Shown: positions 1-60,000 of the stretch, in pieces
How positions within the stretch are numbered: the stretch's first letter is position 1
How the letters are laid out: every line of letters starts with the position of its first letter
NCBI RefSeq assembly: GCF_963921235.1
Contig: NC_086107.1
Location: 104,472,001 to 104,532,000 of the forward strand
DNA from: Mobula hypostoma
Lineage: Eukaryota
Length of the DNA: 60,000 nucleotides
Reading direction: 5' to 3'
Position numbers and translations under genes: made by a program
The notes under the pieces: generated by a model
Database searches by the model: none
The model's input: only the letters and a program-made list of their open reading frames with translations
What the model was told of the DNA's origin: nothing

Positions 1-270
1 TGCGCCTTGGAAGGTTTCCAGGGCGCAGGCCTGGGCAAGGTTGTGAGAAAGACAAGCAGTTGCCCATGCTGCAAGTCTCCCCTCTCCACGACACCAATGT
101 TGTCCAAGGGAAGGGCATTAGGACCCATACAGCTTGGCACCGGTGTCGTCGCAGAGAAATGTGTGGTTAAGTGCCTTGCTCAAGGACACAACACGCTGCC
201 TCAGCCAAGGCTCAAACTAGCGATCTTCAGATCACTAGATGAATGCCCTAACCACTTGGCCACGTGCCAA
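1..270 (-). mobile_element. tRNA-derived SINE with CORE-like central box (partial)
   Basis: Minus strand reads GTGGCCAAGTGGTTAGG (A box)...GTTTGAGCC (B box)...CCTTGAGCAAGGCACTTAACC. A close paralog lies at ~9820-10105. Confidence 0.75.
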
Positions 271-279
271 CACAAGAAA

Positions 280-712
280 TAATAATATAAATAAATAGTT
301 AAGCAATAAATATTGAGAACATGAGATGAAGAGTCCTTGAAAGTGAGCCCATAGGTTGTGGGAATATTTCAATGATGGGCCAAGTGAAGTTGAGTGAAGT
401 TATTCCCTTTGGTTCAAGAGCCTGATGGTTGAGGGGTAATAACTGTTGCTGAACCTGGTGGTGTGAGTCCGGAGGCTTCTGCACCTTCTTCCTGATGGCA
501 GCGGTGAGAAGAGAGTGTGACCTGGGTGGTGGGGGTGGGGGGGTCCCTGATGTTGGATGCTGCTTTCCTGTGACAATGCTCCGTGTAGAAGTGCTGAACG
601 GTGGGGAGGGCTTTACCTGTAATGGACCGGGCCGTATCTACTGGCTTTTCCATTCAAGGGCTTTGGTGTTTCCATACCAGGCCGTGATGAAACCAGTCAG
701 CACACTCACCAC
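280..712 (-). mobile_element. Rex1/Babar-like LINE 3' fragment
   Basis: Decayed ITGKALPT..KAASxIRDP..GRRCRS ORF2 end plus a 3' UTR repeated at ~12700-13150, 23000-23250 and 39500-40600. Confidence 0.65.
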
Positions 713-1411
713 TATCAAGTCACCTCTTCACCTCTCATCTTCCTTCACTCAGGAGAGAAAAGCCCGAGTTTGCTCATTATCCTCAGAAGGCACATTCTCC
801 AGTTCACCCAGCGTCCTAGTAAATCTCGTCTGCATTCCCTCTAAAGCTTAAATATTTGAACAGCCTTTATACCCAGTCCTCAGTTGTGCATGTTTAATTT
901 TGTTTTGGAGTAACTGCATTAAAAACAACAGTAGAGGCCTTTAATTAAAATGTCATCTGTGCCCAGCACATCTGGCAAAAAAAGATCTCCAGTGAAGCAA
1001 TTGACGTCCCCCTTATTGAATCCATACGATAACCCCCTGACCGGGTAAGAGGACTTTTACTCTGTGTCTAACTCAGTATTTCTTTCCTTAAACCATTTTT
1101 AAAACGTGTTTGAACATTTTATTACAGACTGGTTTCACATTTTGGTTTTAAAATTGTGTGTGATGTCTGCCTGCGCCCTCCCTGGACATGATTGGTGCCC
1201 CTTGAGGTGGGGGTATTTGATGGGGCAGTGTAGAGGGAGTTGGACTTTGTGTCTGACCTACCCTGTGGCTGCCGAATGAAGTATTGGTTGTCTAAGTTGG
1301 CTTATTGCTGCCACTGTACCCAGATACAGCAGTCAGCTTGTCTTGCATACTGTTCGCACAGATCAGACCATTACATGGTGCACTGAGGTAGAACAAGATC
1401 ATTATGATGGA

Positions 1412-1548
1412 CGGAAACACAAGAGATTCTGCAGATGCTGGAAATCCAGAGCGACGCACACAAAATGCTGGAGGAAACCGGCAGGTCGGGCAGCATCTAT
1501 GGAGAGGAATAAACAGTGAGCGTTCCCCGGCCGAGACCCTTCATCGCG
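1412..1548 (-). mobile_element. Penelope-like terminal-repeat fragment with degenerate hammerhead motif
   Basis: Matches the dispersed CTGCAGATGCTGG...GGCAGCATCTATGG...GGCCGAGACCCTTCATC repeat found many times in the window. Confidence 0.6.
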
Positions 1549-2009
1549 GAAGAGTGAGGGCTTTGTGCCTACCCTGGGAGTACTTGATGGGAAAGGCTGG
1601 AGGGAGCTTAACTCTGTATCTGAAACGCGTTTCTAGCTGTGAATGTGTGAAAGATGTGAGTGAGGGAGTTTGAATAGACATCCGACTCATGGTTTGCCTC
1701 CCCCGGGAGTGTGTGATGGCACGTTCTGCTTGATACGGGATATATCCTCAATAAAATTACCTCTTGCCAGTGAACAGATCTCCCGTTTTATTCCTTAAAT
1801 TCAGAGGCTGTGAATTCAGAGCGGAGGTGCCGTCAGTTGCTTGCGGCCTGCGCTGGCGTGGAACTCAGAGTGTTAAAGTATTGTGGGAGGTAGCGGATAA
1901 TTATAATATATTTAGCAGGCGAGCTGGGGATAGGGTACAGTTGCCATGTGTGTGGCTGTGGATTGTCTGCTCCTGAAATAGTTATGCAGAGTAAATGAAA
2001 TGGGTTGGC

Positions 2010-2163
2010 GATTGGTGGAAAGGGTACCCGAGTGAAGGAGACAGCCCGTGGGGGGGAGATCCGCCCCGCAGCTGCCACCCGTGTCCGGAGCAGACGGAGC
2101 CTCGGCGACCCGCCGCCCGCGAACCGAGACGCACTCTACCCCGGTGTCCTTGACCGCTGAACG
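2010..2163 (+). promoter_or_regulatory. Candidate CpG-rich promoter / non-coding first exon of the PLEKHA4-like gene
   Basis: Locally CpG-rich unique sequence with ATTGG (inverted CCAAT) at ~2011, CCGCCC boxes, and a consensus donor ACG|GTGAGT at 2163/2164. The first coding exon has an acceptor at 15025/15026, so an upstream exon must exist. The frame that would splice in has a stop at 2033 and no ATG. Confidence 0.4.
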
Positions 2164-2689
2164 GTGAGTGAAGCGGCTGGCGAGGGAGGCTTGGTGCGGG
2201 GGTGAAGGGGGAGGCGGTTCGAGCTGGGGGTTTCTTTAGCATCTACCTGTGACGGGAAGGCTGCTGGCGGTGGGATCGAACATCTTCCTCCCTGGATGCG
2301 GGGCTGAAAAGACCCGGAGATGATCAACGCCTCCTCTCCTGGCTGAAGGGAGATGGGCTGACGCCCCTCTGAGTCCCGGGATGGACAAATCTGTCCATCA
2401 ACCACCCCCCCTTCCCCAGAGAAGAGACACCCCTCTACCCCCCCCAGAGAAGAGACACCCCTCTACCCCTCCAGAGAAGAGACACCCCGCCACCCCTCTC
2501 CCTCCCACCTCACCGATTCAAGGTCATGCCCCTTCGGCCCTGAAAACCCTCACTACGCTGGTGGATGACCCCCTTCCGAACTGAGGAGGAAGGTTTGTGG
2601 GATCGGTGGGAGGGGAAAGGTAGAGGGGCTTTGAGGGGGTTATGGAGAGGGGTTAGTGGGTGGGGAAGATGGGGGTCGTTGACTGTGGT

Positions 2690-5600
2690 CACGTGGGGTT
2701 GGTGATGGAGGAGGTTAGTGATGGAGGTGAGGTTGATGATGGAGGTGAGGTTAGTGATGGAGGTGAGGTTGGTGATGGGGGTTGGTGATGGAGGGGGTTG
2801 GTGATGGAGGGGATTGGTAATGGAGATGAGGTTGGTGATGGAGGGGGTTGGTGATGGAGGGGGTTGGTGATGGAGGGGATTGGTAATGGAGATGAGGTTG
2901 GTGATGGAGGGGGTTGGTGATGGAGGGGGTTGGTGATGGAGGGGATTGGTAATGGAGATGAGGTTGGTGATGGAGGGGGTTGGTGATGGAGGGGGTTGGT
3001 GATGGAGGTGGTTGGTGATGGAGGGGGTTGGTGATGGAGGTGGTTGGTGATGGAGGTGGTTGGTGATGGAGGGGGTTGGTGATGGAGGGGGTTTGGTGTG
3101 GAGGTGGGGTTGGTGATGGAGGTGAGGTTGGTGATGGAGGGGGTTGGTGATGGAGGTGGGGTTGGTGATGGAGGTGAGATTGGTGATGGAGGTGGAGTTG
3201 GTGATGGAGGTGAGGTTTGGTGATGGAGGGGGTTAGTGATGGAGGTGAGGTTGGTGATGGAGGTGAGGTTGGTGAAGGAGGGGGTTGGTGATGGTGAGGT
3301 TGGTGATGGTGAGGTTAGTGATGGAGGTGAGGTTTGGTGATGAAGGGGGTTGGTGATGGAGGTGAGATTGGTGATGGAGGTGGAGTTGGTGATGGAGGTG
3401 AGGTTTGGTGATGGAGGGGGTTAGTGATGGAGGTGAGATTGGTGATGGAGGTGGAGTTGGTGATGGAGGTGAGGTTTGGTGATGGAGGGGGTTAGTGATG
3501 GAGGTGAGGCTGGTGATGGAGGTGAGGGTGGTGATGGAGGTGAGGTTGGTGAAGGAGGGGGTTGGTGATGGAGGTGAGGTTGGTGATGGAGGGGGTTGGT
3601 GATGGAGGTGGTTGGTGATGGAGGGGGTTGGTGATGGAGGTGAGGTTTGGTGATGGAGGGGGTTAGTGATGGAGGTGAGATTGGTGATGGAGGTGGAGTT
3701 GGTGATGGAGGTAAGGTTTGGTGATGGAGGGGGTTAGTGATGGAGGTGAGGCTGGTGATGGAGGTGAGGGTGGTGATGGAGGTGAGGGTGGTGATGGAGG
3801 TGAGGTTGGTGATGAAGGGGGTTGGTGATGAAGGGGGTTGGTGATGGAGGTGAGATTGGTGATGGAGGGGGTTGGTGATGGAGGGGGGTTGGTGATGGAG
3901 ATGAGGTTGGTGATGGAGATGGGGTTGGTGTTGGAGGTGGGGTTGGTGTTGGAAGTGTGGTTGGTGATGGGGGGGTTTGGTGATGGAGGGGGTTGGTGAT
4001 GGAGGGGGGTTGGTGATGGAGATGAGGTTGGTGATGGAGGGGGGTTGGTGATGGAGGTGAGGTTGGTGATGAAGGGGGTTGGTGATGGAGGTGAGGTTGG
4101 TGATGGAGGGGGTTGGTGATGGAGGGGGTTGTTGATGGAGGGGGTTAGTGATGGAGGTGAGGTTGGTGATGGAGGTGAGGTTGGTGATGGAGGTGGTTGG
4201 TGATGGAGGTGGTTGGTGATGGAGGTGGTTGGTGATGGAGGGGGTTGGTGATGGAGGGGGTTGGTGATGGAGGGGGTTGTTGATGGAGGTGGTTGGTGAT
4301 GGAGGGGGTTGGTGATGGAGGTGGTTGGTGATGGAGGGGGTTGGTGATGGAGGGGGTTGTTGATGGAGGTGGTTGGTGATGGAGGGGGTTGGTGATGGAG
4401 GTGGTTGGTGATGGAGGGGGTTGGTGATGGAGGGGGTTGGTGATGGAGATGAGGTTGGTGATGGAGATGAGGTTGATGATGGAGGTGAGGTTGGTGATGG
4501 AGGGGGTTAGTGATGGAGGTGAGGTTGGTGATGGAGGTGGTTGGTGATGGAGGGGGTTGTTGATGGAGGGGGTTAGTGATGGAGGTGAGGTTGGTGATGG
4601 AGGTGAGGTTGGTGATGGAGGGGGTTGTTGATGGAGGGGGTTAGTGATGGAGGTGAGGTTGGTGATGGTGAGGTTGGTGATGAAGGGGGTTGGTGATGGA
4701 GGGGGGTTGGTGATGGAGGGGGGTTGGTGATGGTGAGGTTGGTGATGGAGATGAGGTTGGTGATGGTGAGGTTGGTGATGAAGGGGGTTGGTGATGGAGA
4801 TGAGGTTGGTGATGGAGGGGGTTGGTGATGGAGGGGGGTTGGTGATGGAGGTGGTTGGTGATGGAGGGGGTTGGTGATGGAGGTGGTTGGTGATGGAGGG
4901 GGTTGTTGATGGAGGTGGTTGGTGTGGAGATGAGGTTGGTGATGGAGATGAGGTTGGTGATGGAGGGGGTTGTTGATGGAGGTGGTTGGTGATGGAGGTG
5001 GTTGGTGTGGAGATGAGGTTGGTGATGGAGGTGGTTGGTGATGGAGGGGGTTGTTGATGGAGGTGGTTGGTGATGGAGGTGGTTGGTGATGGAGGGGGTT
5101 GGTGATGGAGGTGGTTGGTGATGGAGGGGGTTGTTGATGGAGGTGGTTGGTGTGGAGATGAGGTTGGTGATGGAGATGAGGTTGGTGATGGAGGGGGTTG
5201 TTGATGGAGGTGGTTGGTGATGGAGGTGGTTGGTGTGGAGATGAGGTTGGTGATGGAGGTGGTTGGTGATGAAGGGGGTTGGTGATGGAGGTGGTTGGTG
5301 ATGGAGGAGGTTGGTGATGTAGGGGGTTAGTGATGGAGGTGAGGTTGATGATGGAGATGAGGTTGGTGTAGAGATGAGGTTGGTGTGGAGATGAGGTTGG
5401 TGATGAAGGGGGTTGGTGATGGAGGTGAGGTTGGTGATGGAGGTGGGGTTGGTGATGGAGGAGGTTGGTGTGGAGATGAGGTTGGTGATGGAGAGGGTTT
5501 GGTGTGGAGGTAACGTTGGTGATGGAGGGGGTTTGGTGATGGAGGTGAGGTTGGTGTTGGAGGTGGGGTTGGTGTTGGAAGTGTGGTTGGTGATGGAGGG

Positions 5601-5865
5601 GGTTTAGTGATGGAGGGGGTTGGTGATGGAGGGGGGTTGTTGATGGAGGTAAGGTTGGTAATGGAGGGGGGTTGGTGATGGAGATAAGGTTGGTGATGGG
5701 GGGGTTTGGTGTGGAGGTGAGGTTGGTGATGGAGGGGGGTTGGTGATGGAGATGAGGTTGGTGATGGAGGGGGTTTGGTGTGGAGGTGAGGTTGGTGATG
5801 GAGAGGATTGGTGATGGACAGGGGTTAGTGATGGAGCGGGGTTGGTGATTGAGGGGAGTTGTTGA
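2690..5865. repeat. ~3.2 kb G-rich minisatellite, 16-19 bp unit (GGTTGGTGATGGAGG(TGA/GG/T))
   Basis: Directly visible tandem array of roughly 180 variant units, almost without C on the + strand. Confidence 0.97.
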
Positions 5866-7597
5866 AGGAAGTGAAGCTCCATGGGTTTGTGGGGGGTGGG
5901 TGTCGTGGTCCCATTGGGTGTTGGGCAGGAAGAGCTGGCCAGGTGGGTGAGGATGGCACTGGTGATGAAGAGGGGGTGGGGGAGGTGACTGTGAGTGGGC
6001 TTGGCAGAGAGATGGGGGGAAGGGTCCACTGGTGGTGTGGTTGGGGAAGAAGTAGTGACTTCTGGGGGTCAAACAGGGGGGATAGTGGGTAGACTCCATG
6101 ATGGGGAAAGGATTTGGGATCAATGCTGTGGACTTACTGAGATGGCAAGATTCAGTGCTGGGCCCATAACGTGGGGGGAATAATGAATAGCACAGAATAG
6201 TGACACCGAATGCAAGACATCTCTCATCATCCACGGCCAGGAATGAGATTATTCTCCGTTCACTTGTGTTATTTATTTATAGATCCAGCGAGCGAGTTAT
6301 TTTAACCTCTCAATTCCTGATGCATTGGATGTTTCTGGAGACAGGTGGCTTTTCATCACTGGGTTCCCACCCGCCCCGGCTGCAGGTGGGGCTCAAGGGT
6401 TGGGGAGTCACCCCACTGAGCAGAAACACGAACAGCTCGAGCCGAGGGTGGGGAGGGAGAAGTCCCAGTAGGGTACCTACTAGTAGGAGTTGTGCGATCA
6501 GTCAGACCAAGTCCCAAGGGCTGTCTATTGGTGGGTCCTCAGCTGGGACCAGGGTGGATGCGTGTTAGTGATGCCTGTGGTCAGTGGTTGGGTCTTTTGG
6601 TTGTTTGGTCCCTCCTTGCTCTCTGTGGCAGAGCGGAGGTCATCCTCACGTAGCGCAGCTCTCTCTCGAACATCTCCTGCGGGCGCGTCCCCCGAATGCA
6701 TTGTCTCCACGGTTTTCCAGTTGTCGTGTTGAATTTCTTCAGGGTACCTCGTGAGAGCGAAGTGGGCACTTGCTCCAAGGCCAAGTGACCTGTGCTGACA
6801 CAGTCCGTTGAATTGTACAAACTTTTCACCCAAAACCCATCCTCCCAGTGGATGGCCTTCTTCCCAACTAAAGATAGGACGGCTCTGGAATGGGGGTGGG
6901 GAGAATGAGCTGATGATTATTGGGGCAGGGGGAGACACTGGCATTCACAATAGTTGGTGATGAGGTAGCCTACCCAAGCAACAGTAAAGGGGCGAATCCC
7001 CCGATCCTCACCATGGAGGGTACTGTTGAATAATGTGAGTCTCTTCTGAATGGTTCTACCTTCGGCCAGTTCCCTACCCTCAGTTATAAGCTCACACCCC
7101 TCGAGGGATAGGCAGGACTGGGAGTAATCATGAGAACCCCACCCCATAAACCCAAGGCTTGTGTTTCTATTTGGGAAAGAGGGGGTTTTGAAGTAACTTG
7201 CAGAGAACGCCCACATTTTGTAGGTACCCCTGAGCTGAGGAATAAGGAGGTGGGGAGGGAGAACGGTGAGAAGAATGAGGTTAAGTTTTGAACTAGACCT
7301 GGTATAATACCTGGCCGTGCATGAAGTGTTAGCAAGAAATAATGAGGGCAGAGGTCGATGAAGTGAACTGGGGCCAAGGACTCAGGGGTAGAGTGCAAGT
7401 GAGATAAGGGATTGGGGACCAAATGAAAGTGAGACAATTGCCTTTTTGAATGAGACATTCAAAATTCAATACTGGAAATTCTCACCAGGTCAGACAGCAT
7501 CTGTAGAGAGGGAAACCGTTTTTTTCAGGATCATGACATTCGATCAGGATTAGAAATAATACCTTTCAAATTCCGGGAGAAAGACTAAGTGAGTATC

Positions 7598-7712
7598 TAC
7601 CAGATGAGGAGTCTTGGCCTGAAACGTCGACTGTTTATTCCTCTCCATAAATACTGCCTGACCTGCTGAGTCCCTCCCGCATTTTGTGTGTGTAGTTCTG
7701 CAGAGTCCTTTA
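7598..7712 (+). mobile_element. Penelope-like terminal-repeat fragment, hammerhead-like (CAGATGA...GAAACGTCGACT)
   Basis: Same dispersed repeat. Core box altered at 7601-7607; GAAACGTC intact at 7621-7628. Confidence 0.6.
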
Positions 7713-9814
7713 TATCTCCAGAGATCAGCTGAGCATTTCCAGAACTTCTTGATTTTTATTCAATACATGTTCCTGCTTCCAATTTCCACCATTTTGTTTT
7801 TAGACAGCTGCCTTATCTTTAGTCCCAGAATTCAGTGGGAGAGATCTTCAGCTGGCTTGGAGAACCAAATCTTTACAGAACTGACCAGTCCCTCATTCCA
7901 GTGTCCTTCCCCTCATCCCTCCCTTCTAACTTAGTGACAGCCAGTGATTGCTGAGGGGAGTACTGGGATCTCAGGAATTGGAGAGGGTGAAATTCAGAGT
8001 TAGTGGAGGGCCTCTGTGGACAGTGCTAACACGGCAGCGGCAAAGCATCCATTCGTGGCCCCCCCCCATAGCAGGTGGTGGACAGCAGGGGTGGTGATCC
8101 TGGTTCAGTAGCTCCCCAGAAGATGATGGCTCGTGTGGTCAAGCTAAGACATGACATGTTGACTGTGGAAGATCTCCTTCCCTAATCTTCCTGGCCTATA
8201 TCCACCTCCTGCTCCACGTCCCCCCTCCTCATCCCTCTGCCCCACCTTTACCTCCAGCTATCTCCCTCCAGCCCTTCATTACTCTCTCTCTCCTCCCCTC
8301 CCCCCTTCTCTTCTTCCATCTCTGTGCCTCCTACACCCCATGCTGGCAGCTCCCTTTGTCCTGCTCTGCCTTGGCACTGAGACTCGAATGAATACTGAAT
8401 AACTGGTGGGAGGAAGGAGACAGGGCCTCTTCTGTGATCACAGCTCGTGAAATAAAAGGGTTTCCTCCATGCTTAGGGTGACTGCTGCCGGCTATTAACT
8501 CCTTCCCTGCTGAATTTGGGCCCTCAGTGGTTTGGGACGTAGGGTCTCACTGGACCCATTGTCAATCATTCTCCGCCAGTCCCACACACGCAATGGAAAG
8601 GCCCCTCTCCTCCTTTGACCTTTCACACTCAAAGGCCAGTCTGTTGAGTTACAACATTGTCCTCTCGTCGGCTGACCTTTCGGTTTGGTTTCGGGCCAGA
8701 TCGGGGGTGAAAGGGGATGAGATGATGTGGTTCTTGGGAATGTCGTCTTTTCATCCCTGGGAGAAGTCAGAATAGAAGTTAAAGGCAGACCACATTATGT
8801 CTCTGACAACAAATTAAGGTGCGGATACTGTTAAAGGCACAGGCACTCTTAAAAATAATGTCCTTTTGCCCTGAAGCTCACAGTGAACGCACAGGAGCAA
8901 GTGTACACTGACTGAGTGTGAGTGAATGGAAAGAGGCCCTTCAGCCCATCAAGTCCCGTGCTGTCCATCAAGATTCACTACACTATCCCTCCACTAATGC
9001 TACTTTCTAATTCTCTCCATGTTCCCATCAACTCTCCCCAGATTCTAACGCACACCAAAACACGAGGGCCAATTTACAACGGCCTCTTAACCTGCCAACC
9101 TGCAGGTGTCTGAGAGGAAATCGGAGTGTCCGCAACAACCCCAGGTGGTCAGAATCAGGTTTATCAGTGCCAACTCATCTACCGTGAAATTTGTGGTTTT
9201 GCAGCAGCAGTACAGTATAAAGATATAAAGATTTGTAACATTGAGAAAGAGGAATGATGTGGTAATATTCACGAGCTCCTGGACTGTTCAGAAATCTGAT
9301 GGCGGAGGGGAAGAAGTCGTTTGGACCAAGCCAAGGTTTGACTGATGTAAGTGTTGGGCTGAATTGAAAAGGTCAGGCATGGGCTGAATTGGGGCAACGG
9401 GTCCCGGGTCCGAGGGCATATCGAGGTGGCAGGGCCCGGGTCCGAGAGTGAGGGATGACCCGCTGGTTGGCCGAATTAAGCTCCGGGCCAGATTGAGAAG
9501 GTCAGGGTGCCGGGGCCGGAGGAGAGGGACGGGCCGGCGTCCGGCTCACTGCTTCGCAAGGTTTACTCACCTCTGTGCTGAACTGAGGCAGTGGTCTGCG
9601 ACTAACGGGCTCCTGGATCGGCTGTGACCGGCCTCGTGGCTATGGGCTCACTTTCGTGAACTTCAGTTCCGAATGTCATTTGCTGACTTTTATTGTTTGC
9701 ACCATTTGGTTTTTCTTCCCCTGCACTCTGGGTGTTTGAGGGTGTTTCAAATGGGTTCTTTGTTTTGTGGCTGCCTGCAAGGAGGCAAATCTCAAGGTTT
9801 TATCGAGTATTTAA

Positions 9815-10105
9815 AGGCATCCGTTAGTCTTGCATGGATCTGCGCCTGGAAAGTCTTCACTCTCCAGGGCGCAGGCCTGGGCAAGGTTGTATGGAAGACC
9901 AGCAGTTGCCCATGCTGCAAGTCTCCCCTCTCCACGACACCGATGTTGTCCAAGGGAAGGGCATTAAGACCCATACAGCTTGGCACCAATGTCGTCGCGG
10001 AGCACTGTGTGATTAAGTGCCACAACATGCCGCCTCGGCTGGGGCTCGAACTCACGACCTTCAGGTCGCTAGTCCAAAGCCTTAACCACTTGGCCACGTG
10101 CCCAT
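9815..10105 (-). mobile_element. tRNA-derived SINE (same family as 1-270)
   Basis: High similarity to 1-270; A and B boxes on the minus strand. Confidence 0.75.
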
Positions 10106-10149
10106 TTATCTAGTATACATATTTTGATAATAAATGTACTTTGAACTTT

Positions 10150-10870
10150 GCGTGTGGGTCTTCAGGCTCCCGTGCCTCTTCCCCAATGTGAAGAGACTTG
10201 CCCCAGGCAGTGAGACAATTAATGATGGATGCCACCTCCTTGAGACGTCGCCTCTTGGAGATGCCCTTGACGCTGGGGAGGACAGTGCCCGTGATGGGGC
10301 TGGTTGAAGATGCAAACCCTCTGTAGCTTCATTCGATCCTGTGCACCGGAGCCTTCACACCTGGCTGGGATGCAAACCAGTCCGAATGCTCCCCATCGTA
10401 CCTCTATACGTTGGTCTTCAGCAACGTGGTGAATCTCCTCAAGCTCCTAACTAGAGCCACTGGCGTGCCTTCTTCATGACTCCATCGATGTGTCGAGCCC
10501 AGGATAGGTCCTCTGAGATGTTGACGCCCTAATGCTTGAAGCGGCTCACCCTTTCCTCCGCTGACCCCCTGAAAGAGAACTGGTGTGTGTCCTCCCCAAC
10601 TTCCCCTTCTTGAAGTTTTGCTGATGCTGAAGGAAAGGGTTTTATTGTGCCACCGGTCAACCAGCTGATCCAGCTCACTCCTGGTCGTCTCCTCACTATC
10701 TGAGAATCTGCCACCAACAGTGGTGTCATCAGCCGACTGATAGATAGTGTTTGAGCGGTGCTTCTCCACACAGCCATGAGCCCAGGGAGAGTAGAGCAGT
10801 GGACACACGCCTTTGAGATGTGCCTCTGTTCATTGTCAGTGAGGAGGGGATGGTATTACTGATCTGCACT
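10150..10870 (-). mobile_element. Decayed Rex1/Babar-like LINE ORF2 fragment
   Basis: Translations ADDTTVGGR..., ERVSRFKHLGV..., LRRF in shifted frames. Confidence 0.6.
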
Positions 10871-11264
10871 GACAGGGGGAGAACGTGCGAACTCCACACT
10901 GAAAGCCCTGGAGGCCAGGGTTGAATCTGGAGCTCTGCCAGCTGCTGACCATTGTGGTGAGAGTTTGTGAGGGTCTGTTTCCAGCTGCAGAGCACAGAGT
11001 CTTTGGGCCATTCCCGGTTCCAGTCCCAGGGGTCAGAGGCAGAGCGATGACTGGTCCTGACTACAGGCTCGCCTGTTCTCACTGGTTCGACCTTTGCTCG
11101 GGGTTAAAAGCCACGGCACTTCCAGCCGGCAGGAGGTGCAGATGGCAGAGCTGTTGGCAAACCACTCAAGACAACCAGGGAGATAAACTGGAGCCGGGAC
11201 AGAGGCTTCTCTGAGACTTCCCAGCAACAAATGAGGCAATGAGTGCAGTAACGTCTTGGTGCAG

Positions 11265-11750
11265 GGGCACGACTGAGGGAGCACCCCGATGTAGGGCACG
11301 ACTGAGGGAGCACCCCAATTATGTAGGGCATTGTGAGGGAGCACCCCGATGATGTAGGGCATTGTGAGGGAGCGCCCTGATGATATAGGGCATTGTGAGG
11401 GAGCACCTGGGGTTGTAAGGCATGACTGAAGGAGCACCTCAATGATGTAGGGCATTGTGAGGGAGCACCTGGGGTTGTAGGGCAGCAGTGAGGGAGCACC
11501 CCGATTATGTAGGGCAGCAGTGAGGGATCACCCCAATGATGTAGGGCAGCAGTGAGGGAGCACCTCACTGATGTAGGGCATTGTGAGGGAGCACCTGGGG
11601 TTGTAGGGCATGACTGAGGGAGCACCCTGGTCTTGTAGAGAAGTACTGAGGGAGCACCCTGTGTTGTAGGGTAATTCTGAGGGAGCACCTGGTGTTATGG
11701 GCCAGGACTCGGGGAGTATCCTCGTGATGAAGGGCAGGACTGAGGGAGAT
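11265..11750. repeat. ~31 bp minisatellite (GAGGGAGCACCCCGATGATGTAGGGCATTGT)
   Basis: About 15 tandem variant units. Confidence 0.92.
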
Positions 11751-12004
11751 CTGTGAAAGATTCAAGGCAGGGTTACCTTACCCATGGTTGGTTTGGCAGG
11801 GAATGTGCAGTGTTGCACGAGAGTCTCACGAACGTTTGGTTTGAGTGGAGTGGGCAGCATTGTTGGGTATTGGCCTGACGTAGAGAGCCGCTGTGGTCGA
11901 CAAGGCAACCTGACCAAATTGAATGTCTGGAGGCTGCATGCCTACACAGGGACTCTGGACGTCAGAGGGACCACTGTAGAGCAAATGGACTTCTCACACC
12001 GATC

Positions 12005-12690
12005 TCCACAGGAATTGGTACTGGGTCCATTGACAATTCCTCATGGATATTAATGATACAGATGATAATGTGGCAAACTGGATCAGCAAATTTGCGGATG
12101 ACACCAAGACTGGGGCAGAGTCGATGACAAGGAAGGCTATCAAAGCTTGCAGAAGGATCTGGACCAGCTGGAAAAATAGGACAAAAATGAGAAATGGAAT
12201 TTAATGCAGAAAGCTGTGAAGTGCTCCACTTTGGGAGGGTAAACCAGGGTAAGACTTGCACGGGGAATGGTAGGACAAAGGGATCTGGGAATACAGGTCC
12301 ATAATTCCTTGAAAGTGGCATGGCAAGTAGAGAGGGTCATAAGAAGAGCTTTTGGCTCATTGGCCTTCATAAATCAGGGCTCTGAGAACAGGAGTTGGGA
12401 GGTTGCAGTTGTATAGGCTATAGGAAATTCTTCCACATCTCTGTCCTAAAGTGACGTATTCTGAGGCTGTACCCTCTAAAGAAACCACCCTCTCCACGGC
12501 CACTGGTGAGATGTTGGTGAGGCCTACTGAGTGCAGTTCTTGTCACCTACCCACAGGAAAGATGTCCATGAACTTGAAAGAGGATGGAGAAAACTTATGA
12601 GGATGTTTCCACGACCGGAGGACCTGAAATAAAGGTTGAGTAGGTTCAGACTTTATTTCCTGGAGCTCAGGAGGACGAGGGGATATCTTC
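12005..12690 (+). mobile_element. Decayed CR1 LINE RT fragment
   Basis: NWISKFADDTK-like and LDQLEK segments homologous to the CR1 at 29.5-31 kb. Confidence 0.75.
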
Positions 12691-13169
12691 AAAGTTCAAA
12701 GTAAATTTATTATCTAAGTACGTATATGTCACCATATACAACCTTGAGATTCATTTTCTTGTGGGCATACTCAATAAATCCATAATAGAATAATAACTAT
12801 GATAGAATCAATGAAAGACCCCACCAACTGGGTGTTCAACCAGAGTGCAAAAGACAACAAACAGTGCAAATACAAAAAGAAAGAAATAATAATAATAATA
12901 ATAATAAATAAGCAATAAATATTGAGAACATGAGATGAAGAGTCCTTGAAAGTGAGTCCATAGGTTGTGGGAACATTTCAGTGTTGGGGCAAGTGAAGTT
13001 GAGTGAAGTTATGCCCTTTGGTTCAAGAGCCTGATGGTTGAGGGGTAATAACAGTCCCTGAACCTGGTGGTGTGAGCCCTGAGGCTGCTGTAACTTCTCC
13101 TGCTCAATGGTGGGGAGGGCTTTAGCCATGATAGACTGGACTGTATCCTCCACTTTTTGAAGGATTCTC

Positions 13170-13725
13170 CCGTCAGGGTTCGACGTGTTTTCTGTTCAGA
13201 GACATTCTTCTGAACTTCACTGTTGTAATGTGTGGTTATTTGAGTTACTGTCGCCTTCCTGTCAGCTTGAACCAGTCCGGCCGTTCTCCTCTGACCTCTC
13301 TCGTTAACAAAGCGTTTTCACCCTCAGAACCGCTGCTCACTGGATGTTTTATTTTGTTTTTCGCACCGTTCTCTGTAAACTCTAGAGACTTTGTGCGTGA
13401 AAATCCCAGGAGACCTCTAGTTTCCGAACACTCAAAACACCCTGTCTAGCACCAACAATCACTCCATGGTCAATCACAAACAAGAGAAAATCTGCAGATG
13501 CTAGAGATCCAAAGCAACACACACAAAATGCTGGAGGAACTCAGCAGGCCAGGCAGCATCTATGGAAAAGAGTAAACAGTCGACGTTTCAGGCCGAGACC
13601 CTTTGGCAGGACTCACAGTCAAAGTCACTTAGATCACATTTTTTCCCCCATTCTGATGTTTGGTCTGAACAACAACTGAACCTTTTGACCACATCTGCCT
13701 GTTTTCATGCATTGAGTTTGCATTG
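13170..13725 (-). mobile_element. Tc1/mariner remnant interrupted by a Penelope-like repeat (13476-13615)
   Basis: Reverse-complement similarity to the Tc1 element at 49236-49786; the PLE fragment splits the GTCAAAGTCACTTAGATCAC segment. Confidence 0.65.
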
Positions 13726-14499
13726 TCTGCAGATGCACAGAGTGAATGAGAGAGCTATGGAGGACTATGTTCTGGGTGCAGGGAGATGGGACTTGGCAGA
13801 AGACCAGACTAGATGGGTCAAAGGATATGTTCCTGTGGTTGAGCGCTCTGTGACACTACAAAGGGATCCTTCTTTATGAAAAACACACTCAGAAATCTGT
13901 GCAAACTAACAAACACAACGAAGTGCAGAATACCCCAAGGAACAGCAATGTGCCAGTGAAAATCCAGGCCTTTCTTTTTAATTAGTGTTACCACTCGCTT
14001 GGGAAGTGGGTCTTTATAGAGTGCCAGGGTGGAGATACGTCTCTACCAAAGGAGGTGCTCCTTCCCTCCGCTAGCCTGCAGATCACCCTTGAGTAAGGTG
14101 TAGCATCTGCTTAGCACCCCCACCTGATCAGAGTCACGTGAAACCATGGGAGCAGGTGGTGGATGGTCGTTCCAGCATCTGATGCATATCACAAGTCCTG
14201 GTGATGCGACCACTGATGCCAAGCAATCTCTGAAGAGTATTGATAATGGCTGGCATCACCCGTCTTGTAAAGACACTGCCCAGAAGAAGGCAATGGCAAA
14301 CCACTTCTGCTAAGAACGATCACGGTCATAGGCCATGATCACCCACGTCATACGACACGGTGCATAATAATGACGGGAGCTACACAGCACAGAAAGAGGC
14401 CTTTCAACTCACTAAGTCCTTGCTGACCTTCCAGCACCCATCCACGCTAATCCCACATTACTCTCCCCTCATTCCATCAACTCTCCACAGAACCCACCC

Positions 14500-14690
14500 C
14501 TCATCTACACACCAGGGCTGGGTTACAATGGCCAGTTAACCTACCGGCCGACGCGCTTGGGATGTAGGGGGAACTCGGAGCACCCATAATCACAGGTGGA
14601 ACGTGCAGACTCTGCACAGATAGCGCCCGAGGTCGGGATTGAACCTGGGATCTCTGGACCTGTGAGACAGCGGCTCTGCCCACCGCGCCA
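14500..14690 (-). mobile_element. V-SINE (HE1-like) copy
   Basis: tRNA-like head plus CTGTGCAGAGTCTGCACGTTC...GGGTGCTCCGAGTTCCCCC V-domain on the minus strand. Related copies at ~19215-19350 (+), 32990-33165 (-), 41810-41985 (+), 47690-47860 (-) and 59555-59660 (+). Confidence 0.65.
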
Positions 14691-15029
14691 TTCTTTAGAT
14701 ATCCCATCGCAGTGATCAAACACACCCTTCTGAATGGTGCTGGACCTCGGTGATAGGGAGGAAGGATTAAGTAACTGGGTCCTCGGTGTAGAGCAAGGTG
14801 CAGGAGTGCCCACAGTGATGGTGAGACAACCATTAATTTGTGGGACATGCCATTCTGGGTCTTGGGCTAAACATGTGGGGTTTTTTTTACATGGCTGGTT
14901 TTTGTTTGCCTGCTATTTTGAACATGCTGTGTATGGTTTGCACCTTGGCCTCAGAACGCTGTTTCGTTCGGCTGTATCCATGTTTAGTTGAATGATACTT
15001 AAACTGGAATTTGATTTGATTCCAGGCAA

Positions 15030-15131
15030 ATGGCAGAGATGTCCGAGATACCCGACAGACCGCAGAGCGAAGTCAGCCAGGGCTCCAGCATCGGCAACAT
15101 CTCCTCCCTCTCCACCCCTCTGGGCTCAAAG
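15030..15131 (+). CDS. PLEKHA4: PLEKHA4-like, first coding exon (MAEMSEIPDRPQSEVSQGSSIGNISSLSTPLGSK)
   Basis: Acceptor TTCCAG ends 15025, ATG at 15030, donor AAG|GTTAGT. Resembles the PLEKHA4 N-terminus (RPxSxxSxxSSxxxISSLS). Confidence 0.8.
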
Positions 15132-16149
15132 GTTAGTGAGCGTTGGGAACAAAATGGCTCTCTCCTCCTCCACAAACCCTCCCCACCCTTCCTCCTCTTG
15201 CCCCACACCTCGTTGGCCATCTTCACTCTCCCCCCCCGACTGATAATCCCTCCTCCAGATCCCCAACGAGCGGGACGAGGTGATTTAGCCCCTCAGTATC
15301 AATTCCACATCTGATTCTCTTCCAACATCCCGATGGATTTGCCATTGAAATTCCAAGTGACTGATTTTTCAGGGGATTTCCCAATTTCAACCTCCACTCC
15401 GTCAAACTTTGTCATAGAGTCATACAGGTGGAAATCAGGCCCCTCGGTCCAACTGGACCGTACTGATCAAGATTCCCATCCAAAACTGGCCCCATTTTCC
15501 ATAACCCTCTAAAGCAGGAGCTTCCTAGCCCAACCTGGGGAGAAACTGACCATGGCACGAAAAAGGCTGGGAACGCCTACTCTATGTCTAAACCTGTCCT
15601 GCCAATGTCCCTGTTTTAAGTGTTGTTAATGTACCTGCCTCAGCCAATTCCTCCAGCAGCTCATTCCAGATACGGACCACCCCCTGGGTGAAAAGGTTGT
15701 CTCTCAGGTTATCTCTCCCCTCACAGCTTGACAATGTTACTCATAAGGGCCACCTTATTAGACAAGTGTCGGTCTCTGAATCAGTGCTCCGGATTCTACA
15801 ACTACAGTGCTCTTGTGGGAATCTGGAGGAGCGGTTGGGGAATGCCGGAGATTGGTATCGAACCCGGGTCTCCGGCACCGGGAGGCAGCGACTCTACCGG
15901 TTGCGCTACTGTGCCTTCCCCCGCCCCCGGTTCAGGGGGAAATGTCTTCTGGAGTTGCCGAGTGACGAGCCTCGGCTGTTCTTCCACTGGTGACACTCTG
16001 GGGCTGTGGGACACATCTCGGGGTTCCTAGCCTCATGGCGTGACCCTTACGGGGAGGGGGGCAGCGCGACGGGTGCGCTGATGAAGACCCTCTCGAACCG
16101 GGTCTCTGGCTCTGTCAGCGATCCTAAACCCTGTCTGTGTCCCGTGCAG

Positions 16150-16254
16150 CCGATCAGACCGATGAAGAAAGTGCACACCTTCGGCAAGCGGGAACAGGCG
16201 ATCAGACGGGACCCCAACTCCGTCACTGTGATCCGGGGCTGGCTCTACAAGCAG
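16150..16254 (+). CDS. PLEKHA4: PLEKHA4-like exon, start of PH domain (PIRPMKKVHTFGKREQAIRRDPNSVTVIRGWLYKQ)
   Basis: GTGCAG| acceptor, CAG|GTAGAG donor, 105 nt, phase 0-0. The FGKR..RRDPN..RGWLxKQ signature is typical of PLEKHA4-7. Confidence 0.93.
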
Positions 16255-16744
16255 GTAGAGGACGAGGGGAGGGGAGGGGAGGGGAGGCGCGGCTGGAGGA
16301 GGGGAGGTGGGGACGGAAAGGGGTGGGGAGAGAGTTGGGCACGAGGTGAGGGAGGGAGCTGGAGTGGAATCGAGGAGAGTGCAGGCCGGGATATCGTTGG
16401 ACGTGCACAGGCGGGGAGCAGAGATCGGGAGCTGACTGTTCCAGTTCCAGGGTGGAAACAGCTTCTACCTGCGACGAGTTCGACAGGTGATTTGAGACCC
16501 CGGCACAGGGGCGACGGTCAATAGAACTGCTCCACGGTCATTCCAAATGTGGAGCATCAGCTCCCTCTGGTGGGAGAAACGTTCCGGTGCAACCTCGAGT
16601 TCAGAGATTCCGGGGTCGGGAATAGAAGCCAGATCACTGCCCCCATAGTCCCGGGAAACAACCATGGGAACCGTACCTCAGGGAGACTCAGTACACCGAG
16701 GAGAGTCAACACCTTCCTCAGTGACTCTACCCGACAGATTCACA

Positions 16745-17152
16745 CCTTCAGGGACTGTACCCCAGGGAGAGTCTATGTCTCAGGGACTGTACCCCAGGGG
16801 GAGTCTATGTCTCAGGGACTGTACCCCAGGGAGAGTCTGTCTCAGGGATTGTACCCCAGGGAGAGTCTATGTCTCAGGGACCGTACCCCAGGGAGAGTGT
16901 ATGTCACAGGGCATGTACCCCAGGGAGAGTCTACATCTCAGGGACTGTACCCCAGGGAGAGTTGATACTTCAGGGATTGTACCCCAGGGAGAGTCTATGT
17001 CTCAGGGACCATACTCTGGGAAAAGTCTATGTCTCAGGGACCATACCCCAGGGAGAGTCTATGTCTCAGGGACCATACCCCAGGGAGAGTCTGTCACAGG
17101 GACTGTACCCCAGGGAGAGTTGTTATTTCAGGGACTGTACCCCAAGGGGAGT
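16745..17152. repeat. ~32 bp minisatellite (CAGGGACTGTACCCCAGGGAGAGTCTATGTCT)
   Basis: About 13 tandem units ending ~45 bp before the 17200 acceptor. Confidence 0.95.
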
Positions 17153-17199
17153 TCCCCTGCACCTCTCGCTGAGACATGTTGTTTCTCTCAACATTTCAG

Positions 17200-17272
17200 G
17201 ACAGCTCTGGGCTGAAGCTGTGGAAGAGAAGATGGTTTGTCCTGTCCGATTTCTGTCTCTTCTATTACAGAG
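17200..17272 (+). CDS. PLEKHA4: PLEKHA4-like exon, PH domain (DSSGLKLWKRRWFVLSDFCLFYYR)
   Basis: TTTCAG| acceptor, G|GTAACT donor, phase 0-1. DSSGLxLWKRRWFVLS matches PLEKHA4. Confidence 0.95.
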
Positions 17273-17481
17273 GTAACTGAACCTGGAAACTGCTCCCCGC
17301 CCCTCTCTTCCTCAGGCCGTCCCTCGAGGTCGAGGTTGACTGACTTCCCCTCCGGTTTTGAGGGGGGGAGGACATCTGTGTGGTTTCTTTAACCTAGGGT
17401 GGCTGGTTTACACCTGGTGTCACTTAGTGCTGGTTCAACAGCAAGTAAGTGCAAGACTACAGGGGACGAAACTTTGCAACA

Positions 17482-17674
<193 letters not shown>

Positions 17675-17946
17675 CCTGATGAAGTGATGAAGGGTCTCGG
17701 CCTTAAACGTCTACTGTTTACTCTTTTCCATAGATGCTGCCTGACCTGCTGAGTTCCTCCAGTGTTGTGTGTGTGTTGCCCTTCAGCGTTCATGCTTGCT
17801 GCTTATTCTAGCATCTGCCCCCTTCCTTTCTGGTCCTGATAAAGGATTGTGGCCCAAAATGTTAACTCTTTATTCCTCTCCATGGATGCTGCCTGACCTG
17901 CTGAGTTTCTCCAGCATTTTGTGTGTGGTACAGTGTATCTACAGGA

Positions 17947-18660
17947 AATAGACAATAGACAATAGGTGCAGGAGTAGGCCATTCGGCCCTTCGAGCCAGC
18001 ACCGCCATTCACTGTGATCATGGCTGATCATCCACAATCAGTATCCAGTTCCTGCCGTCTCCCCATAGCCTTTGATTCCGCTATCTTTAAGAGCTCTATC
18101 CACCTCTTTTTTGAAAGCATCCAGAGACTTGGCCTCCACAGCCTTCTGGGGCAGAGCATTCCATATATCCATCACTCTCTGGGTGAAAAAGTTTTTCCTC
18201 AACTCTGTTCTAAATGGTCTACCCCTAATTCTTAAACTGTGGCCTCTGGTTCTGGACTCACCCATCAGCGGGAACATGCTTCCTGCCTGCAGCGTGTCCA
18301 ATCCCTTAATAATCTTATATGTTTCAATAAGATCCCCTCTCAGCCTTCTAAATTCCAGATTATACAAGCCCAGTTGCTGCAATCTTTCGACATATGACAG
18401 TCCTGCCATCCCGGGAATTAACCTTGTGAACCTACGCTGCACTCCCTCAATAGCAAGAATGTCCTTCCTCAAATTTGGAGACCAAAACTGCACACAATAT
18501 TCCAGGTGTGGTGTCACCAGGGCCCTGTACAGCTGCAGAAGGACCTCTTTGCTCTTATACTCAATTCCCCTTGTTATGAAGGCCAGCATGCCATTAGCTT
18601 TCTTCACTGCCTGCTGTACCTGCATGCTTGCTTTCAGTGACTGATGTACAAGAAGACCTA
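17947..18660 (-). mobile_element. CR1 LINE, 5'-truncated (ORF2 C-terminus, 3' UTR and short tandem tail)
   Basis: 195-aa ORF 18038-18625 (LYRALVTPHLEYCVQFWSP...RTRGHSL...FFTQRV). Tail (AATAGAC)n on + at 17947-17965. Confidence 0.92.
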
Positions 18661-19934
18661 GATCTGGTTGTGCTATCGCGTTACAGGTTACACAAATTCA
18701 GCCTCACAGAATCCACAAATCACCATGAAAATCTGGGACATGGGATTTATGAAAAATTATAATTTTATGAAAATAAACTTTTTTCTCAACCATGTCTTGA
18801 CGCACGCGGATTCGCGTTGGGCAAGTTGCGATAGACTGTTTTCTAGAAACGCAATGCTCTGTAACACAGAGATTGTCTGCACAATGTACATGCACACACA
18901 CATCACGTGGACCCTCTCTCAACCCAGCCACCTAAACCCCCTCCTTCTCTCAGTCTCCACTCACTGCTTGTTTCTCTCCTTCCCCCATTCGCCTCCTGCC
19001 GCTCCCCACCCCTACTTTACCACCCCCCTCACGCCTTGCCTCCCACTGCAACCCCAAGAATGCTGCTTGCCTGCCGTCCCAGCCCACTCCCCGCTCGTCC
19101 TCCCTCCTCCAACTTGCCCCCCCAACTCACCACACCCTCCTTAAGGGGCGTCCAGCGGGAGTTGGCCATGCGGTCAGCCAGAGCCCTGAGACTGGACGGC
19201 CGTCTTCGCTCTGTGCAGCAGGTACAGCAGTGGCCTCACAGCCCAAGGCACGTGGGTTCGATCTCGACTTCGGTGCTGTCTGTGTGGAGATTGCACGTTT
19301 CCACCCCCCTCCCCCCGTGACCGTGTGGGTTTCCTCCTGCATCCCAATGGTGGATAATTGGCGGGGGGGTGGTTGAGGGGTAGAATCGGGTGGGGGGGAT
19401 GTTGATAGGACTGTGGGGAGATTAAAGTGAGTCAGGCAGGACCAGTGAGACTGGCAGGGACTTGATGGGCCAAAGGGCCTGTTTGAGTGTAGTACCTCTG
19501 AATGCATTCTGTGGGAGGAGAAGGGTCTCAGATGCCCATTGTACTGTGGCCAGGACTTTGTTCTGCAGTCCTGTCGGCGCACAACATGAATATCCACTGC
19601 CCTGGAGGATATCCCTAGGAGCTACAAACACACAAAACGCTGGAGAAACCCAGCAGGCCGGGCAGCATCTATGGAGGGAAATGAACAGTCGTTGTTTCGG
19701 GCCAAGAGCCGTCATCAGGACTGGAAAGGAAGCCAGGATGTGGAGAGGGGGAGGGAGAGGAGTACCGGCTGGCGGGTGATAGGTGAGACCAGCAAGGGAG
19801 ACGGTGGGTGGCGGGGGGGGGGGAGAGATTTGCAGGAAAGCCAGCGGCCAATCTATGCACAGCAAGCTCCCACCATCGGCAAGTGTTGAGGAAGGACCTA
19901 CAGCTGCTGATTCCCTGATCTTTGTGCTCCACAG

Positions 19935-20035
19935 ACAGTCGGGAAGAACGCATTTTGGGGAGTATTCTGATGCCCAGCTATACCATCTCTGCTATTGATC
20001 CGCAGGACCGGAAGGCCCGGAAGTTTGCCTTTAAG
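19935..20035 (+). CDS. PLEKHA4: PLEKHA4-like exon, PH domain (DSREERILGSILMPSYTISAIDPQDRKARKFAFK)
   Basis: CCACAG| acceptor, AAG|GTGCAG donor, phase 1-0. DSREE motif as in PLEKHA4. Confidence 0.93.
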
Positions 20036-21220
20036 GTGCAGACCGATTGGGAATTTGGTTTGTATTTGGAAACGCGGTCGGTGTTGGGTAGTTGGCCGGG
20101 TTATAGGGTGCTGGCCGATGGATCGGGTCTCCTCCTCATTCACCACCCTCCAGGAAACGAGTGTCTATGTAACCAGGGCCAATCTGAAACAACCCTCCCT
20201 ATTTCGGGGATGTGGAGGCAGGGGGGGGGTCCCAAAATTCCCCATCACCTTCACCCCAGCAACGTTTGAACCATCTCAGAGACGCCCCTCCTGACTCCAG
20301 ATCTCTCAGCGAGTGGGATGAGTTGTTGCTACTTAGTATTTCTGCTTCCCGGATTTTACACATTCCCGACGGACCAAGTCCTACCTCATTTATTCCCATT
20401 CCACAGAATCCCACCGGATTGAACCTTGTTCTGTTCACCCAATGCTCTCAGTAAAACCCAATTCCATTCACCCTCCTTCTTCAAAATCCAAATAGTCCAA
20501 CCCTCACCTCATTCATCCCCAGTTTACAAAAACCCTGATCATTCCTTGGGTACAGAATCCCTTTTCCGTACACCCCCATTCCATGGAATCCTTCTGATCC
20601 ACTCCCCCCCGCCTCCATGTTTAAAGGATTCAAAGTACATTTATTATCAAAGAATGTATAAATTATACACCTTCAGATTTGTCTGCTTACAGGCAGCCAC
20701 AAAGCAAGAAACCTGAAAGAACCCAATAAAAAAAGAAAGACCAACCCCCGATGCACAGAGAAAAAGGGAAAACAAAACAAAATCATGCAAACAACAGCAT
20801 TCCGAACGAAATTCCAAAGACCTGAATCCCAGAGCAGCCGGAGTAGGCCCAGATCCTCAGTCTCAAGCACATCATGTCATGGGGCAATAAGGGTCCCATT
20901 TTGCAGATTCCTGATGGACAAAACCCCATCCCATTCCATAGAATCCCTCCAGATTGAGTTGGAGTTTGGACCTCCTGTGGGAGAGGGTCCCAATAACTCC
21001 TACGGACAGGTACCGGGATTACAGAGCAGTGCGGAGCAGATCCCACCAGTGGGAATTTATTTTTTTTTACTGAGAGTTTTTCGCTCGGTGGGCAGAGACG
21101 ATGCAGAGAGCTGATCCCAGCCAATCGCCCTCCAAGCTAGAAGTGGCGATGGGACGCGGGGACGTGGCAAGGGCGGCGAGTAGGAGGGAGGTTTGACTTG
21201 TGATTTGCTCCTGTCTCCAG

Positions 21221-21333
21221 GCCGAGCATCCAGGAATGAGGACGTACTACTTCAGTGCCGACACGCAGGAGGACATGAACGGTTGGATGAGGGCCATGAG
21301 CCAGTCAGCACGAGCAGAATCTGAGTTCGCCAA
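21221..21333 (+). CDS. PLEKHA4: PLEKHA4-like exon, end of PH domain (AEHPGMRTYYFSADTQEDMNGWMRAMSQSARAESEFA)
   Basis: CTCCAG| acceptor, AA|GTAAGG donor, phase 0-2. AEHPGMRTY and the conserved C-terminal PH helix Trp are present. Confidence 0.95.
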
Positions 21334-21519
21334 GTAAGGAGAAAGACACTGTCAGCACCGGAAAGGTCCCAAATCTGTCCTGTCTCTGTAGTCTTGACAC
21401 AATGCCGAAGGATTAAACCACATCCTGTTAATTCCCATGGTACTCAATCCCTCTGGATTAAACTGTTCCCTTTACTAGGATTTCCTGGAATCTATCTGGA
21501 TGAAACCCCATTCCTTTCA

Positions 21520-22090
21520 CTGCCCTTGTCCAGAATCCAAATAGACCAAGCCTCTTCCCGCCCATTCCCATTGTCCAAAATCCAAACAGACCAAGTCTCT
21601 ACCCGCCCATTCCCATTGATCAGAATCCAAATAGTCCAAGCCTCTTCCCGTCCATTCCCATTGTCCAAAATCCAAACAGACCAAGTCTCTTCCTGCCCAT
21701 TCCCATTGTTCAGAATCCAAATAGACCGTCTCTTCCCATCCAATTGCATTGTTCAGATTCCAAGCCCCTTTCCATCCATCCCCATTGTCCAGAATCCAAA
21801 TAGACCAAGCCTCTTCCCATCCATTCCCATTGTCCAAAATCCAAACAGACCAAGTCTCTTCCCACCCATTCCCATTGTCCAGAATCCAAATAGTCCAAGC
21901 CTCTTCCCATCCATTCCCATTGTCCAGAATCCAAATAGACCAAGCCTCTTCCTGCCCATTTGCATTGTTCAGATTCCAAGCCCCTTTCCATCCATCCCCA
22001 TTGTCCAGAATCCAAATAGACCAAGCCTCTTCCCTTTCATTCCCATTGTCCAGAATCCAAATAGACTAAGCCTCTTCCCATCCATTCCTG
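21520..22090. repeat. ~45 bp minisatellite (TTCCCATTGTCCAGAATCCAAATAGACCAAGCCTCTTCCCATCCA)
   Basis: About 12 tandem variant units; explains the periodic ORFs at 21394-22296. Confidence 0.93.
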
Positions 22091-23617
22091 GTATACAATC
22101 CCATCACATTCACCCCCCGCATACAGAATCCTTGTTCCGTCTAAACTATCTGGACAAAACCCACTCCTCCCACTCCCACCGTACAGAATCCCGGTTCCTC
22201 CTGTCCAGACCACACCCTTTCATTGTACACACAATAAAAAAAATCAGGAGCAGGAGTAGGCCATTTGGCCCATTGAGTCTGTTCCACCGTTGGTAAAGCT
22301 CTTATCTCAGGCATTGAAATGTAGTCCGATCCTAAAGGGCTTGACAGGAGGGGGAATTTTCCTGACGTCCAGAATAGGTGGGCAGGGTCATTTACTCTCC
22401 CCATTGTACATCCTCCCCATTCCTTTAATCCTTAGAGATCTGATTTCTGCCTTGAATGTTACCAGTTACGGTCTCCATACCCCTCCTGAGTAAGGAATTC
22501 CAACAGCTCACTATGCTGGCTGACGGAAGAAATCTCTTCTCCTTTCCATCTTAAGTACCCCCACCCACCAATTCTGGTTCCCCCCCCCCCGCATCTACCT
22601 GTAAATCCTTTTGGTGTACACCTCAATACCATCTCTTCTCATTCTTGTAGAGACCGTGGAGAATGGAGACTTGCATTCACCAGCCTCTCTCTCTCCTCTG
22701 CTGACAGAGTTGCCCTCCCCACCCCCCAGGAGCTGATCCGGTAAAATCTTCACTGCACCAGGGGTTCCCAATCTTTTTTACGCCATGGACCCCCGCCATT
22801 AACCGAGGGGGCCCGTGGACACCAGGTTGCTCCACACAAAGTATTATTTTCAGAAAAGCACGTCAACGCTGCACACAGTACAAGATGTCCCCACACACAA
22901 CCCTGAGATTCATCTTCCTGTGGGCATTACTGAGCAAATCAATAGAATAGTAATTGTCGGCAGGATCAATGAACGATCAACCCTAATGCAGAAGACAGCA
23001 AACGGTGTAAATGCCAGTATAAATAAACAGCAATGAGTAGTGAGAACATGGGATAATGAGATAAAGAGGCCTTAAAGTGAGATCATTAGTTGTGGGAACA
23101 TCTCAATAATTGAGTATATATTTGTTAAAGAGCCTGATGGTTGTGGGGTGGTAACTGTTCCTGAGCCTGGTGGGGCAAATCCTGAGGCTCCTGTACCTTC
23201 TACCTGACGGCAGCAGCGAGAAGTGAGCATGGCCTGGGTGGTGGGGATCTCTGGTGATGGTATTCTGACTGTCACCCCCTCTACACTTTCCTCCCATCAC
23301 CTTAAAATTATGCCCCCTGGTATTAACCATTTATATAACCATATAACAATTACAGCACGGAAACAGGCCAATTTGGCCCTTGTAGTTCGTGCCGAACTCC
23401 TATTCCATTCCATCTATTCCTCTTATCGCCTTGTACACCTCCATCAAGTCAGCTCTCATCTTCCTTCGCTCCAGAGAAGCGCCAGCTCGCTCAGTCAATC
23501 CTTGTATAAGACATGCACAAGCATTCTTGAGGAGTGGTGAGGGGCTGTTGCAAACATCTCGTAATTTTTGTTGCCGCGATGAACTTATTCACGCTCTTGT
23601 TTGGAATCTCCTTGCAG

Positions 23618-24067
23618 CACTTGTTTGGCCAAATCCTCGAAGCCCGCTCCCCAGGACCGCCGGTACTCCAGCTACAGGGACCTGACCGAGCCCGGCCTCC
23701 AGCAGTACACCGGTGCCCAAAGCGCCGAGTCGCTGGAAATCGCGAACCTCTCGCAGCCGGACCCCTGGGACAAGATGCAGGAGAAGGAACCGGAGCCGGG
23801 CCGACTGGAGCCCCAGGTTCCTGCCGACCGGCACAAGGCGGCCCCGTCCTTGACCATCTCGCTGGACCGGGTGACCCCTCCCGCTCGGAACGGCGCCGTC
23901 CCGCCCCCCACTCCCACCAGTGCGTTCCAGAGCATGGTCTTCGGATTCGAGGGGAGCTCCAGGCCCGAGGACGGCGCCGTGGAGCCACTGAGGAAGACCT
24001 CGCTGTCTCACGTTGAACAGTGGGTTCAGTCCCAGAAGGAGGAACTAGCGGCAGGAGACGAGGAGGA
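23618..24067 (+). CDS. PLEKHA4: PLEKHA4-like exon (TCLAKSSKP...SLSHVEQWVQSQKEELAAGDEE)
   Basis: TTGCAG| acceptor, GA|GTAAGT donor, 450 nt, phase 2-2, open frame, GC-rich codon usage, PLEKHA-family EQWV motif. Confidence 0.85.
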
Positions 24068-24171
24068 GTAAGTAGACGATAAAACTCGCTGAACTCCAAG
24101 AAGTTCAGAGTTCAAGCACTATTCAGTATTTGTCCCTGGTCTCGGTCGGTTAAAACTAGAAGTTAACTAAC

Positions 24172-24360
24172 AAACTCTTCCCGGGTTTCCAGCCGGGTAC
24201 TGTAGCGCTCTTGACTTTAACCGATGTTCCGATGACAAACTTCGCCATCTTCGTGAAGATGAAGATGTTTGTCATTGAAAATCGACACCTGTAGCCGGCT
24301 GAAAGCCCGGGAAGAGTTTATTCGTCGTATACACCGGGAAAGCTCCAGATCGTTTTCCAA
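24172..24360. mobile_element. Fold-back mini-element of a second Penelope-like family, 12 bp TSD
   Basis: Inverted arms AAACTCTTCCCGGG..CAGCCGG / CCGGCTG..CCCGGGAAGAGTTT. Direct repeat AAGTTAACTAAC at 24160-24171 and 24361-24372. Homologous to 50498-50582. Confidence 0.65.
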
Positions 24361-24832
24361 AAGTTAACTAACTGCTCCCGGGACTGAGAGAGTCCCGGTC
24401 GGAGATGAACTGATTGGGTCGGCGCTAAATTGATGACAGTGCAAAACAGTAGAGTCCAGCAGAGGCCATTCGGCCCACAATGACTGTGCTGAGCATGATG
24501 TCAGATTAAATTAAATCCTCCTGCCTGCACGTGATACATATCCCTTAGTTCGGGTGTCTGACCGATTTTTAAACATCACACACACAATGCCGGAGGAACT
24601 CAGCAGGCCAGGCAGTATCTGTGGGAAAGAGTCGACAGTTGACGTTTTCGGGCCGAGACCCTTCATCGGGACCAGCGAGATGGTCAAAGTCGTGGCTGCC
24701 TGGTGACGATAGCCAAGAACCTGGGGGCTCCCGTCGGCCCGGTTCCTTCTCCCGGTGAGGAGCCTCGGCCCGGAACGCGACTGTTCGCTCGTTTCTGTAG
24801 ATGCTGCCTGGCCTGATGATTTCCTCTGGCAT

Positions 24833-25236
24833 TGTGTGTGTGTGTGTGAGTGTGTGTCTGCGTGTGAGTCTGTGTGTGTGTCAGTGTGTGTGTGTCAGTG
24901 TGTGTGTGTGTGTGTGTGTCAGCGTGTGTCTCAGTGTGAGTGTGCGTGTCAGTGTGTGAGAGTGTGTGAATGAGAGGGTGAGTGTGTGTGTGAGAGAGTG
25001 TGTGTGTGTCAGTGTGTGAGTGTGTGTCAGCGTGTGAGTCTGTGTGTGTGTCAGTTTGTGTGTGTGCCTGTGTGTGTGTCAGTGTGAGTGTGTGTGTGAG
25101 AGAGAGTGTGTATGTGTGTGTGAGTGTGTGTGAGTGTGAGAGTGTGAGTGTGTGTGTGTGAGAAAGAGAGAGAGTGTGTGTGTGTGTGTGTGTGTGTGAG
25201 TGAGTGTGTGTGTGTGTGTGTGAGTGAGAGAGAGAG

Positions 25237-25284
<48 letters not shown>
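24833..25284. repeat. Compound (TG)n/(AG)n microsatellite inside a Penelope-like repeat
   Basis: Direct observation; the flanks are the two halves of the PLE repeat. Confidence 0.95.
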
Positions 25285-25288
<4 letters not shown>

Positions 25289-28189
25289 TGCTTTGGCTTT
25301 CCAGCATCTGCAGATTTCTCGTGCCTGAGATCCTTAAACATCTCCTTTGTGTCTACCCCCAGCAACCCGTTCCATGCACCCGAGACTTTCTGTGTGACGG
25401 AGCTTGACCCCACGTGTCTCCTTTACCTTTCCCCTACCACGTGAAATGGGACCTCTGGTATTTAACTTTTCTACCTGGCTTTAAAAAAAAGATTCTCTCT
25501 CCCCTGTCTATTGCCTCGGCTCTCTTTAGCTTTACCAGCTGTCCCGTTAGGTTGATGCTCCTGAAAAAACAACCCTAGTTTCTCCAAACTCTCTTTACAG
25601 CTCGTGCCCTCTGACCCAGTCAGCGAAGTCGGACGGGACTTCAGGGTGCGGAGCACAGGGGAAGGTGCAAGCCAGTGTCAGTGATATCCTGAAAGTGAGA
25701 TTGGAGATTGGAGATTGCAGACGACCTGAGAGTTCCCGGTGGCCTGACATGCAGATCTCAGTGTGTTAACAGCTGCGAATTGTGTAGTCAGGGCGGGGCC
25801 GTCTAGAGCCAACCCCCTCCCACCCAACCCCACCGCCATTTTCCCGTCCGCTGCCCCCTGGCAGAAACTCCGCCTGTCCCGACGCGGTGACGCGGCCTCC
25901 ACAGCTCTCAGGGTTGGAGACCCCAGAGATCCACGCAGCTTACTCCGGCTGTGGTCTCAGGGCTGACCGCGGTTGTAGCAGGACTTCCCGCCCGTTACAC
26001 AAGTTCAAGTTTATTGTTGGCTGACTGTAGGTGCATACAGACAAATGAAACAGCTTTCTTCCGGACCACAGTGCACCCAGGCAACAAATATCACACACAG
26101 CCCATAAACCACAATGTTATATTATAAATAAATTAACAAAATATAATTCGAGTAAGATAATAAAATATAACACAAGGGGGCATAGTTTTGAGGTGCTTGT
26201 AAGTAGGTACAGGGGATGTCAGAGGTTAGTTTTTTCACACAGAGAGCGGTGGGTGTGTGGAATACGCTGCCAGTGGTGGTGATAGAGGCGGAGACACTAG
26301 GGTCTTTTCAGAGACTCTTAGATACATTGAGTTTAGTAAAATAGAGGGTTATGCAGTAGGGAAATTCTAGGCAGTTTCTAGAGTAGGTTACATGGTCAGT
26401 ACAACATTGTGGGCCGAAGGGCCTGTAATGTGCTGTAGATTTCTGAAACAAAAATAATTCTGTACACTATAGAACATAGGACAGCCGACCGTTTAGATCA
26501 AACTAACTCTTCCCTCCCTCTAGCCCTCCATGTGTCCGTCTGCTGTTGTTGTTCCTTTTCGCGCCCTGTGGCGCATCAGGTGGCACTTTTGCCATCTTCT
26601 TGGTGTTTGCCTGTTTCTATGAGGTCAAGTTGCTAGCCCGATGCCCAGCCCAGCACGGATGGAAAGTGTGCAAGGAGCCGGCCGGATTCGAACCCGGGAT
26701 CATTTGCCTCGAAGTCCGGTGCTGATGCCGCGACATCAGCGGCCGGCGAATGTGCCTGTGCCTATTTCAGAGTCTCTTAAATGCCCTTAATGTATCTGCC
26801 TCCACCACCATGCCTGGTAATGCATTCCAGGTATTCACTACTCTGTGTATATAAAAAAAACCTCTAACATAATTTCCCCCCCCCCCCCGCCTTACTTTTC
26901 CCTCTTTATTAACCATTTCTGCCCTGGTAATCTACTCTATCAGTACCTCTGTACCCCTTCTCAATTTATAGTCAAGTCACCTCTCTCATCCTCCTTGGCT
27001 TTGAAGAGAAAAGCCCTGATTTGCTTATAAAGGCCTGACAAAGACCAACTTTCCATTTGCCTTCCTGATGACTCACTGTGCCGATCCGCGGACTCGGTTT
27101 CAAGTACACGGACATTTTGCAATTGTTGTCCATCCTTTGCGTTTGTAGTCTTCCCGCCGGCGTGGAGAACCTCGCATTTATATGGGACGCAGATCAGTAC
27201 GGCACAGGAACAGTTTCGGGAGCAGTTTGGGGCCCTTTATCGGGGAAGAGATGTGCTGGCGTTGGGAAGGGCCCAGAAAAGGTTCACAAGAATGATCCGG
27301 AGATGGACAGGTTTGACGTACCGGGAGTGTTTAATGGCTTAGAGCAGGGATGAGGAGGAATTTCTTTAGCCAGAGCGTAGTGAAGAAAAGGAAGAGAGGC
27401 GACTTTGGAAGTGTCAGCAAACTGGAGCGCGCAGGAGGAAACCCTCACCGTCACAGGGAGAAGGTGCGAGTTCCAGATTCGCAGCCGGGTCTCTGGGGCC
27501 GTGGGGCAGCGGCTCTCCCCGCCGCGCCAGCGCTCTGTCTGTATCTGGGACGGAGGCGCATGGCATCGCAGGAGACTAACGGGCAGTTTCTGAGCCTTGT
27601 TTGTAAACAGCGCACAACGTGTGCCAGCGGGCCCTGTAAACAGTGAGGGCTAATTGGTTACCCGGTTCACCGAACTGTGATGGCTCCAGGTCAATCATTA
27701 AGGTAGCGGTCTGGGAGAGCGGAGAGTGGGGAACGAGGTCACTATTAACCCGGAGGAACTGCTGACTGATCAGCACCCGCAGTAACCATTAACACTGGCA
27801 CTTGGCCACGTCTCGACAGGGCAGGGTGCACGATGTTCCAGCGAGTTCACCTGTCCCGGGTAATTCCTAACGCACAGCCCCTCCCCGAAAACCGAGGGAC
27901 AGGGTTCCGTGGTTGGATGTTGGGGGAGGGTGAACAAAAGATGATGAGGGAGTGGGATTGAGGGGCGAGGGGAGTGGGTTTGAGCGATGTGGAGTGGGGG
28001 AGATGAGAGGGTGGGAAGGATAAGGAGTGGGGACGAGGGATGAGGAAGCAGGGTGAGGGGTCGCAGGGAAGCACAAGAGTGATCCTCGGAGTGAAAGGGT
28101 TAACGTGCAAGGACCATCCAATGGGTCTGAGGCTGTGCTCGCCGCAGTTTAGAAGAGCCGGTACCTCGCTGAAACTCGGTGAATACTGA

Positions 28190-29035
28190 AACTCGAGAAA
28201 ATCTGCGGATGCTGGAAATCCAAAGGAACACACACAGAACGCTGGGGGAACTCAGCAGGTCGGGCAGCGTCTGTGGAAAAGAGTCAACAATCGGCGTTTC
28301 GGGCCGAGACCCTTCAGCAGGACTGGGAAAAAAAGATGAGAATTTCGAGCAAGAAGTTGGGGGGGGGGGAAGAAGTGGTAGGTGATAGGTGAAACCAGCA
28401 GAGGTGAAGTAAAGGGCTGGGAAGTTGATAGGTGAGAGAGATAAAGGGCTGGAGAAGGAGAAGGTAGAAAACCATGGAAGAAAGGGAAGGGTAGGTAAGA
28501 TGAGAAAGGGGAATGGGAATGGGGGAATGGTGTACCGGAGGACAGTTACCAAAAGTTTGAGAAATTGATGTTCATGCCATCAGATTGGAGGCTACCCAAA
28601 CGGAATACAAGGTGTTGCTCCTCCAACTTGAGTGTGGCCTCATCGCGACAATAGTGGAGGCCGTGGACTGACATGACAGAATGGGAATGGGAAGTAGAAT
28701 TGAGCGGTCACCAGGAGATGCCACTTTTCCTGACGGACAGAGTGGATGCTTGGCGAAGTGGTCTCACCGATGTACAGGAGGCCACACCGGGAGCACCGGA
28801 CACGATATACCACCCCAGCAGACTCACAGGTGAAGTGTCGACTCTGCTGGAAGGGCTGTTTGGGGCCCTGGATGGCAGTGAAGGGGGAGGTGTGGCACTT
28901 GTTCTGCTTGCAAGGATAAGTACCAGGAGGGAGATTAGTGGGAAGAGACAAATGGACAAGGGAGTCACATAGGGAGCGATCCCTGTGGAGAGGAATGGAG
29001 GGCAAGGAAGCAGGGTGGTATAACAGCAGGTGTAG
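28190..29035 (-). mobile_element. Penelope-like element 3' remnant: GIY-YIG endonuclease fragment plus terminal repeat with degenerate hammerhead motif
   Basis: ORF 28640-29041 reads PGTYPCKQNKC...FTCESAGVVYRVRCSRCGLLYIGET (PLE GIY-YIG with Cys motif). Downstream on the same strand is CTGCTGAAGGGTCTCGGCCCGAAACGCC (28293-28320). Confidence 0.8.
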
Positions 29036-29050
29036 AGCCACACCACCTTC

Positions 29051-29508
29051 ATAGTCATACTTTATTGATCCCAGGGGAAATTGGTTTTCATTACAGTTGC
29101 ACCATAAATAATAAATAGTAATAGAACCATAAATAGTTAAATAGTAATATGTAAATTATGCCAGTAAATTATGAAATAAGTCCAGGACCAGCCTATTGGC
29201 TCAGGGTGTCTGACCCTCCAAGGGAGGAGTTGTAAAGTTTGATGGCCACAGGCAGGAATGACTTCCTATGACGCTCTGTGCTGCATCTCGGTGGAATGAG
29301 TCTCTGGCTGAATGTACTCCTGTGCCCACCCAGTACATAATGTAGTGGATGGGAGACATTGACCAAGATGGCATACAACTTAGACAGCATCCTCTTTTCA
29401 GACACCACCGTCAGAGAGTCCAGTTCCATCCCCACAACATCACTGGCCTTACGAATGAGTTTGTTGATTCTGTTGGTGTCTGCTACCCTCAGTCTGCTGC
29501 CCCAGCAC
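29051..29508 (-). mobile_element. Rex1/Babar-like LINE, 3' part (split by CR1 insertion)
   Basis: WGSRLRVADTNRINKLIRKAS...HPLH...RCSTERHRKSFLPVAIKLYN; continues the frame of 31042-31310. Confidence 0.8.
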
Positions 29509-29509
29509 A

Positions 29510-31041
29510 TCATAGAACCATAGAACCATAGAAACTACAGCACAGAAACAGGCCCTTTGGCCCTTCTTGGCTGTGCCGAACCATTTTCTGCCTAGTCCCA
29601 CTGACCTGCACACGGACCATATCCGTCCATACACTTCCCATCCATGTATCTGTCCAATTTATTCTTAAATGTTAAAAAAGAACCCGCATTTACCACCTCG
29701 TCTGGCAGCTCATTCCATACTCCCACCACTCTCTGTGTGAAGAAGCCCCCCTAATGTTCCCTTTAAACTTTTCCTCCCTCACCCTTAACCCATGTCCTCT
29801 GGTTTTTTTCTCCCCTTGCCTCAGTGGAAAAAGCCTGCTTGCATTCATTCTATCTATACCCATCATAATTTTATATACCTCTATCAAATCTCCCCTCATT
29901 CTTCTACGCTCCAGGGAATAAAGTCCTAACCTATTCAACCTTTCTCTGTAACTGAGTTTCTCAAGTCCCGGCAACATCCTTGTAAACCTTCTCTGCACTC
30001 TTTCAACCTTATTCATATCCTTCCTGTAATTTGGTGACCAAAACTGAACACAATACTCCAGATTCGGCCTCCCCAATGCCTTATACAACCTCATCATAAC
30101 ATTCCAGCTCTTATACTCAATACTTCGATTAATAAAGGCCAATGTACCAAAAGCTCTCTTTACGACCCTATCTACCTGTGACAACACTTTTAGGGAATTT
30201 TGTATCTGTATTCCCAGATCCCTCTGTTCCACTGCACTCCTCAGTGCCTTACCATTAACCCTGTATGTTCTACGTTGGTTTGTCCTTCCAACATGCAATA
30301 CCTCACACTTGTCAGTATTAAACTCCATCTGCCATTTTTCAGCCCATTTTTCCAGCTGGTCCAAGTTCCTCTGCAGGCTCTGAAAACCTTCCTCACTGTC
30401 TACTGCACCTCCAATCTTTGTATCATCAGCAAACTTGCTGATCCAATTTACCACATTATCATCCAGATCATTGATATAGATGACAAATAACAATGGACCC
30501 AGCACTGATCCCTGTGGCACACCACTAGTCACAGGCCTCCATTCAGAGAAGCAATTTTCTACCACCACTCTCTGGCTTCTTCCATTGAGCCAATGTCCAA
30601 TCCAATTTACCACCTCTCCATGTATACCTAGCGACTGAATTTTCCTAACTAACCTCCCATGCAGGACCTTGTCAAAGGCCTTTCTGAAGTCCATGTAGAC
30701 AATATCCACTGCCTTCCCTTCATCCACTTTCCTGGTAACCTCCTCGAAAAACTCCAAACAGATTGGTCAAACATGACCTACCACGCACAAAGCCATGTTG
30801 ACTCTCCCTAATAAGCCCCTGTCCATCCAAATGCTTGTAGATTCTGTCTCTTAGTACTCCCTCCAATAACTTACCTACTACTGACGTTAAACTCACCGGC
30901 CTATAATTTCCCAGATTACTTTTCGATCCTTTTTTAAACAACGGAACAACATGAGCCACTCTCCAATCCTCCGGCACTTCACCCGTAGACAGCGACATTT
31001 TAAATATTTCTGCCAGAGCCCCCGCAATTTCAACACTAGTC
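29510..31041 (-). mobile_element. CR1 LINE, 5'-truncated, RT domain with frameshifts
   Basis: ORFs 30720-31064 and 29690-30757 (NYRPVSLTS, QHGF, DFRKAFDKV, GVPQGSVLGP, FADD). 3' octamer tail (CATAGAAC)n on + at 29511-29533. Confidence 0.95.
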
Positions 31042-31310
31042 TCCTTCAAGGTCCGAGGGAACACACAACAGCAAACATGATAGCACTGGCCACCACAGAC
31101 TCGTAGAACACCCTCAGCATCGTCCGGCAGATGTTAAAGGACCTCAGTCTCCTTAGGAAATAGAGGCGGCTCTGATCCTTCTTGTAGACAGCCTCAGTGT
31201 TCTTAGACCAGTCCAGTTTATTGTCAATTCGTATCCCCGGGTATTTGTAATCCTCCACCATGTCCACACTGAGCCCCTGGGTGGAAACAGGGGTCACTGG
31301 TGTCTTAGCT
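31042..31310 (-). mobile_element. Rex1/Babar-like LINE, 5' part (split by CR1 insertion)
   Basis: YKYPGIRIDNKLDWSKNT...SRLYFLRRLRSFNIC...FYESVVASAIMFAVVC. Confidence 0.8.
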
Positions 31311-31344
31311 TCCTTGGTGTACCTGGGTTCTGATGTATTCTGCC

Positions 31345-32305
31345 TGAAGTTTACTGACCAGTGGTGTTCCACAGGGATCTGTTCTGGGACACCTACACTT
31401 TATGATTTTCAAAAAGTGACTTGAACAAGGAAGTGGAAGGCTGGGTGAGTAAGTTTGCAGAAGGCGTGAAGGCGGTGGAGTTGTGGGTAGTGTAGGTTAT
31501 TGCGGGTTACAGTGGGACATAGAGGGCAGAGCTGGGCTGAGAAGTGGTGGTCAGAGTTGAATTGGAAAAGATTGAAGTGATTCACTTCCAAAGATCAAAC
31601 TTTAAGACAGAGCACAGGGTTAATGGCAGGATTCTTAGCATTGTGGAATAACAAAGAGATCAAGCCGGAGAATTGCTGTGCAGGTTGATAGGGTGGTTAA
31701 GAAGGTATAATAGGTGTTGACATTCATTAGTCGAGGGATTGAGTTCAAGAGCCACAAAGCAATGCTGCCGCTCTATAAAACTCTGGTTGGACCAGACTTG
31801 GAGAATTGTGTTCAGTTCTGATCGCCTCATTATAGGAAGGATGTAGAAACTTTAGAGGCTGCAGAGGAGATTTCCCAAGGTGTTACTCACGGGTTAGAGA
31901 ACATGTCCTGTGAGGAACGGTTGAACGCACTAGGGCTTTTCTCTTCGGAGCAAAGGAAGATAAGGGGTGACCTGACAGAGGTGTATAAGATTATAAGAGG
32001 CATGGATCGAGTGGACAGCTAACACCTTTATCCCTGGGCAGCAATGGCCAGTACCGGAGGAAATCCTTTTATGGTGAGTGGCGGAAAGTTTAGGAGAGGT
32101 ATCCAAGGTAGGTTTTTTTTTTCCACACATTGAGTGGCGAGTTTCTGGTGGTTGACGCTGATTTGTTAGGGTTATTTTTGAGATTCTTAGATGAAAGAAA
32201 TAAGTAAGGTTATGTGCTCTGTAGGATGAAGGGACTATATTGATCATGGAATAGGTTTGTATAAGTTGGCACAGCACTTTGCTGTACTGTTCTATGTTCT
32301 GTCTA
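31345..32305 (+). mobile_element. Decayed CR1 LINE fragment
   Basis: GGTGTTCCACAGGGATCTGTTCTGGG (GVPQGSVLG) followed by degenerate CR1 ORF2 end and 3' UTR. Confidence 0.75.
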
Positions 32306-33574
32306 TCTTGGGAGACACATAGACCGCAGATTCTGGAATCTGGACCAACAAACAGCTGGAGGAACACACACAAAATGGCACAGAAACTCAGCAGGCCAGG
32401 CAGCATCTGAGGAAAAGAGTAAACAGTTGGTGTTTCGGGCCGAGACCTTTCGTCAGGACAGCTGGAGGAACTCGGCAGGCCAGGCGGCGTCCGTGGATGA
32501 AAACCGACAATCGACGTTTTAGGTCAAGCTCTTCCTCTGGATGGTTGGAGGGCTGACTCTCCAGTTCCCTGCCTGCTGACCAACTGAGTTCCTCCGGCTT
32601 TGCGTTTTTAGCTCCAGTCGGCTCGGGCGCAATTTCCGCGCGGCGGCTGAGGGTCACGGACAGAGCGTGGTCACGGCTGGTTTGCCGGTGCTCACTGCCC
32701 AATATGAGCAGCAGAACCGGAAGCAGAAGACGCCTGGGATACTCAGCAAGGCAGGCAGCGTCTGTGGAGAGGAAGCAATATTGTGGGCATCGGAAAGGTC
32801 ATTAAATCTGCTTCTCTCTGCTGACACCCTGCCTGAGTTTCCCAGCATTTTCTGTTTCCATTTCAGATTTCCCTGCATCTGCAGTTTATTTACGTAGTGA
32901 TACAGCACAGAATAAACCCTCCTGGCCCTTCGAGCCACACCACCCCAGCAATCCCACAAACCCAATTATCCCTAACCTAATCGAGGGACAATTTACAATG
33001 TGCGATTAACCTCCCCGGTACATCTTTGGACTGTGGGAGGAAACCAGAACTCCGGGGGAAAATCCACGCATTCCACAGGGAGGAGACTCCTTACGGACGG
33101 CACCAGATTTGAACTCCGAACTCTGGAATGCCCCGAGCTACAATAGCGTCAAGCTAACCGCTACGTGAGCTGGTTCGACCGGTCACTGACCAGTGTAAGT
33201 GGTTTGTTCCCGCTGACTGGCCACCAAATGATATAACTAAATGGTTTGCAGCTGATTAACGGATGGATAAATCGGACAGAACTGTCTCTACACTTGCTGT
33301 ACAGCGTGAGACCTTGTTGCCCACAGGGTCTGATGGTTGAGTGACAACTTCCGAATGGTTGAAGTATTGAGGGCTTTATGTTGGTGATCTTCACAGAGTG
33401 TTGATTCCCGTCCCTGTCCTCCAGTGACACCAAGTTTTGACCTTACCTGTGTTGCACCCTACGCTGACTTCTGGCTGGCAACTCCTGTGCTGGGCTCTCA
33501 AAGTTCAATCGCTTGAGGGCTTTGCTCAAGCGGCCACTTCACACGTATCCACGGGCTACGAGGGACAATAGGAG

Positions 33575-33960
33575 ACGTGTCCCATAAGATGTTCATTAAG
33601 AGTTTGAGGAGAATGTCACCAAAAGACTCTAGCAAATTTCTACAGATGGACAGTGGAGAGCATCCTGACCGGCTGCAACACCGTCTGGTGAGGTGCCAAT
33701 GCCCAGGGTTGAAAGAGGCTGCAGATCCAACGGGGGCCCTTACCACCATCGAGGACATCTTCAAAAGGTGGCGCCTGAAGAAAGCGGCATTCATCAGTAA
33801 AGACCCTCGCCAGCCAGGTCAACCCCTCTTCTCATTACAGTCATCAGAGAGCAGTTACCTGAAGATCCACATTCAATGGTTTAGGAACAGCTTCTACCCC
33901 TCTGCCATCAGATTTCTGAACAGTAGATGAAATCTGCCCTGTTATTTCTCTTTTTCACAA
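33575..33960 (+). mobile_element. Rex1/Babar-like LINE 3' fragment
   Basis: LTTIEDIFKRWRLKKAAFISKDP..PG..LFSL...FRNSFYPSAIRFLN. Confidence 0.65.
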
Positions 33961-34459
33961 TCTATTATTTTAATTGTAACTTTTTTGTTCATAATTAGAA
34001 GAGAAAGAAGGTTCGGAGTGATCAAGGTGATACAGTTTTGCTAAACTGCAGTCATTAGTGTCGTGCTGCTTGGTTCAAGAACTGAATGGTTGAAGGGAAG
34101 CAGCTGTTCTCAAATCTGGTGGTGTGGGACGTCACACCTCTGTACCTCCTGCTTGTGAGAAGATGGAGATGAAGATAGCCTGTGGGGATTTTTGAAGATG
34201 ATCTTTGATGCCTTCTCGAGGCAGCACCTCCTGCAGATAGATACTGCCGATGGTGGGGAGGGATGTGCCCGTGATCCCTGCAGCTTCTTGTCCCCGAGCA
34301 CTCACGTTGTCATACCAGACTCTGATACAACTCGTCAGGAAACTTTCAACAACATCTGTGGAAGTTTGTCAGTGACATGTTGAACCTCCTAAGAAAGTAA
34401 AGGCACTGGCGAGCCTTCCTTACGATTGCATTTACGTGCGGGGCTCCATCACTGGGTCG

Positions 34460-35760
34460 GAGGTCAGTGACTCATGGTGTTTCGCAGGGATCTGTCCTCT
34501 CTCTTTGTGACTTGGATGAGGAAGGGGAAGAGCGGCTGAGGAAGGTGCCACAAAGGGGGTGTCATGTGGACAGTGTAGAAGTTTGTCGTAGGTTACAACA
34601 GGACATTGGTAGGATACAGAGCTGGGCTGAGAAGTGGAAGCTGGAGTTCAATCCAGAGAAGTGTGAAGTGATATACTTTGGAACGCTGGACTTGAAGGCA
34701 GAATACAGGGTGAGAGACAGGATTCTTCGCAGTGTGTAGAAACAGTGGGATCTTCAAATCCGTATCCATAGATTCCCCTGAAGTTGCTGTGCAAATTAGT
34801 AAGGTGTTGTGGTGTGGTGGAATTCATTAGTTGGCAAATTGTGTTCAAGCGCCACGAGGTAATTCTGCAGCTCTATAAATCTCTGATTAGACCACACTTG
34901 GAGTATTATGTTCAGTTTTGGTTGCCTCAGTTCAGTTTGGTGCTGCTGTTGCTGTTTTCTTTTGCGAGGGAGGGTGTCGGGGGCCTGGGATTTTTGGTGG
35001 TCTGGCTGCCATCTTACAGGTGGGCAATCTGTTGGTTCTTGTGCAAGGGAGGGGTTTGGTGTTCTAGCTGCCATTTTCTGTGTGGGCGATCTGTTTTTTT
35101 TTGTGGGAGGGAGGAGGTGGGGGGGTTTGGGATATGCAAGTTTAGTTTCTTTTTCCTTTTCATGCAGGGAGGGGAGTTGATGTCTTTCCTATCAATGACC
35201 CCCATGGTTTTTTCTGTATTTCGTGGCTATCTGGAGAAGGCGAATATCAGAGTTAGACTGTACACGCATGCTTTAACAATAAAGTGAACCTTTCAACTTT
35301 TTTTTACATTATAGGAAGAATATGGCAGATTTAGGGAGGGTGCAGAGGAGATTTACCTGGATGCTGCCTGCTTTAGAGAACATGTTTCATGAAGATAGGT
35401 TGAGCGAGCTAGGCCTTTTTTCTCTGGAGTGAAAGAGAATGAGAGGCGACCTGATAGAGGTGTATAAAATTATTAGAAGCATAGATAGAGTGGACAGCCA
35501 AAGCCTTTATCCCAGGGTGGTAATACCTAATCCTTTTAAGGTGAGAGGAGGAAATTTTAGGGAGATATCGAGGGTGATTTTTTAACATCATGTTAAATGT
35601 GTGGAATGTGCTGCCAAGGGTGGTGGTAGGGGCAGGCCCATGAGGGATTATTAGAGACTCTTAGGCACATGGATGAAAGAGAAAATGGAAGGCCATGTTG
35701 GAGGGAAGGGTTAGATTGATCTTGGTTACAGTGTCGGCACAACATTGTGGGCCAAATGGC
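34460..35760 (+). mobile_element. Decayed CR1 LINE fragment with an internal insertion (~34930-35300)
   Basis: GVSQGSVL...WAEKWKLEFNPEKCEV...LQLYKSLIRPHLEYYVQFWLP; CR1 sequence resumes at ~35305. Confidence 0.7.
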
Positions 35761-36475
35761 CAGTACCAGGTAGCGGATACAGCCCAGTCCATCACGGGTA
35801 ACACCCTCCCCGCCATCCAGCACATCTACCCGGAGCGCTGCCTCAGGACAGCAGTGTCCAACATCAGGGACTCCCATCACCCATCAGGAAGGAGGTACAG
35901 GAGCCTCAGGACCCACACCACCAGGTTCAGGAGCAGTTATCACCCCTCAACTCTCAGGCTCGAGCCAGAGAGGATAACTTCACTCACTCCACCACTGACC
36001 TGTTCCCACAACCTACGGACTCACTTCTCCATCTCATGTTCTTCATGTTTGTTTGTTTGCTTATTTACTCTTTTGTGTTTTACACATTGGTTGTTTGTCC
36101 GTCCTGTTGTGTCTCACAACCAAGGGAAGATCTGAAGATGCTGGAAATCAGAGCAACACACACAAAATGCTGGGGGACTCTGCAATTTACCCAAAACTCT
36201 CTCCATAGACGCTGCCTGGCCTGCTGAGTTCCTCCAGCATTGTGTGTGCGTGTTGTTGGGTGAGGCCCTTCACTGATTCCATTATGGGTCTTGAATTTAC
36301 TGAGTATGCCCGCAAGAAAACGAACCTCTGTTGGCATAGGTGTACTTTGTTAATAATATTTACTTTGAGCGTTGAAGAATACGGAGCGGTACTGCTCTGT
36401 GTTCGGTGTGATGCTGGCCAGCCCGTGGGCATCACGGAGACAGTTCTCAAGCGCTTGTGTTGTGTGTTGGAACAG

Positions 36476-37529
36476 GCAATACCTGGTGACGACCCAGTCC
36501 GGCCACGTGTACGAGTGTCTGATCGACGGATACCCGATATCGTCTGTCAACCCCGGACGCTCCACGCCGATCGGCAGCAGCCGGCAGCGGGTGCCCAGCG
36601 AGGCGGGTCTGGGGCAGGGGGAGCAAGTGGGCGGCTGGTCGGGGGAGGAGAGAGGGTGGCAGCCGGTGCCCGCGGCAGCCAGCCCCAGCCCGGAGGTCGG
36701 CCGCCGCCGATCCATCACCTCCTACCGGTCGAACTCCCTCCCGGCCACTTCCGAGACCCCCCGGTACCAGGTCCTGCACCGGACACTCACGCCCGATGAC
36801 CGGTACACGATCCTGTTGGCGGGGCAGCGCGGCCGACGCTCAGCAGGCGGCCCGTCCGAGAGGACATCCCGGGGCTCGCTGGAGCGCTCGGCCTCCCCCC
36901 TGTCTCCGCCGGCCTCCCTGAGTCCCCTGCCCGGGTGGTCGGCGAGGGGCCGGGACACTCTGGAGGTGGTGGAGGCCAGCTCTCCGGACGAGTTCTACCA
37001 CTCCGCCCTGTCTCACTCCTCCCACCGATCCGTGACCAGGCCTCACACCCCCGTGGGGAGGATCGATGTGCTGCCGTCCCAGCTGCCGGTGGGAAACGGC
37101 TACCTCCAGATCCCGCAGCTGATGGCAGGAACCCTCAAACCCCCGCCCTCGCCCGCCGGGGACCGTCCCTGGGACCACTACATGGCCGCCTCTCCCGCCA
37201 GCGTCCGGGGACAAGCCCAGAGCAGACACCCCTCGAGGCCCCAGACTCCGGCCGGCCGGTTCGACGTGCTGCCCAGCGAGGACCACTTCGCCTTCCCCTC
37301 GGGAAGACCTCACAGCGCATTCAGGAGCCAGCAGAGGTCCCCAGGGCCGGTGGATAGGATGACCCTGGGGGCTCCAGAGGAGCGGGACCATGAAGGTCTG
37401 ACGGCCACCTTGCCCAGCCGGTGTTACAGACCCAGCCCGAGGCCGCTCTACAGATCCCACAGCCCCGTGGACAGAGCCGCCATTCTGCCCAGGGACCACT
37501 CCAGCGACAGGTCTCTGTGTCGACTCCGG
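36476..37529 (+). CDS. PLEKHA4: PLEKHA4-like large Pro/Ser/Arg-rich exon
   Basis: AACAG| acceptor in phase 2, CGG|GTAAGG donor, 1054 nt open frame (ORF 36372-37541). Contains RPHTPVGRIDV, similar to the PLEKHA4 RPHTPxxRIDV motif. Confidence 0.85.
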
Positions 37530-37679
37530 GTAAGGAAGTAGATGAATCGTTCGTCACGAGTTTAGAATTTGCTTAGACTCAGCTCATCACCTACTGAATA
37601 AATCACCATTTCTCTCTCCTTCTCTCTGTCATCGTCTGTCTGTCCCTCTCTGTCTCCCTTCTTCACCCCAACCCCTACG

Positions 37680-37980
37680 ATTCCATCTCTCTCTCCCCCT
37701 CTCTTCCTCTCTCTCTCTCTCTCTCCCTTCTCTTCCTCTCTCTCTCCCCCTCTCTTCCTCTCTCTCTCCCTCTCTCTTCCTCTCTCTCTCCCCCTCTCTT
37801 CCTCTCTCTCTCCCTCTCTCTCTTCCTCTCTCCTCTCTCTCTCCCTTCTCTTCCTCTCTCTCTCCCACTCTCTTCCTCTCTCTCTCTCTCCCCTCTCTTC
37901 CTCTCTCCTCCTCTCTCTCTCCCTCTCTTCCTCCCCCTCCCCTCTCTCCCCCCCCTCTCTCTCTCTCTCTCACTCTCCCT
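37680..37980. repeat. CT-rich low-complexity / (CT)n tract
   Basis: Direct observation. Confidence 0.9.
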
Positions 37981-38419
37981 CCCTGCACCCACTGTCTGTC
38001 TCCTGCTTTCTCTCCACCTTGTTTGGACACCCACGCCTCTGTCGAACCCTGTGCCACCCTCTTCTTGCTCGCTCTGACGCGACGCGAGGCAGCCTCCGCC
38101 CCACCGGGCCAGGTACCCTCCACCTCTGCCGGTGGGCTCGGGTTTGGGCAGCACTCTGAGACTGTCGGCTGCGAGGGTGAGTCGGAAGGATTCGGTCTGC
38201 GGACGTTGAGGCCAGAGCTGCGGGGGGGGGGCAGGGGCTGGGACTGAGGGGCAGAGACCGAGGCAGGATAGAAGGTGCTGGGAGGCAGAGACTGGGGAAT
38301 TTGACCCCGGGGGGGGAGCCCCAGAGGCGGGACTTCTGGACCCCCTGGAGAGCGAGCTGGGGTGGGGGGAGGGGCCAGAGCCTGAGTCCTTGACCCATGG
38401 AGTGGACCCTGTGTAATGA

Positions 38420-38930
38420 GTGACCTTCTGGAGGGTGAAGCCTGTGGACTTTTACCTGGGGGAGGTCAAAGTAAGGACTTTGACCCTTGGAGGGCAGAGC
38501 CTCAGGACGTTGACTCCCTGGAGGGCGGGGCCTGGGGTCTGAGTGTCAATTTGGAGGTGGGGCCTCTGTGCTGTGACCCCCCTGGGGGCGGAGCCTCGGG
38601 GCATTGACCCCTGGAGGGCAGGGCCTGGGGTCTGAGTGACAAGTTGGGGGTGGGGCCTGGGTGCTGTGATCCCCTTGAGGGCGGAGCCTTGGGGCATTGA
38701 CCCCCTGGAGGGCGGAGCCTGGGGTCTGAGTGACAAGTTGGAGGTGAGGCCTGGGTGCTGTTTTCCCCTGAAGTCGGAGCCTAGGGACTGAGTAACCAGT
38801 TGAGGATGGGGCCTGGGGAACTTTGATCCTCGGGGGTGAAACCTAGGGACTGAGTGACCACCAAAGGGGCAGGCTCTGGGGACTGTGGCCCCTCTGAGGG
38901 TGGAGCCTGTAGACTGTGACCTTCTGGAGG
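38420..38930. repeat. Degenerate GC-rich tandem repeat (TGACCCCTGGAGGGCGGAGCCTGGGG...)
   Basis: Recurring ~28-30 bp unit with higher-order variants. Confidence 0.75.
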
Positions 38931-39168
38931 AACAGCCCATGGACTGAGTAATCTCCAGTGGCGGGTCCAGGAAAGAGAGTGACTAAGACATGTGAGGGGG
39001 AAGCCAAGGCAGGCGAGGGCACTGCGGGTCAAAGCGTCGCGATTTATAGGAAGAGTGAGAGGTATCGAGAGCAGTAAGTTTCTCCTGAGGAGCCTCCATT
39101 TATGTCTGCCACTCCGTTGTGGCGCTCTCTCAGTGAGTTCCCTCAATCTCCCACTTTGCCTCCTACAG

Positions 39169-39282
39169 GGAACCAGTTCGAGCTACTCCCAGCTTCCTCC
39201 TCGACCTCCGCCCTCACCCCGAGCCTGCCTCTCGCCCCTGGTGCCATCAGTCAGGAGACTGTCCATCGCTCACTCCGTCAAT
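39169..39282 (+). CDS. PLEKHA4: PLEKHA4-like exon (GTSSSYSQLPPRPPPSPRACLSPLVPSVRRLSIAHSVN)
   Basis: CTACAG| acceptor, AAT|GTAAGC donor, 114 nt. SYxQLPPRPP matches PLEKHA4. Confidence 0.88.
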
Positions 39283-39759
39283 GTAAGCACACTGCTGGGT
39301 CAAAGGAGTGATGGTGGGGGGAGAGTGGGGGGGGACTGTGGGACAATGGGGAGGAGGATAGGAGGAAGGGAGTGGGAGGTGGAGGGAAAGGGAATGTTTG
39401 AAGGATGGAGAAGAAAATAGTTGGCACTCCAGGAAGCACATCTCAGAATGATTCTAGAGCTGCTCCATATATTTGGGATTTCTCTCAAAGTCCAAAGTAA
39501 ATTTATTATCAAAGTGCATATGTGTCACCAAACACAACCCTGAGATTCACAGTATGCACAGAAACACCATGGAATTAATGAAAGACCTCACCCAACAAGA
39601 CAGACAAACACCAACGTGCAAAAGACAACAAACTGGTCAAGTACAAAAATAATAATAATAAATAAGCAATAAATATCGAGAACCTGAGATGGGGAGTCCT
39701 TGAAAGCGAGTCTGTCGGTTGTGGGAACAGTTCAGTGTTGGGGTGAGTGAAGTTCAGAA

Positions 39760-41425
39760 TCAGAATCAGGTTTATTATCACCAGCATGTGGCGTGAAATT
39801 TGTTAACTTAGCAGCAGTTCAATCTAGCAGAGAGAGAGAGAGAAAAAAATAGTTAAAATAAAACATAATAATAAACAAACAAGTAAATCAATTATGTATA
39901 TTGAATAGATTTTTAATGTGCAAAAACAGAAATACTGTATATTAAAAAAGTGAGGTAGTGTCCAAAGGAACAATGTCCATTTAGGAATCGGATGGCAGAG
40001 GGGAAGGAGCTGTTCCTGAATCGCTGAGTGTGTGCCTTCAGGCTTCTGTACCTCCTACCTGATGGTAACAGTGAGAAAAGGGCATGTCCTGGGTGCTGGA
40101 GATCCTTAATAATGGACGCTGCCTTTTTGAGACACCGCTCCCTGGAGATGTCCTGGGTACTTTGTAGGCCAGTGCCCAAGATGGAGCTGACTAGATTTAT
40201 AACCTTCTACAGCTTCTTTCGGTCCTGTGCAGTAGCCCCTCCATACCAGACAGTGATGCAGCCTGTCAGAATGCTCTCCACAGTACATCTATAGAAGTTT
40301 TTGAGTGTATTTGTTGACATGCCTCTCGGGTTCAAGAGCCTGATGATAAAGGGGTAATAACTCTTCCTGAAGCTGGTGGTATGGGTCCTGAGGCTCTGTT
40401 TCTTCTTCCTGATGGCAGCATTGAGAAGAGACGTGGCCTAGACAGTTGGGGGGGGAGGGGTCCTTGATGATGGATGCTGTTTTACTGCGACAGCACTCCA
40501 AGTGGGTGTGCTCAATGTTGGGGACAGCTTTACCCGTGATGGACAGGGCTGCATCCACTACTTTTTGTAGGCTTTAAAGGGTATTGGTGTTTCCATATTG
40601 GGCTGTGATGTAATCAGACTTACACTCTCCACTGCGCATCTATAGAAGTTAGCCAACATTTTAGATGACATATTGGGCTCGTGGCCAAGTGGTTAAGGCG
40701 TTTGTCTAGTGATCTGAAGGTTGCTAGTTCGAGCCTCAGCTGTGGCAGCGTGTTTGTGCCCTTGAGCAAGGCACTTAACCACACATTGCTCTAGTGTCTG
40801 TGCGAGGAGTGGCACCCCACACAGACTTCCAATCTGCGCCTTGTAAGGCATGAAAATGCCCGAGGCAGGCCCCTCATGGTCTGAGTCGACATTCCCTCCC
40901 CTTTAGATGACATGCAAAATCTTTGCAAACTTCTAAGAAACTGGTTTTGCTGCCGTGCTTTCTTCATAATTGGACTTGCATGCCAGACCCACGACAGGTC
41001 CTCAGAAACGTTAACACCAGGAAATTTAAAGTTGCTGACCCTCTCTACCTCTGATCCCCTGATGAGGACTGCCTCATGGACCTCTGGTTTCCCCCGTCTC
41101 AAGTCAATAATCAGCTCCTTGGTCCTGCTGAGTGAGAGGCTGTTGTGGTGGCATCTCTCAGCAGATTTTCAGTCTCTCTCCTATAAACTGATTCGTCACC
41201 ACCTTTGATACGGCCCACAACACTGGTGTCGTCAGCAAACCTAAATATGGCATTGGAACTGTGCTTAGTTTTAAGTATAAAGCGAGTAGAGCAGGGGCTA
41301 AGCACACAGCCTTGTGGTGTACCTGTGCTGGTGGAGATTGTGGGTTACCAGGCTGAACTGACTGGGATCTGCAAGTGAGGATGTTGAGGATCCAATTGCT
41401 CAAGGAGGCCTTGTAGCCTGTTGAA
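39760..41425 (-). mobile_element. Cluster of Rex1/Babar-like LINE fragments
   Basis: KKAASIIKDLQHPGHALFSLLPSGRRYRSL...SAIRFLN (39913-40179) and FRFADDTSVVGRI / ERVSNFKFPGV (40900-41300). Confidence 0.75.
40675..40902 (+). mobile_element. tRNA-derived SINE with CORE-like box, inserted in a LINE fragment
   Basis: GTGGCCAAGTGGTTAAGG A box, GTTCGAGCC B box, CCTTGAGCAAGGCACTTAACC. The flanking TTTAGATGACAT is duplicated (~40660-40671 and ~40902-40913). Confidence 0.8.
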
Positions 41426-41596
41426 TAGTTTTCTCTAGGATGAGAAAAAGAAGAGACAGCTGGGATGGGTCGGGGCTGGGAGGGGTACGTGGTTACCATG
41501 GGGAGGTGGGGACCAAACCTTGGGCAGAGTTTTGGGGAGGGGCCACTGGGATGGTTAGAACAGTAGAAAATCAACAGAAAAATATCGAGCAACATT

Positions 41597-41782
41597 ACAT
41601 CAAAGTTGCTGGTGAACGCAGCAGGCCAGGCAACATCTATAGGAAGGGTCTGTCCTGACGAAGGGTCTCGGCCTGAAACGTCGACTGTACCTCTTCTTAT
41701 AGATGTTGCCTGGCCTGCTGCGTTCACCAGCAACTTTGATGTGTGTTGCTTGAATTTCCAGCATCTGCAGAATTCCTGTTGT
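41597..41782 (+). mobile_element. Fold-back Penelope-like mini-element with intact hammerhead core, 12-14 bp TSD
   Basis: Perfect 45 bp inverted arms at 41597-41641 and 41698-41742. Direct repeat TCGAGCAACATTAC at 41585-41598 and 41783-41796. Confidence 0.8.
41650..41687 (+). ncRNA. Minimal type I hammerhead ribozyme motif (PLE-type)
   Basis: GTC-CTGACGA-A-GGG TCTCGG CCT-GAAAC-GTC^GAC. Both conserved boxes are intact, with stem II GGG/CCU, palindromic ACGU stem III, a GUC cleavage triplet and stem I GUC/GAC. Confidence 0.65.
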
Positions 41783-42957
41783 TCGAGCAACATTACTTTA
41801 GGTTTTACACGGCATGGTAGCACGTTGGCCAGTTTAACAGCTTACAGTGCCGGCAGTTGGAATTCTATTCCTGTTGCTGCCTGTCGAAGGTTTGTGCGTT
41901 CCCCTCGTGATGCGTATGTTCCCTCCACGCGCCCCAGTTTCCTGCCACGTTCCAAAGATGGGTCAGTAGCGGTTAGTAAGCTGTGAGCATGTTATGTTGG
42001 CGTCGGAAACACAGTGACCCCTGCACGTCCTCGGGCTGTGTTGGCCAGTGACGCAAACAATGCTCGTCTCGATGGTCAAATGGTTTACCAAGTTCAATTT
42101 AACATTGGAGAATGTGTACAGTATACAACCTGGAATTCTTACTCTTCACAGAAATCCACGAAACATGAAACCCCAAAGAATGAATCAGATCCCCGAATCC
42201 TCCTCCCCCTCCCACGTACAAGCAGTTGCAGAACCATCGGCCTTCTCCTACACCCCCCCCCCGTCACTTGCACAAGTGGGTGCACTGCCCCCCCCCATCA
42301 GTAAGCAATAGCAAAAGCCCCCAAAGAGAGTTTGATCCAGAGCTCATCAAAAACGACGGTCCATAACCCAGCACTTTGGTATCTCAGACAGGCTCTCTCT
42401 CACCAGCGATAACGACAGCCGGAGACTAGCAGCTCGCTGCATCCAATGTCACAATCTTCCGCGTCACTTCTCCAAACTCCTGGACCCAGGGACCGGCAGG
42501 GTCTCGCCCTCCATTAAGGGAGGGAGAGAGGGGTCGCCGGAGTACAGCAGCCTCCTGCCGACAGCAACGCACACCGCCCGCGGCCCCAGTGTTTCAGTGT
42601 CCCACAACACTTCAGTCGGCAAAATCGGCGAGGAACTGCTCCCTGAAGATGCACGTCTTCCAGGCCGCACCTGGAGATATCGAAGTGCTACCCCTCGTGG
42701 TCAGTGCGCAAACCTGCGGCTCGCGGAGAACCGTAGTTTGAGCTGTAGCTGTAGATCACGGACTGCGGCAGAACCCCAGCCACTGTGTTTTGATGTGCAC
42801 GTGACAAATAAAGCCAGCCTTTTAGAGGGGCGATGAGACTAAGGGTGTCATGGAAGCTCAGAGTACGGTGTGCAGACCAGTGAGAGCTGTAAAGTAATTT
42901 GCTCGGAGCCGGATCAGGGTGAGAGAGTGAGACACTGACGGCAGCTCTTTCCTACAG

Positions 42958-43026
42958 GGAGGTGCTCCGGAGATCTTCCAGGAATTCCCAGCAGAACCTG
43001 TCAGAATGGCTGAAAGCGAAGTTGAT
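42958..43026 (+). CDS. PLEKHA4: PLEKHA4-like exon (GGAPEIFQEFPAEPVRMAESEVD)
   Basis: CTACAG| acceptor, GAT|GTAAGT donor, 69 nt, phase 0-0. Leads into the D-xLLTRLC coiled-coil start. Confidence 0.82.
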
Positions 43027-43289
43027 GTAAGTAGTTTTTCAACCTCCGGATTATCTCTTATTCCTTTGGGAATGTTCTTCACATCAACACATGAGAAAAA
43101 CAAAACAGGTTCAAGATTATTCACAGATTTAACGGATGCAGGTCACCGCTGCATCCAGAATGAATCTCCTAATACTTTATTCCCAGAGGAGGAGCATCAC
43201 ACCTTTGGTACACAGTAAAGCTCCCACTACAATGTCCCATCAAAAGATCCCAGTACACTGTCACCTAAAATTCTCCCTCTACACTCTCC

Positions 43290-43626
43290 CATAAAACTCT
43301 CCCTCTACAATCCTGTCAAACTCTCCCTCCGCACTGTCCCGTCAAACTCTCCCTCCGCACTGTCCCGTCAAACTCTCCCTCCACTCTCCCCCGTCAAACT
43401 CTCCCTCCACACTGTCCGTCAAACTCTCCCTCCGCACTGTCCCGTCAAACTCTCCCTCCACTCTCCCCCGTCAAACTCTCCCTCCACACTGTCCGTCAAA
43501 CTCTCCCTCCGCACTGTCCCGTCAAACTCTCCCTCCACACTCTCCTGTCGAACTCTCCCTCCGCACTGTCCGTCAAACTCTCCCTCTGCACTGTCCCGTC
43601 AAACATACCCTCCGCACTGTCCCATC
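43290..43626. repeat. ~26 bp minisatellite (CTGTCCCGTCAAACTCTCCCTCCGCA)
   Basis: About 12 tandem units. Confidence 0.93.
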
Positions 43627-44350
43627 AGGGAGTCCCAGTGGAGGGACATCGCCTGCTCCATGGGCTGTCCGTTAGTCCTGGAGACGGGCAGCGGAGGGTT
43701 CTGACCAGGCGGATGCCAGGCAGTGTTTAGGGGGTGTGTTCATGCCCAGGTCGCTGTTGAAAAGGGACACACAGCAGCCACAGGGACCATGGAATTGTTT
43801 TGGGACCATTGGGCACCGCAGGGGTTAAATACCATCCTCGATAAGGATGGGAACATATTAGTTTAATGTATATTAATTGTGATTTGTCTGGTCTTCTGTT
43901 TTGTAACATGATCGCACATTTGTGCAGTGGTTTGAACTTGTAATAAAAGTAGTTTTGTCAGAGAAGAGAAGGGACAGTGATGCTCGGGGATACATCCACG
44001 CCTGGGTAACCTCGGAGTAGGAAGCTGCTGTGTCCACAGGTACGACGGAGGTGTTTCGGGACTGATGGCCATTGCAGAGGATAAGTTCCATCCTTAACAG
44101 AGATGGGAATATTTTAATTGAGTTTAGTTTGTATTATCACTGTCATAGTCCTTGTGTTTGTTGTAATATTTAGTAGCATTGTAGAATGTGGTCTGTAGTA
44201 AAGGTATTTCTGCAAAATAAAAGGGAAGGCTTAAATAGAGTCAATCTTCCTTCTAACCTGTCCTCACTGAAAGGACAGGGTCAGTATGAATTGGACAGGT
44301 ATGTTATTCTGTAGATTCTGGACTTGATATTCCGCACTTTGTGTCCTCAG

Positions 44351-44431
44351 GTGCTGTTGACCCGGTTGTGTGGGCAGGACAGAATTCTCCAGGGCCTTGT
44401 AGCTGAAGCGACCCCACTCAAAGCGGAGAAG
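44351..44431 (+). CDS. PLEKHA4: PLEKHA4-like coiled-coil exon (VLLTRLCGQDRILQGLVAEATPLKAEK)
   Basis: CCTCAG| acceptor, AAG|GTACGT donor. LLTxLCGQDR matches PLEKHA4. Confidence 0.92.
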
Positions 44432-45146
44432 GTACGTAACAAGTCCCCACCAGTCTGACGTTGGCTCCTCCCAAACGATTGGACCGCCCCGCCCCACTTC
44501 CTCCCTCCACCAGAAAGTAAATGAGGCCTCTGCCTGATGAGAGCGGATTAGGCCAGGAGGATATTTGATGTACTGGCACCTGCAGACTGTATTGATACAG
44601 CTCTGGTGAAACCTCACAGGGTATTTTCGCTAAAGTGTTCAGAATCAGGCGTATGTCGTGAAATTTGTTCTTTTGTGGCAGCAGTGCATTGAAATACATT
44701 AGTGTGCAAAAGTACTGTGCATAAGGTGCCTAAGACTTTTGCACAGTACTGTGGTAATTTTATGTACTGTCGCAAAAAAAACCAACAAACCTCGTGACAT
44801 GTGTGAGTGATGATAAACCTGATTCTGATATGGGTCTCTATTGTGGACTGAGAGTGGGAAGGGGGCAGGGAGGGGGAAATCATGGCTGGGAAAGGGGGAG
44901 GGAGAGGGGAGGGAGCGGGAAGCACCAGAGAGACATTCTGTAATGATCAATAAACCAATTGTTCAGAATCAAATGACGGAGCCTGGCGTCTCAGGGCTGG
45001 GTGTGTCTGCACCTGCACCACCCCCATCCCGGCACTCCTCTGCCACCTGCCCCACACTCCTGCCGAGGCACTCCACCCTCACCATTCCCAACGTCCTTTG
45101 CTCCCGCCAGATTTACAAACTCGCTCCCGCTCCACGTTGACAAGTA

Positions 45147-45213
45147 CAGTACGGTGCAAAAGTCTTAAGCACCCTAGCTATAGAAATATGCCTAAAACGT
45201 GTGCACAGTGCTG
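45147..45213. mobile_element. Tiny Tc1-type MITE remnant
   Basis: Inverted ends CAGTACGGTGCAAAAGTCTTAAGCA / TGCCTAAAACGTGTGCACAGTGCTG; a related end lies at ~44725-44752. Confidence 0.45.
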
Positions 45214-45684
45214 CATGTTTTGATATGCACGTGATAAATAAAATGAATCTGAATCGAGAGAAGAGATTGCAGAGAGGGTTAGCAGCAGAATAAAGTTTTA
45301 AAGTTGGGGAATAAGGGCTGGGTAAGTTTACAGAGATGTGGGGGTGGAGAGACTGGAGATTGGGAGGGTGTAGGGGTTGGGAGTGTTTACTGGGGAGGTG
45401 TGGGAACTGGAGGAAAGTCTGCGTTACGGGAGCTGGGTGGGGTCACAGAGGTAATGAGGTCTCCAGGGTCTGGAGGAGGGTACGGGTAGAAGAGGTGGCG
45501 TCCTGGCTGGCAGAAGTAATGGAAGAAATTCTGTAGGGGTTGGGGGGAGTTCTGTGGGAGGGGTGTAGGGGCTGGAGGAGCTTACAGAGGGACAGAGGGG
45601 TGAAGGGGAAGGAGGAGACTGCAGAGGGATGGAGGGGAGTAGGAGAAAGGAGCTCACAAAGGGATGAAGGGGTGTAGGGGAAGC

Positions 45685-45947
45685 AGGAGTTTACTGAGGG
45701 ATGGAGGTTGGAGGGGAGGGAGGAGTTTACTGAGGGACGGAGGGGTGTAGGGGAGGGAGGAGTTTACTGAGGGACGGAGGGGTGTAGGGGAGAGAGGAGT
45801 TTACTGAGGGACGGAGGGGTGTAGGGGAGGGAGGAGTTTACTGAGGGACAGAGGGGTGTAGGGGAGGGAGGAGTTTACTGAGGGACGGAGGGGTGTAGGG
45901 GAGGGAGGAGTTTACTGAGGGACGGAGGGGTGTAGGGGAGGGAGGAG
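45685..45947. repeat. 37 bp G-rich minisatellite (GGAGTTTACTGAGGGACGGAGGGGTGTAGGGGAGGGA)
   Basis: About 7 near-identical units. Confidence 0.95.
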
Positions 45948-46037
45948 ACTGCGGAGGAAGGAGAAATGCCCAGTACAACCCCACTCAGCCGGTAACAGGG
46001 ACAGCGAGCTGTGACATGCACACTGATCTTTCTCCAG

Positions 46038-46187
46038 GACAGGCTGGAGAGAGCTCTGGACGCCATCCGCTGCCAGCTGCTGGATTTCGGGGGGCAGCAG
46101 GCCCTGGCCAAGAAACTGACGTGCCAGCAGCGGATTCTGCAGGAGGAGCTGATCCAGACCCGGGCCAGGCTCTGCGACCTCTCCCTG
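46038..46187 (+). CDS. PLEKHA4: PLEKHA4-like coiled-coil exon (DRLERALDAIRCQL...QQRILQEELIQTRARLCDLSL)
   Basis: CTCCAG| acceptor, CTG|GTAAAC donor, 150 nt. QRxLQxxLxxxRAxLC family motif. Confidence 0.92.
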
Positions 46188-48012
46188 GTAAACGGCACAG
46201 GCGGGCTCGCCGATGGCGTTCGCGGCGCGGGATCTGAAGGGTGGGAGATGGCGCAGCGACCCCCCCCCCCACAACAGCCTGGGCTTGGCTGGGTGGTCGG
46301 GGCTCCTTTCTCCTCCTTTCACCCCGATGTTCAGGACCCACTCCAAGCGCTGAAGGGCGTCGGGAGCCTTGGCCCCTGGCCCCAGAGGGAGTCGATCGAT
46401 GGTCCTTCCCTACCCGATCAGGGAGAAATGATACATTCAACACCCACAGTGCAGTGACAGTTCATCACTTCTCCGGGAAGCGTCGAATGGAGAATTTCTT
46501 CCACAAACCTTCTGACCAAGTCAGAGAGGCAAATGATGAAAAGTGTCTGATACAGATGAAACCCCCTGGTTTCCATGGCTACGTATGTCGAGGGAAAACA
46601 CACTCCGGTCCGCCAAACTCGGAGATTGAGATGCCTCAACCATCCCAAACCCCAGTGTGTGTGGTTGCTGTGTGATTTGCTGCCCTGTTACATCTCAGTG
46701 CCATGAAATTACAGACAGCACACTGCATACAATTAAAGGAATTATGTTTATGAATCTTAACTACAGGGTTAGTAAAGAAAACCAAAAAGGAAAGGGCCTA
46801 TTTTAGTTAAATAGTCAAAAGTGCACAAGTTGGAGCTCATCGTTTCACTGATCCTTGCTCGATCTCGGCACCTGGCTTCATCGAATCACGGTCCCGCGCC
46901 GGGTCGAATCCTACGACCTGTTCTCTGCAGCGTCCTATCTCTTCCTCTCCCGCCGAGCAAAAGATTCAAGCCCAACCGTAGTGTCCCTGACCAGGAAAAA
47001 CTCCCCGCAGATCGCCATCCTAACCAGATGGTACACATCCCGTATCTTCAACAAAAACCCAAACTGTCCGAAAGCAGAACAGCCGGCTGTTACAGAGCCG
47101 TAAAATGAAATACCTACAGCACACCAGCAACATTGTGAACCAGGGCATTACACAGGGAAGATATTTACCCCAGAGACAGTCTACAGCTCTCCTCAAGTTA
47201 TACAACCAGTCCGAGCGATGGTTAGAACAAGCTGGCACGGCAGTGACTGGTGAGGGAGAATTCCTGGTGAGCTCTCACATGTCTCCGAGTCCCTCTCCAC
47301 AGAACAAGCCCCCTTCCCGGGGGATCTCACGTGAAGCTGGACACCAGTTTCTAACTTCGGCTAAAGCACCCCAAACCCATTCCTGAATGCGGCCGCAATC
47401 CCAGAGCTGGGTAAGGGGACTGTAAGAACGCCGAGGTGTAAAACCAGCCTCCCGTCTGCTGACTCCATCTACACTTCTCGCTGCCTCAGGAAAGCAGCCA
47501 ACATAATCACCCCAGATATTCTCCCTTCTCCCTTCCATTGGGCAGAAGATACAAAAGGATGAAAGCAAAGGACTGCAGAAACTCTATTCTGCATTTAGTT
47601 TATTTTTTTAAAAAGTTATTTATTGAGACAGTGCAGAATAGGCCCTTCGATCTATGCCGTCCAGTAATCCCCCAATTTAATCCCAGCCTAATCACAGGAC
47701 AATTTATATTGACCAGTTACCAACTGGTATGTCTTTAGATTGTGGGAGGAAACCCTCGGGGAGAACGTACAAACTCCTTATAGGCAGCGCCGGGAATTGA
47801 ACCCGGATCGCCAGCACCGTAAAGCGTTCCGCTAACCACTACGCTACTGTGTCGCCCAATCGGTGTACAGTGATCATGTTTGTCTAAGTATACACTTACG
47901 TATGTAAGTGACACGTACGTATGTACGTATGTTCATTCTCTCCCCCCTCCCCCTCCCTCTCCCCCTCTCCCTCTCACTAATGATACTGAACGCTGTATCT
48001 GTTCGGGAACAG

Positions 48013-48111
48013 GAAATGGAACAGGCTTGGAGTGAGTATGAATTCCTGGAGAACGAGCTGGAGCGTCTCCGAGCCCCTCGAGAGCTGATGAGCAGGTGTG
48101 GGTCCCCGCAG
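48013..48111 (+). CDS. PLEKHA4: PLEKHA4-like coiled-coil exon (EMEQAWSEYEFLENELERLRAPRELMSRCGSPQ)
   Basis: AACAG| acceptor, CAG|GTACTT donor, 99 nt. W..Y..LE.EL..LR...GSPQ as in PLEKHA4. Confidence 0.9.
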
Positions 48112-49235
48112 GTACTTTGCACAATTAGTTTTTTTTTTCTTTTCTGTCCTCAGGGTTTGCTGACGGGTCCAGTGTGTCCTTATGCATCTCGCCACAGATA
48201 CGTCCACAGTACAGACCATCACACGCACTGCACTGCAACCCTCCGCCGGCTTTAACCCTGCACATCACTTGGTCTGTTGATTTGAAGTGGCTCCCCTGGT
48301 TCAGTCACAAAGTGCTGAAACCCCACTTAGATACAGAGATAAAGACTCTGATAAAGATTCACACAGCACAGAAACGGGCCCTTCTCTTGGTGTTAGTCAC
48401 CAAATACCCATCTGTACTGAACCCATTTTCTGTTGTACTCAGAGACAAACACGTCCACACATACAAAAACATACATGTTCAATTTAATTCAACTTTCATT
48501 GTCGTTCAACCATACATGAATACCCATGAAATCAGCCAAAGGAGTTGCTCCAGGGCCAAGGTGCAGAACACAGTACCAACAGTCACACACAGCACAAAGT
48601 ACCTGTAAGATAGCAAGCACATAAGGATATCAGTAAGATAGTAGTCCAGACCCCAGCTATGAATGCCACAGGAATCTGCGGTTGACAGCAATAGAGCTTG
48701 TCTTCTGCCAAGTGAACACTGGGGGGCAGCACTGATTCCAGCCTGGACGCCATGCCACACTGCCCCCGGTGGAGTGCACCGGCTCCAACGCCTCTCTCCT
48801 GGCAGCACCGCAGCTTGGGGCCTAGTCCGCACTATGTCCGAGGCCCAAGCAGCTCCCCTGCTCCCCGCCAATAAATCAGTGAATCGAACTTGTGGCATTC
48901 CACGTTAACAATAACCAAAAGGGTCTCGCGATCACATGGAAAGTGACCAAGACGGTCACTTGCTATTAGCCTGTACACCTCCTTCAACGCAGACAGCAGC
49001 ACAGTGCACAGCAGCTTAATTTTCTCTGCCAGCGAGCAACTTGCTGATGGGGTAGATCTGCAGTACTTCCTTAATGTCCAGCAGGTTCTTACGATCATAA
49101 AACATATGTTTAAAAAGGACAATGGCACACTTTGTTGACCCTGTAGAAGCCACTGCATCGAACGTGCCACCGTCTTACTTGGCAAAGGCACACTGAGGCA
49201 CAAGTACATATCCCGCATCAAACAGACAAACTGTA

Positions 49236-49781
49236 CATCCAGTGGCCATTTTATTAGGTACACCTGCACACCTGCTCATTAATGCAATTATCTAATCAGC
49301 CGATCATGTGGCAGCAACTCAATTCATAAAAGCACGCAGACATGGTCAAGAGATTCAGTTGTTGTTCAGAGCAAACATCAGAATGGGGGGGTGGGGGAAA
49401 TGTGATCTAAGTGACTTTGACTGTGAAATGATCGTTGGTGCCAGATGGGGTGGTTTGAGTATCTCACAAACTGCTAATCCCCTGGGATTTTCACACACAC
49501 CAGCCTCTAGAGTTTACAGAGAATGAAGCAAAAAACAGAAAACATCCATCAAGGGGAAGTTCTGTGGGCGAAAATGCCTTGTTAATGAGAGAGGTCAGAG
49601 GAGAATGGCTTTCTGGTTCACGTTGACAGGAAGGCAACTGTATCTCAAATAAACATGCATTACAACAGTGGTGTGTCAAAGAGCATCTCTGAAAGCTCAA
49701 CATGTTGAACCTTGAAGTGGATGGCTACAGCAGCAGAAGAGCACAGAAGGTTTGACTGCTGTACCTAATAAAGTGGCCACT

Positions 49782-49786
<5 letters not shown>
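49236..49786 (+). mobile_element. Non-autonomous Tc1/mariner DNA transposon
   Basis: TIRs CAGTGGCCATTTTATTAGGTACA (49240-49262) and TGTACCTAATAAAGTGGCCACTG (49760-49782). Internal transposase N-terminus remnant KCDLSDFDCEMIVGARWGGLSISQTANPLGFSHTPASRVYRE. Confidence 0.85.
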
Positions 49787-49843
<57 letters not shown>

Positions 49844-49846
49844 TTG

Positions 49847-50082
49847 TATTTGTACCTCTGTGACTCTGTGTGTGTGAGTGTGTGTGTGTGTGTGTGAGTG
49901 TGCGTGTCTGTGAGTGACTGTGTGTGTGTATGTGTGTGAGTGAGTGTGTGCGTGTGTATGTGAGTGTGTGTGTACACACGCACACACTCACACACATACA
50001 CACACACAGTCACTCACAGACACGCACACTCACACACACACACACACACACTCACACACACAGAGTCACAGAGGTACAAATA
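49847..50082. repeat. Long inverted repeat built from (TG)n/(CA)n-rich arms
   Basis: TATTTGTACCTCTGTGACTCTGTG... is mirrored by ...CACAGAGTCACAGAGGTACAAATA. Confidence 0.85.
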
Positions 50083-50129
50083 TCTGGTAATCAGGCTGCC
50101 TTAGGTCTAGGAGAAAGTCCGAGGAAGAT

Positions 50130-50242
50130 TTACATAGTATATTGAACAGTATATTGAATTCACATAGTATATTGAACAGTATATTGAATTCACATAGTAT
50201 ATTGAACAGTATATTGAATTCACATAGTATATTGAACAGTAT
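50130..50242. repeat. 30 bp AT-rich tandem repeat (CACATAGTATATTGAACAGTATATTGAATT), ~3.7 copies
   Basis: Direct observation. Confidence 0.92.
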
Positions 50243-50497
50243 AGGAACAGGCTGCTTGGCTCACAACGCCTGCACTTGACCATAATGTTGAAATAAATTA
50301 AACCTCTTCTGCTTGCACATGATCCCTCTCCCTCCATTCCGTGATACTGGGTGTATCTAAAAGCCTGTGTGCTTCCACCACATACCCCTGAGAGCCCATT
50401 GCAGCACCCACCATTCTCTGTGTAAACCCTTACGCTGCAAATCTCCTGTGTACTCCCCCCTCCCCACCATCTCCGCCGAAGATACATACTGTCTAAT

Positions 50498-50705
50498 AAA
50501 CTCTTCTTGGGCTTCCAGCCGGATAGAGGTATCGATTTTAACTGATGTTTCAATGACAGACTCTGCCACCTTCATCAGGGATGATGCCTGGGCATGTCTA
50601 GTCCGGTGGTATTTATACCCCATCGTCCGTCCCTCCTGATTGGTTAGTCCTTGTCCAATCAGGTTTCTGCTGCCCAGCCTTGTTTACAATCGAATTCTAG
50701 TTCTT
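50498..50705 (-). mobile_element. Second Penelope-like terminal-repeat family with hammerhead-like motif
   Basis: Minus strand reads CTGATGA-A-GGTGGCAG AGT CTGTCATT-GAAAC-ATC (50544-50578); homologous to 24172-24360. Confidence 0.55.
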
Positions 50706-50998
50706 GCACACATGTTGTCTACCACTTGACATTGCTACCCAGGGAGAAATCCACTCTGTCTATGCCTCTCATAATCTTATAAACTTCATTTAGAATCTGT
50801 GATAAATCTCCAGTAGAGGAATATGATTGTAAAAGCAACTGTAACAAATGTGGACAAGACTACATTGAATAGAATGAATCCTTACCTCTGGAGGATTGGC
50901 GAGGGGCCGTGGGATTGAATGGACAGGGGATCACCTGGTGGATGGTGGGTGGGTGATGGTTATTTGGGTGGACAGGGTGACCGCGTGTGTCTGTACAG

Positions 50999-51107
50999 GA
51001 GCGAGGAGAGGCTCAGCGGGACCTGTCGATGATGCAGGATGTGATGCTCGGGCTCCTCAACAACAAGAAGAACTTCCAGGTTGCAATAGAGTCGACTCGG
51101 CACCCAG
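50999..51107 (+). CDS. PLEKHA4: PLEKHA4-like exon (ERGEAQRDLSMMQDVMLGLLNNKKNFQVAIESTRHP)
   Basis: GTACAG| acceptor, CAG|GTAACA donor, phase 0-1. AQxxLxMxxDxxxGL family motif. Confidence 0.88.
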
Positions 51108-51334
51108 GTAACAACAAAACACAGCAACTGTTCCTGGGGGAGAGAGACGGGGTGGTCACAAACTGACCCACTCAAACCAAGGTGATCACCAACTTGTCCA
51201 TGTGGAGACTGACCACACAAACCCAGACTGGTTCCAGTACAGTCCCACAGGGGTGATATTTACTGGAGTCTGGGATCTACAGACAGTGACACGCATAACA
51301 GCAGAGTTTCCACTAACTCACACTGTGGGCCAGG

Positions 51335-52423
51335 ACACTGACCTTCACTGGGGGAACAGGTCCCACACACACTGACCCTCACTGGGGGAACAGGTCTCAC
51401 ACACACACACACACATTGACCCTCACTGGGGGAACAGGTCCCACACACACTGACCCTCACTGGGGTAACAGGTCACACACACACACTGACCCTCACTGGG
51501 GGAACAGGACCCACACACACACTGACCCTCACTGGGGGGAACAGGTCCCACACACACACTGACCCTCACTGGGGGAGCAGGTCCCACACACACACTGACC
51601 CTCACTGGGGTAACAGGTCACACACACACACTGACCCTCACTGGGGGAACAGGACCCACACACACACTGACCCTTACTGGGGGACGGTCCCACACACACT
51701 GACACTCACTGGTCCTACAAACCTTCAAATCCCTGCCCTTAAGATTATTTCTCATCTGTTGAACTTGTCTACTGCAGGTAGTGATGGTCTTACTTGAGGT
51801 TTGCGAGTTTGCACCTGCATTGTGGAGTACAGAATTTTAAACATTGACCCACAGTGGCCAAGTGGTTAAGGCGTTCGTCTAGTGATCTGAAGGTCGCTAG
51901 TTCGAGCCTCAGCTGTTGGCAGTGTGTTTGTGCCCTTGAGCAAGGCACTTAACCACACATTGCTCTAGTGTCTGTGTGAGGAGTGGTGCCCCACACAGAC
52001 TTCCAATCCGCGCCTTGTAAGGCATGAAAGGTCCCACACACACACTGACCCTCACTGGGGGAACAGGTCTCACACACACACACACTGACCCTCACTGGGG
52101 GGACAGGTCCCACACACACTGACCCTCACTGGGGGAACAGGTCCCACACACACACTGACCCTCACTGGGGGAACAGGTCACACACACACTGACCCTCACT
52201 GGGGGAACAGGTCCCACACACACTGACCCTCACTGGGGGAACAGGTCACACACACACACTGACCCTCACTGGGGGAACAGGTCACACACACACACACTGA
52301 CCCTCACTGGGGGAACAGGTCACACACACACACTGACCCTCACTGGGTGAACAGGTCACACACACACACACTGACCCTCACTGGGGGAACAGGTCCCACA
52401 CACACACTGACCCTCACTGGGGT
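51335..52423. repeat. ~35 bp minisatellite (CACACTGACCCTCACTGGGGGAACAGGTCCCACACA) in two blocks, 51335-51712 and 52030-52423
   Basis: Direct observation; the blocks are separated by unique sequence and a SINE head. Confidence 0.93.
51854..52029 (+). mobile_element. tRNA-derived SINE 5' part (3' end resumes at ~52436-52475)
   Basis: Near-identical to 40681-40855; the tail GCAGGCCTCTCATGGTCTGAGTCGACGTTCCCTCCCC follows the minisatellite. Confidence 0.8.
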
Positions 52424-52922
52424 AAGGCTTGTAACGCAGGCCTCTCATGGTCTGAGTCGACGTTCCCTCCCCTCCCTCCCCACAGTGGAGGCCTGTTCTG
52501 TAGACACAGATTTTAGTTGGGACACAGGTCGTATTTACCTGCCTAGATTGTGTTTCACTGAATGCGGTGCCAAGACCCTGTGACAGCCCACATCGTAAAT
52601 GTCCACGGTCTGCAATCCCAATCCTTTGCCCTTTCTGAGCAACACACGCAAAATGCTGGAGGTCAGTGGAGGGGAATAAACTGTCAACGTTTCGGGCAAG
52701 ACCCCTCATCAAACAAGAGTCTTGGACTGAGACATCAACGGGTAAGATGCTGCCAGGCCTGCTGAGTTCCTCCAGCATTAGGTGTGTGCTACTCCGGATT
52801 TCCGGCATCTGCAGAATCTCCTGTGTTTAGGTTATGCCGGGTCCGTTCCGCTACATTTCCTTATCCTGGAGCCTCTCTCAAGTTGGGTTTTAAACGATGT
52901 CTTGTCAATCCCTGTCCTCCAG

Positions 52923-53050
52923 CAGCCTCATTTTCAGCTTCCCCCGTCCTGGATCATCAACTGGAGCTGCAACGAGACTCACCACGGCGTCTGGCACCAC
53001 TGCCGTCTCCGAGCTCGAGGCAGCTGCCGGCCCTCTGTGCCTCCCCACCG
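52923..53050 (+). CDS. PLEKHA4: PLEKHA4-like exon (ASFSASPVLDHQLELQRDSPRRLAPLPSPSSRQLPALCASPP)
   Basis: Pyrimidine tract plus CAG(CAG) acceptor, CCG|GTGAGT donor, phase 1-0, consistent with both neighbours. Confidence 0.75.
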
Positions 53051-54069
53051 GTGAGTGAGGTCCCACGGCCGGGCCAAAGGACCCGTGTTATCAACCTTCG
53101 CCTTCACCTGGTGGGGGGGGGGGGTTGGGGGAGAGTCTTTGTGTACTGACAATGGTCTACTGGGGGGAGGTGAGTGGGAGCAGGGCACACGGAGAGGTAA
53201 TGGATGGGTGTGATGAGAAAACAGGGAGGGGAGAACGCGGTGTGGCAAGGGTAAAGTCACCGGGAGATGGTTGGCGATGTGGGAGTTGGAGGACGAGAGG
53301 GGCAGGTGGGTGGATGGTTCTAATGATGAGAAAAGGGTTGCTAAGTGTGGGTGGGGGTATGGGGTAGAGGATGTTGGGTGGGCTTGTGGCCATGGAGAGG
53401 AGGTGATAGGTGGGACCATGGGATTGGGGGAGATGGTGGATGGGTCAGGGGCTGAGATGATGGTGGGTGGGGTCAGGGACACGGGAGAAGATAGTGGGTG
53501 GTGGGGAGTGCTGGGAAGATGGGATTCAGGGAGTGGGAGGGAGATCATGGGTAGGGTCGAGGGGTGGGGAGTAGATGGGGGTGGGCAGTGGGAATGAGAT
53601 GATGGGAGGGTCAGATGCTGAAGAGATGTGGGTGGGGCTGGGAGTGGGGATGGAGATGGTAGATGGGGAAGAGATGGTGGGAGTGTCAGGGAGTGAGAAG
53701 GCGATGGTGGGTGGGTCAGGGGTTGAAATGATGGTGGGTGGGGTCAAGGTCTGGGGGGAAAGATTGTGGGCATTAGGGAGTGCTGGGAAGATGGGGGTGG
53801 ATTCAGGGAGTGGGAGGGAGATCATGGGTAGGATTGAGGGCTGGGGAGTAGATTAAGGAATGGGGAGTGGTGAGAAGATGGTGGGTGGTGGTGGGTTCTG
53901 GGCGGAGCTGGTGGATATGGTCAGGGTGGGGAAGGAGAGTCAGGGAGTGATGAAGAGATGGTGGATGGGTGAGTTGGAAGGAGATGGTGGGAAGGATTGG
54001 TGGGCAGGTGGAGAAAACAAAATGCAGAATGCTGATTTCTTCCTTTATCATTTGCTGGGAGCGCTGTAG

Positions 54070-54237
54070 GGAGAGGACGATGCGCCCTGCCGACCACCCC
54101 TTCCCCACATGCCCTACCACGAGGATCTCACTTCTGTACACGTCGGGCCTGAGGCTGCGTCACTGGTGACCCTGCGCGAGCACAAGCACCAGCCGAAAGA
54201 TGTCCAGAGCGAGCCCGTGACCAACGGGAAGGTGAAG
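54070..54237 (+). CDS. PLEKHA4: PLEKHA4-like exon (GEDDAPCRPPLPHMPYHEDL...PVTNGKVK)
   Basis: CTGTAG| acceptor, AAG|GTAACC donor, 168 nt, phase 0-0. PxRPPLP motif seen in the PLEKHA family. Confidence 0.75.
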
Positions 54238-55378
54238 GTAACCCTCTCCGCACTTCCTCTGACCCTGCCCACCCTCTCCTGTGCCCGTTTCCCCTTTCGG
54301 AGGATACTCCGGAATTTGCTGCCGCTGCCCAAGGACCCTCCCTCCCCGTAAACCTTAGGACTCCCAGCACGTCCCCCGGAGACTCTCAGCAACTTTTACA
54401 GATGCACCATTGAAAGCATCCTCCCCAGGTGCACAACGGCGTAGTGTTGCCATTGCTTAGCGTCCCGAGGACGGCAAGAGATTGCAGAGTTACGAACGCA
54501 ACCCAGTTCACGTCACAAACCAGCCTCTCCTCCACTGACTCCGTCTACACTTCCTGCTGCCTTGGGAAAGCAGTCAACATAGTCACCATTCCCACTGTGA
54601 TCCTTCGCCTCTGTCCCCTCCTCCCATCGGACAGAAAATATTCAATCCTTCCCCGTACAAACCACCAGGGCTCAAGGACAGCGTCTTCCCGCTGACGGGA
54701 CCGCTCGTACTCGAAAAAATGACATCGGGAATTCTTGATCTATCTTGCCGTGGCTCTCACACTTCATCTCCACGCCTGCTCTGCACTTTCTCTGTAAATA
54801 CTCCAGCGTATTCCTCATTCTGTCTCCGTTTCACTATCAAAGTGTAATTATGTACGGCATATAGATGCCACACAAAGCACTTTGCCCTTCGCTGTACCTC
54901 AATACCTGTGGCAGCAATGAACCAGTATCACCCTCTCAAGCAGCACCTTGCTGTGTAAACGGATTTCTCTTTACCTGATGCTGACTGTCTTCTACCTGTG
55001 GACTCTCTTGCCACTGTGAACACATTCCAACAAACTCCCGGAAGCTTTCAGCAGCCCTCCAACCTGAGAGTTGTTCTGATAGCCCCCAACCCGATGGCAT
55101 AAACATCGGTTTCTCCAACTTCCGGTAATTTCTCTTCGCCCTCCCCTTCCCTGTTTTTCCATTCCCCATTCTGGGTGTCCTCTCACCCTGTCTCCTCACT
55201 TGCCCATCCTCTCCTTCCCTCTCTCCCATGGTCCACTCTCCTCTCCTATCAGATTCCTTCTTCTCCGGCCCTTTACAGTACGTCTTCCACCTATCGCCTC
55301 CCAGCTTTTTACTTTGTCCGCCCTCCCCCCACCCACCCAGCTTCCCCTCAGCCGGTCTCACCTACGTATCACCCGCCA

Positions 55379-55580
55379 ACACACATCAAAGTTGCTGGTG
55401 AACGCAGCAGGCCAGGCAGCATCTCTAGGGAGAGGTACAGTCGACGTTTCGGGCCGAGACCCTTCGTCAGGACAGAAACGTTGACTGTACCTCTCCCTAG
55501 AGATGCTGCCTGGCCTGCTGCGTTCACCAGCAACTTTGATGTGTGTTGCTTGAATTTCCAGCATCTGCAGAATTCCTCGT
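55379..55580. mobile_element. Fold-back Penelope-like mini-element with intact hammerhead core (minus strand), 13 bp TSD
   Basis: 73 bp inverted arms at 55378-55450 and 55475-55547 (one mismatch). Direct repeat GTATCACCCGCCA at 55366-55378 and 55581-55593. Confidence 0.8.
55438..55475 (-). ncRNA. Minimal type I hammerhead ribozyme motif (PLE-type)
   Basis: Minus strand reads GTC-CTGACGA-A-GGG TCTCGG CCC-GAAAC-GTC^GAC, with all core positions intact. Confidence 0.65.
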
Positions 55581-56124
55581 GTATCACCCGCCAGCTTGTT
55601 CTCCTCCCCCTCCCTCCATCGCTACCGCCGCCCCCCCTTTCCTTTCCAGTCGTGATGAGGGACCTCAGCCTGAATATTCTCCTCCACAGATGCTGACTGA
55701 CGTGCTGAGACCTCCAGCAGTTTGTGTGTGTTCTCTCCTTTTATCCTTATTCCCAGCCACCCCACCGGAATAATATTTACTTTAAAAAGCAGATGGCGAA
55801 TTACCAGATTCCACCCCCCCGGTATCGCCATGAGGTTTGAAGAGATGTGAGTTGTCCTCCGTAACGATTTACCTTTACGCCGCCAGGGGGATCTTGCGTC
55901 GACAGCCGGGGGCACAGGCCGGAGAGGAAAGATGAGTGCAGAGGAGCAGAAGGAGAGGATGAAGAGGCACCTCCAAGCACGGGGTCAGGACCGGGCCAAG
56001 ACGGGCCGAATGGCCCAGAGGGGCGTGGTCGTGTCGCCAGTTGTGGTGGGTGAAGCCTCGCTTTCCGCCGTCTCTGTAGGGTGACCGTGGACACTCTCCA
56101 CTGGCACTGTCTGTGCCCCATTAA

Positions 56125-57476
56125 ACACAACCCCCTCACTGAGATAGTGATCTCTGTGTCACACACTCCCCTCACTGAGATGGTAATCTCTGTATTACAC
56201 ACCCCCTCACTGAGATAGTGATCTGTGTTACACACACCCCCTCACTGAGATGGTAATCTCTGTGTTACACACACCCCCTCACTGAGATAGTCATCTCTGT
56301 GTTACACCCCCCCCTCACTGAGATGGTAATCTCTGTGTTACACACAACCCCCTCACTGAGATAGTGATCTCTGTGTTACACACCCCCGTCACTGTGATGG
56401 TAATCTCTGTGTTACACACACACCCCTCACTGAGATGGTCATCTCTGTGTTACACAGCCCCCCCGCCAATGAGATGGTAATCTCCGTGTTACACACTCCC
56501 CCTCACTGAGATGGTAATCTCTGTGTTACACACACCCCCGCACTGAGATGGTAATCTGTGTTACACACCCCCTCACTGAGATAGTCATCTCTGTGTTACA
56601 CCCTCCCCTCACTGAGATAGTGATCTCTGTGTTACACCCCCCTCAGTGAGATAGTCATCTGTGTTACACCCCCCTCACTGAGATAGTGATCTCTGTGTCA
56701 CACACCCCCTCAGTGAGATAGTCATCTCTGTGTTACACCCCCCCCTTACTGAGATGGTAATCTCTGTGTTACACACAACCCCCTCACTGAGATAGTGATC
56801 TCTGTGTTACACACCCCCGTCACTGTGATGGTAATCTCTGTGTTACACACACACCCCTCACTGAGATAGTAATCTCTGTGTTACACACCCCCCCCCCCTC
56901 ACTGAGATGGTCATCTCTGTGTTACACAGCCCCCTCACTGAGATGGTAATCTCTGTGTTACACACAACCCCCTCACTGAGATGGTAATCTCTGTGTTACA
57001 CACTCCCCCTCACTGAGATGGTAATCTCTGTGTTACACACACACCCTCACTGAGATGGTAATCTCTACGTCACACAACCCCCTCACTGAGATGGTAATCT
57101 CTGTGTTACACAGACCCCCCCCTCACTGAGATAGTAATCTCTGTGTTACACACACCCCCTCACTGAGATGGTAATCTCTACGTTACACACCCCACCTCAC
57201 TGAGATGGTTATCTCTGTGTTACACAGACCCCCCCCCTCACTGAGATAGTAATCTCTGTGTTACACACACACCCTCACTGAGATGGTAATCTCTACGTTA
57301 CACACCCCACCTCACTGAGATGGTTATCTCTGTGTTACACAGACCCCCCCCCTCACTGAGATAGTAATCTCTGTGTTACACACACCCCCTCACTGAGATG
57401 GTAATCTCTACGTTACACACCCCACCTCACTGAGATGGTTATCTCTGTGTTACACACCCCCCCCCTCACTGAGATA
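56125..57476. repeat. ~38-42 bp minisatellite (CCCCTCACTGAGATGGTAATCTCTGTGTTACACACA)
   Basis: More than 30 tandem units with variable C-run and CA-run lengths. Confidence 0.96.
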
Positions 57477-58066
57477 GAGGCAGCTGATAGAGCCACTGAC
57501 GATCCTCACCTCTGGTCGTGGCTGTGTGGACTTTACATGATCTGCCCCTGACTGTGTGTCTCCCCCCCCCCCCCACAACTCCAACTTCAGTCAACACCTC
57601 ACTGCGGCCACTGTAAATTTCCCTCCGTTTCGGTGGCCGGTAAGAGAGCGGGAGGGCGGATGTGTAAATGAGCATGACTGAGAGAATCGGTTACTGTGGA
57701 GCTAAGTGGGAGGACGGGATTACTCTTGGAACCACATATATTTGATGGGCCGAATGCTCCCCTTTCAACATTGTATGGGAATGTGTGAGGAAAAGAAACC
57801 TGCTTGGGTTAAGGTCCCTCCCGCAAAGGAGGAGCAAGGTCTTGTCTTGGGCTCTCATACCCAATGGAATCTGCATTGGGATTCTGCCACGAGCTAACGT
57901 CCGGTTGGGAGCTGCAGTGATGAGTGCCAGGGACTTTACACTGGAGCTGTGAAATGGAAGGTGAGACACGATGTGCCTTTGCTTTGAGGAGACCCTCTAG
58001 GCAACATTCAACCTGATGGGTAGCAACACTGGCTTCACATTCAGAGGGCGTCTGTTCACTTTGCAG

Positions 58067-58357
58067 AGGGCACCACTGACAGAGCAGAAGGCAGGGGCCC
58101 CGGGACTCCAGTCCAGGACCCCTCTGACCAAAAGACCGCAGACCAGCCACGTGTCGGGGGCCCAGCTCGCTACCAGCGCGCTGACGCCACGATCCAGCCC
58201 GAGGCAGTCTCCGATAGCCATTGCGCAGGCAGCGGCAACGGAGACGGCAGGAACGCCGAACGTGGTCACGTCGAGCAAGCTGGTGACGAAGATATCGGCC
58301 CCTCCCGCGAGGGTGGACAGCCAGGAAAGAGAAAACAGCCGCATGATTCGGAGGGAG
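58067..58357 (+). CDS. PLEKHA4: PLEKHA4-like exon (RAPLTEQKAG...ERENSRMIRRE); gene continues beyond the window
   Basis: TCACTTTGCAG| acceptor (an in-frame alternative lies at 58001), GAG|GTAAGA donor, open CpG-rich frame, phase 0-0. Confidence 0.7.
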
Positions 58358-58987
58358 GTAAGATCTCACACCAGATTCTGCTGGTGCTGGAGGAAGTCAG
58401 CAGGTAGCGTCTGTGGGGGAGGCGGGTAATAACCTGTGAATGAAGGGTCTTGGCCCGGAACCCCAGCTGTGTGATCCCCTCCACAGACACTGCCTGATCT
58501 GCTGAGTTCCTCCAGCATTTTGTGAGTGTTGCTTTGGATCACACCTGCTGGCAAGGGCGTTCGGAAATAATACAGCCTGCATTGCTTTAATTTTTAAATA
58601 ACAGCCAAGTTATGTTGCATTTGTGGCCAGTAATTTATCTAATTTTGAAAATGATAAACCCATAAATTCTTCCTCTCAATCTAACATTTCCTTTCACCTC
58701 TGTATCAGCCCGAACGACAATATTGTTGCCTAAAGACACACACAACACAAGGTGTACATTTAGAACCACTCCTGCTTTTCTTGTCTCAATACTCACACCA
58801 CCATTTTGGTCTGATTGCTACATTTAATTAAATTGTGTCTTCTTAAATGTCAAGACTTCTTTGTCTTCTAAACCAACTTGTTACTCTGCTTCTGCACAAT
58901 AAATGTAAGGACAATTAAAATCCCATACTGTTCCTTCTCCATGACATTGTGCTTCTCAGCAATATATAATAGACACTGGTTCTTTCA

Positions 58988-59236
58988 TCTGTCTGTCTAT
59001 CTATCTGTCTGTCCGTCTATCTGTTTATTTGTCGGTCTGTCTATCTGTCTATCTGTCGGTCTGTCTGTCTGTCTATCTGTCTATCTATGTGTCTGTCTGT
59101 CTGTCTATCTATCTATGTGTCTGTCTGTCTATCTATTCATCTGTCTATCTATCTGTCCATCTGTCTATCTGTCTGTCTGTCTATCTATCTGTCTGTCTGT
59201 CTGTCTGTCTATTTGTCCATCTATCTATCTATTTAT
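58988..59236. repeat. (TCTA)n/(TCTG)n tetranucleotide microsatellite
   Basis: Direct observation. Confidence 0.95.
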
Positions 59237-59554
59237 CATTTGTTTATTTAGAGATACAGTGTGGACATGGACCAGGCCCTCTCAGACCAACCAGCCACAC
59301 TGCCCATCAACCCATCCGTTCAACCCTAGCCTAATCACGGGACAATTTACAGTGAGCGGCTAACCTACTAACTGGCACGTCTCTGGACTGATTGCTGGCT
59401 TATTCCCCACTCCAACTCCAGTGTCCTTGTTCAGTAGTCTGCCCAAAACATCAACCCTCCTGACCGCTGGGATTGTTCGCTGCTGACTGCTCGGCATTGG
59501 GGGCGGGGTAGTCACTGTACAGTGCCGGCTGCGAAGGTTGGTGCTTGACTCGCA

Positions 59555-59785
59555 CCGCTGTCTGTGGGGAGTTTGCACGTTCTCCCTGTGACCGCGTGGG
59601 GTTTCTTCCGGGAGCTCCGATTTCCTCCCACAGTCCAGAGACGTGTGGATTAGGGTCAGTGGATCACGGGCACCAGAAACTTGGTAACACTTGTGGGCTG
59701 CCCAGTGCAATCCTCGCTGATTTGATTTGATGCAAACAATGCATTTCACTATGTTTGCAACGCACATGTGGCAAATAAAGCCAGT
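59555..59785 (+). mobile_element. V-SINE (HE1-like) copy
   Basis: CTGTCTGTGGGGAGTTTGCACGTTCTCCCTGTGACCGCGTGGGGTTTCTTCCGGGAGCTCCGATTTCCTCCCACAGTCC V-domain. Confidence 0.75.
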
Positions 59786-59884
59786 CTTGGGCATCTAATC
59801 GTAACTCCCATTTATCTCCTGGAAATCTGGTAACCAAATACTGGCCTGCCATTCCGACCCACCTGGAAGGCATATTCCAGTAAC

Positions 59885-60000
59885 GAGAAACTCCATACAT
59901 GCTGCAGGTCCAAAGAAACACGCACAAAATGCTGGAGGAACTCAACAGTGAGTCCTGAAGAAGGGTCTCGGCCCAAAACGTCGACTGTTTACTCTTTAAT
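59885..60000. mobile_element. Fold-back Penelope-like fragment with near-intact hammerhead motif (truncated by the window end)
   Basis: AGTC-CTGAAGA-AGGGTCTCGGCCC-AAAAC-GTC-GACT at 59951-59986 (G>A in the GAAA box), preceded by an inverted arm. Confidence 0.6.

Follow-up and report, generated by a model that had tools for sequence, protein, structure and literature searches.

The insertion at positions 41585-41796 of the 60,000-nt stretch analysed here (the window) places a hammerhead ribozyme core in the loop of a near-perfect hairpin within an intron, which raises the question of how such a structure came to be there and whether its RNA cuts itself. The unit sits within exact direct repeats of 14 nt (41585-41598 and 41783-41796, spacing 198 by direct-repeat comparison) that enclose 184 bp. 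Both the flanking repeat and inverted arms perfect over 45 bp (41597-41641/41698-41742) had been noticed in a preliminary description, and both were recovered exactly, the repeat over 14 nt on each side and the arms at the same coordinates; with one G-T pair the arms reach 50 nt (41597-41646/41693-41742).

As argued below, the unit is a 5'-truncated pseudo-LTR (pLTR) of a Penelope-like element (PLE) together with an inverted truncated copy and a tail of 30-40 bp at one end. From left to right, it begins with the left target-site duplication (TSD, 41585-41598), whose last 2 nt are common to the inverted arm and whose first 11 nt can pair with the element at 41743-41753, and continues with the inverted, 5'-truncated and tailless pLTR copy (41597-41648, minus strand). 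The plus-strand part comprises the junction and the 5' strand of hammerhead stem I (41649-41654, with GTC at 41652-41654), the core box C3-A9 (41655-41661) followed by an extra A at 41662, stem II (41663-41674), the GAAA box with a loopless palindromic stem III and C17 (41675-41682, nominal cut after 41682), the 3' strand of stem I with the direct pLTR 3' segment (41683-41742, the right arm being 41693-41742) and a PLE tail (41743-41783, about 36-41 nt), which the inverted arm lacks. The 3' ends of family members accumulate behind 41777 and 41783, and the first T of the right TSD (41783-41796) may be common to the element end. The unit is asymmetric, its tailed arm running about 40 nt past the hairpin, and what remains of the element amounts to about 135 nt in direct and about 50 nt in inverted orientation. 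A repeat scan of the locus detected no tandem array. The unit is also crossed by a stop-free frame of 139 aa, which we do not regard as a gene because its element part has a single homologue, a predicted STARD3NL isoform of Mobula hypostoma in which another family copy is an annotated exon. To the left of the insert lies a decayed LINE reverse-transcriptase fragment (41000-41420, minus strand; Pfam RVT_1, E 8e-4) that is high-copy in contigs, and FADD-motif fragments resembling it occur near 12091 (plus) and 30433 (minus). To the right, 41810-42060 is moderately repeated sequence, which may resemble a tRNA-derived SINE of cartilaginous fish.

That this is a true insertion with a TSD follows from an empty site bearing a single copy of the repeat. 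Four of the 23 listed sequencing runs were aligned to the window, and runs X1, X5 and X9 are referred to as organisms A, B and C. One 591-nt contig from the one run X9 (record 30) matches 41393-41598, continues with 13 letters and then matches 41810-42157; the 13 letters have the length of 41797-41809 and are equated with it on that basis. This contig is the empty site, with one repeat copy, and it bears out the retrotransposed insertion with TSD that had been proposed. Organism A spans the left junction with zero differences, and organism B spans both junctions (4 differences in 257 nt, 8 in 402 nt), while the contig of organism C differs from the window at 35 substituted positions and by 24 gap letters over about 550 nt. 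The insertion is thus common to organism B (about 2% flank difference) and absent from organism C (about 6%). As it is present in A and B and missing in C, it predates the A-B split, and the youth claimed for it holds in this relative sense. The same contigs bear on the idea that a simple truncated copy gained its inverted arm after insertion, by a replication template switch, or that the arm is an assembly artefact. Template switching can indeed make or homogenise near-perfect arms. Against this explanation, the TSD encloses both arms, contigs of two organisms span the left junction into the arm, and a tail is found on one arm only in all five family pairs that could be scored, so that we regard it as barely credible. 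The list of runs named no RNA run containing this stretch, and run X17, guessed to be RNA, left the unique flanks beside the insert uncovered; neither result speaks to expression.

The insertion lies in sense orientation in a GT-AG intron (39283 to about 42957, between exons that end at 39282 and start at about 42958) of a gene of the PLEKHA4/5/6/7 family, whose matched coding exons span 15030-58363 on the plus strand. A translated window exon matches a Mobula birostris protein that NCBI names PLEKHA7-like, and this protein gave 18 plus-strand exon-like matches from 15030 to 58363, most of them with 92-100% identity and a few lower where the match enters introns. The sense-strand intron given in the preliminary description therefore stands, whereas the name PLEKHA4 is less secure: the PH domain of the M. 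birostris orthologue scores 159.2 bits for PLEKHA4, 158.7 for PLEKHA7 and 158.3 for PLEKHA5, and PLEKHA4 is a plausible assignment from the top score in this one stretch.

The link to a PLE comes from an older paralogue at 28196-29035 (minus strand), which combines a broken GIY-YIG C-terminus (28549-29035), a pyrimidine-rich pLTR, a decayed hammerhead and a tail. Its repeat copy (28196-28323) is 76% identical to the focal unit over 130 nt and lies about 230 nt behind the broken reading frame. An exhaustive homologue search with the longer fragment of this frame yielded 515 proteins at E up to 0.001, the two best being predicted proteins of Hypanus sabinus. RVT_1 and GIY-YIG were both found in six of eight proteins scanned (the two best and six long ones of 150 listed), with most Pfam scores of the long homologues falling below the curated cut-off. 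Furthermore, two of the proteins, 816 and 827 aa long, match the window fragments in their C-terminal parts (tblastn E 3e-20 and 2e-20). Taken alone, the GIY-YIG fragment of the window matched Pfam GIY-YIG at only E 0.24, and a homologue search with the last, short GIY-YIG fragment found nothing; an Atlas search pointed to GIY-YIG and HTH_animal clusters with family shares of 10-55%, which is a lead only. The focal copy has no ORF, and its connection to one runs through the paralogue at 76% identity. Judging from sequence, the repeat family is most readily read as the 3' end of a PLE pLTR. In PMC8557442 and PMC3846280, PLE insertions are outlined as strongly 5'-truncated, with an inverted and truncated copy adjoining the 5' end, a tail of 30-40 bp on one side, a pLTR hammerhead and a short TSD. 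The focal unit shows the terminal-repeat hammerhead, the inverted 5'-truncated copy, the one-sided tail and a TSD with an empty site, and in the paralogue the repeat stands behind an ORF fragment that matches the C-termini of proteins with RT and GIY-YIG; the window itself contains no RT of this family.

According to BLAST and profile searches, the window holds 26 segments of this family at 16 loci. Eight of the 16 loci are head-to-head (five clear, three weak or cut by the window end), and what had been presented as a distinct fold-back unit and intronic module is a routine truncated PLE end. Exactly one arm carries the tail in all five scorable head-to-head pairs, in one of them beyond a TG expansion; no TSD was found for five older pairs. 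In three runs the contig depth summed over the element exceeded that of the unique flank by a factor of about 4-9 x 10^5, a ratio to be read as an order of magnitude and not as a copy number, and ray genomes may hold hundreds of thousands of copies. No locus was found when metagenome, viral and prokaryote contigs were scanned for the exact pattern. Among titles and abstract starts we found no literature on this ray repeat family, which may already be catalogued in Repbase or Dfam. Several arrays adjoin or interrupt family copies: a 450-bp TG array appears to have expanded within one copy, between body and tail (24750-25320), another copy starts directly after a CA array (17483-17670), and at 17684-17936 and 32357-32541 there are two head-to-tail partial tandems of the repeat with all cores damaged. 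The window also contains a 3.2-kb G-rich array (2696-5873; 189 copies of a 16-17-nt unit, GC skew up to 0.97), possibly a G-quadruplex former, and a TG array running straight into a CA array, the two making a 100-nt inverted repeat (49785-50083).

A second young head-to-head copy (55366-55593, minus strand) is 95% identical to the focal one over 100 nt, has an intact core (55444-55470) and its own 13-bp TSD (55366-55378/55581-55593), and sits inside a pLTR of greater age from the same superfamily (window 55050-55740), which retains part of a GIY-YIG C-terminus near 55072-55125 and, at 55648, a hammerhead in decay. A pair of young fold-back copies that lie 14 kb from each other, share 95% identity and both have TCTGTCC at the junction is what could be expected of a non-autonomous palindromic family (MITE-like or retrozyme-like) dedicated to spreading as a fold-back unit. 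However, the two copies differ in junction, in arm length and in the side of the tail, which at 55366 is on the inverted arm and thus opposite to the focal one; their arms match within each copy better than across copies, and contigs show several distinct fold-back joints. The fixed terminal inverted repeats and fixed interior of a MITE-like element are not seen, as ends and junctions differ among copies, and the locus lacks tandem units each with a complete hammerhead, the tandem array being the defining trait of non-LTR retrozymes in the account consulted (10.64898/2026.07.22.740005). Taken together, this makes a dedicated palindromic family very improbable. In most family copies GTCC is preceded by a pyrimidine tract and CA, unlike the TCTGTCC of the two young copies, for which a subfamily variant or a spliced 5' exon may account, as may, in the focal copy, decay of an inverted arm that reaches the cut site. 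In three longer copies (19722, 28324 and 55648) a pyrimidine tract and CAG stand directly ahead of the hammerhead in a splice-acceptor-like arrangement, and the intron of Drosophila virilis Penelope is reported to end at helix I (PMC4209133). Such a tract could explain the exonised STARD3NL copy, and one idea is that copies starting with CTG or TCCTGA might derive from spliced RNA.

We consider it likely, with a probability of about 0.85 for the explanation as a whole, that the focal unit is a dead-on-arrival, extremely 5'-truncated insertion of a high-copy ray PLE. The GIY-YIG endonuclease of the element would cut both target strands 13-14 nt apart, and both 3'-OH ends would prime reverse transcription on pLTR RNA, one at the tail end and the other about 40 nt further in. 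The two short cDNAs would stop in or near the hammerhead and be joined head to head, and repair would create the TSD. The hammerhead would be a passenger of the pLTR, kept because the copy is young, and the hairpin RNA, if transcribed with the host intron, would most likely not cut itself. This explanation builds on direct observations (the anatomy, the empty site, the abundance of the family, the linkage of the paralogue to a PLE ORF and the one-tail pattern) and on computed folding, to which it adds double priming, inactivity in vivo and neutrality, all of which we infer.

The origin of the inverted arm allows another reading. With the same PLE origin, the arm could have arisen by self-priming, in which the cDNA folded back near the hammerhead, copied itself, was joined to the target through microhomology and had its tails trimmed during resolution, as has been proposed for head-to-head PLE structures in PMC3846280. 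For the focal copy taken alone, this fold-back fits equally well: the inverted arm lies wholly inside the direct arm, and the 11-nt complementarity between the TSD and 41743-41753 is explained, as is the private variant common to both arms. This paired variant, 41633A/41706T, is found in only about 3-5% of family depth, and its presence in both arms means that they come from one source sequence or were homogenised later. As for the 11-nt pairing of the left TSD with the element just past the end of the arm, an equally good score is reached by 17 of 40,000 14-mers drawn at random from the window, with a score picked after the match was seen and a null that includes family copies. The pairing fits annealing-assisted priming as well as a fold-back followed by joining through microhomology; a long stretch of pairing is dispensable, since the 55366 copy has only about 2-nt overlaps. 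In that copy each arm has sequence missing from the other, and there, as probably in the pair at 36131, the arm extending further 5' has no tail and the shorter arm has one. One folded-back cDNA is insufficient to template both such arms without later trimming, and self-priming is in our view possible, if doubtful. The one-tail pattern in 5/5 pairs speaks for priming on both strands of the target rather than for a simple fold-back of the cDNA. Moreover, the anole PLE enzyme is reported to cut and extend both target strands in vitro, with two adjacent internal RT starts defining the tail (PMC11167929). It is from this enzyme behaviour, the one-tail pattern and the unique sequence of each 55366 arm that we infer priming from both strands. 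By extension, small head-to-head insertions might tentatively be viewed as fossils of PLE twin priming with one strand per internal start site, so that a single step would account for the inverted pLTRs, the tail on one side and the TSD.

Turning to the hammerhead itself, the core boxes proposed for it are present as CTGACGA (41655-41661) and GAAACGTC (41675-41682). The core pattern was observed twice in the 60-kb window against 0.05 expected, a number that 0 of 100 shuffles reached, and the focal core is the only intact one on the plus strand, the other being antisense. The complete CUGANGA, GAAA and UH elements, the extra nucleotide between 9 and 10.1 (A41662) and the palindrome 15.2-16.2 within ACGU (41678-41681) also confirm its assignment to the Penelope-type minimal type I hammerheads. 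The description of the ribozyme as intact holds for these boxes and not for the remainder. Stem II, given as GGG/CCT, is present and folds as 4 bp (GGGU/GCCU) around a CUCG loop; its first pair is G41663-U41674, so the G10.1-C11.1 pair of minimal PLE hammerheads is lacking. The GTC/GAC stem I does form 3 bp, followed by a U-U mismatch and then C-G; helix I of minimal PLE hammerheads has 4-5 bp. Among 13 window copies, the 10.1-11.1 position is G-C in six, G-U in five and unpaired in two, and as it is a CpG in its G-C form, the G-U is likely the result of CpG decay. Stems I and II of the 13 decayed window copies were paired in 81% of cells compared with 20-49% in slid controls, with no excess over shuffles. 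A search of Rfam, named as a check in the preliminary description, returned no hammerhead family for the unit at the gathering threshold or at E up to 10, the matches at E up to 10 being generic miRNA hairpins and noise only.

The preliminary description envisaged a self-cleaving, dsRNA-forming intronic module with a cut after 41682. The second of these properties can be accepted conditionally: with near-perfect 50-nt arms and a predicted minimum free energy of -136.8 kcal/mol (z = -16), a long hairpin should form whenever the intron is transcribed. Cleavage is another matter. The loopless stem III (A15.1-C15.2-G16.2-U16.1) means that this stem forms only between two copies and that a dimer is obligatory. 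In the computed ensemble, GACG (41657-41660) pairs with CGUC (41679-41682) with a probability of 0.98-1.0, 4 kcal/mol below the open core, and a double hammerhead formed by strand swapping comes out 10.5 kcal/mol less favourable than a pair of hairpins (-217.5 vs -228.0 kcal/mol), these nearest-neighbour energies leaving out tertiary contacts. The same mispairing is predicted for the isolated core of the 55366 copy, and it may be a family trait that protein relieves. Because stem III has no loop, no second intact sense core lies in the window, 10.1-11.1 is G-U and the core is predicted to mispair with the cleavage site, self-cleavage of the pre-mRNA at 41682 seems unlikely from folding.

The idea that the intronic copy is an active ribozyme, or a co-opted one, cutting the pre-mRNA of the host after 41682 through a dimer in trans or with help from a PLE protein, nevertheless has some points to its credit: all core boxes are intact, the arms keep the stem I strands in register, the family is so abundant that partners in trans may exist, and the anole PLE hammerhead is reported to cleave in the presence of its protein (PMC11167929). 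Against it stand the missing stem III loop and cis partner, the G-U pair, the inhibitory pairing and the lower stability of the dimer. In addition, an intact core is missing from 24 of the 26 family segments of the window (some of them being truncated, not decayed), the copy is absent from organism C, and in the account of PMC4209133 a single minimal hammerhead is inactive and dimers cleave weakly; dimers of PLE hammerheads are also the subject of Lunse et al. (summarised in PMC6765202). We therefore hold such a ribozyme to be highly improbable, and cleavage that matters to the host very unlikely. Joints that jump back about 34 nt (41685 to 41652) were seen in X1, X5 and X9 contigs at 41652-41696, and they suggest loci elsewhere with directly tandem hammerhead cores that would be able to form a dimer. 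A trace of cleavage in vivo could also lie in the inverted arm, if this were a copy of the 3' cleavage product joined via stem I microhomology. An alignment of the arm can be carried as far as the hammerhead cut site (16 of 20 columns), and among the loose ends listed there is no pile-up of DNA copy 5' ends at 41683; on its own, this origin of the arm is quite unlikely.

The focal locus is of little consequence in itself, being one young copy of a very abundant repeat in a genome where such hairpins are common, and it calls for caution, as hammerhead-plus-hairpin matches in rays will mostly be PLE debris. The ray family is, on the other hand, a large natural data set on the origin of PLE inverted repeats and tails, called undefined in PMC8557442, and on whether PLE hammerheads ever cut in vivo; if twin priming is true, the ray copies provide material to test it.

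Among known systems, the endonuclease-containing PLEs, as outlined in the sources cited above, resemble the focal unit in the head-to-head 5'-truncated copy, the one-end tail, the TSD and the pLTR hammerhead, and their C-terminal GIY-YIG ORF is matched in the ray paralogue and not in the focal copy. Compared with these published PLEs the truncation is far deeper, and the TSDs of 13-14 bp are longer than the 8-10 bp given for Adineta PLEs. Poseidon_Ac of the green anole, as portrayed in PMC11167929, is anatomically like the ray family in having two adjacent 3' end classes, a hammerhead about 120 nt upstream of the element end and insertion into its own pLTR, as in the 55366 copy. The same source states that PAc needs an RNA region beyond the RT start for activity; the focal inserted copy has no counterpart of it and, by analogy, would therefore be unable to move again. 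The metazoan PLE minimal hammerheads described in PMC4209133 likewise have a type I core with an extra base between 9 and 10.1, a palindromic 15.2-16.2 and no loop 3, and are mostly solo genomic copies, as here, whereas the focal hammerhead departs from them in its 4-bp stem II, the change of G10.1-C11.1 to G-U, the U-U mismatch in stem I and the extension of that stem into a 50-bp hairpin. Finally, the non-LTR retrozymes, reported from one chondrichthyan in the account cited (10.64898/2026.07.22.740005), are also non-coding, related to PLEs and equipped with a type I hammerhead, but they form head-to-tail arrays with a hammerhead in each unit, whereas the focal locus has one core in a head-to-head unit.
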